A stretch of DNA of 49,239 bases, from NCBI GenBank assembly GCA_003135555.1, contig PLCF01000006.1, positions 1 to 49,239 of the forward strand, read 5' to 3'. The translations under genes and the position numbers were made by a program. Origin of the DNA: Vulcanimicrobiota bacterium (GTDB lineage Bacteria > Vulcanimicrobiota > Vulcanimicrobiia > Vulcanimicrobiales > Vulcanimicrobiaceae). Under the pieces are notes generated by a model that was given only the letters and a program-made list of their open reading frames with translations, searched no databases and was not told where the DNA came from. Below, one piece after another: positions 1 through 49,239 of this stretch (position 1 is its first letter; every line of letters starts with the position of its first letter).

Positions 1-828
1 CGCCTGCTCTCGTTCATCCCCTCGAACAACCTCGACGATCCGCCGCTCGTCCCCACCGACGACGATCCGCTGCGGGTCATCCCCGAGCTCGACGAGCTGA
101 TCCCCGACGCGCCGAACAAACCGTACGACATCATCGAAGCGATCGTCGCGGTCGTCGACGACGGCGACTTCTTCGAGATCCAACCGCTGTGGGCCCAGAA
201 CATCGTCATCGGGTTCGGGCGCATCGGCGGACGCAGCGTCGGGATCGTCGCGAACCAGCCCAAGATCCTCGCCGGCGTCCTCGACATCAGCGCGTCGATC
301 AAAGCGGCGCGGTTCGTGCGCTTCTGCGACGCGTTCAACATCCCGCTGCTGACCTTCGTCGACGTCCCCGGCTTCCTCCCGGGAACGAGTCAGGAGTGGG
401 GCGGCATCATCAAGCACGGTGCCAAGCTGCTCTACGCATTCGCCGAAGCGACGGTCCCCAAGGTCACCGTCATCACGCGCAAGGCGTACGGCGGCGCATA
501 CGACGTCATGGCTTCCAAGCATATCCGCGCCGACTTCAACTTCGCCTGGCCGACCGCGGAGATCGCGGTGATGGGGTCGGCGGGCGCGGTGAACATCATC
601 CACCGCCGCGAGATAGCCGACGCCGCCGACCCTGAGGCTAAGGCCGCCGAGCTCGCCGCCGACTACACCGAGCATTTCGCCAACCCGTTCATCGCCGCGC
701 AGCGCGGCTACGTCGACGACGTGATCGAAGCCGGCGAAACGCGGCGCGCCGTCTCCCGGGCGCTCGACGCGCTAGCCAACAAACGCGTCGACCGCCCGCA
801 CCGCAAACACGGCAACATCCCGCTCTGA
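1..828 (+). CDS. pccB: Acyl/propionyl-CoA carboxylase carboxyltransferase (beta) subunit, 5'-truncated by the window edge
   Basis: Frame open from base 1 ([15 protein letters not shown]...); motifs [34 protein letters not shown]-terminal RKHGNIPL. Confidence 0.93.
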
Positions 829-850
829 TGACCGTTTAGTGGACGCCCCC

Positions 851-1561
851 ATGTCGAGCGTTCAAGATCTCGGCCGCGACATGATGGCCCGGCACGGCTT
901 CATGGGCGTCAACGTGTCGATGTTCGAGCAGGCCGGCCGCGAACAGCTCATCGCGCTGCTGGCTCAAGGACTTCTGCCCGAGTTGAAGCTGCTCGAGTTC
1001 GGCTGCGGGTGCTTGCGCATCGCGTACTGGCTGGTACGATTTCTCGACCCCGGCTGCTACTACGCCCTGGAGCCGGCGCGGCGCCGGGTCGAAATTGGGC
1101 TCGAATGGCTCTTCACGCCGCAAGAACGGGCGATCAAGCAGCCCCGCTTCGACTACAATCCGGATTTCGACTCGTCGGTCTTCGGCGTGCCGTTCGACTT
1201 CTTTCTCGCGCGCTCGATTTGGAGCCACGCGAGCAAACGGCAGATCGAGACGATGCTCGACGCGTTTGTGCGGGATTCAAAGCCGTCGAGCATCTTCTTG
1301 ACGTCGTACTTCCCTGTGGAGCCGGCCGATCCGGACTACCGGAACAGGTTGGCGGTCGAATTCGCCCGACAGCAGCACCAAGGCGACTACCAGGGCGACA
1401 GCTGGGTCGGAACGAGCCACGAGTCCGAAACGCTCGGCGTGGTCCAGCACTCGACGGCCTGGATCCTCGAACGCTGCAGCAGCCGCGGGCTTGCGGTCAC
1501 GGAGCTGCCGGAGATCGATTGCGACGGGCAATCCTGGCTCAGGATCGCGCGCCGGCCTTAG
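851..1561 (+). CDS. Class I SAM-dependent methyltransferase
   Basis: LLEFGCGCLR motif I; FDFFLARSIWSH motif; ATG at 851 chosen (GTG at 839 is an alternative). Confidence 0.8.
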   Translation: MSSVQDLGRDMMARHGFMGVNVSMFEQAGREQLIALLAQGLLPELKLLEFGCGCLRIAYWLVRFLDPGCYYALEPARRRVEIGLEWLFTPQERAIKQPRFDYNPDFDSSVFGVPFDFFLARSIWSHASKRQIETMLDAFVRDSKPSSIFLTSYFPVEPADPDYRNRLAVEFARQQHQGDYQGDSWVGTSHESETLGVVQHSTAWILERCSSRGLAVTELPEIDCDGQSWLRIARRP

Positions 1562-2073
1562 GCCGTCTTGACCGGGCGCCCCAGCTCGAAGGTCGCTTGG
1601 CTCTCGTCCTGCTCGACACGCGGCACCTCGCCGAGCGCGAGCTGCCGGAGCAGCTTCTCGAACGACTCGACACCCAGCGGCACGAGGTAGTCCTCGTAGA
1701 GATCGCGAGGACGCACGCCGGCCGGCACGTCGATGCGCCGTTGGGCCGCGATCGGGCCCGCGTCGACCCGGTCGCACACCCAGAACCAGGTCGTGCCGGT
1801 CTCGGTATCGCCCATCTTGACCGTCCAGTAGACCGCGTCGCGGCCGCGGTGGCGCGGCAGCAGGCTCGGGTGAAAGCAGAGCGTCCCCAGCCGCGGCGCG
1901 TTGTATTCGGCGGCCTTGACGATGCGCTGGACGTTGGCGAGCACGAACAGATCGGCGCCGGGGTCGGTGACGACCGGCACGTCGTAGAGCTCGCACACCG
2001 CGAGCACGCCCTCGTAGATCGAACCGCTGCCCTCGACGCGCAGGCGCAGCCGGCTGGGGTCGGACAATGACAA
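1558..2073 (-). CDS. Stand-alone formyltransferase/10-formyl-THF-binding domain protein
   Basis: FHPSLLPRHRG and DRVDAGP motifs; TTG start at 2073 lies 8 nt after an AAAGGA RBS. Confidence 0.85.
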   Translation of the reverse strand: MSLSDPSRLRLRVEGSGSIYEGVLAVCELYDVPVVTDPGADLFVLANVQRIVKAAEYNAPRLGTLCFHPSLLPRHRGRDAVYWTVKMGDTETGTTWFWVCDRVDAGPIAAQRRIDVPAGVRPRDLYEDYLVPLGVESFEKLLRQLALGEVPRVEQDESQATFELGRPVKTA

Positions 2074-2179
2074 GCTCAGCGTCCTTTCACGTCGCGGCGT
2101 TGACTGATGATTTCCCCATGCCGCCGCCTGAACCCGCTCGGGAGGGTTGTCGGACCGCTTCGGCCGATGATCGGTCCTC

Positions 2180-2956
2180 GTGGCACTTCTGGACGGAAAG
2201 ACCATCCTCGTCACCGGGGTCGCGAACCGCTGGTCGATCGCCAGCGGGATCGTGCGGCAGCTCCATGCCCACGGAGCGCGCCTCATCCTTACCTACCAGG
2301 GCGAGCGGGTCGAGGACGCCGTCCGCGACCACGCCGAGGAGTACGGCGGCGGACCCGTCTTCGAGTGCGACGTCACCAACGACGGCTCGCTGCGCGCGCT
2401 CTCCGAGAACGTCGGCAAGATCGACGGCCTGGTGCACTCGATCGCTTTCGTCAAGAAAGAAGATCTCTCGGGGAAGGTCTACGACACCTCGCGCGACGGC
2501 TTCACCATGGCGATGGACATCAGCGCGTACTCGCTCATCGCCCTGGTCGGACACCTCAAAAACAACCTCAACGACGGCGCGTCGATCATGGCAATGACCT
2601 ACCTGGGCTCGCTGCAAATCGTCCCCAACTACAACATCGCGGGGATCGCCAAGGCGGCCCTCGAGTCGACCGTCCGATATCTCGCCTACGACCTGGGAGA
2701 GCGCGGGATCCGGGTCAACGCGATCTCGGCGGGACCGATCAAGACCGCGTCGTCGCGCCAAGTCGCCGGCTTCTCGGCGATGCCCGCCAAAGTCGGAGCG
2801 GCGTCGCCGCTCAAGCGCAACGTCAGCGCCGACGACGTCGGCAACTGCGCCGTGTATCTGGCCTCGGACCTGTCCACCCAAGTCACCGGCGACGTGCACT
2901 TCGTCGACGCCGGCTACCACGTGATGGGGATGTACCCCGAAGCCGGCCCGGGCTGA
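2180..2956 (+). CDS. fabI: Enoyl-ACP reductase (NADH)
   Basis: GVANRWSIA, LVHSIAF, MDISAYSL, YNIAGIAK, NAISAGPIKT motifs. Confidence 0.95.
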   Translation: MALLDGKTILVTGVANRWSIASGIVRQLHAHGARLILTYQGERVEDAVRDHAEEYGGGPVFECDVTNDGSLRALSENVGKIDGLVHSIAFVKKEDLSGKVYDTSRDGFTMAMDISAYSLIALVGHLKNNLNDGASIMAMTYLGSLQIVPNYNIAGIAKAALESTVRYLAYDLGERGIRVNAISAGPIKTASSRQVAGFSAMPAKVGAASPLKRNVSADDVGNCAVYLASDLSTQVTGDVHFVDAGYHVMGMYPEAGPG

Positions 2957-3156
2957 TGCGCGAGCCGGCGGCCGACGAGCTCGCCGCGATCACCGCGACG
3001 TATGCCCTTCTGGCCGGTCTCCCCGAGGCGCCGCCGGCCGGCGCGGTGTCGCGTTGGCGTTTGGCCGGGCGCGCGTACGCGCAGCACGAACGCTTGGCGG
3101 CGCGGGCCGCGTCGCGCTGGAAGGCCGCCGCGCGATCGTCCAATGATCGCGTCTGA
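2956..3156 (+). CDS. Putative acyl-CoA carboxylase epsilon-like small subunit
   Basis: 66 aa MREPAADELAAITATYALL...AVSRWRLAGR; ELAA helix, Pro linker, SxWR..GR pattern; TGATG coupling to fabI; lies between carboxylase genes. Confidence 0.6.
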   Translation: MREPAADELAAITATYALLAGLPEAPPAGAVSRWRLAGRAYAQHERLAARAASRWKAAARSSNDRV

Positions 3157-3892
3157 AGAGCTCTATCTCGATCTCATCGCGCGCACGCTGACGGGTATGC
3201 TCTATGAGGATCCCAGCGTCGGTCCGTGGCCCGAGCGGAATTTCGATACCGACTTGCGCGAGCACGGCCGCGATTGGCCCAGTCGGGCGCAGACGATGGT
3301 CGGCATGAAGCGGCTCGCCAACGTCAGGCTCTGTGCCGAGAGTGTCATCCGAGACGAGGTCGCGGGGGATTTCATCGAGACGGGCGTATGGCGGGGTGGC
3401 GCGGCGATCTTCATGCGGGCGATCCTCAAGGCCCATCGGATAACCGACCGCCTTGTGTGGCTCGCCGACTCATTCCAGGGTCTGCCGCCGCCAAACCCGG
3501 AGGCGTACCCGGCCGATGCCGGCGACATCAATCATACGATGGACGCTCTGGCCGTCTCACTCGAGGAGGTCAAATCCAACTTCAGCCGCTACGGCCTGCT
3601 GGACGAGCAGGTGCGCTTTCTGAAGGGCTGGTTTCGTGACACGTTGCCGGCCGCTCCCGTGGACCGCTTGGCGCTGCTGCGTCTCGACGGAGACATGTAC
3701 GAGTCGACCTGGGACGCGCTGGTGAACCTCTATCCGAAGCTCTCGCCGGGCGGCTACGCCATCGTCGACGACTACGGCGCGGTCCCGGCGTGCCGTCAGG
3801 CCGTCGACGATTTCCGGCGCGCGCAGAACGTCACCGACAAACTCCGGGAGATCGATTGGACCGGCGTGTATTGGCGGCGCTCCTCACCATGA
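3143..3892 (+). CDS. TylF/MycF/NovP-family sugar O-methyltransferase
   Basis: GDFIETGVWRGG, DSFQGLP, KGWFRDTLP, LRLDGDMYEST, IVDDY motifs. Confidence 0.93.
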   Translation: MIASEELYLDLIARTLTGMLYEDPSVGPWPERNFDTDLREHGRDWPSRAQTMVGMKRLANVRLCAESVIRDEVAGDFIETGVWRGGAAIFMRAILKAHRITDRLVWLADSFQGLPPPNPEAYPADAGDINHTMDALAVSLEEVKSNFSRYGLLDEQVRFLKGWFRDTLPAAPVDRLALLRLDGDMYESTWDALVNLYPKLSPGGYAIVDDYGAVPACRQAVDDFRRAQNVTDKLREIDWTGVYWRRSSP

Positions 3893-5697
3893 CCGAGTCT
3901 CCGTTTCGCAAGATCCTCGTCGCCAACCGCGGCGAGATCGCGATCCGCGTCATGCGTAGCGCCAAGGAGCTCGGCTGCGCGACGGTCGCGGTCTATTCCG
4001 ACGCCGATCGCGACGCGCTGCACGTTCGCTATGCCGACGAGGCATACCACCTCGGGCCCGCAGCGCCGGCGCAGTCGTACCTCAACGCCGACAAACTCCT
4101 CGACGCGGCGCAACGCGCCGGCGCCGACGCGATCCATCCGGGTTACGGGTTCTTCGCCGAAAACGCCGACTTCGCGCGGCGCGTCGTCGCCGCCGGCATC
4201 GCCTGGATCGGGCCGCACCCCGATGCCATCGAGGCGATGGGCGACAAGATCCGCTCGCGCCAAGCGATGGTCGCGGCGAACGTGCCGGTCGTACCGGGCG
4301 GCACCGACCCCGTCATCGACGCCGCCGGCGCGCGAGCCGCGGCGGAGAAATACGGCCTGCCGCTCGCACTCAAGGCATCGGGCGGCGGCGGCGGCAAAGG
4401 GCTCAAGATCGCGCGCACCTTCGGCGAGCTCGAGGCTGCGCTGTCGACCGCGCAGCGCGAAGCCGCGGCCTACTTCGGCAACGCCACGGTTTACGCGGAG
4501 CGCTATCTCGAAAACCCCAAACACGTCGAGCTGCAGATCCTCGCCGACAAGCACGGCAACGTGCTGCACGTCGGCGAACGCGACTGCTCGCTGCAGCGCC
4601 GTCACCAGAAGCTGTGGGAAGAAGCACCGGCCCGCATCCCCGAACGAATCCGCGGCGACTTGCGCGCGGCCGGCCTGCAGGCCGCGCGCGCGATCGGGTA
4701 CGACTCGGTGGGGACGATCGAATTCCTCGTGAGTAGCGACGCCTTCTATTTCCTGGAGATGAACACCCGGATCCAGGTCGAGCACACCGTTTCCGAGGCG
4801 ATCACCGGGATCGATCTCGTACGCGAGCAGATCCTCGTCGCCGCGGGACGCGAGCTTGGCTTTGGCCAGGACGACATCACGTTTGGGGGCCACGCCATCG
4901 AGGTGCGCGTCAACGCCGAGGATCCCGCGCAGAACTTCCGGCCTGCGCCCGGCATCGTAGACCGCTACCGCGAGCCCGGCGGCTTCGGGGTGCGCGTCGA
5001 CTCGGCCGCGTACCCAGGGTTCGAGATCACGGCCGACTACGATTCGATGATCGCCAAATTGATCGTGTGGGGACGCGACCGCGACGAAGCGCTGGCCCGG
5101 CTCGGCCGCGCCATCGACGAGTACGAGATCGGCGGCGTGCCGACGACGCTGGGGCTGCTGCGTGCGCTCATCGACTTCGCTCCGGTGCGCGACGCGTCGT
5201 TCGGCACCGCGACCCTCGAACCGTTTGCGGCGGAGATGGCCCTGCTACCGCAGGCCCAAGTGTCGCAGTCCGACGGCGTCACGCCCCGGACTCCTCGGGC
5301 GCGGACGGCCGATGCCGGCGGTGACGAGACGCTGCGCGTCGAGGTGAACGGCCGTCTCTTCCACGTGCGCTTCGTCGATCTGCCCCTGCCCCACGGCGCC
5401 GCGGCGCGCAGCGCCGCGGCGCGCAGCGCCGGCACTCCGGCGCCCAAGAAGGGCGGCACCACGCGCAAGTCGGCGGCGGCCGCCGGTAACGACGTGCTTT
5501 CGCCGATGCACGGCGTTGTCGTCGAAACCCCGCTCGCGCAGGGCAGCGCCGTCGCCGCGGGCGATGTCGTGGCGGTCATCGAGGCGATGAAGATGATGAA
5601 CGAGGTCCGTGCCCACAAGGCCGGGGCGATCGTGCGCGTTCACGTCGCGCCGGGGGCGACGGTGGAGGCGCGCACGCCCTTGGTGACGATCGAGTGA
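3889..5697 (+). CDS. Acyl-CoA carboxylase alpha subunit (biotin carboxylase fused to biotin carboxyl carrier)
   Basis: KILVANRGEIA, HPGYGF, GGGGKG, RDCSLQRRHQK, EMNTRIQVEH, C-terminal EAMKMM biotinylation motif; ATGA overlap with upstream gene. Confidence 0.95.
   Translation: MTESPFRKILVANRGEIAIRVMRSAKELGCATVAVYSDADRDALHVRYADEAYHLGPAAPAQSYLNADKLLDAAQRAGADAIHPGYGFFAENADFARRVVAAGIAWIGPHPDAIEAMGDKIRSRQAMVAANVPVVPGGTDPVIDAAGARAAAEKYGLPLALKASGGGGGKGLKIARTFGELEAALSTAQREAAAYFGNATVYAERYLENPKHVELQILADKHGNVLHVGERDCSLQRRHQKLWEEAPARIPERIRGDLRAAGLQAARAIGYDSVGTIEFLVSSDAFYFLEMNTRIQVEHTVSEAITGIDLVREQILVAAGRELGFGQDDITFGGHAIEVRVNAEDPAQNFRPAPGIVDRYREPGGFGVRVDSAAYPGFEITADYDSMIAKLIVWGRDRDEALARLGRAIDEYEIGGVPTTLGLLRALIDFAPVRDASFGTATLEPFAAEMALLPQAQVSQSDGVTPRTPRARTADAGGDETLRVEVNGRLFHVRFVDLPLPHGAAARSAAARSAGTPAPKKGGTTRKSAAAAGNDVLSPMHGVVVETPLAQGSAVAAGDVVAVIEAMKMMNEVRAHKAGAIVRVHVAPGATVEARTPLVTIE
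5398..5427 (+). repeat. 15-bp tandem duplication (gccgcggcgcgcagc x2) in the carboxylase linker
   Basis: Two exact adjacent copies within the Ala-rich AARSAAARSA linker. Confidence 0.8.
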
Positions 5698-6104
5698 GAC
5701 GCAGCCGGCGCATCGCCGCCCTTCGCGTCGCTCTCGCGATCGGGTTTCTGATCGACGCGGTCGTCGGGATCGTCTCGGTGCTTGCGCCGGCGCTGCTGCA
5801 GCCGTTGTTCGACGTCCCGGTGAAGGATGCGATGACCGCGCAGATCGCCGGCGGCGAGTTCATCGTGATGGCGTTGGTCTACGCCGTCGCGTTTCGCGAT
5901 CCCGTGCGGTTCCGCGCGCTGCTGTGGCTGTGCGCGCTCGACCAGCTCTTCGCGGTCGTGCTGCCGGCCTTGGGCATCGCGCACGGCGCGCTCCCGCGTA
6001 GCTGGAAGATCGTCGCGCCGATCCCCTTCCAGGCGCTCCTAGCGCTCTTCTTCCTCGCGAACGCGCTGCGGCGGTCCAAAGGCGCGCTCCAGGCGCGCCT
6101 TTGA
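5694..6104 (+). CDS. Hypothetical membrane protein (about 4 TM helices)
   Basis: Four hydrophobic segments; 4-bp overlaps with both neighbours. Confidence 0.75.
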   Translation: MRRSRRIAALRVALAIGFLIDAVVGIVSVLAPALLQPLFDVPVKDAMTAQIAGGEFIVMALVYAVAFRDPVRFRALLWLCALDQLFAVVLPALGIAHGALPRSWKIVAPIPFQALLALFFLANALRRSKGALQARL

Positions 6105-8101
6105 CCGTGGCCCTCGAGCGCAAGCCTGACCTCTCGGTGGTCGTGGTGGTCTACAACATGGCCCGCGAAGTGCGCCGTACACTGCAATCGCTGTCCGCCG
6201 GTTACCAGCGCCATATCGACTCCGACGACTACGAGGTGATCGTGGTCGACAACGGTTCGGACGTTCCGTTCGAGCCGGCGCTCGACGGGCTGGACGGCAA
6301 TTTCCGCGTCATCCGGATCGAACCCGGTACGCCTTCACCGGCGCACGCCATCAATCGCGGCCTAAGCGAAGCCCGGGGCGACGTTATCGGGGTGATGATC
6401 GACGGCGCTCGGATCGCTACCCCGGGCCTGCTCCACTTCGCTCGTCACGGCGCGCGACTGTATGACAAGGCGGTCGTTGCGACGCTCGGATGGTATGTGG
6501 GTCACGATCTTCAAGTGTGGTCTCAGCGCGGAGGCATCGATCAGGTCCGGGAGGATGCGTTGCTCGAGTCGATCGGCTGGCCGAACGACGGCTATCGCCT
6601 CTTCGAGATCGGCACGATGGACGAATCCTCCGTAGACGGCTGGTTCCAGCCCATCGCCGAATCGAACGCTTTGTTCTTGCGCCGCGAGTTGTGGCAGCTG
6701 CTCGGAGGCGTGGAGGAGCGATTCGACGCTCCAGGCGGCGGCCTGCTGAGCCTCGACACGTTTTCACGCCTTCTCGAATGGCCCGATGCGGAGCTCGTGA
6801 TTCTGTTGGGCGAAGCCACGTTTCATCAGTTGCACGGTGGGACCAACACCAACGCGTCGCCCGAAGGCCAGCGCGAAAACTGGGTTCGCTGGTCCCGCGA
6901 ATACGCGGAGATCCGCGGAAAGACGTGGGCCATCTCGCGGCCGCAGCACGCGCCGACGTATATCGGGACGTTGCCGCGGCCGGCCCTTGCCCGGCTGACT
7001 CGCGCCGCCACCCATCCGCTTCGCCGCGGCTTCGAGGGCCCGCTGGGGGCAGGGTTCGACACGGACATTTGGCGTCGTACGGCGGCGCCTCGGTCGGGCG
7101 ATACAACTCTCGCCGCCCTCGTCGACCTCGCAACACACGAATTTCGCGCGGGCCGCGTCGAGGCGAGCTGCGGGGTTGCGCGATTGGCGCGCGAACGATT
7201 CCCCGACGACGACGGCATCGCCGGTGTGCTGGCTCTGGTCGCGGCGAGCGTCGCCGCCGGCGGGCCGGACGATGCGCACCGTGCCGAGTATCATCTCGCG
7301 CTCGGCGAGGCGCACCGCCGTCTGGGCGAGAGCGAGCCGGCGGCCGCACATTTCCGGGCCGCGCTGACCCTCAATGGAAACGCCGTGGAGGCCTATCTCG
7401 GTTTGGCCTACTTGCGGATGCCGGGAGACGGCTATTTGGTTTGGCTCGACCGGCTGTACCGCCGGTTCGCGCCCGAAACGGTGATCGAGATCGGCGTCTA
7501 CGAGGGCAGCTCGCTCGCACTCGCGCGACCGCCTACCGTTGCGATCGGGGTCGACCCGAATCCGATCGTGGCGACGCCTCTCTCGGCCGAGACGCACCTC
7601 TTCGCGCAGACGAGCGACGAGTTCTTCGCCGGCCGGCACGCCCAAACCGTGCTTGCAGGTCGCCCGGTGTCCGTCGCCTTCATCGACGGCTTGCACCTCT
7701 TCGAGCAGGCACTGAAAGACTTCATCGGCCTCGAGGCACTGTGCGGACCCCGTTCGGTGCTCTTGCTGCACGACACCGTTCCGCTGGATGAAGCGACCCA
7801 GACCCGAGCGCAGGCGACGCAGTTTCATACGGGCGACGTCTGGAAGGTCGTGCTCTGCCTCAAACACTACCGTCCCGAGCTCGAGATCTTTACCATCGCG
7901 ACGGCGCCGACCGGTCTTACGGTCGTGACCGGCCTCGATCCGGCGTCGCGCGTGCTTTCGGAGCGCTACGACGAGGCAGTCGCGCGGTTCGTCGACGTGC
8001 CGTTTGCGACGATCGAGGGCAATCTCGAAACCGCTTTGAACATCGTTCCGAACGAATGGGAGACCGTTCGATCGCGCCTCGAACAACAGGGAGTCATATG
8101 A
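6101..8101 (+). CDS. GT2-like glycosyltransferase / TPR / class I methyltransferase fusion
   Basis: N-terminal SVVVVVYN...EVIVVDNGS...MIDG; central TPR-like AEYHLALGEAH...AAAHFRAAL; C-terminal IEIGVYEG, AFIDGLHLFEQ, LLHD. Confidence 0.85.
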   Translation: MTVALERKPDLSVVVVVYNMAREVRRTLQSLSAGYQRHIDSDDYEVIVVDNGSDVPFEPALDGLDGNFRVIRIEPGTPSPAHAINRGLSEARGDVIGVMIDGARIATPGLLHFARHGARLYDKAVVATLGWYVGHDLQVWSQRGGIDQVREDALLESIGWPNDGYRLFEIGTMDESSVDGWFQPIAESNALFLRRELWQLLGGVEERFDAPGGGLLSLDTFSRLLEWPDAELVILLGEATFHQLHGGTNTNASPEGQRENWVRWSREYAEIRGKTWAISRPQHAPTYIGTLPRPALARLTRAATHPLRRGFEGPLGAGFDTDIWRRTAAPRSGDTTLAALVDLATHEFRAGRVEASCGVARLARERFPDDDGIAGVLALVAASVAAGGPDDAHRAEYHLALGEAHRRLGESEPAAAHFRAALTLNGNAVEAYLGLAYLRMPGDGYLVWLDRLYRRFAPETVIEIGVYEGSSLALARPPTVAIGVDPNPIVATPLSAETHLFAQTSDEFFAGRHAQTVLAGRPVSVAFIDGLHLFEQALKDFIGLEALCGPRSVLLLHDTVPLDEATQTRAQATQFHTGDVWKVVLCLKHYRPELEIFTIATAPTGLTVVTGLDPASRVLSERYDEAVARFVDVPFATIEGNLETALNIVPNEWETVRSRLEQQGVI

Positions 8102-8796
8102 GCGCACCGATCGGCAAACAGCGTGTCGACCGCGATCAGCCCGCGTTGTCGGCCCACGACGCGGCCGCCGTTCGCGCGTTTCACGAACTGTACTACGGGC
8201 GCTGGCAGGACGGCGCGGACACGATCACGTGCACCTGGTTCGGCCACGAAACACTGAAATGCCCGCTCGACATGTGGATCTATCAGGAGTTGTTGGTCGG
8301 CACGCGCCCGGACGTCGTGGTCGAAACCGGCACCTGGCGTGGCGGCAGCGCGCTGTACCTGGCAATGATCCTCGATCAGATCGGCCACGGCCGCGTGATC
8401 ACGATCGATACCCAAGCACAACCGGATCGGCCCGAACACCCGCGGCTGCGCTATCTCAAGGGGTCGAGTGCCGACGCGGCCGTCGTCGCCCAAGTTCGGC
8501 ACTCCGTCGCCGCTGGTAGAGCGATGGTGATACTGGATTCCGATCACCGCGCCGACCATGTCTACGCCGAGCTCGTCGCCTATAGCCCGCTCGTCCAAGC
8601 CGGCGACTACCTCGTCGTCGAGGACACCAACGTGAACGGACATCCGGCCTATCCTGAATTCGGGCCCGGACCGATGGAAGCGCTCGACAGATTTCTGGCC
8701 GAGAACGGGGCGTTTGAAATCGACGCCCGCTGCGAGCGATTCCTGATGACCCTCAACCCGCGCGGGTACCTGCGGCGCAAGCTCGCGCCGCCGTGA
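8098..8796 (+). CDS. CmcI/rhamnosyl O-methyltransferase (cephalosporin hydroxylase family)
   Basis: KCPLDMWIYQE, PDVVVETGTWRGGSA, VILDSDH, YLVVEDT motifs. Confidence 0.9.
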   Translation: MSAPIGKQRVDRDQPALSAHDAAAVRAFHELYYGRWQDGADTITCTWFGHETLKCPLDMWIYQELLVGTRPDVVVETGTWRGGSALYLAMILDQIGHGRVITIDTQAQPDRPEHPRLRYLKGSSADAAVVAQVRHSVAAGRAMVILDSDHRADHVYAELVAYSPLVQAGDYLVVEDTNVNGHPAYPEFGPGPMEALDRFLAENGAFEIDARCERFLMTLNPRGYLRRKLAPP

Positions 8797-9095
8797 CCTC
8801 CGTAAAGACGGGCGCCGTACCGATCATGCGTCCGAAGCTTCCGTCGGCCGCACGGCTCGCTCCCTATTTGAGGGCTATCGATTCGTCGAGGGTGTACAGC
8901 AATTTTGGACCGCTGGCAGTCGAGTTCGAAAAGCGGTTGGCCGCCCGCTATGGACTATTCGGCGCGAGCGTCACGACGGTCGCGAATGCGACCCTTGGGC
9001 TGACGTTGGCGCTCACCGCGCAGGGCGTGCGCGCGGGAACGCTGTGTGCGATACCTGCCTGGACCTTCGTCGCATCGGCGCTCGCAAATTCCTGA
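8793..9095 (+). pseudogene. Truncated DegT/DnrJ/EryC1 sugar aminotransferase (N-terminal 100 aa only)
   Basis: YSNFGPLAVEFE, VANATLGL, PAWTFVASA motifs, then a stop; family members are much longer and the PLP-lysine region is absent. Confidence 0.8.
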
Positions 9096-9191
9096 AGAGC
9101 AGCACGCGGTAGTCTTGCACGATCGAGGGCAGTCTGCCCCACCTGCGAGCGCTCGCGAGGGCTCCGGGGAGCGGGCAAGAAGCTGGCGCGC

Positions 9192-10166
9192 ATGCATGCC
9201 ATCGAAGTACGCGCGTTCGGCGATCCTACCGTGCTCGAGTGGCGGGAACGGCCTGACCCCGTCCCGGGGCCGGGCGAGGTCGCGATACGGGTGGTGCAGA
9301 CCGGTGTGAACTTCGCCGACACGCAGGCGCGGCGCGGGACCTATCACGGCGGTCAGCAGCCGCCGTTCGTCCCCGGACTGGACTGCGCCGGCTCCATCGT
9401 CGCCCTCGGCGACGGTGTCACGGATTTGCGGATCGGGCAGCGCGTCGCCGCGTTTCCACCGGGCGGGTCGTACGCCGAGATCGTCGTCGTCCCGGTGACG
9501 ACCGTTTACCCGCTCGATCCGGCGGTTTCCGATGACGACGCGGCGGCGCTGCTGATGCTCGTCACCGCGTACAACGTGCTCAGCTTCGCCGGACGCCTCG
9601 CAGCGGGGGAAAGCGTGCTCGTCCATGCCGCCGCCGGCGGCGTCGGATCGACGGCGGTGCAGATCGCACGCGCGCTCGGCGCCGGAACGATCTTCGGCAC
9701 GGTCGGCAGCGAGGAGAAACGCGCCGTCGCGCTTGCGGCCGGCGCGGACGTCGCGATCGACTACCGGCGCGAGGACTTCGCGCGCACGGTCCTCGAAGCG
9801 ACCGGCGGCCGCGGCGTCGACCTGATCCTGGACTCGGTCGCCGGGGACGTGTTCACCGCGGGGCTCACGGCGCTGGCGCCGTTCGGCCGGATCGTCGCGT
9901 TCGGGATGGCGTCGGGCACACCCGGCACCGTTCGAACCAACGAGCTGCACACCACGAACCGCGCCGTCATCGGCTACAGCTCGGGATCGTACCGCAAGCT
10001 GCGTCCCGAAGCGCTGCGACCGGCGGCCGTAGCCTCGCTGCGGCTCGTCGCCCAGGGGCAAGTACACGTGGTCATCGGCGCGCGGTTTGCGCTGCGCGAC
10101 GCGGCGGAGGCGCACCGTCTGGTCGAGTCTCGCGCCGGCCACGGCAAGGTCCTGTTGACGGTCTGA
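9192..10166 (+). CDS. NADPH:quinone oxidoreductase (zeta-crystallin-like MDR family)
   Basis: GVNFAD, PFVPGLDCAG, VLVHAAAGGVG, GRGVDLILD, GKVLL. Confidence 0.92.
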   Translation: MHAIEVRAFGDPTVLEWRERPDPVPGPGEVAIRVVQTGVNFADTQARRGTYHGGQQPPFVPGLDCAGSIVALGDGVTDLRIGQRVAAFPPGGSYAEIVVVPVTTVYPLDPAVSDDDAAALLMLVTAYNVLSFAGRLAAGESVLVHAAAGGVGSTAVQIARALGAGTIFGTVGSEEKRAVALAAGADVAIDYRREDFARTVLEATGGRGVDLILDSVAGDVFTAGLTALAPFGRIVAFGMASGTPGTVRTNELHTTNRAVIGYSSGSYRKLRPEALRPAAVASLRLVAQGQVHVVIGARFALRDAAEAHRLVESRAGHGKVLLTV

Positions 10167-11884
10167 TGCGGCCGGCGCTCGCGCTGCGTCCCGCTTCGCG
10201 CGGCGGCTCGGTCGATCTCTCGCGCGGGCTGTTCGTGCTGGCCACGCTGGTACTCGCGGCGATGGTGATCCTGCCCTTGGGCTGGCTGATCGTCACCAGC
10301 CTGAGCGGCCCGCAAGGACCGACGCTGGACAACTATCGCACACTGTTCACCGACGCGACGATGGTGCGGCCGTTTCTGATCACGCTGGGGAGTTCGGCGG
10401 TCGTGGCGTTCGCGTGCGTGCTCGTCGCGGTGCCGATGGGGTGGTGCGTCGCGCGCACCGACATGCCGCTGCGCCGCCAGGTGCGCATCCTGGTGATGGC
10501 CTCGCTGGTGACGCCGCCGTTCCTGGGCGCGATCGCGTGGGAGTTGCTCGCGGCACCGAACACGGGCTTCCTCAACCAGCTCGCGCGCGCGGTGTTCCAC
10601 CTCGACCGCGCGGTGCACCCGTTCAACGTGTACTCGGTCGCCGGGCTGACGTTCGTGAACTTCCTTTACACCTTTCCGTACGCGTTCATCTTCGTCGCCA
10701 ACGCGCTCGAGCGCATCCCCGCCGACCTCGAGGATGCCTCGGCGATCCTGGGCGCGCGCCCCGCGCAGACGGCCTGGCGCGTCACGCTGCCGCTGATCCT
10801 GCCCGCGATCTTGGCCGGGGCGCTGATCGCGTTCTTGCAGTCGATGACCGTGTTCGGCTCGGCGGCGGTGCTCACGCTCCCGGCCGGATTTCACACCATG
10901 ACGACGCGGATCTGGAGCCTGTTCCAGTTTCCGCCCAAGCCGGCGCTGGCGGCCGCGGCCTCGATGCCGATGCTGCTGCTCACGCTGGGCCTGCTGCGCG
11001 CGCAGCAGTACGTGTTAGGGCGCAAAGGCTACGCGCTCGTCGGCGGCAAGGGTACGCGCCGCGCCATCGTGCGGCTGGGCGCCTGGAAGTGGGCGGCGCT
11101 GGCGTTTTGCGGCGTCGTGCTGCTCAACGCAATCGTGCTGCCGTACGGGGCGCTGCTCGACGCCGCGTTCGTCAAAGTCCCGCCGGCGCTCCCGACGCTG
11201 GCCAACCTCACCCTGGCCCACCTGCACTTCGTCTTCTTCGAGCTCGACGCGACGCAGGTCGCACTGTGGAACACGATGATCCTGGCGCTGGGCGCGGCGA
11301 CGGTCGGGACCGCTCTGGCGCTGGTCGTGGCGTACCTGGTCGTGCGCCGTGCCGTGCGCGGCTGGCAGCTGCTGAGCTTTCTCGCCACCGCGCCGTTGGC
11401 GATCCCGAGCATCGTGCTGGGTGTCGGATTGTTCCTCGCCTACACGCGTCCGCCGCTGCTGCTCTTCGGCACGCTGTGGATCATGCTCATCGCGTTCGTC
11501 ACGATCGAGTTCCCGGCGGCGTACCAACAACTCGCCTCGGTCGTGTCCTCGATCCACCCCGAGCTCGAGGAAGCCGGGCAGTTGCTCGGCGCGACGCGCC
11601 TGCGCGTGCTGCGCGAGATCACCTCGCCGCTCATGCGCAGCGGGGTCGTTGCGGCGTGGTGCTTCGTCTTCATCGGCGCGATCCGTGAAATCTCCGCCGC
11701 GATCTTGCTGTTCACCGCGCCGACTCGTACGATCGCCGTCGTCATCTACGATCTCAACGAGTCCGGCGACACCGGCAGCATCGCCGTGCTCGGCTTGCTG
11801 CTCATGGTCGTGACGTTCGCAGTGCTCATGGTCGCCAACCGGGTTCCAGTGGTCGCCACCGCGGCGGAGGAGCTGCGCGGATGA
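10166..11884 (+). CDS. Fe3+/thiamine-type ABC transporter permease (double BPD_transp_1 domain)
   Basis: Many TM helices; two EAA loops (LEDASAILGA, LEEAGQLLGA). Confidence 0.92.
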   Translation: MRPALALRPASRGGSVDLSRGLFVLATLVLAAMVILPLGWLIVTSLSGPQGPTLDNYRTLFTDATMVRPFLITLGSSAVVAFACVLVAVPMGWCVARTDMPLRRQVRILVMASLVTPPFLGAIAWELLAAPNTGFLNQLARAVFHLDRAVHPFNVYSVAGLTFVNFLYTFPYAFIFVANALERIPADLEDASAILGARPAQTAWRVTLPLILPAILAGALIAFLQSMTVFGSAAVLTLPAGFHTMTTRIWSLFQFPPKPALAAAASMPMLLLTLGLLRAQQYVLGRKGYALVGGKGTRRAIVRLGAWKWAALAFCGVVLLNAIVLPYGALLDAAFVKVPPALPTLANLTLAHLHFVFFELDATQVALWNTMILALGAATVGTALALVVAYLVVRRAVRGWQLLSFLATAPLAIPSIVLGVGLFLAYTRPPLLLFGTLWIMLIAFVTIEFPAAYQQLASVVSSIHPELEEAGQLLGATRLRVLREITSPLMRSGVVAAWCFVFIGAIREISAAILLFTAPTRTIAVVIYDLNESGDTGSIAVLGLLLMVVTFAVLMVANRVPVVATAAEELRG

Positions 11885-12963
11885 GCCGCCCGCTGCAGCT
11901 CGGCGTGCTCCTGGGCGACGACATCGGGCTCGAGGTCGTCCCCCAAGCCGTCAAGGTCGTCGCTGCGGCGGCGCGCGCCGTCGACTTGCCGATCGCATGG
12001 CATGAGTTCCCGATCGGGCGGCGTGCGCTCGAGTCGACCGGCACGACCCTGCCGGACGGGACGCTCGACGCGCTCGAGCCGCTCGACGGCTGGATCCTCG
12101 GACCGATCGGCCACCGCGAGTATCCCAAGATCGCCGGCGCCATCAACCCACATCCGATCCTGCGCAAGCACTTCGACTTGTTCGCGAACATCCGGCCGGC
12201 GAAGTCCTACCGCACGCTGCCCTCCGTCCACCAAGGCGTCGACCTGGTCATCGTGCGCGAGAACAACGAAGGCTTCCAACCCGATCGCAACGTCGTCGCC
12301 GGGTCGGGTGAGTTCCGGCCAACGCACGACGTGACGATCTCGGTACGGGTCATTACGCGCGCCGCCTCGTCCAAAGTCGCGCGGGCCGCGTTCGAGCTGG
12401 CGCGAACGCGGCGCAAACAGCTCGCGGTCATCCACAAGGACACCGTCTTCAAGCTGGGTTGCGGAATGTTCGCCGAGGAGTGCCGCGCGGTCGCGCGCGA
12501 CTATCCCGACGTCGCCTACGAGGAGATCATCGTCGACACGTTCGCGATGCGCCTAGCGATGAAGCCCCAAGCCTATGACGTCGTCGTCACCACGAACATG
12601 TTCGGCGACATCCTCAGCGACGAGGCCGCGGGGCTGGTCGGCGGCCTGGGGATGGCGCCTGCCCTCTCCGCCGGTCCACGTCACGCGATGGCGCAGGCAA
12701 CGCACGGGTCCGCGCCCGACATCGCCGGGCGCAACGTCGCCAACCCGTACGCCATGATCGTCTCGGCGCAGATGCTGCTGGCCTGGCTCGGACGCACGAA
12801 GGGCGACGTGCGGGCGAGCGCGGCGGCGCGGGCGATCGAGCAGGCGGTGGAAGACACGATCGAGACGCGCACGAGCCTGACCCCCGACCTGGGCGGTACC
12901 GGCACCACGGTCGAGATGGGTGACGCCGTCGCGGAGCGCGCCGCGTCCCGGGCGCAGGGCTGA
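11881..12963 (+). CDS. Isocitrate/isopropylmalate (beta-decarboxylating) dehydrogenase family protein, atypical
   Basis: [40 protein letters not shown]. Confidence 0.9.
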
Positions 12964-12967
12964 CCGC

Positions 12968-13981
12968 GTGGCCACGCTCGAGTTGCGAAACCTGGTCAAA
13001 CGCTTCAACGGCAGCGCCGTCGTCGACGGCATCGACCTGACGATCCCCGACGGTGCGTTCGTGTGTCTGCTCGGCCCGTCGGGATGTGGGAAGACGACCC
13101 TCCTGCGGCTCGTCGCCGGCTTCATCGCGCCCGACGCAGGCGAAATCGTCGTCGGCGGTACGCGCCTCTCGGCGCCCGGCACCGTCGTCCCGCCCGAACG
13201 CCGCGGGATGTCGATGATCTTCCAAAGCTACGCGCTGTGGCCGCACATGACCGTCGAGCAAAACGTCGGCTACGGATTGCGCCTGCGCGCGCTGCCCCGC
13301 GACCAGATCGCCGCGCGCGTCGCGACGATCTGCGCGGCGACGCAGCTCGACCCGTTGCTGCACCGCTATCCGGCCGAGCTCTCGGGCGGACAGCAACAAC
13401 GGGTCGCCCTCGCGCGGGCGCTCGTCGTCGAACCGCAGACCTTGTTGCTGGACGAGCCGCTCTCGAATCTGGACGCGAACCTGCGCGAAGAGATGCGCTT
13501 CGAGATCCGCCGCCTGCACGACGAGTTTCGCTACACCACCGTCTACGTCACCCACGATCAAGGCGAAGCGATGGCGACCGCGGACCTGATCGTCGTCCTG
13601 CGCGCCGGACGCGTGGAGCAGGCCGGGACGCCCGAAGAGATCTACCGCCGGCCGCGGTCGGAGTTCGTGGCTCGGTTCGTCGGGGGCGCGAACGTGCTCC
13701 CGGGCAGCTTCGCCGGTTTGGACGCGCCCTTCTCGATCCGGCTCGAAGACGTCGCGCTGCTTGCGGCGCAGCCGGCGGTGAACGGGACGCCGTACCTGCC
13801 CGGCACCGTGGTGCGGCGGGTGTTCCTGGGCAGCGCGCGCGACTACGTCGTCGAAGCCGGCGGCGAGCTGGTGCGCGTCACCACGCCGCCGCACGTCGAC
13901 GTCTTGCCGGGCGAGCGCGTCTGGCTCGGCTTTCCGCCGGAGCGCTGCCATCGTCTCGAACACCCATCTGCAGGAGAATGA
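12968..13981 (+). CDS. ABC transporter ATP-binding subunit with TOBE domain
   Basis: GPSGCGKT Walker A, LSGGQQQR signature, LLLDEP, VTHDQ. Confidence 0.95.
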   Translation: MATLELRNLVKRFNGSAVVDGIDLTIPDGAFVCLLGPSGCGKTTLLRLVAGFIAPDAGEIVVGGTRLSAPGTVVPPERRGMSMIFQSYALWPHMTVEQNVGYGLRLRALPRDQIAARVATICAATQLDPLLHRYPAELSGGQQQRVALARALVVEPQTLLLDEPLSNLDANLREEMRFEIRRLHDEFRYTTVYVTHDQGEAMATADLIVVLRAGRVEQAGTPEEIYRRPRSEFVARFVGGANVLPGSFAGLDAPFSIRLEDVALLAAQPAVNGTPYLPGTVVRRVFLGSARDYVVEAGGELVRVTTPPHVDVLPGERVWLGFPPERCHRLEHPSAGE

Positions 13982-13982
13982 G

Positions 13983-15020
13983 ATGCTTCACCGTCTGACC
14001 CGGTGCATCGCGGCCGCGGTGCTCGTCCTGACCGGCTTGGGGCCGGCGCGCGTCTTGCCGGCGACATTCATCGTGCCCGATGTCGCGAAGGCCAAAGCCG
14101 AGGGACTGGTCGTGTTCTACACGTCGGTCGACGTGAGCGTCGCCGAGCGTCTCGCCCGCGAGTTCCAGGCCAAGTACGGGATCAAGGTGCAAGTCGAGCG
14201 CACCGGCAGCGAGCGCGTGTTCCAGCGCCTCGGCCAAGAGATGGGCAGCAACTTGCACGTGGTCGACGTCGTGAACACGTCGGACGCCGCCAACTTCTTG
14301 GTCTGGAAGAACAGCGGATGGCTGGCGGACGTCCGGCTCGAGGACATCGAGCGGTACTGGCCGCCGCAGTTCCGCGACCGCGACGGCACCTTCGCGACCT
14401 GGCGCGCGACGCTCTCGCCGATCGCGTACAACGCGACGCTGGTCAAGCCGTCCGACGCGCCGAAGAACTGGGCCGATCTGCTGGCGCCGCAATGGAAGGG
14501 CAAGCTCGTCAAGGCGCATCCCGCCTACAGCGGCAGCGAGATGACCGCCGACTACGAGCTGATGAAGGCGTTCGGCTGGCCCTATCTCCAAAAGCTCGGC
14601 GCCCAGAGCGTCATGCAAGTACAGTCGTCGACCGAACCGCCCAAAGTGCTCAGCCGCGGCGAGCAGGCCGTGATGGCGGGCGGCAACGAGTACGTGGTGT
14701 TCCAGCTGCAGGCCCAAGGCAGTCCGCTGGTGCTCGTGTATCCGCCCGAGGGAACGCCCTTCGAGACCTCGCCCGCGGCCGTGCTCAAGCAGGCGCCGCA
14801 TCCCAACGCGGCGCGCTTGTTCTACGCCTATCTCTTCAGCCGCGACACGCAACAGTTGCTGATCGATTTCGGCGGGCTGCGCTCGGTGCGCGCGGGGATG
14901 AAGGAACCGGCGAACCGCCTCCCGATCACGCGCATCCGCCTGTTCAAGGACGACCCCCAGGGCGTGCTCAAGACGAGCGACGAGATGAAGACCAGGTATG
15001 CGCAGTACTTCGGAACCTGA
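13983..15020 (+). CDS. ABC transporter substrate-binding protein (AfuA/FbpA-like fold)
   Basis: Signal peptide; AKAEGLVVFYTS, PKNWADLL, APHPNAARLF. Confidence 0.9.
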   Translation: MLHRLTRCIAAAVLVLTGLGPARVLPATFIVPDVAKAKAEGLVVFYTSVDVSVAERLAREFQAKYGIKVQVERTGSERVFQRLGQEMGSNLHVVDVVNTSDAANFLVWKNSGWLADVRLEDIERYWPPQFRDRDGTFATWRATLSPIAYNATLVKPSDAPKNWADLLAPQWKGKLVKAHPAYSGSEMTADYELMKAFGWPYLQKLGAQSVMQVQSSTEPPKVLSRGEQAVMAGGNEYVVFQLQAQGSPLVLVYPPEGTPFETSPAAVLKQAPHPNAARLFYAYLFSRDTQQLLIDFGGLRSVRAGMKEPANRLPITRIRLFKDDPQGVLKTSDEMKTRYAQYFGT

Positions 15021-16359
15021 CGTCGCCGCCGCGTTCGCCGCGCGGTTGGGCGCGCTCGCGCGCGAGCCGCTCCCCGCACCGCTCGCTCACGAGGCGAAAC
15101 GCGCGCTCATCAACGTGCTCGGGCTGGCGATCGGGGCGTCGCACCATGCGGGCGTCGACGCGATCGTCGTCGCGGCAGGCGAGCTCGGCGGCGCGCCGAG
15201 CGCGCCGGTGCTGGGACGCACGCAGCGCGTCGACGCGCACTTCGGCGCGCTCGCCGCGGGGTTCGCCGCGCACGTCGACGATTTCGACGACACCCATCTG
15301 GCCACGGTCATCCACCCCGGCGCGGCGTGCATGGCGGTGCTCGTCGCGCTGGCGCACGAAACCGCGCCGAGCGGCGCGAGCGCGCTGCGCGCGTTCGCGA
15401 TCGGCTGCGAGGCCCAACTCCGCGCGGGCGTCGCGATCTCCCCGGAACACTACGAGCGCGGCTGGCACATCACCGGCACCTGCGGCGTCGTCGGCGCCGC
15501 CGTAACCGCCGCGTTGCTGCTGGGTTTCGACGACGCGAGCCTGGCCCGCGCCGTGCGCTTGTCGGCCACGATGACGTTGGGTCAGCGCGAGGCCTTCGGG
15601 ACGATGACCAAGGCTTTTCACCCCGGCAAGGCCGCGGCCAACGGGATCCTGGCCGCGCGGCTCGCCGCGCAGGGCGCCGACGCGCCGGGGACGATACTCG
15701 AGGATCCGCGCGGATTCGCGGCGGCGCTCTCGACGCGTTTCGATCCCGCCCAGCTGCTCGACGACGTGGGGACGCGCTGGGAGCTCGCCGACAACACCTA
15801 CAAGCCGTATCCGTGCGGGATCGTCGCGCATCCGTCGATCGACGCCGCGTTGGCGCTGCGCGAGCGCGTCACGCCGGATGCAATCGCCGCGTTGCGCGCG
15901 CATTGTCATCCGCTCGTCCCCGAGTTGATGGGCAACCCCGATCCGGCCGACGGGCTGCAGGCACGTTTCAGCGCCATCCACGGAATCGCCGCAGCGTTGT
16001 GCGACGGCCGGGTCGGGCTCCCGCAATATGAGACCGAGCGCGTGCGGCGCGCCGACGTGTGCGCGCTGCGCGCCAGGACCGTGCTGGTCGCGAGTCCCGG
16101 GATTGCGCGTGACGCCGCCCGGCTCGAAGCTCGCCTGCATGATGGAACGGTGCTCGAGGAGGTCGTCGAGCACGCGCGCGGCAGCGCGGCGCGTCCGCTC
16201 ACCGACGCGGAGCTGTTCGCCAAAGTCGAGCTACTCGTGGCACCCGGGCTAGGCCCGCAGGCCGCGCGCCGGCTCATCGAGACGGCAATGCAGCTCGAAG
16301 CCGACGGGTTCGACGCGGTGTTGGCGGCCGCGGCTCCGGTGGCAACCGCGCATGCCTGA
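14998..16359 (+). CDS. MmgE/PrpD family protein
   Basis: HVDDFDDTH, HPG, RGWHITG, KAFHPGKAAANG, YKPYPCG motifs. Confidence 0.92.
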   Translation: MRSTSEPDVAAAFAARLGALAREPLPAPLAHEAKRALINVLGLAIGASHHAGVDAIVVAAGELGGAPSAPVLGRTQRVDAHFGALAAGFAAHVDDFDDTHLATVIHPGAACMAVLVALAHETAPSGASALRAFAIGCEAQLRAGVAISPEHYERGWHITGTCGVVGAAVTAALLLGFDDASLARAVRLSATMTLGQREAFGTMTKAFHPGKAAANGILAARLAAQGADAPGTILEDPRGFAAALSTRFDPAQLLDDVGTRWELADNTYKPYPCGIVAHPSIDAALALRERVTPDAIAALRAHCHPLVPELMGNPDPADGLQARFSAIHGIAAALCDGRVGLPQYETERVRRADVCALRARTVLVASPGIARDAARLEARLHDGTVLEEVVEHARGSAARPLTDAELFAKVELLVAPGLGPQAARRLIETAMQLEADGFDAVLAAAAPVATAHA

Positions 16360-17059
16360 CGCCGCGCCGGTACCGGGCGCGTCGGAGATCGTCGCCCGCT
16401 TCGTCGCCGCGCCGCCCGCAGGCGCTGGACTCGACGCCGCACTGCAGTCCGCGCGCACGCGTTTGGCCGCGGCGCGCCGCGCGCTGGCCGGCCCTACCGC
16501 CGCGTCCGCGCCGGCCGAGCGCGCGCTAGCCGGAGCCGGGCTGCCGCTGCGGCGGGCGTTCGTCGACGCGACCGTGCTGGCGGGCTCGCCGGCGACGCGC
16601 GCCGATGCCGCGATCGTCGCCGCCGCGCTGGCGGCGCACGGCGAACCGGAGATCCTCGCCGCGATCGCGGTCGGGTGCGAGGTGGCGGCGCGCCTGCGTG
16701 GGGCGCTCCGCCTCGACGCAGCCTGGCACGCCGATGCGGTGACGGCGCGGCTCGGAGCCGCGGCGGCCGCCGCCCGGGCGCTGGGGCTCGATCCGACGGC
16801 CGCGCGGGACGCCCTGGGCCTGGCAGCGACGCAAGCCGCCGGGCTCGGGATCGTGGACGGGACACCAGCCGGCGCGCTCGGTCAGGGCAAAGCGGCTGCC
16901 GATGCCGTTGAAGGCGCCGTCCTGGCGCGCGCCGGCTTCACCAGCGCCGCCGCATCCCTCGAGGGCCGGCGCGGCCTCGGCGCACTGATGGCGGCAGGGT
17001 TCGACGACGCCGCGTTGTGCGCCGACCTCGGCCGGCGCTGGCTCTCCGCGCCGGACTAG
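16352..17059 (+). CDS. Short, degenerate MmgE/PrpD N-terminal-domain protein
   Basis: AIAVGCEV, WH, ALGLAATQAAGL, GKAAADAV, LEGRRG align to the first half of the upstream paralog; DDFDDTH and C-terminal domain are missing. Confidence 0.7.
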   Translation: MPDAAPVPGASEIVARFVAAPPAGAGLDAALQSARTRLAAARRALAGPTAASAPAERALAGAGLPLRRAFVDATVLAGSPATRADAAIVAAALAAHGEPEILAAIAVGCEVAARLRGALRLDAAWHADAVTARLGAAAAAARALGLDPTAARDALGLAATQAAGLGIVDGTPAGALGQGKAAADAVEGAVLARAGFTSAAASLEGRRGLGALMAAGFDDAALCADLGRRWLSAPD

Positions 17060-17116
17060 GCTGGCTGCCGGCGCCGGCAAGGCCGACCTTGCCAGCGGAC
17101 AAAACGATCTCTCACC

Positions 17117-18022
17117 ATGGTTGCCGAAGGCGCATCTGCGCCCTTGAACAGGGTGCTCGCGAGCGTCCACTTCGATATCGTCGGCGGGTGCCAGCTTCGA
17201 TGCGTCGGCTGCCCGAATTCGACGATTCTGAACAAGGTCACGCGCATCGAGCCCTCGGTGTTTGGATCGTGCCTGGCAAACATCGATGTCGATCATGTTG
17301 CGATTTTCCGATTGTTCAACTACGGCGAGTCGCTGTTGCACGATGATCTGCCTGCTATCTTCGACGAACTCGAGACGGCGCCACGTTTTTCGATCGGATT
17401 TCTGGAGATGTCCACGAACGCGCAGTTTGCGCGCTGGGATCAACTCGAGGACGTGTTGCGACGGCGGCGGCTGAATCGGCTGGTCGTGAGCTGCGATGGC
17501 GATGGTACGCCTGCCTCGTACGAGCGGCTTCGTCCGCCGGCGACGTGGGAAAAGTTCATGGCATTTCTCGTGAAAGCGCGCCGGCTCAGGGATCAACTGT
17601 GTCCGGACATGGAATTGATGACGCGCACCGTCGTGTTCGACGTGGCGCACACGGCGGCGTGGAAAACCGTCCTCGAGCCACTCGGCTGGAGGCCTGAATT
17701 TCGCTGGTGGATCAATCTCGTCGGCGCGTCCGAAGACCTTTCAGGCCGGAACTGGCAGCCAGGTGAGGGCACGTGCCCATTCGTCCGAGGCGGTGACAAC
17801 CTCTACGTTGATTGGAACGGAACCGTCGTGCCGTGTTGCGCACATCCGCACGCCGGCGACTTCGGTGATCTCTCCACGCAGAAATGGAGCGCGATCGTCT
17901 CGAGCGCGAAGCGCGCTGATTTCGGGGAGCAACTCGAAACCAACCGAGCGGCGATGGACATCTGCGGAAAATGCGAGTTCGGTGCGAAAAGCGATCTTGG
18001 CGCGTATCTCGTGCCGAGCTAG
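17117..18022 (+). CDS. Radical SAM protein with SPASM/twitch-like C-terminus
   Basis: CQLRCVGC (CxxxCxxC), FNYGES, STN; C-terminal CPF...VVPCC...CGKC. Confidence 0.88.
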   Translation: MVAEGASAPLNRVLASVHFDIVGGCQLRCVGCPNSTILNKVTRIEPSVFGSCLANIDVDHVAIFRLFNYGESLLHDDLPAIFDELETAPRFSIGFLEMSTNAQFARWDQLEDVLRRRRLNRLVVSCDGDGTPASYERLRPPATWEKFMAFLVKARRLRDQLCPDMELMTRTVVFDVAHTAAWKTVLEPLGWRPEFRWWINLVGASEDLSGRNWQPGEGTCPFVRGGDNLYVDWNGTVVPCCAHPHAGDFGDLSTQKWSAIVSSAKRADFGEQLETNRAAMDICGKCEFGAKSDLGAYLVPS

Positions 18023-18486
18023 GCGGCGCGGCCGGGCTTGAACCGCAGCGCGACGCCGTTCATGCAATAGCGTAACCCCGTCGGCTTGGGCCCGTCGTCG
18101 AAGACGTGACCGAGGTGCCCTTCGCAGCGCCGGCAATGGACCGCGGTGCGCGGCAGACCGAGCAGATAATCGGTCTTGGTTCCGACCGCGTTGGGGAGCG
18201 GCGCCCAGAAGCTCGGCCACCCCGTTCCGCTGTCGAATTTGGTCTTCGACGAGTACAGCGCGAGGTCGCAGCCCGCGCAAGCGTACGTGCCGGAGTGCTT
18301 CTCCTCGTCGAGCGGGCTGGAGAACGCGCGCTCCGTGTCCTCGTGACGCAAAACCGCATAGGCCTCGGGCGTGAGGAGCTTGCGCCACTCGGCATCGCTG
18401 TGGGTCACCCGGGTGGCGGCGCGGGCGATCCCCGGCCCGGCGAGGACGAAGCCGGCGAGCGCGCTCAGGACGGTGCTGCGTTTCAT
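18019..18486 (-). CDS. msrB: Peptide-methionine (R)-S-oxide reductase with export signal
   Basis: KFDSGTGWPSF, HLGHVFDDGP, GLRYCMNG, two CxxC; Tat-like N-terminal signal (MKRSTVL...ARA). Confidence 0.95.
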   Translation of the reverse strand: MKRSTVLSALAGFVLAGPGIARAATRVTHSDAEWRKLLTPEAYAVLRHEDTERAFSSPLDEEKHSGTYACAGCDLALYSSKTKFDSGTGWPSFWAPLPNAVGTKTDYLLGLPRTAVHCRRCEGHLGHVFDDGPKPTGLRYCMNGVALRFKPGRAA

Positions 18487-18543
18487 CGTACCGTCAACGA
18501 TAGCGCGAGCGGGTCCGGATGTCCCGTAACCACGCTTACGCCT

Positions 18544-20121
18544 TCAGGGTGAGCCCGGCGAGGCAGACGGTGCCGGCGAGGCCGCCGGGCTGGGCGAGCG
18601 ATCCGGCGCGAGCGGGTTGGGGTCGAAGACGTCCGCGCCGGCGATCAAGCCGTCGTCGTCGATCGCGAAGATGTAGAGCAGCGTCCGCTTGGACGTCCGC
18701 ATGCTGTACTGGTAGGTCGACGTCGGCGCGCGCCGGTCGACGTTGACGAGCCGATAGGTGCGCGGTCCGAAACGCGCGAGATCACGTAACGCGGCTTGAT
18801 TGCGCGCCATGCGCAGCGACGCGCGGACCGTGGGACGCAGTTTGGAGAGATCGATCAAGCCCGCAACCGCGTCGTCGAGCCAGCGCCGCGCCAACGCGTC
18901 GACCGCTGGTTGCGCGTACGGGATCGGCGGCGGTGTCGTTGCGGACGCCGGCGCCGGCGCGGGGGCCGCCGGTGCGGCGGCCGTCGGCGCCGGGCGCGGC
19001 AGCGCCGGGACGACCGCGCCGTATACCGCCCGCATGATCGCGTTGTACGCTGCGGGCTCCTGATTGGTCAGGACGATCACGTCGACGCCGTCTTCGACGA
19101 AGCGCGCGTCCTGCGTCCCGAAGCCGGTCGTGTCGCCCCCGTGCAGCACGACGTTTTTCCCGGCCCCCAGGGGTTGCAGGATCAGGCCGAAGCCGTAGTG
19201 GGTGTCGGTACCGTCGGCCAGCCTGTACGGCGCGTGCATCATCGCGCGCGACGACGCCGAGAGCAGCGTGCCACGATCGACGGCATTGTTCCAAATCTCG
19301 AGATCGCCCAGCGTGCTTTCGATCGCGCCCGCCCCCGAGAACCAGGTGTAGTCGAGGTGCGCCTCATGCTCTTGCTCGCCCATCGCGAAGCGCGCGTAGC
19401 CGGTGGCGCGATCGTTCTCGACCACCGATTCGTCGCCGTAGTGCGTGCGGCTCATCCCGAGCGGCTCGAAGATCCGCGCGCGCAGAAAATCGGCGTAGCT
19501 CATCCCCGACAACTTCTCGACGATGGTCGCCAGGATCACGAACCCGGTGTTGGAGTACTGCCACTTGGTGCCGGGCTTGAATCCCAACGGCCGGCCGATC
19601 ACCGTCTCGAGGATCTCGTCGTTCGTCACCGGGCGCGCGCCGAGCCGGTCGATGTCGGGGAGCTCGGTGAACTCCGCGTAGCCGCCCGTGTGGGTGAGCA
19701 GGTTGCGCAGTGTGACCTCGTCACCGTGCGGCGTTGCGGGAAGATAGCGCGCGACGGGAGCGTCGACGTCGAGCTTCCCGGCGTCGCGCAGCAGCAAGAT
19801 CGCGGCGGCGGTGAACTGCTTGGTGTTCGAGCCGATCCCGTACATCGTGTCGGTGTCGGCCGGGACCTTGTCATCGAGGTTGCGGAAGCCGTACGCTTTG
19901 GCGAAGACGAGTCGGCCGTGCTTGGCGACGCCGATCGCGACCGACGGCGTCGCCTTGCGCTCGATCGCGGTTGCGGCGATGGTGTCGATCGCCGCGATCT
20001 GCTGCGCCGTAAGGGCATCGTCGGGAGTCCCCGTGCCCGAGGGGAGGACCTGTGCCGTCGTCGCGGTGCCGAAGAGCAGGGACGCGGCCAAGGCCAGGCT
20101 CGCAAAGGGGATGCGGGTCAT
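18544..20121 (-). CDS. Secreted serine hydrolase (class C beta-lactamase/PBP-like)
   Basis: SNTK (SxxK), LLTHTGG, YSN, HGG motifs; signal peptide. Confidence 0.9.
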   Translation of the reverse strand: MTRIPFASLALAASLLFGTATTAQVLPSGTGTPDDALTAQQIAAIDTIAATAIERKATPSVAIGVAKHGRLVFAKAYGFRNLDDKVPADTDTMYGIGSNTKQFTAAAILLLRDAGKLDVDAPVARYLPATPHGDEVTLRNLLTHTGGYAEFTELPDIDRLGARPVTNDEILETVIGRPLGFKPGTKWQYSNTGFVILATIVEKLSGMSYADFLRARIFEPLGMSRTHYGDESVVENDRATGYARFAMGEQEHEAHLDYTWFSGAGAIESTLGDLEIWNNAVDRGTLLSASSRAMMHAPYRLADGTDTHYGFGLILQPLGAGKNVVLHGGDTTGFGTQDARFVEDGVDVIVLTNQEPAAYNAIMRAVYGAVVPALPRPAPTAAAPAAPAPAPASATTPPPIPYAQPAVDALARRWLDDAVAGLIDLSKLRPTVRASLRMARNQAALRDLARFGPRTYRLVNVDRRAPTSTYQYSMRTSKRTLLYIFAIDDDGLIAGADVFDPNPLAPDRSPSPAASPAPSASPGSP

Positions 20122-20256
20122 CCCGCTTGGTACCGTACGCGAGGCGGCGAGGTTTCCGCCGTATCGGCCGTATCGAACGAGAGCGAACGGTTCCCGCAGG
20201 ACCCCGCCCGCGCCCTCGGAAACGGTCCCCTCGCACGTTTCGCAACGGAGGTCTTG

Positions 20257-21003
20257 GTGCGCCGACTGCTTCTTGGGGTTTGTTTTCTAGCCGCGCTCGC
20301 GGCCGCTGGGTGCGGCGCTAATTATGGCACGACGCCGACCACCGGAGCGACCGCGACGCCGGCGCCGACCGCGACGCCGGTCCCCACGGCGACCCCGGTC
20401 CCGGTAAAGGCCGAGAACTACCTCCCGCTGACGAACCAAGCAGCGTATAACGGCACGACCAGCGGCGGCGTCTTCGCCTACGCCTCGACCGCGCTCGCAC
20501 CGCCGCCATCGCTGGGAACGACCTGTAGCGCGGCGCTCGGGACGTTCGGCGAGTTCGTCGTCAACGTTGGGCTTGCGATCATCCCGGTCTCCGACGTCCA
20601 GTTCAACGGCGCATACGCCACGCCCGTCATCTCGAAGAACTCCACCGGCGACGTCTACGTCGTCGGCTACACGAGCGGCGGCACCGAGACGTGCGTGCAG
20701 TCGTACCCGATCGCCAAGGCGCAGATGGTCAAGGGGAGCGGCTGGACGTTCGTCGACATCGCCGGCGTCTCGCGCAGCGCCGTGGTGGTCTCCGATCACG
20801 TCACCGCGACCTTCATCGCGCAACCGGGAGCAGTATCGACCACCTACACCGGCATCGTCTCGCAGGTCGCGTACGGCTCGGACCAGACGATCTACTGGGC
20901 GGCCGGATTTGGCCCGGTCCAGACGATCAACCCCGGCGCGAGCGGCAATTTTGCGCAGACGCTCACCGCGCACAACTGGGTGGTCGACCCCGCCTCCAAA
21001 TAG
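20257..21003 (+). CDS. Hypothetical lipoprotein with PT/A-rich linker
   Basis: GGAGG RBS; lipobox LAAAGC; TATPAPTATPVPTATPVP repeats. Confidence 0.8.
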   Translation: MRRLLLGVCFLAALAAAGCGANYGTTPTTGATATPAPTATPVPTATPVPVKAENYLPLTNQAAYNGTTSGGVFAYASTALAPPPSLGTTCSAALGTFGEFVVNVGLAIIPVSDVQFNGAYATPVISKNSTGDVYVVGYTSGGTETCVQSYPIAKAQMVKGSGWTFVDIAGVSRSAVVVSDHVTATFIAQPGAVSTTYTGIVSQVAYGSDQTIYWAAGFGPVQTINPGASGNFAQTLTAHNWVVDPASK

Positions 21004-21058
21004 GCTCGGCCCGGCCCCGGCGTAGGGCGCGGCGACGCGCCCGGCGCAACTCCCGGGG

Positions 21059-22632
<1,574 letters not shown>

Positions 22633-22636
<4 letters not shown>

Positions 22637-23046
22637 TCGACGCGCCGCTGGATCACGTCGCGATCGTCGTGCGGGATCTCGAAGCGACGCTCGAGCTGTA
22701 CACGCAGACGCTGGGGTTCAGCCCGGTGTACCGCGAGATCGTCGCCGACCAGGGCGTCGAGGCGGCCGGCGTGCGCAGCGGCGACGCCGTCATCGAGCTG
22801 CTGCGCCCGCTGTGCGAGGACTCACCGATCGCGCGATTCCGTGGTGACGCCGCGACGCGGTTGCACCACACCGCGTATCGCGTCGACGACATTCGCGCCG
22901 AGCTCGCGCGCCTCAAAGCCGCGGGCGTGCGTCTGATCGACGAGGAGCCGCGCCGAGGCGCGCACGGCAACACGGTCGCTTTTCTGCATCCCAAGTCGAC
23001 GGGCGGGGTGCTGATCGAGCTCTGCCAGCGCAGCAGCCCAAGGTAG
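22633..23046 (+). CDS. mce: Methylmalonyl-CoA epimerase
   Basis: [41 protein letters not shown] coupling to the mutase. Confidence 0.92.
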
Positions 23047-23088
23047 GCTGGGGGAACCGTTTCCTTGCTGCGCGGCGTTGCCAAGGTG

Positions 23089-23988
23089 ATGCGAGGGAAT
23101 GCTCTTTTGAGCTTGCCGACGGGGCGAGCGGTCGCGGCCGCGTTGCTCGTCGCGACCTCGTTGGGCGCGTCGCCGGCGCCGGCGGTCGCCCCGCTCGACG
23201 CCGACGCAATCTTCGCCGCCGCGCGCAAGGCCTGGGGTGCGGGTGCCTACCCGCGCTTCGCCGAGTACGTCGCCGTCGTCTCGTTCCACAACGGGACGCG
23301 CTTCGTGCGCCGGACTTGGGAGACGACCGAAGATCTGCGCCACGGCGTGGTCTACTCGCACGCGTTCAGCCGCGAAGAGCGCGCGAACCCGACGACGCCG
23401 CACGGCATCAATATCTCGTTCTTCGGTCTCGGGCCGTCCAACAAGGAGCAGCCGGTCGATCCGATCGGTCAAGTCGCCTTCGCCATCGATCAAGACTACG
23501 GGCTCGCGTCGGCTACGCGGCACCTGCAATCGACCAATACGACGTCGACGTTCGACGCGGTGCGCTCGAGCCTGCCCGTGATCGGGCACACCGGGACCGT
23601 CGCGCGCGACTACGACGTGAGCCTCCTCGAGACCGCCGTCGACGAGCAGGGGCCCGAGTATCACCTCGGCCTGCGCCCGTTGCACGACCCGCAACGTCTG
23701 CGGTTGCGCGAACTCTGGGTCGACGGAAACACGTGGCGCACCGAAGAGGCGGTCGTCGACGGTATCGGCAGCCGGCCGCCGCTGACCCAGGTGCCGTGGA
23801 GAATCGAGTACCGCGAGACCGACGGCGCGACGTATATCGCAACCGAAACCGCGCTCGGACCGCTCGACTACGGCCGCGCGGGGACGCTGCGCAGCGTGCG
23901 GATCTCGTTCGACGAAGTGAAGCTGCAGTCGCGGCCGAGCCCCTTCGGCATGGGCTTCTCCCAAGCGGTTCCGCAGGGCGAACCCTAG
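23089..23988 (+). CDS. Hypothetical secreted protein
   Basis: Signal-peptide-like N-terminus, GC3-biased codons; start uncertain. Confidence 0.7.
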   Translation: MRGNALLSLPTGRAVAAALLVATSLGASPAPAVAPLDADAIFAAARKAWGAGAYPRFAEYVAVVSFHNGTRFVRRTWETTEDLRHGVVYSHAFSREERANPTTPHGINISFFGLGPSNKEQPVDPIGQVAFAIDQDYGLASATRHLQSTNTTSTFDAVRSSLPVIGHTGTVARDYDVSLLETAVDEQGPEYHLGLRPLHDPQRLRLRELWVDGNTWRTEEAVVDGIGSRPPLTQVPWRIEYRETDGATYIATETALGPLDYGRAGTLRSVRISFDEVKLQSRPSPFGMGFSQAVPQGEP

Positions 23989-24001
23989 TCCGAACCGCGC
24001 C

Positions 24002-25576
24002 TTAGCGCGCGCCTCGCGGCGCCAGCCGGACGTCGAGCTCGGTCTCGAACGTGCGGTCCCAGGGAAGCGTGATCGTGAAACCCGCATCGCGGTACTCCGA
24101 GTCGATGCGCGCAAGCAGGTCGAGCCCGTCACGCCACAGCCGCGCCCGGTTCTCCGATGCGGCTTGCCCGGCGACGCTGGGCACCAGGTAGGTGTGGTCG
24201 GAGACGCCGGCCGCGGTGAGGCCGGCGTTGAGCTGCGGCCGAACGTCGGTGTGGAAGGCTACGTCGTCGACGTAGCGCATCAAGGTGAACGTCGCATGCG
24301 CGCGGCGGTCGTAGGTTCCGAGCCGGCGTCCGGCGACGACGGCGATCGCCTCGGGCAACGTGGTGCCGATCGTGTTCGCGACGGTGTTCCACGACGCGAA
24401 CGCATCGATGCGCGCGGCGATGTGATGCGCGATGAGTTCCTCGGTGAGGCGCCGCTGTTGGGCGTAGTCATTGGTGGCGAGGAAGGTCAGATCGGCGATC
24501 GCCGTCACCGGCGCGCGCCTGCGGTCGCCCGCCCCTGAGGCACGGTACGCGTCCTCGATCTCGCCGACGAACGCCGCCTCGTCGCCGTCCGAGGTGCCCG
24601 GCACGCGTACGAAGAGATCGATGTCGGCGTGCTCGTCCGGCGCGGCTGCGCGCGAACCGCACGTCCGCATCAACTGGGCGATCGTCGTCGCGATCGGCGC
24701 GAACTCGAGCGGGTCGTTCACCGTACCGCCGTCGGGGCGCGAGTAGATCACCCGCACGCGCGGCACGACGGCGGCTTCACGCGCCAGCGCCGCCGACAGC
24801 AACGCGAGCGCCAGCTCGTCGGCGCCGGGCTCGATCGCGGCCCGCGCCGGGTCGAGCCAGCGCGCCGAGAACGCGCGCAGCGTTGCCAGATCGCGCAGGT
24901 GCAGGCCGACCGGTCCGGCGTCGTCCTGGCCCAGCACGATGCGGTCGAACCCGCCTTCGGCGACCGTGCGCAGCGCGAACAGATCGACGTCGAGGTTGCG
25001 CCGGCGCGTGTCGAGGTAGGCGTCCAAGGCCGGGCCGAGCAGCGTGCGAAGCCGCGCGGCGTACGCGCGCTGTTCGTCGGTCGCCGGCGGATCGGGGAGG
25101 CCGGCATACAGCTGAATCCTACCCCACACGTCGGTGCCCGCGAACGGGTACGACGCCGCCGGGCCCAGCGCCGGAACGCCGGTCGGCGCGAGCCGCATGA
25201 CGGTGCCGAAGACGGCGAACGACGCGCCGGGGCGCGCGGCGCGAATCGCCGCCAAATCCCCAAGTCGCGTGTAGGCCACGGCGCGCGAAACGCCCGGAAC
25301 GCGCGACGCGACCAGCCCGCCGTACGCCACCATGTCGCCCGAGACGACGTAGCCCCGCGCGTCGCGTGGCGCTTCGTCACGCAGCCAGCGCAGGACCCCC
25401 GGGGCATCGCCGGGGACGAGATAGTGTCCCAGCAGCGGCCGCGGCGGCTCGGCAACCCGGACGCCGGCGACCGCCCCGAGCAGGCGCGGCAGTTGTGCGG
25501 TCACGGGACGATCGTCGAGCGGCACCACGACGAACGTCAGCCCCAGCAACGAGAAGACCGCCGCGATGTGACTCAC
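24002..25576 (-). CDS. DUF4127-like protein
   Basis: VPLDDRP, DMVAYGGLVASR, GQDD, PGADE, SWNTVANTIG motifs recalled for DUF4127. Confidence 0.75.
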   Translation of the reverse strand: MSHIAAVFSLLGLTFVVVPLDDRPVTAQLPRLLGAVAGVRVAEPPRPLLGHYLVPGDAPGVLRWLRDEAPRDARGYVVSGDMVAYGGLVASRVPGVSRAVAYTRLGDLAAIRAARPGASFAVFGTVMRLAPTGVPALGPAASYPFAGTDVWGRIQLYAGLPDPPATDEQRAYAARLRTLLGPALDAYLDTRRRNLDVDLFALRTVAEGGFDRIVLGQDDAGPVGLHLRDLATLRAFSARWLDPARAAIEPGADELALALLSAALAREAAVVPRVRVIYSRPDGGTVNDPLEFAPIATTIAQLMRTCGSRAAAPDEHADIDLFVRVPGTSDGDEAAFVGEIEDAYRASGAGDRRRAPVTAIADLTFLATNDYAQQRRLTEELIAHHIAARIDAFASWNTVANTIGTTLPEAIAVVAGRRLGTYDRRAHATFTLMRYVDDVAFHTDVRPQLNAGLTAAGVSDHTYLVPSVAGQAASENRARLWRDGLDLLARIDSEYRDAGFTITLPWDRTFETELDVRLAPRGAR

Positions 25577-25634
25577 CGCAGCGGTCGTTCGTCGTCGCGC
25601 CGGATTACCTCTGGGCGACCGTCGCGAGCAGCGG

Positions 25635-26030
25635 TCAGCTCTTGAAGCCGTACTTCCCGTGGCCGTGCGGGTCGGTCACGTAGATCTTGTAGGCCTTGCG
25701 AATCCCCAGCGACTGCGTGAACTCGACGTGGACCGTGGTGTTGGGCTTGAGATCCTTGGTCTGCACGCTCTTGCCGTTCGAAAACAGCGTCTTGAAGTTC
25801 GGCGCGTACAGGAACGAGAGATCGGCCGGGACGCCGTCGACGCAGTGCACGCGAATGTTCTCGGTCGAGACGTGGCGGACGTAGCCGTGGCAGTGCCGGA
25901 TCTTGCCGCCCGGCACCGATGCGCCCTGGCTCTGCGTGACCGCCGCCTGCGCGGCGGCCGCGGATGCGGCGATCACCGCCAGCGCGGCGAGGGCGGGAAG
26001 CGAACGGCGGAGCGAGTCGAAGAGCATCAT
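25635..26030 (-). CDS. Small secreted hypothetical protein (possible OB-like fold)
   Basis: Signal peptide; beta-rich basic domain with two Cys. Confidence 0.7.
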   Translation of the reverse strand: MMLFDSLRRSLPALAALAVIAASAAAAQAAVTQSQGASVPGGKIRHCHGYVRHVSTENIRVHCVDGVPADLSFLYAPNFKTLFSNGKSVQTKDLKPNTTVHVEFTQSLGIRKAYKIYVTDPHGHGKYGFKS

Positions 26031-26062
26031 GTGAGGTCCCTGCCTTGATCGAGTGCCGGACG

Positions 26063-26470
26063 ATGGCGAGCCCGGAGCGCCTCGACGCGTTCGCGCTGAT
26101 GAGGCACTTTCGCGCCGACGAGACCGCGCTCGGCGAAGCGCTTGCGCTCTTCGTCGAGCGTCCGGACTACGGGTTCGTCTGGCTGGCGTATGACGACGGT
26201 ATACCCGCTGCGTGCGTCTCGGTCGCGTTCGGCATCTCGACCGAGGCCGGCGGCGTTGTCGCCGAGCTACGCGACCTCTGGGTGAGCGAAGGGCATCGCC
26301 GGCGCGGTATCGGCTCGGCGCTCATCGCAACCCTCCACGGACGCCTCGACCAGCTCGAGGTCGCGCGGGTGGAAGCGACGCTCCCCGACGACGCTGCGCT
26401 GCGCGGGTTCTTCGCCGCGCGCGGTTACGGCGTCGCCGCGGCGAACCGCGTCAGCTCGGAGCGCCGATGA
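26063..26470 (+). CDS. GNAT family N-acetyltransferase
   Basis: DLWVSEGHRRRGIGSAL acetyl-CoA motif A; FFAARGY. Confidence 0.85.
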   Translation: MASPERLDAFALMRHFRADETALGEALALFVERPDYGFVWLAYDDGIPAACVSVAFGISTEAGGVVAELRDLWVSEGHRRRGIGSALIATLHGRLDQLEVARVEATLPDDAALRGFFAARGYGVAAANRVSSERR

Positions 26471-27335
26471 CCGTGGCGAGGCGCCCGCCGGCGTCGCGGA
26501 GCAAGCGTTCGGCCTCGGCCCGCTCGACGCCCAAGCGCGCCATGACGACGGCCGTTTTCACCGCGCCGCCGGCCGCCGCGAGCAAGGCACGCGGATCGGC
26601 GTCGCCGGCGAGGTCGTGCACGAGCCGCTCGCTGCGCGCGCGCAGCTTCGCGTTGGTTGCCACCAGGTCGACCATTCGATTGCCGTAGGTCTTGCCGAGC
26701 CGGACCATCGCGCCGGTCGAGATCGCATTGAGGACGATCTTTTGCGCGGTTCCGGCGCGCATGCGCGTCGAGCCTTGGATCGGCTCGCTCCCCGTCGCGG
26801 CGACGATCGCCACGTCGGCCTCGCGCGACAGCGGCGCATCCTGCGTGTTGACGATCGCGATGGTGCGAGCGCCGCGCCCGTGCGCCGCGGCCAGCGCCGC
26901 GCACACGAACGGCGCGCCGCCGCCGGCGGAGATGCCGATCACCACGTCGCCCGAACCCACGTCGTCCACCACGTGCGTGCCCGCGAGCGCGTCGTCTTCC
27001 GCGCCCTCGACCGCGCAGCGCAGCGCCGCATCTCCGCCGGCGATGCGGCCCTCGACCGACGCCGGATCGAGTCCGAACGTCGGGTACAGCTCGGCGGCAT
27101 CGAGCACCGCGAGCCGGCCGCTGGTGCCGGCACCGACGAGCACGACGCGGCCGCCGCGCTCCAGCGCGCCGGCCACCTCCACGATCGCGCGCGCGACGTG
27201 CTCGGCGGCGCCGAGCGCGGCGTCCACCGCGACTCGCTGCGTTTCGATGAGCAGGCGCGCGAGCGCAACCTCGTCGAGCCGGTCGATCCCGGCGGTCGCG
27301 GGGTCGAGCGCTTCGGTCGCCGGCAGCTCGCTCAC
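26451..27335 (-). CDS. murQ: N-acetylmuramic acid 6-phosphate etherase
   Basis: GAGTSGRL, PTFG, EGAED, GSTRMRAGTAQK, GKTYGNRMVD. Confidence 0.95.
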   Translation of the reverse strand: MSELPATEALDPATAGIDRLDEVALARLLIETQRVAVDAALGAAEHVARAIVEVAGALERGGRVVLVGAGTSGRLAVLDAAELYPTFGLDPASVEGRIAGGDAALRCAVEGAEDDALAGTHVVDDVGSGDVVIGISAGGGAPFVCAALAAAHGRGARTIAIVNTQDAPLSREADVAIVAATGSEPIQGSTRMRAGTAQKIVLNAISTGAMVRLGKTYGNRMVDLVATNAKLRARSERLVHDLAGDADPRALLAAAGGAVKTAVVMARLGVERAEAERLLRDAGGRLATVIGAPS

Positions 27336-28243
27336 ACGGTCACCGAATGTTCGGCGAGGCGCAGCGCACCGCGTGCCGGCTCGTCGCCGCCCTTGACGAT
27401 CGCGACGCCGGGAACGTCGGCGTTCAAGCGGGTCTCGAGCAAGAACGTGAGCAGGCTGTTCTCACGCAGCAAGCCGCCCGCCAACGCGATCGCCGGCGAG
27501 TCGACGAGCTCGACCGCTTTGAGAGCCGCCTTGGCCAGATCGCCCAGCTCTTGGGCCGCTTGCTGGACGATCTTCGTCGCCGCGCGATTGCCCTTGCCCG
27601 CAAAGGCGAGGATGCTCGGCGCGAGCGCGGCGAACTGCGCGGGTTTGCGCGGGGCATCGTAGAGCGCGCCGAGGAACTGCTCGCGATCCTGCGCCGCGAG
27701 CGCCCGCGCCACCAGATCGGTCGTCTCGTCGCGGCCGGCACGGCCGTCGAGCACTCGTCCGTAGAGCCGTACGGCCTGCATGCCGATCCAATACGCCGAG
27801 CCTTCGTCGCCGGCCAGCGGGCCCAGCCCGCCGGTGCGGTGCGAGCGCTCGCCGTGCACCGCATAGGCGGTCGAACCCGTTCCGGCGATGAGCACCGCGC
27901 CGTCACCGGCCGGGATCGCGGCGCGCAGCGCGATCGCGGCATCGTCGCCGACGGTCACCACCGCGCCGCGGAACGCGGGAACGATCAAGTCCTGCAGCTC
28001 GGCGGCGACGCGCGCGCGTCCCGCGCCGGCCGCGCCGACGTGGATCGCGTCCGGCACGGCGCCGTCGAGCACCTCGCGAATCGCGGTGATGATGACGTCG
28101 GCGGCATCGTCGACGCCGAGCGTGGTCGCGTTGGCGTCGCGCCCGCGCACGGTGCGCCGCAGCTCGCCGCCCTCCGAGAACGCGGCGACGGTCGAGCTCC
28201 CGCCCGCGTCGACGCCGACGCAGATTCGGCGCGCGGCGCTCAC
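27332..28243 (-). CDS. BadF/BadG/BcrA/BcrD-type sugar kinase (GlcNAc/MurNAc kinase-like)
   Basis: GVDAGGSST, LIAGTGS, GDEGSAYWIG motifs; operon context. Confidence 0.85.
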   Translation of the reverse strand: MSAARRICVGVDAGGSSTVAAFSEGGELRRTVRGRDANATTLGVDDAADVIITAIREVLDGAVPDAIHVGAAGAGRARVAAELQDLIVPAFRGAVVTVGDDAAIALRAAIPAGDGAVLIAGTGSTAYAVHGERSHRTGGLGPLAGDEGSAYWIGMQAVRLYGRVLDGRAGRDETTDLVARALAAQDREQFLGALYDAPRKPAQFAALAPSILAFAGKGNRAATKIVQQAAQELGDLAKAALKAVELVDSPAIALAGGLLRENSLLTFLLETRLNADVPGVAIVKGGDEPARGALRLAEHSVTV

Positions 28244-28280
28244 GTCGCGCCTAGCGCGGCGATGCCGGAACGGTCGTCGA

Positions 28281-29429
28281 TCATGGGGCGCTCTCGGTGG
28301 GCCCGGTGCCGGCTGCTTCCTCCGCAGCGACGCGCCGCAGCAGCGCGTCGAGATCGTGCGGCGCGATCGCACCCAAGACCCGCGGACCGCTTGCGCCGGT
28401 CGCCGCGGGGAGCCCTGCCGCGCGGCCGCGCAGCGTCGAGTGCCCCAGCACCGCGAAGGCGATCGCTTCCTTCGCGTCGGCATCGATCCCGAACACGTCG
28501 GAGACCCCGACCGCGAGGCCGGGCAGCAGCGGCCGCAGCCCTTCGATCAGCGCCGGATTGCGCGCCCCGCCGCCGCTGATGATGAGGTGGTTCGCACGCG
28601 GGGCGTAGCACTGCACGGCGTCGGCGACGGTGCGAATGGTGAGCGCCGTCAGCGTGGCCACGGCATCCGCGAAGCCCAACGCGTCGAGCTCGGACCGCCA
28701 GCGCTCGACGAAGGGCCCGCCGTAGCGTTCGCGGCCGGTCGACTTCGGCGGCGCTTGGCCGAAGTACGGGTCGTCGAGCATGGCGGCGAGCAGGTCGCCG
28801 TCGGCGTTGCCGCGCCGGGCCAGCTTACCGTCACGATCGTACGGCACGCCGCCGCGCAGCGCGACGTAGGTGTCGATCGGCAGGTTCGCCGGCCCCGAAT
28901 CGAACGCGATCCCTTCGGGCAGCACCGTCAGGTTGGCGATCCCGCCCAGGTTGAGCACCGCGCAGGGCGCCTGGTCGGCGAAGAGCAGCGCGTCGACGAA
29001 CGGCACCAGCGGCGCGCCGGTCCCGCCCGCGGCCGTGTCCGCGGAACGAAAGTCGTAGATCACCGTCGCGCCGGTGCGTTCGCGGATGCGGAACGCGTCG
29101 CCGAGCTGCAGCGTGTGGTGCGCGTTGCCGTCGTGGGCGAGGGTCACGCCGTGGGACGCGACCGCGTCGAGCGGTGTGCGCCCCGCGACGGTATGGACCG
29201 CGTCACCGAACGCCTCGCCGATCGCCGCGTGCAGCGCGGAGAGTTCCAGCGCGCCGACGGGCGCGGGCGGATATGCCGCGACTATTCGCGCGCGCAAGGC
29301 CGCGTCGAACGCCAGCGTGTCGAAGCGCTCGCAGCGGACGCGAATCCGGTCGCCGTCGGCCCGCACGTCGCAGACGGCAACGTCGATTCCGTCGAGCGAG
29401 GTTCCCGAAAGCACGCCCGCGATCAGCAT
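28281..29429 (-). CDS. anmK: Anhydro-N-acetylmuramic acid kinase
   Basis: SGTSLDGID, DFRSADTAAGGTGAPLVP, NLGGIAN, PPKSTGRE, KEAIAFA. Confidence 0.95.
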   Translation of the reverse strand: MLIAGVLSGTSLDGIDVAVCDVRADGDRIRVRCERFDTLAFDAALRARIVAAYPPAPVGALELSALHAAIGEAFGDAVHTVAGRTPLDAVASHGVTLAHDGNAHHTLQLGDAFRIRERTGATVIYDFRSADTAAGGTGAPLVPFVDALLFADQAPCAVLNLGGIANLTVLPEGIAFDSGPANLPIDTYVALRGGVPYDRDGKLARRGNADGDLLAAMLDDPYFGQAPPKSTGRERYGGPFVERWRSELDALGFADAVATLTALTIRTVADAVQCYAPRANHLIISGGGARNPALIEGLRPLLPGLAVGVSDVFGIDADAKEAIAFAVLGHSTLRGRAAGLPAATGASGPRVLGAIAPHDLDALLRRVAAEEAAGTGPTESAP

Positions 29430-29445
29430 GGAGCGGCTCCAACGA

Positions 29446-30480
29446 TCATCGGCGATCGACCGCCGCGACCGCCGCATCGCATACCGCGGCGCGAATCGGC
29501 CGGATGTCATGACGGCCGTGGTGCACCGCGTTGGTGAGCAGGACGACGTTGAGATCGCGCTCCGGGTCAACCCAGATCGAGGTACCGGTGAATCCCCCGT
29601 GCCCGAAGGTGCTCGGCGACATCAGCGATCCGCACGCGGCCTCATCGCCGGTCCGCAGGACCCAACCGAGTCCGCGGCGCCGGGTCGGCTCACGCGCCTG
29701 CTCGCGAACGGCTTCGCACACGAGGTCGCGGTCGAGCGGGCTTGCACGCCGGTACAGCGCGCCGAGATACCATTCGCCCAGCAGCGCGACGTCGCGCGCC
29801 GGGCCGAACAAACCGGCGTGTCCGGCGACGCCACCCATGAGATGCGCCTTTTCGTCGTGAACGGTGCCTTGCACGCTGCCGCGCCACGCATCGGTCTCCG
29901 TCGCCGGAATCGCGTTGCGCTCGGGACCGCGCGGTGAATAGGCCGTCGCGGTCGCTCCCCACGCGCAGAGCGGCGCTTCCACCGCCCGCGCCAGCGAACG
30001 CCCGGCCAGGCGCCGCAGCAGCGTACCCAACGCGATGAATCCGAGATCGCTGTAGACCGCCGGACCGCCGGGAGCGCCGGCAAGCGGTTCGGCGAGCACG
30101 AACTGCTCGACGTTTCGGTCGAGCAACGTGCGGAAGTCGGCACCGCTCTTGAAACCCGCATCGTGCGCGAGGATGCGCCGCAGGGTGATCGGCTCGTGGT
30201 CGGTGTCACGCCACTCCGGTATGAGATCCGTCAGGCGTGCGTCGAGCGCCAAGCGCCGTTTCGCGACGTTGCAAAGCGCTACGCTGGCGACGAAGACCTT
30301 GGTGATCGATGCCAGATCGAAACGCGTGTCGACGAAGCACGGCGTCGCCGGTCCGTCATCACGCGTGCGCCCGAACGCGCGCTCGTACACGACGCGTCCA
30401 TGCTGCTCGACGCGCACGACCGCCGCACTGAAGCGCTCGCCGAGCGCTGCGCGCACGACGGCGCCGACGTCAGCGAACAG
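29446..30480 (-). CDS. Serine hydrolase (AmiE/YbbE-like, putative muropeptide amidase)
   Basis: FDLASITK, YSDLG, VHDE, AGHAGLF, FGHGGFTG; start is either CTG 30480 (overlapping the nagZ stop) or GTG 30456. Confidence 0.85.
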   Translation of the reverse strand: MFADVGAVVRAALGERFSAAVVRVEQHGRVVYERAFGRTRDDGPATPCFVDTRFDLASITKVFVASVALCNVAKRRLALDARLTDLIPEWRDTDHEPITLRRILAHDAGFKSGADFRTLLDRNVEQFVLAEPLAGAPGGPAVYSDLGFIALGTLLRRLAGRSLARAVEAPLCAWGATATAYSPRGPERNAIPATETDAWRGSVQGTVHDEKAHLMGGVAGHAGLFGPARDVALLGEWYLGALYRRASPLDRDLVCEAVREQAREPTRRRGLGWVLRTGDEAACGSLMSPSTFGHGGFTGTSIWVDPERDLNVVLLTNAVHHGRHDIRPIRAAVCDAAVAAVDRR

Positions 30481-32038
30481 CGCTGTTCTCGACGAGGCGC
30501 ACGGGCAGAACGCCGCGCGCTTCGTAGCGTCCCGAAAGGACGTCGGCGCACCCCTCGAGCGACAGGCCGCCGCTGCCGTAGGTGCACGCGACGCGTCGCG
30601 CCCGCGGCCACAACAGCGCGTCGTACGGCGCGCGCCCCGAGACGATCAGCGCGTTGGGTGCGACCTCGAGGATGCGCTCGACGGCCACGCGCTGTGCGTC
30701 ATAGAGGTGCGCATCGCCGGTAACGACGACGAACTCGCGCTCGCCCAGCGCCGGGATGTGCTCGAGCAGCAAATCGATGTCGGCGGCGGCGGGCTGGAGA
30801 GGCACCCGCATGAGCTCGCTCTTGCGGCCGCGCCGCCGCAACGCCGCGCTCAACGACGCTGCCTCGGCACGCGCCGCACCGCGACCCGACGCCGCCGCGC
30901 CGTCGGCCGCCGTTCCTTCGAACGCGATCACCGTAACCGGATCACCGGCGCGCAGCCGCGGTTCGCCGCGCAGCACGGTGACCGCGCGGCGCGCGGCTTC
31001 GAGCGGCGCGGCTTCGTCGGCGGGCGGTTCGTTCGCAGCGGGTCGCAGCATGCGGCGGCGCAGGCCGAGCACGCGCCCATGGGCTTCCGCCAGCCGGGCG
31101 AGCGGAAGCTCACCGGCGCGTACCGCCGCAGCGATCGCCGCCGCGGCCTCGTGCGCGAGCTCGAGGTGGTGGCTGATGAGCAGCAGATCGGCACCTGCGG
31201 ACAACGCCTCGACGGCGCCGCGCACCGTTCCGACGCCTTGCGTTATCGCGTCCATCTCCAAGCAGTCGGTCACGACGATCCCGTCAAAACCGAGCTCACC
31301 GCGCAGCAGTTCGCCGATGACGGCGGGTGAAAGCGACGCAGGCTGCTCGGCATCGAATGCTTCGACCACGACGTGAGCGGTCATCACGAGCGAGGCCGCG
31401 CCGGCGCGCAGCGCGCGCGCGAACGGGACGAGATCGCGCGCACGCAACGTCGCCGCGCCGGCGGTGACGCGCGGCAAGCGGATGTGCGAATCGTCCGCGG
31501 TGGAGCCGTGGCCGGGGAAGTGTTTGAGGGTCGCAGCGACACCGCCGCGCTCGAGCCCCGCGGCGAAGGCCCCCGCGAACGCACCGGCGCGCTCGGGATC
31601 GTCACCGTACGCCCGCGTGCCGACGGCGGCATTCGGCGGCTGCAACGCCAGATCGGCGACCGGCGCGAGATCGACGCTGATCCCCAGCCGCGCCAGGTCG
31701 CGACCGAGCAGGACGCCGAGCCGCCCCGCAAGCGCGACGTCGCCGGTTGCGCCGACGGCCATCGCCGGCGGCAGCGGCGACACGCCGGCGCCGATCCGCT
31801 CCACACGCCCGCCCTCTTGGTCGATGGCGATCAGCGGCGGCGGCGTCGAGATCGCGCGCAACGCGCTGACGAGCGCGTGCAGCTCGTCGGGCGGACCGGC
31901 GTTGCGCGCAAACAGAATCAGCGCGCCGGGTCCGAACGCGCGCAGCGCGTCGAGCGGTGCCGCGTCGCACGTATTGCCCGAGAACCCGACCCCGATCACG
32001 CCGCGCGCCAGCACGGCCGGATCAGCGAGCACGCTCAT
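30470..32038 (-). CDS. nagZ: Beta-N-acetylhexosaminidase (GH3)
   Basis: IDQEGGRV, KHFPGHGSTADDSH signature, VTDCLEM. Confidence 0.93.
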   Translation of the reverse strand: MSVLADPAVLARGVIGVGFSGNTCDAAPLDALRAFGPGALILFARNAGPPDELHALVSALRAISTPPPLIAIDQEGGRVERIGAGVSPLPPAMAVGATGDVALAGRLGVLLGRDLARLGISVDLAPVADLALQPPNAAVGTRAYGDDPERAGAFAGAFAAGLERGGVAATLKHFPGHGSTADDSHIRLPRVTAGAATLRARDLVPFARALRAGAASLVMTAHVVVEAFDAEQPASLSPAVIGELLRGELGFDGIVVTDCLEMDAITQGVGTVRGAVEALSAGADLLLISHHLELAHEAAAAIAAAVRAGELPLARLAEAHGRVLGLRRRMLRPAANEPPADEAAPLEAARRAVTVLRGEPRLRAGDPVTVIAFEGTAADGAAASGRGAARAEAASLSAALRRRGRKSELMRVPLQPAAADIDLLLEHIPALGEREFVVVTGDAHLYDAQRVAVERILEVAPNALIVSGRAPYDALLWPRARRVACTYGSGGLSLEGCADVLSGRYEARGVLPVRLVENSAVR

Positions 32039-32073
32039 GGGCGCGGCTTCGACGCCCAGCAGCGGAACCCGCG

Positions 32074-32427
32074 TCAGTGCTTGAGGAGCCGAATGATCTG
32101 AGCGACGAGCTTGCCGGCCGTCCGCGAGATGAAGATTTGCACCTTCGAACCTTTGGCGACGTCGCTGAGCGCGTGGTAACCGGGATCGTCCGATTGGACG
32201 CTCGTGGTCGGCATCGTCGCCACGTCGAGCTTCCCTTGGTTCGTCGAGTCGATCGTGACGACGCCCTTCTGGTAGTCGACGTTGGTCACGCGCCCTTCGA
32301 CGACACCGCCGTTGCGCGCGTCGGGCTGCGCTGCGGCGCTTGCCGTGGGCGTCGGCGACGGCGCGGCCAGCGCGCCCACTGGGACGCACAAAAGGCCTAA
32401 GACCGTAGCGACGACGAGGCGGGGCAT
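32074..32427 (-). CDS. Small secreted hypothetical protein (OB-fold-like)
   Basis: Signal peptide, PSPTPT linker, VEGRVTNVD...V.I pattern. Confidence 0.7.
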   Translation of the reverse strand: MPRLVVATVLGLLCVPVGALAAPSPTPTASAAAQPDARNGGVVEGRVTNVDYQKGVVTIDSTNQGKLDVATMPTTSVQSDDPGYHALSDVAKGSKVQIFISRTAGKLVAQIIRLLKH

Positions 32428-32470
32428 CACCCTGTGATAACGCATGGACGTTCGGCCTTCGTTCCGCAGA

Positions 32471-32773
32471 TCAGCGCTCGATCGCTCCCATCACGTCAAA
32501 GTATCGCTCGCGAGCCTCAGGTTCTCCGCTCTTGGCCTGGGCGCGCGCCGCCCGCGCCGCGACGATGGTCTCGTCGGTTGCGGCGTTGCCGCCGAGCACG
32601 AGGCGCAAAGCGAGCAATGCCTCGTCGGCGGCCCGGACCCCGACGGCTTCGAGCGCCCGATAGAACGGCTGGGCCCGCGGTTCGGGCGAGCGGTCGCGCA
32701 ACGTCGCCGCGATCGCGTCGGCCTTGGTGGGGATGCCGTCGAGGAGGTAGCCGTCGAGAGGGTGCAGTTCCAC
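32471..32773 (-). CDS. Hypothetical protein
   Basis: Plausible 100-aa helical protein VELHPLDGYLLDG... filling the intergenic gap. Confidence 0.6.
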   Translation of the reverse strand: MELHPLDGYLLDGIPTKADAIAATLRDRSPEPRAQPFYRALEAVGVRAADEALLALRLVLGGNAATDETIVAARAARAQAKSGEPEARERYFDVMGAIER

Positions 32774-32777
32774 CCCG

Positions 32778-34172
32778 ATGCGATTCGCGCTCGGCCTGTC
32801 CGCGCTTGCAGCGGCGCTTGCGGCGGTCGCGGCGGCTCCGCCCGATCCGCTCGCGGCGATCGCGTCCGCGAACGGCCATCCGGCCGCGATCCATTTCCAC
32901 GCCAGCGGGATGCGCGTGGTCGAAGGTCGCGCCGTCTCCACCTCGCTCGACGTCCTGGGCGTCACCGAGCTGGTCCGGCGTTGCGTCGCGGGAGCCTGCG
33001 GCGGGGTGTGGTTCGACGGCACGCGTCAGTGGACGTTCGGGCTGAACGACGTGGCACTCCCCGAGGACGTGGACGCCGGTGTGCTGACGCAGCGTACGCT
33101 GGCCGCGATCTCGTCGTACGCCTTCGCCGAGTCCGGCTTCCGGCGCGCCGGCGGATCGGTCGTCGCCGAGGGTGCGGGACGCTGGCGCGTTCGCGCACCC
33201 GAAGGGCTCGAGCTCGTCGCAATCGTCGATCCCGCGACCGCAACGCTGCGCCGGGTCGAGACCGCCGAGGGCCGCAGGGTCGCCACCTACGCCCACGAGG
33301 TGCGCGCCGGCGGCGGGGTGTTTGCGCTGCAGCGCGGCGGCGCGTACGAGTACGGCCCGCTCGACGAGGTCAGCGCCGTCGCCGGACCGCTCGGGCCTCC
33401 GCCCGGCGTCACGGCGAGCTTTGCAGGCGACGACACGCTGGCGCTTGCGGCGCAGCCGATCCCGATCGTGCCGTGCGTCATCGCCGGCCGGCACGTGCGC
33501 TGCCTGTTGGATAGCGGCGCGACGCCCAGCGCCATGACGCTCACCGTCGCCGAGGCACTCAACTTGGAGCCGCACGGTGAGCTCGAGATTCGCGGCATCG
33601 GACGCTTCGCAACGGGATTCGTCGAAGCGGGACCGCTCGAGCTGGGTTCGGCGCGCTTCTCGAGCGCGCGCTTTGCCGTCGTGCCGCCGACCGGTTCCGC
33701 GCCGTTCGACGTCGTCGTCGGCAGCGATCTGCTGGCGCGCGTGCGGCTGGTGCTCGACCGCGCGCGGGGAACCGCGCGCATCATCGCTCCCGGCGGGAGC
33801 GCCACTGGGACCGCGGTAGCGCTGACGTTTCACACCGGATCGCCGATCGTCCAGACGATGCTGGGCCCGCAGGGCGCGCGCGCGTTGCTCGATACCGGCG
33901 ACCAAGCGATCGTGTCGTTCGGCTACGGCGCCTATCGAGACGGGCCGCAATGGAAAGTCGTCGGCCGCGGTCAGGCGCGGGGGATGGGCGGCGCCGACGA
34001 CATGCTCACCGTCGAGGTTCCCGACGTGCGCATCGGCCCGCTTGCGATCGGCGGAGCCCGCGCGACCGTTCGCCGTACGCAAGGCCTGGCTCACGTCGGG
34101 ATCGGCTTGTGGGACCGCTACGTCGTCGACCTCGACGAGGCCGCCGGCCGGGTGTGGTTCAGCCCGCGCTGA
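32778..34172 (+). CDS. Secreted aspartyl protease with two retropepsin-like domains
   Basis: Signal peptide; LLDSGA...VVGSDLL and LLDTGD...VGIGLW. Confidence 0.85.
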   Translation: MRFALGLSALAAALAAVAAAPPDPLAAIASANGHPAAIHFHASGMRVVEGRAVSTSLDVLGVTELVRRCVAGACGGVWFDGTRQWTFGLNDVALPEDVDAGVLTQRTLAAISSYAFAESGFRRAGGSVVAEGAGRWRVRAPEGLELVAIVDPATATLRRVETAEGRRVATYAHEVRAGGGVFALQRGGAYEYGPLDEVSAVAGPLGPPPGVTASFAGDDTLALAAQPIPIVPCVIAGRHVRCLLDSGATPSAMTLTVAEALNLEPHGELEIRGIGRFATGFVEAGPLELGSARFSSARFAVVPPTGSAPFDVVVGSDLLARVRLVLDRARGTARIIAPGGSATGTAVALTFHTGSPIVQTMLGPQGARALLDTGDQAIVSFGYGAYRDGPQWKVVGRGQARGMGGADDMLTVEVPDVRIGPLAIGGARATVRRTQGLAHVGIGLWDRYVVDLDEAAGRVWFSPR

Positions 34173-34185
34173 GCGAGCGAGCCTG

Positions 34186-34452
34186 CTAGTCGAGGTCGGC
34201 TTCGAGCGCCTCGGCCGTTCGCTGCATTACCTTGGCGAGGAGCGCGATGGCACCCGCTCGGTTGGTATTGAGCAGCATGTACTGCATGCGGTCGTTGGGG
34301 TGCAGGACGACGAAGACTCCCTTGCTCCCTTGCGTGATCGAGGTGAGGATGCGGTCGATGAAGGCCTTGTCCTCGTCGTCGAGCTGAATCGCGCCGCCCT
34401 CTTCTTTGAGAAGGTCGCGGAGAAAGGTGTCGAGGTTCTCAGGGACGTCCAT
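34186..34452 (-). CDS. Hypothetical protein (88 aa)
   Basis: MDVPENLDTFLRDLL...; protein-like composition. Confidence 0.7.
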   Translation of the reverse strand: MDVPENLDTFLRDLLKEEGGAIQLDDEDKAFIDRILTSITQGSKGVFVVLHPNDRMQYMLLNTNRAGAIALLAKVMQRTAEALEADLD

Positions 34453-34533
34453 CTGCGCGAAAAGCACCCTCGTTCGGAACGAGCGCCGTTTGATTAGGAG
34501 TATCGGCGAAATCGCCGCAAATTCCAAGCGCTT

Positions 34534-34548
34534 ACGTCAAGTTGACGT
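34534..34548. promoter_or_regulatory. Perfect inverted repeat ACGTCAA-G-TTGACGT, candidate operator between divergent genes
   Basis: 7-bp arms with 1-nt spacer in an AT-richer intergenic region. Confidence 0.5.
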
Positions 34549-34651
34549 GAAATCTCTGGGCGCCCCGGCGAGGTGGAACGGCCGGGCCGCGCGGCGAACG
34601 GCGCGCAAGCGCTCGACCGAGCGCTCGCGCCGTCGCACGAAGGAGGCTCGT

Positions 34652-35095
34652 ACGTTCAAGGGATTCGGAGCGTTTCTCGCCCGGGGCAACGTGATCGACC
34701 TCGCCGTCGCGGTCATCGTCGGCTCCGCGTTCACGGCCGTCGTGAACGCGCTCGTCAAGGACATCCTCACGCCGCTCGTCGCGGCAATCTTCGGTCAGCC
34801 CGAGTTCTCTCGGCTCGGCTTCACCATCCGCAGCACGCACTTCCCCGTCGGCGATTTCGTCAACGCGCTCATCACCTTCGTGCTCGACGCTCTCGTCATC
34901 TACTACGTCATCGTGGTGCCGTTCCGCACCATCGCGGCGCGGTTCTGGAAGGCCGACGAGCTGGGGCTCGCGCTGAAGACCTGCCCGGAATGCCTCAGCG
35001 AGATCGCGCAGGACGCACGCCGCTGCAAATACTGCACGGCCGTCCTAGCGCGTCCCCGCGAACCCGGCGGTGCACCCGCCGCACCCACCGGCTAG
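34652..35095 (+). CDS. mscL: Large-conductance mechanosensitive channel with C-terminal zinc ribbon
   Basis: FLARGNVIDLAVAVIVGSAF; CPEC...CKYC tail; AAGGAGG RBS 5 nt before ACG-TTC-AAG. Confidence 0.9.
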   Translation, partial: TFKGFGAFLARGNVIDLAVAVIVGSAFTAVVNALVKDILTPLVAAIFGQPEFSRLGFTIRSTHFPVGDFVNALITFVLDALVIYYVIVVPFRTIAARFWKADELGLALKTCPECLSEIAQDARRCKYCTAVLARPREPGGAPAAPTG

Positions 35096-35168
35096 CGGCT
35101 CGCGCGCTCGACCCACCACATCCGGCCGACCTGCAGCCGCATCAGCGTTGGTCGGGCATCATTGCGCG

Positions 35169-36779
35169 TTAGTTCACGCGCTTTCCGCGGCCTTTCCATT
35201 CGCGCTCGCGCAGCACGTACTTCTGGATCTTGCCGGTCGAGGTTTTCGGCAGGTCGCCGAACTCGAACGTCTTGGGCACCTTGAACGCCGCAATCCGCGC
35301 GCGCATGAACTCTCGCAGCGCATCCGGCTCGACGCTGCGGCCCGATTTGAGCGTGACGAAGGCCTTAGGCACCTCGCCCCACTTCTCGTCCGGGACTGCG
35401 ACGACGGCGCACTCGAGGACGGCGTCGTGTTCGAGCAGCACCTTCTCGACCTGCTGGGTCGAGATGTTCTCGCCGCCGCTGATGATCACGTCCTTCGCGC
35501 GGTCGACGATCTCGATGTAGCCGTCCGGATGGCGCACCGCGACGTCGCCGGAATGGAACCAGCCGCCGGCAAACGCGCGCGCCGTCGCATCGGGGTCCGC
35601 GTAGTAACCCTTCATCACGTTGTTGCCGCGCATGACGATCTCGCCTTGCGCCGTGCCGTCGGCGGGTACGTCGTTGTGGTCGCCGTCGACGACGCGCACG
35701 TCGCCCGAGCCGAGCGTTACCATCGGCACGCCTTGGCGGCTGCGCAGCCGCGCGCGTTCGGCGACCGGGAGCCCGTCCCATTGCGGGCTGTGCCACGCGC
35801 ACTCGGTGATCGGGCCGTAGGTTTCGGTGAGGCCGTAGACATGATGGAGCTCGGCGCCGAGCGCTTCGATCTGCGCGATCGTCGCCGGGGCGGGCGGGGC
35901 GCCGGCGGTGGTCACGATGACGCGGTGCGGAAACGGCTTCGTGTCGGGATGGTTGACGAGGCCGATGAGCACGGTCGGCGCCGCGCAGAAGTGCGTCACG
36001 CCCTCGGCGTGCACGCCGTGATTGATGCCCGCGGCATCGACCTTGCGCAGGCAGATGTGGGTGGCGCCGGCGGCCGTGACGGCCCATGGAAAGCACCAGC
36101 CGTTGCAGTGGAACATCGGCAACGTCCACAGATAGACGCTCTCCGGCCGCAAGTTGGCGTGGAACGCTTCGGCGAGCGCGTTGAGGTACGCGCTGCGGAA
36201 GGTGTACATCACGCCCTTGGGCTTGCCGGTCGTGCCGCTGGTGTAGTTGACCGAGATCGTGTCGCCCTCGGCGCCGCTGCGCGGCTGCAGCGCCGCCGGA
36301 TCGGCGGCGGCGAGGAGCGCTTCGTAGTCGCGCGCACCGCCCGCCGCGACACGCTGCCCGACGGGTGTCACGCGGACGCCCGGCAGTTTTGTCGTCAGGC
36401 GTTCGACGAGGCCGTCGAGCTCGTGGTCGTGCAGCACGACCGAGGCGCCGCAATGGCGCAGGATGTAGTCGATCTCGTCGGGTGCGAGGCGCGTATTGAG
36501 CGCGCACAGCACGCCGCCCGCGAGCGGTACGGCATAGGTCGCCTCGAGCAGCATCGACGTGTTGGGCGCGAGGACCGCGACGCGCTCGCCGTTTTGGATC
36601 CCCATCCCCTGCAGCCCGGCGGCAAGCCGGCGGACGCGGTCGAGGAACTGCTGATACGTCCGGCGCTCCGACCCGTCGATGACGGCAAGCTTGTCGGGAT
36701 ACACGAACGCTGCCCGCTCGAGAAAGTCGAACGGGTCGAGCGCGCGCAGGTGAACGGCGGCGGTCGGTTCGGCGATCAT
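35169..36779 (-). CDS. Acyl-CoA synthetase (AMP-forming)
   Basis: [44 protein letters not shown]. Confidence 0.95.
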
Positions 36780-36861
36780 GCTGCACCGTTCGGCGCGCCA
36801 AATAGCGGTGCATTCCGCCGCGGAGCAGGACCGGCGCGCTCCCGGCGCTCAGAAGGCCCCC

Positions 36862-37362
36862 ATGGCAATCGAAAAGGGGCGCCGCTCGCGCGCCGCCGAG
36901 ACCCCGACCGTCAAGGTCGGCGATCCGGCGCCCGACTTCACCCTCAAAGCACATAACGGCGACACGTTTCACCTCGCCGAAAAGCGCGGGCACAACGTCG
37001 TGATCGCGTTCTACCCGCTGGCATTCACCGGAACTTGAAGCGCTCAGATGCCGACGTACGAGCGCGAGCTGGATCGCTTTCGTGCGCATGACGCCCAGGT
37101 CGTGGGCGTTTCGATCGATTCTCGCCCCGCCAACGCCGCTTGGGCCGAAAAGCTCGGCGGGATCAGCTATCCGCTGCTGAGCGACTTTTGGCCGCACGGT
37201 GCCGTCGCGCAAGCCTACGGCGTCCTGGGTCCGATGGGATTTGCCGAGCGCTCGATCTTCATTCTCGACAAAGACGGGATCGTGCGCTACATCGACATCC
37301 ACGAACCGGGCGAGGTACCCGACGAGGCCGTCATCTTCGAAGAGCTCGCCAAACTGGCCTAA
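36862..37362 (+). CDS. AhpE-type peroxiredoxin, selenocysteine-containing (UGA at 37036-37038)
   Basis: The two listed ORFs (to 37038 and from 37048) are in one frame; FYPLAFTGT-[TGA]-SAQM places the UGA at the PxxxTxxC peroxidatic Cys; LLSDFWPHG AhpE motif; no Cys elsewhere. Confidence 0.9.
37040..37065 (+). promoter_or_regulatory. Candidate bacterial SECIS hairpin
   Basis: GCGCTC(37040-45) pairs with GAGCGC(37060-65); upper stem AUG/CGU with CCGA loop; immediately 3' of the UGA. Confidence 0.65.
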
Positions 37363-37381
37363 ACCACCGTTAAACCCTATC

Positions 37382-37410
37382 TTGACCTCGCGTCGGGGGC
37401 GTGCTAGGGT
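37382..37410 (+). promoter_or_regulatory. Sigma70-type promoter of the blaI-M56 operon
   Basis: TTGACC-N17-TAGGGT with extended -10 TG; followed by imperfect palindrome 37415-37431. Confidence 0.7.
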
Positions 37411-37453
37411 GGCGTAAACCGAATTCGTTAGGTGTCCCGCTCGTGGAGGTCCG

Positions 37454-37840
37454 ATGGCTCGCCGGCGTTCCGTTCCGCTCACCGAGGCAGAGCAGCGGCT
37501 CATGGAGATCGTCTGGTCGGCCGGGCCGGCGACGGTCGGGCAGATCACCGATGCCATCCCCGAGTCCGAGCGGCCCGCGTACAACACCGTGCAGACGATG
37601 ATGAAGATCCTCGAGCGCAAGGGGTACGTGCAGCATCGCTCCGAGGGCCGCGCCTTCGTGTACCGGGCGGTGGTCGACCGCGACGCGGCCGTGCGCACCG
37701 CGCTGTCGCACGTGGTGCAGCGTTTCTTCGGCGGCTCGCCGCAAACGCTGGCGCTCAATCTGGTGCAAGGCGACCATCTCAGCGAAGAGGAGCTCGACGA
37801 GCTCGAGCGGACCATCGCCCAGGCCAAGGCGGACGCGTGA
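37454..37840 (+). CDS. BlaI/MecI/CopY family transcriptional repressor
   Basis: LTEAEQRLMEIVW, AYNTVQTMMKILERKG, GRAFVY, FFGGS; GGAGG RBS. Confidence 0.95.
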   Translation: MARRRSVPLTEAEQRLMEIVWSAGPATVGQITDAIPESERPAYNTVQTMMKILERKGYVQHRSEGRAFVYRAVVDRDAAVRTALSHVVQRFFGGSPQTLALNLVQGDHLSEEELDELERTIAQAKADA

Positions 37841-39996
37841 TGGACGCCTTGCTGCTCGCGGTGCTCAACGCGCTTTGGCAAGGCGCGGCGCTGATCGGGC
37901 TGGCCGCGCTGTCCCTTCGCGCCGGGTTGCGGCGCAACGCGACGACGGCGTGCATCGTGTGGAGCGCCGCATTCGGCGTGGTCGCATTGCTGCCGGTGAT
38001 CGATCTGGCCTTGGCGCGCCCCGGGGTCTCCGCCGGGTCGAGCCCCGGCGTGTACTACCGTCAGCCGGTAACGACCCGTGTGCCTGCGGAGGCAACCGCG
38101 GCCTTCGTCGTCGTCGACGGGCCCGCCGCCGCGCCGCGCGTCCCCGAACCGCTCCTCGCCGACTTGCCCGGGCCCTCGCTCTCCGACCGCTGGCACGACA
38201 CCGCGCTGGCCATCGGCGCCGCGGCCACCGCATTCGCTCGGAGCTGGGGGATCTTCGTCCTCGGCGCGTGGGCCGTCGTCGCCGGAGCGCTCGTTCTGCG
38301 CCTGGCGCGCGGCTACGCCGCGATCGCACGCATGAAGCGCGGCGCGACGCCGCTCGCCGATCCGGCGGTCCTGGCGCGCTTGCGCGCCGCCGGACATCGC
38401 CGGCACGCGGACGTGGCCTGCTCGACCAACGTCGAGATCCCGTGCGCGGTCGGATTCCGCCGGCCGATGATCCTGCTTCCGGCGGGGCTGGCCGCCTCGC
38501 TCGACGCCGATGACTTGGCGCGCGTGATCCTGCACGAGTCCGCCCACCTCCAACGCTACGACGACTGGACCAATGCCCTTGAGCAGGTCGTCTGCGCGCT
38601 GCAGTTCTTCCAGCCCGCCCTATACGTCGCACGGCGCGGGATCGACTTCGAACGCGAAGTCGCTTGCGACGACCGCGTCGTCGAAGACGCGGGCGAGCCG
38701 CTCCGCTACGCGGAGTGCCTGGCCCGCATCGTGCAGCGCCACCTGCGCGGACGGCAAGCCGCGGTCGTGCCGGGCTTCGTCCTGCGCCGCGCGCAGGTCG
38801 TGGCTCGCGTGCGGCGCATCGTCGATCGCTCCCGCGACGCGTCGCCACAGCTGCGGGTCGCCACGTTCGCGCTGGGGGCCACGTTGTTGGCGGCTACGCT
38901 GGGGATGGCGCGGCTGCAAGTCCCCGTCGTCGCGCCGGCCGTGGCCGCGCCGATCGTCGCCGATTGCAGCTGTCCCCCGGTCGCGCACCGCACCGCGCCG
39001 CGAGCGCTGGTAATGGCGCTGGTGCCGGCGCCGCACCCGCCTGCGCACGCAGTCGCCCAAGCTGCGGCGATCGCATCGCCCTCACCCTCACCGACGCCTG
39101 CGGTGGGGCGGCGTACTGCCGCGCACCCGTCCACCCACTCACGCACCCACTCGCACAGCCACGCGCACGCAAAATTGCACGCGCACAGCGATCTGGTCCA
39201 TTCGCAGGCAGACGTCGCGACCGACGCCGCGCCCGCCGCGGAAGAGCTGGCGCGCACGGCGGCGGCCCTCGCGGACGTCGCCGCCCAGGACAGCGCCATG
39301 GCACCTGCGATGGCACCTGTTATGGCGCCGCCGACGTCGACGCTGACGGTGACGGCCAGGAGGATCTCGTTCGCTCCGCTCGTCGCCGCTCGGGTGGCGC
39401 TCGAGAACGCATCGGCGACCTCTTTCACCGCACCGCGCCGCTTCGTGATCCTCGCGTCGTCCGGCGACGGCGGTGATCTGCTCGACGCCATCGACGGCGC
39501 GAAGTATCCGCATCCCAGCGTCGACGATCTGGTGGCGCTGCGCAATGCGGGCATCAGCGCCGACTACATTCGCCGGATGGGCGCACTCGGACCGAACCGC
39601 CCGTCGCTGCACCAGCTGCTCGCCCTCGCCCTGCAGAACGTCTCCCCGGCGTACCTTGCAACGCTCGATCGGCGCCTGATCTCACCGTCACTCGACGACG
39701 CGATTTCACTGCGCGTCCAGGGCGTCAGCGCGGTTTGGCTGGACGGCCTCGCAGCCGCCGGATACCAGCGCTTGACGCCCGCCGAAGCGGCGTCGCTAAC
39801 GGTACAGGGCGTATCGGTCGTGTACGTACGCGGTCTGCTCGAAGCCGGCTTGCGAAACGTCACGCCGCAGCAGCTCGCGGCGCTGCACGTGCAGGGCATC
39901 GACGGCCCGTTCGTGCGCCGCCTGGCTCAGCACGGCTATCGCAATCTCAACCTCGAAGAGCTCGTGCGACTCAAAGTGAGCGGCTTCGAACCGTGA
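37840..39996 (+). CDS. M56 (BlaR1-type) metallopeptidase with helical-repeat C-terminal domain
   Basis: NALWQGA, PCAVGFRRPMILLP, HESAH (HExxH), EREVACDD; C-terminal L..L...G(I/V)S..Y repeats. Confidence 0.92.
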   Translation: MDALLLAVLNALWQGAALIGLAALSLRAGLRRNATTACIVWSAAFGVVALLPVIDLALARPGVSAGSSPGVYYRQPVTTRVPAEATAAFVVVDGPAAAPRVPEPLLADLPGPSLSDRWHDTALAIGAAATAFARSWGIFVLGAWAVVAGALVLRLARGYAAIARMKRGATPLADPAVLARLRAAGHRRHADVACSTNVEIPCAVGFRRPMILLPAGLAASLDADDLARVILHESAHLQRYDDWTNALEQVVCALQFFQPALYVARRGIDFEREVACDDRVVEDAGEPLRYAECLARIVQRHLRGRQAAVVPGFVLRRAQVVARVRRIVDRSRDASPQLRVATFALGATLLAATLGMARLQVPVVAPAVAAPIVADCSCPPVAHRTAPRALVMALVPAPHPPAHAVAQAAAIASPSPSPTPAVGRRTAAHPSTHSRTHSHSHAHAKLHAHSDLVHSQADVATDAAPAAEELARTAAALADVAAQDSAMAPAMAPVMAPPTSTLTVTARRISFAPLVAARVALENASATSFTAPRRFVILASSGDGGDLLDAIDGAKYPHPSVDDLVALRNAGISADYIRRMGALGPNRPSLHQLLALALQNVSPAYLATLDRRLISPSLDDAISLRVQGVSAVWLDGLAAAGYQRLTPAEAASLTVQGVSVVYVRGLLEAGLRNVTPQQLAALHVQGIDGPFVRRLAQHGYRNLNLEELVRLKVSGFEP

Positions 39997-40772
39997 GGCG
40001 AGTCTTGACCGCGGCGCTCGCCGCGTTGCTGCTGACCGCCGGCGCGCTGGCCGACGCGAGGGCGGGCACCACCACCGGCCGCTGGGCGCTTACCCTGCGC
40101 GGCGACGACGCGAACGCGGTCCAACTGCACCTGGAGTATGCGGAGCGCGTGGAGGGAGGCTGGTCGCGCTCGTCATGGTCCTCGCCCGTTCCGCTGGCCG
40201 ACGTGGGACTGGGCGCCGAGCGCCTGCGCGGTGCGGTCGCTCCGGTGACCTTTGCGCTCCGGCGCGAGGCCGGCACCTTCGCTTGCACCGGGAGCGCCGG
40301 CGACGGTTCGGGGGCCGGGCAATTCACCTACGCACCCGACGCGGCGTTCGACAACGCGCTCGCCGCGCGCGGGTTCGGCCGGCCGACCTATCCGCAGTCG
40401 CTGGAGTTGGCCGTGGCAGCGACGACCTTGGCCTTCGTCGACCAGATCCGCGGTTCGGCCCCGCACGCAACGGTCGCCGACCTGGTCGGCGCCGTGGAGC
40501 GCGGCGTCAACGCGCGCTACGTCGCGGAGCTCGCGGCGCTCGGCTACCGCGTCGGCTCGCTCGACGCGCTGGCGCGGCTGCGCGACCACGGCATCAGCGC
40601 AAATTACATCCGCGCGATCCAAGCCGACGGCTATCGCAACCTCTCGCCCGAGGATCTGATCGCGCTCGCCGACCACGGCGTGAGCGTCGCGTTCGTCGAC
40701 CGTCTCAAGGCCCACGGCTACACCAACCTCTCGGTCCGCGACCTGATCCGCCTGCGCGACGCCGGCATCTGA
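39993..40772 (+). CDS. Secreted protein with LxxLRDHGxSxxY/F repeats
   Basis: Signal peptide; FALRREAGTF; repeats LARLRDHGISANYI, LIALADHGVSVAFV; GTGA overlap with M56 gene. Confidence 0.85.
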   Translation: MRRVLTAALAALLLTAGALADARAGTTTGRWALTLRGDDANAVQLHLEYAERVEGGWSRSSWSSPVPLADVGLGAERLRGAVAPVTFALRREAGTFACTGSAGDGSGAGQFTYAPDAAFDNALAARGFGRPTYPQSLELAVAATTLAFVDQIRGSAPHATVADLVGAVERGVNARYVAELAALGYRVGSLDALARLRDHGISANYIRAIQADGYRNLSPEDLIALADHGVSVAFVDRLKAHGYTNLSVRDLIRLRDAGI

Positions 40773-40786
40773 TCCGCGATCGCCGG

Positions 40787-40819
40787 AAAAAAGAGACCGC
40801 CTCGTGCTGAGGCGGTCTC
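40787..40819 (-). terminator. Rho-independent terminator of the phasin-like gene (may also act on the + strand)
   Basis: 11-bp perfect stem GAGACCGCCTC/GAGGCGGTCTC, 5-nt loop, A6 tract on + strand (U6 on - strand). Confidence 0.9.
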
Positions 40820-40845
40820 GTGACGCGGAACGGACGGGTTCGGCG

Positions 40846-41169
40846 TTACTTGGTGCTGGGCGCGGCGGTCGCGACGACGCGCTCGGCGACCTTCGCGACA
40901 TTCTGCTGGGTCGCGGTGAAGATCCCCGCGAGCTGCGAGGCGTAGGCACTCTGCTGCTCGAGGAAGCTGCGCGCGAACGCGGCGTTGAGCTCGGCGAGCT
41001 CGGCGAAGGTGGGGAGGTTCGCGAACGCCGCCTCGGGCCGCAACGCCGGGACGTCGGTGACGATCTGGCCGATCGTGCTCAGCGCGGCAAGCTGGGTCGC
41101 TTGGACCTGCTTGAGGGCGTCGAGGCTTTGCGATTGGAGGTTGCTCAGGGATTCGATGTAGGTCGACAT
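40846..41169 (-). CDS. Phasin-like granule-associated protein (putative)
   Basis: 107-aa Ala/Gln-rich amphipathic helical protein in a phaB/phaZ locus, with strong promoter and terminator. Confidence 0.65.
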   Translation of the reverse strand: MSTYIESLSNLQSQSLDALKQVQATQLAALSTIGQIVTDVPALRPEAAFANLPTFAELAELNAAFARSFLEQQSAYASQLAGIFTATQQNVAKVAERVVATAAPSTK

Positions 41170-41175
41170 GTGCTA

Positions 41176-41205
41176 ACTATATCAAGCAGCTGCTAGATTT
41201 GTCAA
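41176..41205 (-). promoter_or_regulatory. Near-consensus sigma70 promoter giving a leaderless mRNA, with palindromic operator candidate
   Basis: TTGACA-N18-TATAGT (TG extended), 6 nt before ATG, no RBS; AGCAGCTGCT palindrome at 41185-41194 in the spacer. Confidence 0.8.
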
Positions 41206-41216
41206 ATGCTTTGGCG

Positions 41217-41594
41217 TCAGCCCGAATGCTCCACGAAGCCCCGGTAGATGCGAGCGAGCGTCTCCTTCTGGTCGGCCGTGAGGCGGGCGTCGCGGCGGAT
41301 CGCGTCCTCGACGCCGTCGAGGCTGCGCCCCCCAGCCTTCCCCGCCCCGGCGTCGTCGAGCAGGCCGGCTTGGGCGTACATCGTCTCGGCCGAGATCCGC
41401 AGCGCCGATGCGATGTTCTTGAGGACGTCCGCCGAGGGCTTGTGCAGTCCGCGCTCGATCTGGCTGAGGTAGGGGTTGGAGACTTTCGCGATATCGGCGA
41501 GCTGGCGCAACGACAAGTTGGCGAGCTCCCGTTGGGTGCGGATGAACTCGCCGACGCCCCCCAGGAGTCCGTCGCTGTCGGAGGTTTTCGACAC
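41217..41594 (-). CDS. XRE-family transcriptional regulator (Rv0474-like)
   Basis: GEFIRTQRELANLSLRQLADIAKVSNPYLSQIERGLHKPSADVL...VEDAIRRDARLTADQK. Confidence 0.9.
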   Translation of the reverse strand: MSKTSDSDGLLGGVGEFIRTQRELANLSLRQLADIAKVSNPYLSQIERGLHKPSADVLKNIASALRISAETMYAQAGLLDDAGAGKAGGRSLDGVEDAIRRDARLTADQKETLARIYRGFVEHSG

Positions 41595-41596
41595 GG

Positions 41597-42337
41597 CTAC
41601 ATGTCCAGGCCGCCGTTGATCGTATAAACGGCGCCGGTGATGTAGCTGGACTCGTCTTCGAGGAGAAACTGCACGACGCGCGCGACCTCGTCGGGGCGCC
41701 CCAAGCGGCGCTGCGGAATCTTCTCCACCACCGCGTCGAGCACGTTCTGCGGCATCTTCGCGACCATCTCGGTTCCGATGAAGCCCGGCGCGACGACGTT
41801 CACGGTAATCCCGCGGCGCGCCATCTCGAGCGCCAAGCTCTTGGTGAGGCCGAACAGCCCCGCTTTCGAAGCGGCGTAGTTCGCTTGCCCGACGTTGCCG
41901 GTCTCGCCGATCACCGAACTGATGTTGACGATCCGGCCCGAACCGCGCTCGATCATGTGCTCGAGCACCGCTTTGGTCATGCAGAATGCGCCGAACAGGT
42001 TGACGTCGAGCACGTTGCGCCAATCGTCGACGGTCATCTTGCGCACCGTCTTGTCGACGGTGATGCCGGCGTTGTTTACCAGGAAGTCGATGCGGCCGAA
42101 ACGGGCCAGCACTTCGGCGACGACGCGCTGGCAATCCTCAGGCTTATCGACGCGCCCTTGGTGCACCGACACCTGACCGCCATCGGCCGCGAGGGTGCGC
42201 ACGAGGTCGTCGGCTGCTTCCTTGCCTTTGCTGTAACCGGCGGCGACGCGCGCGCCGTTCTTGGCGAGCATCGTCGTGATCGCCGCACCGATTCCGCGGG
42301 TCCCACCGGTGATCAATCCCACGTGACCGTCGAACAC
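41597..42337 (-). CDS. phaB: Acetoacetyl-CoA reductase (SDR; PhaB/FabG-like)
   Basis: TGGTRGIG, NNAGITVDKTVRKM, GQANYAASK; AGGAGG RBS; adjacent to phaZ. Confidence 0.8.
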   Translation of the reverse strand: MFDGHVGLITGGTRGIGAAITTMLAKNGARVAAGYSKGKEAADDLVRTLAADGGQVSVHQGRVDKPEDCQRVVAEVLARFGRIDFLVNNAGITVDKTVRKMTVDDWRNVLDVNLFGAFCMTKAVLEHMIERGSGRIVNISSVIGETGNVGQANYAASKAGLFGLTKSLALEMARRGITVNVVAPGFIGTEMVAKMPQNVLDAVVEKIPQRRLGRPDEVARVVQFLLEDESSYITGAVYTINGGLDM

Positions 42338-42480
42338 TCGTCAACCTCCTCGCTAGAGGCCGATATGCCGGGGACGGCGGCGTTCCCCTTCCAACCGATA
42401 CCATGACCGAGGGCTTTTCCCGTAGCCGGCGGAACCTCGCACGCAATGGGCGGGTACAACCCCCGCCGGAGGCCTCAACA

Positions 42481-43668
42481 ATCTACTACGAACAGTACGA
42501 CGCGGCGTATCTCGCGATGACCCCCGCGCGCTGGTCCGCTGCGGCCACACGAGCGCTTTTCGGCAACCCGTTCAATCCTTTTTCCTACACGGTCGGCGGC
42601 CGCATCGCGAACGCCTCGGCCGACCTCTTCACCGGGGCCGCGCAACGCCGCGGCAAACCGGCGTGGAATCTGCCGGCGACGATCCGGAGCGTCGACCTGC
42701 GGCCCTTCGGGCAACTGATCCGTTTCGACACGGGCACCGCGCGCGAACGCGCACGCGTGCTGCTGGTCGCACCGATGTCCGGACACTACGCGACGCTGCT
42801 GCGCGGTACGGTCGAAGCCCTCATCGCCGACCACGACGTGTACGTCACCGATTGGGCGGACGCCCGTGACGTGCCGGCCGGCGCGGGCCGCTTCGACCTG
42901 CACGACTACATCGCGTACGTCAAGGACTACATCGCCCTGCTCGGACCCGACGTGCACGTCATCGCCGTGTGTCAGCCGGCGCCCGCGGTCCTCGCCGCGG
43001 TGGCCCTGTTGGCCGCCGGCGGCGCTGCCGCGCAGCCGCGTTCGATGACGCTCATGGGCGGGCCGGTCGACGTTCGCGTCGCACCGACCGCACCGACCGC
43101 GCTGGCCGCGGAGCACACCTTGGAGTGGTTCGAGCGCGAGCTGACGATGCGCGTCCCGCAGTGGTATCGCGGCGCAGGCCGCCTCGTCTACCCGGGCTTT
43201 TTGCAGATCGGCGCGTTCATGTCGATGAACCCGCAGCGTCACGTCGAGGCGCACTGGAAGATCTTCGAAGACCTGGTGCGCGGCGACGAGGAGTCGGCGC
43301 AGCAGCGGCGCGCATTCTACGACGAGTACCTCAGCGTCATGGACATCACCGCCGAGTTCTACTTGCAGACGGTGGACGAAGTGTTCCAGCGGGCCACTTT
43401 GGCCGCCGGTACGATGACGTGGCGCGGGCAGCGCGTCGATCCGGGCGCGATCCGCACGACCGCGCTGCTGACCGTCGAAGGCGAGCTCGACGACATCTCG
43501 GCCCCGGGCCAGACCCTCGCCGCTCACGCGCTCTGCACCGGGATCCCCGCGGCGCGGCGCGAGAACTTCCTGCAGCGCGGCGTGGGGCACTACGGGATCT
43601 TCAGCGGGCGCACGTGGCGCGAAACGATCGCGCCGCGGATCGCCGCGTTCATCGCCGCTCACGCCTGA
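42481..43668 (+). CDS. phaZ: Intracellular polyhydroxyalkanoate depolymerase
   Basis: VAPMSGHYATLLRGTV, DVYVTDW, AVCQP, YPGFLQ, FYDEY, EGELDDIS, GVGHYGIF; likely start is ATC 42481 after GGAGG (ATG 42403 is the alternative). Confidence 0.92.
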   Translation: MYYEQYDAAYLAMTPARWSAAATRALFGNPFNPFSYTVGGRIANASADLFTGAAQRRGKPAWNLPATIRSVDLRPFGQLIRFDTGTARERARVLLVAPMSGHYATLLRGTVEALIADHDVYVTDWADARDVPAGAGRFDLHDYIAYVKDYIALLGPDVHVIAVCQPAPAVLAAVALLAAGGAAAQPRSMTLMGGPVDVRVAPTAPTALAAEHTLEWFERELTMRVPQWYRGAGRLVYPGFLQIGAFMSMNPQRHVEAHWKIFEDLVRGDEESAQQRRAFYDEYLSVMDITAEFYLQTVDEVFQRATLAAGTMTWRGQRVDPGAIRTTALLTVEGELDDISAPGQTLAAHALCTGIPAARRENFLQRGVGHYGIFSGRTWRETIAPRIAAFIAAHA

Positions 43669-43682
43669 CGGGCGGCGCCGCG

Positions 43683-44444
43683 TCAGCCGCGCTGCGCGAC
43701 CTTACGCCAATACACGGCGGTCCAGTCGACCGGCTGCAAGATCTCGTCGAGTCGATGGCGCGCGCGATAGTCGTCGACCGCCCGTGCGCAGCCGGGTACG
43801 GCGCCGTAGTCGTCGACGATGCAATAGCCGCCCGGGCTCAGCTTGGGATAGAGCGACTCGAGCGCGACCATCGTCGACTCGTACATGTCGCCGTCCAAGC
43901 GTAAGACGGCGATCTGCGCGACCGGCAGCTCGGGCAACGTATCCCGGAACCAACCTTTGACGAAACGCACTTGCTCATCGAGCAGGTCGTATCGTCCGAA
44001 GTTTCGCCGTACTTCTTCAAGCGAGACCGCGAGGTCGGAGAACGTGTGATGCGTGTCGCCGGCATCGAGCGGATAGCGGTCGGGGTCGGGGGGCGGCAAG
44101 CCCTCGAACGAGTCGGCCACCCAAACGCTGCGGTCGCGAACGCCATAGGCGCGCAACACGGCCCGCATCACAATCGTGGCTCCGCCGCGCCACACGCCGG
44201 TCTCCACGAGGTCGCCCGGAACGCCGCGCTCGAGCACCGACCGCACGCAGGCAGCGACGTTGGCCAAGCGTTGCGGACCGATCATGCTGTGCGCGCGAAC
44301 CGGCCAATTGCCGCCTCGCCGCGTTCCGGATAGCTGGTTCTCGCGATCGTCGTAGACGACGTCGAGCACCGAGCGCATGACCAGGTCGATGTACAACTCG
44401 GCGGCGGTCCGCGGCGCCGGCGCGGCTCCTTCTGAAGCTTTCAT
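43683..44444 (-). CDS. Second TylF/MycF/NovP-family O-methyltransferase
   Basis: GDLVETGVWRGG, DSFEGLP, KGWFRDTLP, LRLDGDMYEST. Confidence 0.93.
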   Translation of the reverse strand: MKASEGAAPAPRTAAELYIDLVMRSVLDVVYDDRENQLSGTRRGGNWPVRAHSMIGPQRLANVAACVRSVLERGVPGDLVETGVWRGGATIVMRAVLRAYGVRDRSVWVADSFEGLPPPDPDRYPLDAGDTHHTFSDLAVSLEEVRRNFGRYDLLDEQVRFVKGWFRDTLPELPVAQIAVLRLDGDMYESTMVALESLYPKLSPGGYCIVDDYGAVPGCARAVDDYRARHRLDEILQPVDWTAVYWRKVAQRG

Positions 44445-44497
44445 GAGAAAGCGCGCTCTCGACAAGGGCGGCGCCGGCGTCTTCGGAAGGCGCAGCG

Positions 44498-45340
44498 ATG
44501 CGGGTTTGTTTCATTCATGTTGGCACACATAAAACGGGGACAACTTCCGTGCAGGCGCTGTTGGCGATGAATGCGCCGGCGTTGGCGGCGGCAGGCGTGC
44601 ACGTTCCGAAAACCGGGCGCCCACTGCGACTCTTGCGCGATTCGAATGCCGGCCATCACAATCTTGCCTGGGAGTTGAATCGCGATCCCCGTTTCGACCC
44701 CGCCGCGGGCACGCTCCAGGCGTTGCTCGCGGAACTGGACGCGTACAAGCAGCCGCTCGCGGTGCTGAGCTCGGAAGACTTCGAATACCTCCACTGCAGG
44801 CCCGACGCGCTCGAGCGCCTGCACGAGGCCCTGCTCGGCATCGGATACACTCCCCAGATCATCAGCTATTTTCGTCCCCGCGCCGAGTATGCCCGATCCC
44901 TGTACGTGGAGCTGCGCAAGCACGGTCTGGCCGCGACCTGGAACGACTACGTGCAGACCATTCTGCGCGACGGCGAATTCCGGCACGGCGCTTGGGTGTT
45001 CCAATTCCGCTACGGCCGGCTGCTCCGTGCCTTCGCAGAGCAGTTCGGGTCGCACAACGTTTTTGCGCGTGCGTATCGTCGCGCCGCGGATCCAACCGAT
45101 CTCCTGTTCGACTTCATGCGGATCGTCGCGGACGCGGGAGCTGCGATTGCCCCGGCGGAGCTGCGCCTGCCGGGGCGGCTCAACCAAACCGTCGATGCCG
45201 AAAGCGTCACCGGCGACGACGACGCGCGCCTGACGAGCGGGTTCAGCGACGACGACGACGTCCTGGCGCGACGGTTCGATGTCGATCTCAACCGTGCCTA
45301 CGCGCGCCGCCCCCGCCGCGTCTTTGGAGCGGTGGGCTAG
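44498..45340 (+). CDS. Sulfotransferase-like P-loop protein
   Basis: [18 protein letters not shown]-loop-like motif, LSSEDF, YFRP...S. Confidence 0.7.
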
Positions 45341-45633
45341 CCCCCGGCCATCGCGCCGACGATCAAATACGGCTCGGCGCCCGCGGCAACCGCGTCGGGA
45401 AGCGGGTCGTCGGGGCGCTCGTGCGACAGATCCTGCCCGCAAGCGAAGAACCGCACGAACGGCCGGCGGCGCAGCGTGACCTGGTCGCGGATCGTGCCAC
45501 GTAGCATCGGATAGCTCGCCTCGACCGCATCGAGCACCGAGCGCTGCGTCGGCGGGCCCGCGACCTCGAGCTCGACCTCCCCCGAGACGCGCGCCAGCGT
45601 CCGCAGATGCGCAGGAAACACGACCCGGATCAC
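45337..45633 (-). CDS. MoaD/ThiS-family ubiquitin-like protein
   Basis: IRVVFPAHL...RRPFVRFF...C-terminal AMAGG. Confidence 0.9.
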
Positions 45634-45649
45634 CACGATGGTGACTCCG

Positions 45650-46765
45650 TCACGGCAACGTTTGGACTTCGACCGACAACACGCCGGGGAGATCGCGAAC
45701 GATCGGCTTCCAGCTATCGCCGGAGTCGGCCGACGCGTACACTTGTCCGCCCGTCGTGCCGAAGTAGATGCCGCACGAATCGAGCGTGTCGACGGCCATC
45801 GCATCGCGCAGCACGTTAACGTAACAGTCGCGTTGCGGCAGGCCGTTGGTGAGCGCTTCCCACTCGTTGCCGCCGGTCCGGCTGCGGTACACCCGCAACT
45901 TCCCGTCGGGAACGTAGTGCTCGGAGTCGCTCTTGATCGGGACGACGTAGATCGTCTCGGGCTCGTGGGCGTGGACGTCGATCGGAAACCCGAAGTCGGT
46001 CGGCAGGTTACCGCTGACCTCGCGCCACGACTCGCCGGCGTCGTCGCTGCGCATGACGTCCCAGTGCTTCTGCATGAACAGCACGTCGGGACGCGACGGA
46101 TGCCTCGCGATGCGGTGCACGCAATGCCCGACCTCCGCGTTGGGGTCGGGGATTTGCTCGGACCGCAGGCCGCGGTTGACCGGCCGCCACGTCGCGCCCG
46201 CGTCGTCGGAGCGGAACGCTCCCGCCGCGGAGATGGCGATGAAGATGCGCTCGGGGTTGGCGGGGTCGAGCAGGATCGTGTGCAGGCACATCCCGCCCGC
46301 CCCGGGCTGCCAGGAAGGGCCCGTGGGATGCTCGCGGAGGCCGGGGAGCTCGTTCCAGGTGTGGCCGCCGTCGGTGGTCCGAAACAGCGCGGCGTCTTCG
46401 ACGCCCGCATACACCGTGTCGGGATCGGTCAGCGACGGTTCGAGATGCCAGACGCGCTTGAACTCCCAAGGACGCTGCGTCCCGTCGTACCACTGGTGCG
46501 TGCCGGGGGTTCCGTCATACGTGAACGCGTTGCCCACCGGCGACCATGTCGCGCCGCCGTCGTCGGAGCGCTGGATCATCTGCCCGAACCAGCCGCTGGA
46601 CTGCGAGGCGTAGAGCCGGTCGCGGTCGACCGGCGAGCCCTTGAGGTGGTAGATCTCCCAGCCCGCGAAGTGCGGACCGTCGATCGCCCAGCGTTCGCGC
46701 TTTTCGTCCGACGTCATGACGAATGCGCCCTTGCGCGTACCGACTAGTACCCGGACCCCACTCAT
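45650..46765 (-). CDS. BNR/Asp-box repeat beta-propeller protein (sialidase-like)
   Basis: [10 protein letters not shown]; repeated SxDxGxTW boxes; no signal peptide. Confidence 0.9.
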
Positions 46766-46929
46766 CGGCTACCCCTTTCGAGCTCGCGCGCCGGCCGGCG
46801 CACCATCCGACCCGCGGTTACGACGCGCGGCACGGCGATCCCCGGGGACGCTGCAGTGCGCGGCATCCGAGCTGATCTCCGACACGGCGGCCGGTCGCTG
46901 TCGAGCGAGCCGGCCGCCGTGCGCGGAGG

Positions 46930-48495
46930 TTACTTGCCGACGGCGATCCCGAAGATCGCGAACGCGCCGGTGCTGACCTTGTAGATCAGCGACGGCACGC
47001 TGCTCGCCGTGATCGGCGCGGTGTACACCGTGACGGTCGCGTCGCTGAGATTCCCGATGTACAGGTTCCCCGCCGGATCGAGCGCGAGACCTTCGGGGGT
47101 GTTCACGCCGGACTGGAGGTTGAACGCCGGAGTGCTCGCCGCCGTGATCGGCAGGTTGTACACGTCGACGCGTCCCGGCGCGTTCGCCACCGAGGCCGCG
47201 TACAAGCGGGTCGCGTTCACCGCGATCTTCCGATACGCGGTCGAGGCGCTCCCGAACGGGTAGTTGATCACGCTCGGCGTGATGACCGGCGCGCCGGTGT
47301 ACGGCGGCGCGTAGACGTACAGGTTGCTTCCGCAGCCGCCTCCCGGCGAGGAGGTGCCGGCACATGCCGCGGCGTTCCCGGTCCCGGCGTTCGAGATGTA
47401 GAGGTTCTGCGCGGCGTCGATCGCCGTGCCGATATCCGATACCATCCCGGCGTCGGTGACGAACGCCGCCGGCACGCTGGCATTGCTGAACGGGCTGTTG
47501 AACCGGTTCACCCGGTTCGAGACCGTCGCGGCCCAGAAGTCGCCGGTGTTCAGGAACGAGGCGTTGCCGTTATTGCTCGCCGCGCCGTTCTTGAACGCCG
47601 CAGCAGGCACGCTGGCACCGGAGAGCGGGGCGGTGAAGAACTGCAGGTTGCCCGCATTGTCGCCGACGGCGAGGTTGCCGTTGGCGTCGACGCCGACGGT
47701 GACGACGTTGTTCGAGACGATCGCGAAGTTCGACGTCGTGCTCGCGGTCAGCGGCAGGTTGAACTGCAGGACAGGACCTCCCGCGTTGTCGTTCCCGACG
47801 TAGAGGTGCAGCGGGATCGGGGTAGCGGTCGGGGTCGGGGTCGGCGACGGGGTGAAGAGCGTCAGCGTCGAGCTGGTCGTGAAGAGGACGAACGAGTACG
47901 TCCGGCCGGCGACGAGCGAGAACGTGAAGCCCGAGGTCGTCCATGAGATCGTGTTGCCGGTGACCGTCCCCGGTCCGGTGATCGTGTTCCATCCGGCTGC
48001 CGCGTTACTCGGATCGAACATCGCGATGTACGAGCTGCCGCCGCTGGGCGGGGTCACGCCGGTGGGGAAGGTCATCGTGAAGGCCGGGGTGTTGGGGCAG
48101 TTCACGGTGACGTCAGGCGTCACGGTATAGAAGCCGAAGGGCGTGAGCGCCGCTCCGCCGATGTTCTGGGGCCGGCGCTTCATCGAGGCCACTGCCGGGG
48201 TGCCGCCGGGCTGGGTCAACGAGAAGACGACGGTCAGATGCGAGATCGCGCTGGACACGGGGCAGCCGGCTGAGCCCATGTCGCCGGGGCCGATCGGGCC
48301 CAAGGTTAGCGAGCTCGACGCGGTGGTGCTCGTCGTGAGGGTACCCGTTGCGGTGGCCGGGTTCGGGGTCGGCGAGGGGGTGGGGCTCGGCGTAACGAGC
48401 GTCCCCGTGCCGATCGTCGGCGGCGCCGTTGAGCCGCCGTTACAGGCTGCTACCGCGGCGGCGAGGACGACTACGATCAGCGAACGACGGAACAT
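46930..48495 (-). CDS. Surface lipoprotein with PT linkers and NHL-like beta-propeller
   Basis: GGAGG RBS; lipobox AVAAC; PSPTP linkers; repeats of (A/G)xDxxGNLY(I/V). Confidence 0.82.
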   Translation of the reverse strand: MFRRSLIVVVLAAAVAACNGGSTAPPTIGTGTLVTPSPTPSPTPNPATATGTLTTSTTASSSLTLGPIGPGDMGSAGCPVSSAISHLTVVFSLTQPGGTPAVASMKRRPQNIGGAALTPFGFYTVTPDVTVNCPNTPAFTMTFPTGVTPPSGGSSYIAMFDPSNAAAGWNTITGPGTVTGNTISWTTSGFTFSLVAGRTYSFVLFTTSSTLTLFTPSPTPTPTATPIPLHLYVGNDNAGGPVLQFNLPLTASTTSNFAIVSNNVVTVGVDANGNLAVGDNAGNLQFFTAPLSGASVPAAAFKNGAASNNGNASFLNTGDFWAATVSNRVNRFNSPFSNASVPAAFVTDAGMVSDIGTAIDAAQNLYISNAGTGNAAACAGTSSPGGGCGSNLYVYAPPYTGAPVITPSVINYPFGSASTAYRKIAVNATRLYAASVANAPGRVDVYNLPITAASTPAFNLQSGVNTPEGLALDPAGNLYIGNLSDATVTVYTAPITASSVPSLIYKVSTGAFAIFGIAVGK

Positions 48496-48600
48496 ACGAG
48501 GCACCTCCAAAAGTACAGCACCAAACCTTCGCTCGTCCGGCAAAACTACCTTGCGCGCGCCCGTGCCGGAGCGCCGCGGGAACGCACCGCTCCAGCCACC

Positions 48601-48831
48601 TCCGGGGCGCTCAGCCTACGCATTCTTGCGTTCTTAGGAACCACTTCGCACGGTCACAGTCTCAAGAAGCCGCGCAAGTTCGTGTTTCCGATCGATCCGA
48701 AGGTGGAGCGCGCGCATCCGAAGCTGCCGCAGTACGCCTCGGGAGATCCGAGATCTCCAGCGCTGCAGCTCGTCATGAGCGTCGTCGCGAAGGAGTTCTT
48801 GTCGGACGAGCAGACTTCTGAACGTGATTGA
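48601..48831 (+). pseudogene. Possible C-terminal gene remnant (no clear start)
   Basis: Open frame ...LRILAFLG...LKKPRKFVFPIDPKVERAHPKLPQY...SERD*; its stop overlaps the next gene's TTG (TTGA). Confidence 0.35.
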
Positions 48832-49239
48832 GGGTTGCGAACCCAAGGTGCTGGGAGCTGAATACGATCGACCAGGTTGACGTTACCTTAAGTGCCCAGG
48901 AGCACAGCTGGCTTTCTGAAGGGCGGCGCAAGCTGCGTTTGACGTCACGCCTCCTCGTGCGCATCCTTCCCTTCGTTGAGCGGCTCAATCGCACGTTTTC
49001 GAAGGTCCCCAACGTCGCCGTTTTCGACAATACCGCTTTCCCATGGGTGCCGGGGATCGAGCGTGAATGGAGGACGATCCGAGCCGAGCTCGATCGAGTC
49101 CTATCGCGCAAAGATGAGCTGCCGGGCTTCCAGGATATCTTGCCTGACCTCGCGTCGGTCACGCGTGATCGCGGTTGGAAGTCCTTCATGCTCACGGGCA
49201 TGGGCATCAGGTCGACCCGCAGCATCGGCCTGTGCCCCG
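48828..49239 (+). CDS. Aspartyl/asparaginyl beta-hydroxylase (LpxO/AspH-like) domain protein, runs off the window
   Basis: VFDNTAFPWVPGIEREWRTIRAEL, LPGFQDILPD, WKSFML...CP; absent from the ORF track because it has no stop in the window. Confidence 0.8.
   Translation, partial: MRVANPRCWELNTIDQVDVTLSAQEHSWLSEGRRKLRLTSRLLVRILPFVERLNRTFSKVPNVAVFDNTAFPWVPGIEREWRTIRAELDRVLSRKDELPGFQDILPDLASVTRDRGWKSFMLTGMGIRSTRSIGLCP

Follow-up and report, generated by a model that had tools for sequence, protein, structure and literature searches.

Background

PrxU of Eubacterium acidaminophilum (NCBIfam NF040737) is reportedly the experimental prototype of the peroxiredoxins that contain selenocysteine (Sec). 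In the accessible portions of the papers cited here and below, the bacterial Sec-peroxiredoxin family is listed as 'Prx, PF00578, TxxU' (Table 1 of PMC13188914), and a bSECIS hairpin is modelled with a loop of 3-9 nt, G at loop position 1 or 2, a UGA-to-loop distance of 16-37 nt and a free energy of -7.5 kcal/mol or lower (PMC13188914). The AhpE subfamily of peroxiredoxins is defined by the motif PxAF(T/S)xxC (PMC5302317), helix 5 carries the resolving Cys in some of its members (PMC4749874), and fatty-acid hydroperoxides are the substrates preferred by AhpE (PMC8945050). The Mycobacterium tuberculosis enzyme is reduced by mycothiol/mycoredoxin or H2S (PMC8113037), and the reductant of AhpE is an open question in Deinococcus too (PMC8945050).

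The locus described here lies in a window of 49,239 nucleotides (contig PLCF01000006.1 of assembly GCA_003135555.1) from a Vulcanimicrobiota bacterium, and its features are collected in Table 1. A first-pass annotation, made from the sequence of the window alone, had proposed a selenoprotein gene of the AhpE type that is hidden by an in-frame TGA. The enzyme class and the Sec-peroxiredoxin family are already known; the new details are the host lineage, Vulcanimicrobiota, and the helix-5 Cys pattern of its Cys orthologues. Among the titles and abstracts listed in literature searches, none dealt with AhpE in a Sec form or with Sec use in Vulcanimicrobiota, and survey supplementary tables may list such genes as 'Prx'.

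Table 1. Coordinates of the features at the peroxiredoxin locus and of the PrdB-like gene found beside related loci
Feature	Position	Strand	Remarks
AMP-binding acyl-CoA ligase gene	35169-36779	-	divergent, upstream, 82 bases from the peroxiredoxin gene
AhpE-type peroxiredoxin gene (predicted selenoprotein), 166 aa, ATG to TAA	36862..37362	+	sequence, PF00578, fold, start Met shared with orthologues
In-frame TGA, predicted Sec59, peroxidatic residue (P52-x-A-F-T56-x-x-U59)	37036..37038	+	codon 59; TGA/Cys alternation
H1, hairpin of the first-pass annotation	37040..37065	+	overlaps H2; probably not the SECIS
H2, probable SECIS hairpin	37056..37085	+	lower (7 bp) and upper (4 bp) stems parted by a 1x1 mismatch; loop GCUGGA 37068-37073
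Arg130 codon, conserved active-site Arg	37249..37251	+	aligns with the Arg of AhpE 'ANR'
Glu160 codon, helix 5 (155-163)	37339..37341	+	Cys at this position in all four genus Cys-type orthologues
BlaI/MecI/CopY-family repressor, then M56 (BlaR1-type) peptidase-domain protein	37454-39996	+	downstream
PrdB-like gene beside the Sec-peroxiredoxin gene	L047, L048, L050, L051, L053, L152, L153, L155, L159		TGG-U-PLC

Gene product and family placement

The gene was translated with the TGA read through, which gave 166 residues with zero Cys and hence, as the first-pass annotation had stated, no resolving Cys; the frame also continues for the 107 codons past the TGA described there, through the LLSDFWPHG and Arg motifs, with Arg130 present. 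The start Met is common to the orthologues at the close loci, and a domain search of the product placed PF00578 (AhpC-TSA) over residues 19-144 at 120.6 bits. Arg130 was invariant in 32/32 aligned sequences. An AlphaFold model built from an input of 32 sequences had a mean pLDDT of 92.4 and a thioredoxin-like peroxiredoxin fold. AhpE was the first PDB match by both sequence and structure, and the top 12 fold matches of the model were all AhpE (best match TM 0.86-0.87, rmsd 1.3-1.5, 41% identity). In the PDB sequence search, M. tuberculosis AhpE matched at E 4e-35 (2e-19 for the next family), and codon 59 fell on the Cys of its PLAFTGIC, in agreement with the first-pass assignment of the TGA at 37036 to the peroxidatic position of P-L-A-F-T-G-T-U.

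The peroxiredoxin signature Pxxx(T/S)xxC/U is present as P52, T56 and U59 together with the conserved R130, and the AhpE motif is present as PLAFTGTU; the latter occurs in 40/44 Vulcanimicrobiota Sec forms. The protein resembles M. tuberculosis AhpE (1XXU, 1XVW, 4X0X, 5ID2) in identity, in fold score, in this motif, in LLSDFWPHG and in having one redox residue, and differs from it in that Sec replaces Cys and that Gln, not Glu, stands three residues past the catalytic residue. This Gln62 aligns with the Glu of the AhpE 'CQGE', its mapping to the invariant Glu at signature position 14 being uncertain; the residue preceding U59 is Thr (Val in many orthologues), and the secondary signature of AhpE has Val/Ile there. 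'AhpE-type' is used as a safe label. The protein belongs to the listed Prx (PF00578, TxxU) selenoprotein family, with which the gene shares PF00578, PxxxTxxU and a UGA followed by a 3' hairpin in the coding region. Membership in the PrxU equivalog was considered and rejected, the protein scoring 68.6 bits against the curated NF040737 cut-off of 270; unlike PrxU, it belongs to a shorter (166 aa), separate subfamily with no Cys.

The best explanation, given a probability of about 0.94, is that the gene is intact and that its TGA is read as Sec at the active site of a recoded AhpE-type peroxiredoxin. The frame, machinery, conservation, fold and hairpin behind this reading come from computation and the chemistry from the family. 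Hairpin H2 would recruit SelB and Sec-tRNA(UCA), Sec would be inserted at codon 59 to give the 166-aa peroxiredoxin, and the selenolate of Sec59, kept in place by Pro52, Thr56 and Arg130, would, by analogy with the family, reduce H2O2, organic hydroperoxides or peroxynitrite and pass to a selenenic acid. Since the protein has no Cys, an external thiol or selenol would have to resolve this selenenic acid. Judged by the criteria for bacterial selenoproteins, the machinery, the conserved UGA at the catalytic Cys position and the model-fitting 3' hairpin all point to a selenoprotein.

Gene neighbourhood

The divergent acyl-CoA ligase gene was found in 17/30 loci (the window and 16/29 others), and a promoter region shared with the peroxiredoxin gene is possible. 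Downstream, a BlaI-family repressor occurs in the window and 12/29 other loci, and an M56 protein in the window and 10/29; in the genus the pair often neighbours the peroxiredoxin gene. No reductant or partner gene was found at the locus in the window. Two long ORFs that overlap these genes (35365-38553 on the - strand and 35070-36956 on the + strand) gave no Pfam match and are taken as GC-rich shadows. A promoter/terminator scan gave nothing above chance, and the Rfam search gave nothing credible, its one match scoring 18.6 bits against 95.4.

A peroxiredoxin that has no resolving Cys and lies in a locus without a reductant gene could act mainly as a redox sensor, relay or persulfide carrier rather than as a bulk peroxidase, and AhpE can be persulfidated, passing sulfur on (PMC8113037). 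Such a role is considered improbable: the active-site motif and Arg130 are intact, and the neighbours (the acyl-CoA ligase and the BlaI/M56 pair) differ among relatives, with no common signalling partner. The predicted function is that of a peroxidase working like AhpE, by analogy with the family.

Probable recoding hairpin

Two overlapping hairpins follow the TGA. H1, which the first-pass annotation had taken as the SECIS, and H2 are mutually exclusive, with bases 37056-37065 in common. Both were judged with an in-house script applying the published bSECIS rules. H2 fits the consensus model (PMC13188914, Fig. 2A), with a 6-nt loop that has G first and a spacer of 29 nt after the UGA, but its upper stem has just 4 bp before the 1x1 mismatch and its register varies between clades. 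Its free energy was -14.1 to -17.8 kcal/mol (z -2.6 to -2.7), and it was favoured over H1 when at least 52 nt were folded. H1 can form, at -12.0 kcal/mol, but breaks the bSECIS rules as a SECIS, its CCGA loop being 12 nt from the UGA and lacking G at both of the first two loop positions. Against dinucleotide shuffles H1 did not stand out (z -1.25, with 24/200 shuffles as stable); against synonymous-codon shuffles, which kept the amino acids and the codon bias of the gene, it was stable in the window's genome (z -2.6).

Folding stability was then compared among homologues using the same synonymous-codon shuffles. The H2 region (+10..+54) reached p<0.05 in 33/43 Sec versus 4/65 Cys homologues and the H1 region (+1..+28) in 5/43 Sec and 4/65 Cys homologues, the regions having been chosen after these data were viewed and L055 and L056 having been removed as duplicates; among the close Sec loci the H1 region reached this level in 4/26. 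With the regions fixed beforehand, 15/17 held-out Sec loci reached p<0.05 for H2 and 0/17 for H1; this set comprised 19 further loci minus L169 (frame broken near the contig end) and L170 (a frameshifted second copy). When 14 offsets along the 43 Sec genes were compared, mean z was lowest at +9 (-2.3), the H2 position, and next lowest at +30 (-1.3).

Codon choice and pairing within the genus were also compared. Three codons that are uncommon in this genome, GAT (21%), TTT (12%) and CGT (8%), contribute the U to three A-U pairs in the H2 of the window, and at these three sites the 21 genus Sec genes use GAT for 10/10 Asp, TTT for 10/16 Phe and CGT for 10/18 Arg codons. The loop G (+30) is kept in 18/21 genus sequences and 85% of the cells in the H2 alignment are paired; covariation is weak, with two-sided change in 2/12 H2 pairs, a level reached by 26-36 of 500 shuffles. 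In H1, three central pairs are disrupted in about half of the 21 genus sequences, compensation was seen in none of them, and no two-sided change occurs. A single consensus hairpin for all phyla was also sought and rejected, RNAalifold returning 0 pairs and no common structure across phyla from 31 sequences, as a result of pairing registers that differ from clade to clade.

A reading in which Sec is inserted, with H1 as the SECIS or with H1 and H2 alternating as a switch, draws on the stability of H1 in the window's genome and in those few close relatives and on the bases by which each hairpin excludes the other. It is nevertheless quite improbable on account of the short distance from the UGA, the missing loop G, the uncompensated breaks in its central pairs, its lack of excess structure in the held-out loci and the preference for H2 in longer folds. 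The working recoding signal is most likely H2, as far as folding and sequence comparison indicate.

Conservation of the TGA codon

Orthologues were collected from a close set of 61 genomes, of which 31 were matched. The 34 matches comprised 28 with one TGA, one with two and five with none, and 30 of them were recovered as loci. Codon 59 was TGA in 26/30 of these, a count that includes the window and one locus from the unpublished genome G032, and TGC in 4/30. Of a wider set of 80 named loci from many phyla, 18 had TGA and 62 encoded Cys, with no other codon. The Cys/UGA alternation among orthologues that the first-pass annotation had proposed looking for was thus found in both the 30 close and the 80 wider loci.

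An even draw of 201 genomes of the phylum gave 28 matched genomes, 26 of these with one TGA; eight of the 28 (G000, the window's genome, included) are of genus g1 or family f2 and partly overlap the first set. The phylum matches have 55-78% protein identity and a frame open downstream of the TGA. Between them, the close and held-out sets supply 43 distinct Vulcanimicrobiota loci with this TGA in the catalytic position, although this and the other counts of loci and relatives are overstated because kin are not independent. A contig from another study (X4, record 3, 36897-37092) spans the TGA, and the sole difference among those listed is at 36994; as this independent contig covers the codon and differs elsewhere, the TGA is not an assembly slip.

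A plain caller splits the ORF into an upstream piece that ends at 37038 and a 104-aa piece that starts at 37048, at an in-frame ATG four codons past the TGA. As the first-pass annotation had expected of standard callers, the 58-aa and 104-aa halves stand as separate entries in the public protein collection, from which the full-length protein (C for U) is absent. The best named matches were from Ca. Elarobacter sp. (75% identity) and other Vulcanimicrobiota/Eremiobacterota, and the window's genome is most likely a member of Ca. Elarobacter. The separate entries and the ATG would suit two small proteins, a nonsense pseudogene or a sequencing error. All three are highly improbable, given the recurrence of the TGA at the catalytic codon in the 43 Vulcanimicrobiota loci, in the independent contig and in other phyla, and given that neither half contains the catalytic residue. 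Reading the gene as intact and recoded corrects an annotation error by which a peroxiredoxin had stayed hidden in much of a soil-bacterial order, as the 28/201 matched genomes and their 26 TGA forms indicate.

On a quick tree with 108 rows, rooted at the midpoint and without bootstrap, the label (Sec or Cys) switches 6 times versus 34 in shuffles. The Cys pair L041 and L046 was placed inside the genus Sec clade of this tree, a position that suggests one change or more from Sec to Cys; the accessible portion of the table in a 2006 survey gives no such change for Prx (PMC1794560).

Selenocysteine machinery and code usage

The window's genome (3.57 Mb, 84% complete) was searched for the genes of Sec insertion, which the first-pass annotation had suggested as a check. 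All were present above the curated cut-offs: selA (488 bits), selB (278 bits), selD (377 bits) and tRNA-Sec (73.5 bits). The tRNA-Sec is on contig C91 and has the anticodon TCA (UCA in mRNA-type letters), and selA and selB adjoin behind a WCGPC thioredoxin gene on C38. This trxA-selA-selB arrangement is a single same-strand run (G000:C38:7729-11263). The selD gene (C98, near 20799, - strand) has an in-frame TGA of its own with a bSECIS-fitting hairpin.

Across the close set, selA was over the cut-off in 53/61 genomes, two of them marked unpublished, and was matched in 33/33 genomes at least 90% complete. Genomes with a Cys-type orthologue keep selA, in pieces in the case of G029. That genome has one gene copy of the Cys type and a second, frameshifted one with TGA (L170), besides a selA in three pieces, a pattern of either ongoing loss of the Sec trait or long-read errors. 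Together with the conserved UGA, the machinery supports the use of Sec in this lineage as first proposed, and Sec use is thereby placed in Vulcanimicrobiota.

TGA is otherwise an ordinary stop codon, terminating 535/1016 long high-GC3 ORFs in the genome, and with a Sec-type tRNA as the sole TCA-anticodon tRNA called, codon 59 alternating with Cys only and no support found for the opposite view, the chance that an altered code or suppressor reads TGA as Trp, Gly or Cys is negligible.

Other probable selenoproteins, given here as examples (C59, C45 and C47) and not as a census, were found in the same genome. The formate dehydrogenase alpha subunit (C59, near 536, - strand) has an in-frame TGA in ARV-U-HGP with a model-fitting hairpin and is likely a selenoprotein. 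A codon-usage screen for selenoprotein genes gave one lead, on C45, and is no census either, since it missed the known positives (the peroxiredoxin gene and selD). The C45 gene (G000:C45 near 57979, - strand; L171:1019-1582, - strand) encodes a thioredoxin-fold/TPR protein with PG-U-GGC, an in-frame TGA and a bSECIS-fitting hairpin; no NCBIfam model was over its cut-off for this protein.

Helix-5 cysteine

A Cys within helix 155-163 was found in 4/4 genus Cys orthologues versus 1/44 Vulcanimicrobiota Sec forms. Outside the phylum it was found in 0/16 Sec and 3/61 Cys forms, so the link between the helix-5 Cys and the Cys form is local. In this feature the genus Cys orthologues are like those 2-Cys members of AhpE whose resolving Cys lies in helix 5 (PMC4749874), while the protein of the window has Glu160. 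Four sequences on two branches lend thin support to a return from Sec to Cys accompanied by a gained helix-5 Cys. Naturally occurring pairs of Sec and Cys forms, which share 60-66% identity and differ in having the helix-5 Cys or not, would allow the benefit of selenium to a one-residue peroxiredoxin to be compared, and they bear also on recycling without glutathione, mycothiol or bacillithiol.

Reductant and possible partners

Genes for small-thiol synthesis were sought in 16 genomes. The bshC gene and gshB, the glutathione-synthesis gene sought, were each found in 0/16; mshC was over its cut-off in 0/16, setting the lineage apart from the mycothiol/mycoredoxin system of M. tuberculosis AhpE (PMC8113037), and all 16 have a lower-scoring match that is probably cysteinyl-tRNA synthetase. 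Thioredoxin reductase and thioredoxin are encoded in the window's genome, along with three glutaredoxin-like genes and one CMD/AhpD-family match. As a matter of judgement, not measurement, the tentative first choice of reductant is a small redoxin of the glutaredoxin/NrdH kind that is supplied by thioredoxin reductase, with a CPYC redoxin on contig C47 as the first candidate; thioredoxin itself and a small thiol (CoA, cysteine and H2S are examples) are both rated somewhat less likely, and an AhpD-like protein or another reductant is unlikely.

The C47 gene (near 1130, - strand; L149) encodes a glutaredoxin-like protein with a terminal TGA followed by T-V-Y-stop (a G-U-T-V-Y tail), and a strong model-fitting hairpin has its GGUC loop 20 nt on. 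A C-terminal Sec is probable from these features. The best model for this partial sequence was the Uxx-star family, under the cut-off (53 vs 66 bits). The redoxin was found in 13/21 genus genomes with the Sec gene, 0/4 with the Cys gene, 4/12 with neither and 0/5 genomes of f2. This co-occurrence is a weak hint among kin, and with just 13/21 having it beside the Sec gene and 4/12 having it without a close match, the redoxin is not an obligate partner.

In family f2, a PrdB-like gene with its own TGA adjoins the Sec-peroxiredoxin gene in 5/5 loci, and the same neighbour was found in 4/19 further loci. The TGA was read in four of the f2 loci, and the protein scored 185 bits against the TIGR04483 cut-off of 300. 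A PrdB-like query gave no match in G000 and matched 1/36 genus genomes; within the limits of a genome that is 84% complete, the PrdB-like protein is therefore not the partner here. PF07355 matched nowhere in the genome, and neither did its control.

It is conceivable, although unlikely, that selenium replaces the resolving Cys and that another selenoprotein recycles the enzyme in cells with no small-thiol buffer. This idea derives from the helix-5 Cys gained with the change from Sec to Cys, the glutathione, mycothiol and bacillithiol synthesis genes that were sought and not found, and a set of seemingly interchangeable partners, namely a fused CxxC redoxin in Chloroflexota, the adjacent PrdB-like selenoprotein in the sister family and possibly the unlinked C47 CPYC redoxin of this genus, which has a C-terminal UGA of its own. 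If true, bacteria of soil and peat would possess a peroxide relay that runs from selenium to selenium.

In Chloroflexota, the majority of Sec forms carry a fused CxxC redoxin domain, and the C47 redoxin is the best match in the window's genome to that domain (36% identity). One Chloroflexota Sec-peroxiredoxin, L068, continues for 544 residues past the TGA and is far longer than the usual redoxin-tail fusion.

Follow-up and report, generated by a model that had tools for sequence, protein, structure and literature searches.

Phasin control is understood chiefly through PhaR in Proteobacteria. In Ralstonia and Paracoccus, PhaR is a repressor that sits on the phasin (PhaP) promoter and is titrated by the nascent granule surface, so that the phasin supply matches the granule. 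A different type of storage-body regulator, MLDSR, is known from Rhodococcus jostii RHA1, in which MLDSR and the droplet protein MLDS are encoded by RHA1_ro02105 and RHA1_ro02104; in the portion of that report available to us, its operator motif 1 is given as GTGCTTGCAATTGCTAGCAC, and both positive and negative action is ascribed to the regulator (Zhang et al. 2017, PMC5504291). The supplementary trees of the same paper list M. tuberculosis NP_214988.1 and NP_214989.1 (PMC5504291), which, from their numbering, we infer to be Rv0474 and Rv0475. Rv0474 is described, in the accessible part of its report, as an autorepressor that responds to copper and has an RNA polymerase promoter as a further target (PMC10884836). 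Furthermore, an XRE-family protein of Ralstonia eutropha, H16_B1672, was found by DNA pull-down to bind PphaP1, where it acts alongside PhaR, according to the excerpts consulted (PMC11332829). In the literature that we searched, with most subscription journals outside its scope, no MLDSR-type regulator is described for polyhydroxyalkanoate (PHA) loci, and phasin control is covered neither for Eremiobacterota nor for the actinobacterial PHA clusters considered below.

The window (the whole stretch of 49,239 nucleotides analyzed here) derives from a member of the little-known phylum Eremiobacterota, a soil bacterium whose nearest named relatives are “Candidatus Elarobacter.” In it, phaZ on the plus strand is divergent from phaB, an XRE gene, and a gene for a 107-aa protein, all on the minus strand, and the four genes lie where a previous sequence-only reading of this DNA had placed them. 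The phaZ product (42403..43668, plus strand; 421 aa) is an intracellular PHA depolymerase that scores 532.9 bits with TIGR01849, well above the curated cut-off of 300.75, and 295 bits with PF06850. The phaB-type gene (41597..42337, minus strand) encodes a 246-aa acetoacetyl-CoA reductase or FabG-like SDR (NF009464, 286.4 bits; cut-off, 269). This protein falls narrowly below the TIGR01829 cut-off (299.7 versus 302.1 bits), with FabG models scoring nearly equally, and its PhaB role is assigned from gene context; orthologues that are 82 to 87% identical keep the same position in four loci of the same genus. The 65-bp region between phaZ and phaB (42338..42402) contains a Shine-Dalgarno sequence, GAGGAGG, ahead of phaB; arm-motif scans and reading of the sequence revealed no operator-like motif there. 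The XRE gene (41217..41594, minus strand; 125 aa) starts with GTG 2 nt past the phaB stop codon. As the sequence-only reading had remarked, no phaC lies within the window; a genome search located a class I phaC on another contig of the same genome.

On profile evidence, the 107-aa protein (40846..41169, minus strand) is a Phasin_2-family phasin, and its context with phaC, phaB, and phaZ predicts that it coats PHA granules. Its match to Pfam PF09361 (Phasin_2) reaches 28.4 bits against a gathering cut-off of 24.9 and covers profile positions 3 to 98 of 100 (25.6 bits in a six-frame genome search). The same profile recognizes 16 of 26 aligned family members at an E value of ≤0.01, most of them under the Pfam cut-off, and the curated NCBIfam phasin model TIGR01841 gives 21.6 bits, below its cut-off of 30.2. 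Thus, the “novel,” non-orthologous phasin that had been proposed for this locus turns out to belong to a known family, although all 55 homologues are unnamed or annotated as “hypothetical.” Sequence identity among relatives drops to about 30%. The structure model is a two-helix hairpin of two long helices (pLDDT, 70), in agreement with the earlier description of the protein as amphipathic, but the maximal helical hydrophobic moment (0.47) was equalled in 69 of 500 shuffles, so that this property is weakly borne out. A search of solved structures with the phasin profile gave no match (best E value, 3.5, to a designed protein). Kinship of this family with HbhA/MLDS-like proteins was rejected, at an hhalign probability of 0.5%. 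A second phasin paralogue exists elsewhere in the genome, in a phasin-DUF445 operon, and a WS/DGAT gene is found about 4 kb from it.

Sequence comparison gives good support for assigning the window XRE to the MLDSR family known from Rhodococcus, the M. tuberculosis member of which is presumably Rv0474. The protein has an N-terminal XRE helix-turn-helix (HTH_3, 51.5 bits) and is modeled with seven helices (pLDDT, 87), comprising the HTH and two C-terminal helices. Fold matches include ClgR, DdrO, SinR, and C-proteins, with solved structures matching at the HTH level only, and NCBIfam has no specific model for it (the best, SlrR and ClgR, remain far under cut-off) or for HbhA/MLDS-like proteins. 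Over residues from about 11 to 122, the C-terminal helices included, it is 50 to 60% identical to actinobacterial members. Kinship with MLDSR/Rv0474 was judged through these named relatives (from Streptomyces, Amycolatopsis, Kribbella, and a Mycobacterium metagenome-assembled genome [MAG]). Actinobacterial members adjoin HbhA/MLDS-like genes, which lie downstream and encode proteins with AKK-rich tails, and the “Rv0474-like” label of the sequence-only reading is upheld to this extent. The DNA-reading stretch SNPYLSQIERG is almost invariant among 60 family members. In full-length form, the family is widespread in Actinomycetota, where homologous phasin-XRE-phaC clusters were found as well. In Acidimicrobiia and Bifidobacterium, its members are often paired with a GT4 glycosyltransferase.

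Our survey of 151 sampled Eremiobacterota genomes shows that the regulator and the phasin are consistently linked. The phasin is present in 55 genomes and XRE in 58, at one copy per genome, and every phasin genome (55/55) carries XRE. Both genes were found on one contig in 52 cases, always co-oriented and with XRE as the upstream gene; 41 of these have a gap of at most 350 bp, 10 have one of 351 to 3,669 bp, and in the remaining case it is 20 kb. Of the 58 XRE genomes, 50 have a class I phaC immediately 5′ of XRE, and the usual order is phaC-XRE-phasin. Ten genomes of the same family have class I phaC yet neither XRE nor phasin, with the queries used. In one genome of the same genus (G121), an amidase-like frame, read by eye, follows XRE. 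The sequence-only reading had assumed control without PhaR, and searches with TIGR01848 bear this out: no match was obtained in this genome (84% complete) or in the 80 genomes (71 and 9) of the two families with the module. Six genomes of the same genus that are 94 to 99% complete likewise gave none. Within the phylum, near-cut-off PhaR matches are confined to six genomes, none of which belongs to these two families; in G009 and G035, they are situated 3 to 7 kb from short PhaC_N-bearing frames on the same contig.

The phasin gene is predicted to be a transcription unit of its own, as had been noted. Its promoter consists of a −35 hexamer, TTGACA (41200..41205, minus strand; at least 90% conserved among 40 distinct related promoters), and a −10 hexamer, TATAGT (41181-41176, minus strand), separated by an 18-nt spacer with TG. 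Eleven of the 12 hexamer positions match the consensus, and a promoter scan found one such site in the region compared with a mean of 0.1 over 50 shuffles. The start codon (ATG at 41169) is situated 7 nt beyond the −10 hexamer and has no Shine-Dalgarno sequence, which predicts a leaderless start. Downstream, an intrinsic terminator (40787..40819, minus strand; hairpin at 40819-40793) with an 11-bp stem, a 5-nt loop, and T6 folds at −23.2 kcal/mol (z = −6.6), a stability reached by none of 200 shuffles.

Within this promoter, a 20-bp palindrome of the GTGCT-N10-AGCAC type, CTGCTTGATATAGTTAGCAC (41170..41189, minus strand), encloses the −10 hexamer. By eye, it is identical at 15 of 20 positions, with equal arm spacing, to MLDSR motif 1 as given in the supplement of PMC5504291. 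The block TTGACA-N10-GTGCTTGGTATACTTAGCAC, with zero to four mismatches, stands immediately 5′ of the phasin gene and overlaps the −10 in 44/44 loci examined, and positions 2 to 18 of the 20-mer are at least 90% conserved (40 distinct sequences). This genome has 124 arm matches, only 2 of which have an A/T-rich center, one before each phasin paralogue. Among five near-complete relatives, the 20-mer is single and located at the phasin promoter in four (a reversed-pattern control yielded one match). One of these four is genome G097, in which XRE is 20 kb distant. Outside Eremiobacterota, 22 of 71 loci carry a site of the MLDSR motif 1 type within the 140 bp 5′ of XRE. The arm pattern alone is not significant in the window (2 matches versus 1.29 expected); the case for an operator is built on the complete 20-mer together with its position and conservation. 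TTGACA and TGnTATACT within the conserved block are requirements of RNA polymerase itself, and what speaks for a regulator is limited to GTGCT and TTAGCAC at the flanks. The spacer also contains a perfect 10-bp palindrome, AGCAGCTGCT (41185..41194, minus strand), a possible extra half-site pair whose AGC is 70 to 90% conserved. Upstream of phaB-XRE, an arm-motif scan and reading of the sequence found no operator-like site; thus, autoregulation as in Rhodococcus is not evident here. Taken as a whole, the pattern suggests that the 20-bp palindrome is a putative XRE operator whose AT-centered form is restricted in this genome to phasin promoters, and the view that the XRE protein regulates the small gene gains a candidate binding site.

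We consider it likely that an MLDSR-type XRE regulator represses the phasin gene from this palindrome and that granule formation relieves the repression. A dimer of XRE would bind the 20-bp site (consensus, GTGCTTGGTATACTTAGCAC), which covers the phasin promoter's extended −10, and block RNA polymerase; the second phasin-DUF445 operon, which has the same site, would be repressed likewise. Overlap of a binding site with the −10 is the arrangement usually seen in repression. As with MLDSR and PhaR, a newly formed hydrophobic granule surface may draw the repressor away from the DNA, and phasin output would thereby become proportional to the granule. The granule-coat genes that adjoin XRE are thus probably under its control.

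Other explanations differ in the sign of the regulation, in the signal, or in the object that is coated. Because MLDSR is reported to have positive and negative actions, either sign is possible for XRE at the phasin promoter, and XRE might be an activator or a dual activator/repressor that senses something soluble (a metal or a metabolite, for example) instead of being titrated by granules. Within the consulted parts of the two reports, both knockout and overexpression of MLDSR lowered MLDS, low protein-to-DNA ratios stimulated in vitro transcription (PMC5504291), and Rv0474 responds to copper (PMC10884836); in addition, further conserved AGC half-sites are present upstream in the spacer. However, the main palindrome spans the −10 hexamer, as is typical of repression, and the promoter is already near consensus, so that activation should not be needed. 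With no cysteine and only two histidines in the window XRE, a thiol-type metal site is improbable. We therefore regard activation or soluble-signal sensing as unlikely. It is also conceivable, with rather low probability, that the conserved sequence is merely a strong constitutive promoter and that XRE is a neighbor with another regulon (e.g., stress or its own operon). Phasins rank among the most abundant proteins in PHA-forming cells, and TTGACA and TGGTATACT are RNA polymerase elements. Against this, GTGCT and TTAGCAC, which lie outside the hexamers, are at least 90% conserved while the phasin itself is not, the palindrome is of the mapped MLDSR type and recurs before actinobacterial XRE genes, and no phasin genome lacks XRE.

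The regulator family was described in connection with lipid droplets (PMC5504291, in the part available), which, along with the WS/DGAT gene near the second paralogue, raises the question of whether the small proteins coat neutral-lipid (wax ester/triacylglycerol) droplets, like Rhodococcus MLDS/TadA, and not PHA granules. The grouping of the window copy with phaB and phaZ, the position of the module after phaC in 50/58 genomes, the membership of the protein in Phasin_2, and the lack of detected homology to HbhA/MLDS-like proteins make this very unlikely. XRE HTH proteins are also common antitoxins and phage repressors, and weak NCBIfam matches to such families exist, all far under their cut-offs. 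Nevertheless, a toxin-antitoxin or prophage-type pair unconnected with storage granules, which was already disfavored, deserves hardly any credence, given the phasin family membership, the linkage to phaC, phaB, and phaZ in genomes of two families, the single copy per genome, and the immediate flanks of the locus, in which no mobile-element genes were seen.

Repression by XRE and its relief by granules, as favored here, lead to a concrete regulator, a candidate operator, and a predicted two-gene regulon, and link the PHA and bacterial lipid-droplet fields through one regulator family and one DNA site that appear with two chemically different storage bodies with unrelated coats. If granule titration is true, the matching of coat supply to surface has been achieved a second time, by an independent protein family. 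The promoter-operator-XRE set could become a compact PHB-responsive switch, and the “hypothetical” 107-aa family could be renamed phasins in databases. The proposal that actinobacterial logic was applied to PHA granules stands as far as the shared regulator family and operator type are concerned; however, the PHA version is no invention of Eremiobacterota, since phasin-XRE-phaC clusters exist in Actinomycetota. Tentatively, and with more doubt than confidence, one regulator family and one operator type may constitute a general sensor of storage-body surfaces across phyla. It would control HbhA/MLDS-type lipid-droplet coats in Actinomycetota and Phasin_2-type PHA coats in Eremiobacterota and some Actinomycetota. 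XRE itself would then recognize a hydrophobic polymer or lipid surface rather than a particular coat protein, coat genes would have been exchanged beneath a fixed regulator and operator, and the frequent GT4 pairing would hint at more targets.

Compared with known systems, the window XRE shares with MLDSR an XRE-HTH architecture of about seven helices, a gene next to the one for a storage body's major coat protein, and a palindromic GTGCT-N10-AGCAC candidate operator at the promoter (PMC5504291, as far as available); the actinobacterial members with MLDSR-type operators are 50 to 60% identical to it over the full length. Unlike MLDS, the coat protein is a Phasin_2 phasin that has no Lys/Ala-rich DNA-binding tail and no detectable HbhA/MLDS homology. 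Whereas the storage bodies of Rhodococcus are lipid droplets, the one here is PHA, judging from gene context, and the candidate operator is found ahead of the coat gene and not ahead of the regulator gene, which is predicted to be cotranscribed with phaB (or phaC in relatives) and not with the coat gene. H16_B1672 is, by its description, also an XRE-family protein that binds and represses a phasin promoter, as proposed for the window XRE; it was identified by DNA pull-down and works beside PhaR (PMC11332829). As for Rv0474 beside hbhA, a paralogue from the Mycobacterium sp. MAG, in the order DUF445, XRE, HbhA-like, and small membrane protein, is 57% identical to the window XRE; in contrast to Rv0474, described as copper-responsive (PMC10884836), the window XRE has no cysteine. 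The logic proposed for XRE and the phasin is identical to that of PhaR/PhaP, whereas XRE is unrelated to PhaR (TIGR01848) in fold and family. The better-studied reference for the window XRE is Rhodococcus MLDSR/MLDS rather than Rv0474.

Contig C81 of a 3.57-Mb bin (G000; 98 contigs, 84% complete) makes up the window, whose proteins have named relatives in "Candidatus Elarobacter" and Eremiobacterota. Genes called from the ORF list, Pfam and NCBIfam, together with promoter and terminator scans, bear out the layout seen in the sequence-only reading. phaZ (42403-43668, plus strand; TIGR01849, 532.9 bits) diverges from three minus-strand genes: a phaB/FabG-type reductase gene (41597-42337; TIGR01829, 299.7 bits, just below the 302.1 cut-off), the gene of a 125-aa XRE helix-turn-helix protein (GTG at 41594 to 41217), which starts 2 nt past the phaB stop, and a 107-aa gene (40846-41169). 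For the last of these, the promoter is TTGACA-18-TATAGT plus an upstream TG (one such site found, 0.1 expected), the ATG stands 7 nt past the -10 without a Shine-Dalgarno sequence, and a terminator follows (11-bp stem, -23.2 kcal/mol, z = -6.6). Adjoining phaZ on the opposite strand is a TylF-type macrocin O-methyltransferase homologue (43683-44465, minus strand; 333 bits) with no obvious PHA connection. A BlaR1-type M56 peptidase (Peptidase_M56, 97 bits) and then a 345-aa protein without a Pfam family are encoded at 37432-40772; they share C-terminal repeats of an approximately 35-aa unit (…GY.NL….L..L...G…), an unnamed domain.

The 107-aa protein passes the Pfam Phasin_2 cut-off (28.4 versus 24.9 bits), and 16 of its 26 aligned relatives match the same family; the TIGR01841 phasin cut-off is not reached. 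Its AlphaFold model is a two-helix hairpin (pLDDT 70), and the 55 homologues detected are labeled "hypothetical" in databases. Judged by family matches, it is an ordinary though divergent phasin, and its earlier description as novel and non-orthologous was wrong.

Among 151 Eremiobacterota genomes sampled, the phasin was found in 55 (49/71 of family f1, 5/9 of family f3, and 0/70 of the remaining families) and the XRE gene, counted at E <= 1e-20, in 58 (51/71, 6/9, and 0/70, respectively). Conservation of the neighborhood is strong: all 55 phasin genomes have a single XRE copy, and wherever both genes share a contig they lie on the same strand with XRE upstream (52/52), at a distance of <= 350 bp in 41 cases, 351 to 3669 bp in 10, and 20 kb in one; in three genomes they are on separate contigs. 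XRE keeps 63 to 78% identity, as against a drop to about 30% for the phasin. In 50 of the 58 XRE genomes, the gene immediately 5' of XRE is a class I phaC; the other eight are G138 and the seven that belong to the genus of the window, in which phaB replaces phaC and phaZ is divergent. One genome flagged as unpublished (G128) is counted among the 58, the 50, and the three XRE-only genomes. In G121, the frame after XRE looks amidase-like (read by eye).

The PHA synthase sought in G000 is present as a class I phaC on contig C96, about 5 kb from a thiolase, and a short PhaC_N-bearing hydrolase is encoded on contig C97. PhaR (TIGR01848), whose replacement had been proposed, was found neither in G000 (84% complete) nor in any of the 71 f1 and nine f3 genomes; near-cut-off matches occur in six genomes only, all of other Eremiobacterota families. 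However, in 10 f1 genomes that carry a class I phaC, these queries detected neither XRE nor the phasin, which counts against a simple replacement story.

Directly 5' of the phasin, TTGACA-N10-GTGCTTGGTATACTTAGCAC was found with zero to four mismatches in 44/44 loci examined, which include loci with non-adjacent XRE and four refetches of earlier loci. Positions 2 to 18 of this candidate operator are at least 90% conserved in 40 distinct sequences. In 9 of 41 scored phasin loci the gene is leaderless, its ATG directly following the operator; the others have leaders of 20 to 50 nt, most with a GGAG Shine-Dalgarno sequence. The 20-mer is single copy and located at the phasin promoter in four of five near-complete relatives, and the fifth (G136) has a four-mismatch variant there. 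A variant of one lineage, TCGCTTGGTATACTAAGCGC (L037 and L125, the latter from G136), is off consensus at both its second and nineteenth bases, which are mirror positions of the palindrome, and looks like a symmetric half-site change. Of 124 arm matches in G000, only two have an A/T-rich center: the window site CTGCTTGATATAGTTAGCAC (41189-41170, minus strand) and, ahead of a second phasin-DUF445 operon, a site with perfect arms at C97:92370.

This second phasin (C97:92005-92325; 41% identity to the window phasin) has 106 aa, a GTG start and an approximately 45-nt leader, and is preceded by TTGACA and the perfect-arm operator GTGCTTGATATACTTAGCAC (C97:90753-92410, L114:2754-4411, outside the window). 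The DUF445 membrane-protein gene begins 4 nt downstream; L124 (a Mycobacterium bin) and L098 likewise have a DUF445 gene, directly 5' of the XRE-HbhA-like pair. On the same strand, 1 to 4 kb upstream of the second phasin, are genes for a CYP102-like P450-reductase fusion (1082 aa) and a WS/DGAT wax-ester/triacylglycerol synthase (512 aa) (C97:93256-98056, L114:5257-10057), and the organism may thus also make neutral-lipid bodies. Some 4 kb from the short PhaC_N-bearing hydrolase is a 58-aa fragment with 96.5% identity to the C terminus of the DUF445 protein (C97 ~64250-64423, L115:8250-8423), and in same-genus genomes the second phasin is 4 to 8 kb from that hydrolase; C97 may therefore have been rearranged, or joined in assembly.

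Scanning the full set of 1.84 billion representatives gave 1210 proteins matching XRE at E <= 1e-10, the best 150 with 47 to 82% identity, most over nearly the full query length; across 60 aligned members, both SNPYLSQIERG and a pair of C-terminal helices are conserved. Among named loci, the best 80 comprise nine of Eremiobacterota type and 71 further ones, chiefly Actinomycetota (Streptomyces, Kribbella, Amycolatopsis, Mycobacterium, Acidimicrobiia, and Bifidobacterium) but also Dormibacterota and Binataceae. The gene directly downstream was identified in 79. About two dozen encode 160- to 230-aa proteins with a PLYAxAGAxDLA start and an Ala/Lys-rich tail, which by these features are of the HbhA/MLDS type. 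A GT4 glycosyltransferase gene (about 403 aa), rather than a coat protein gene or phaC, is directly 3' of XRE in 12 of the 79 (12/71 non-Eremiobacterota loci: L046, L052, L061, L063, L065, L075, L079, L090, L091, L092, L099, and L102, from Acidimicrobiia/Ilumatobacteraceae and Bifidobacterium). phaC follows XRE in five, all actinobacterial, with small genes just upstream of XRE in L070, L086, L103, and L111 and a divergent one in L074. The products of these small genes share homology with the window phasin family (hhalign 98.1%, E = 1e-13, 104 columns), and operator-like sites precede the small genes in L086, L103, and L074. On sequence grounds, the PHA version of the module extends beyond Eremiobacterota. 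A Mycobacterium sp. bin has two XRE paralogues, one before phaC and the other in the order DUF445, XRE, HbhA-like, small membrane protein, an arrangement shared with Rv0473 to Rv0476.

The overall finding is real; XRE binding, regulatory sign, and granule titration are inferences. XRE, proposed to be cotranscribed with phaB (with phaC elsewhere), would repress phasin promoters by sitting on the palindrome that covers the -10, and the granule surface would then pull it off the DNA, by analogy with MLDSR and PhaR. We also considered XRE as an activator or as responding to a soluble signal; copper is reported as the Rv0474 signal (PMC10884836), and the window XRE has no cysteine. Another reading considered was that the conserved sequence is merely a strong promoter. 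A lipid-droplet role for the small protein was weighed too, and the proposed HbhA-type comparison showed no homology between the window phasin family and the HbhA/MLDS-like family (hhalign probability 0.5%). The repressor reading is the one we prefer.

Literature searches gave no description of this XRE-phasin module. The only cultured member of the Eremiobacterota is reported to have Nile-red-staining inclusions, which the authors took as PHA. An XRE protein of R. eutropha that binds PphaP1 has been published (PMC11332829) but looks unrelated to ours. What the first reading said of the regulator is well supported and can be stated more precisely, as the MLDSR family with its operator. According to Zhang et al. 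(PMC5504291), MLDSR, reported to have seven helices like the XRE model (pLDDT 87), binds two palindromic motifs before mldsr-mlds, its operator being motif 1, GTGCTTGCAATTGCTAGCAC, and is sequestered by lipid droplets. The window site equals motif 1 at 15 of 20 positions (counted by eye). In 22/71 non-Eremiobacterota loci, GTGCT-N10-AGCAC with at most one arm mismatch occurs no more than 140 bp ahead of the XRE match, whereas in Eremiobacterota the element lies after XRE, on the phasin promoter.
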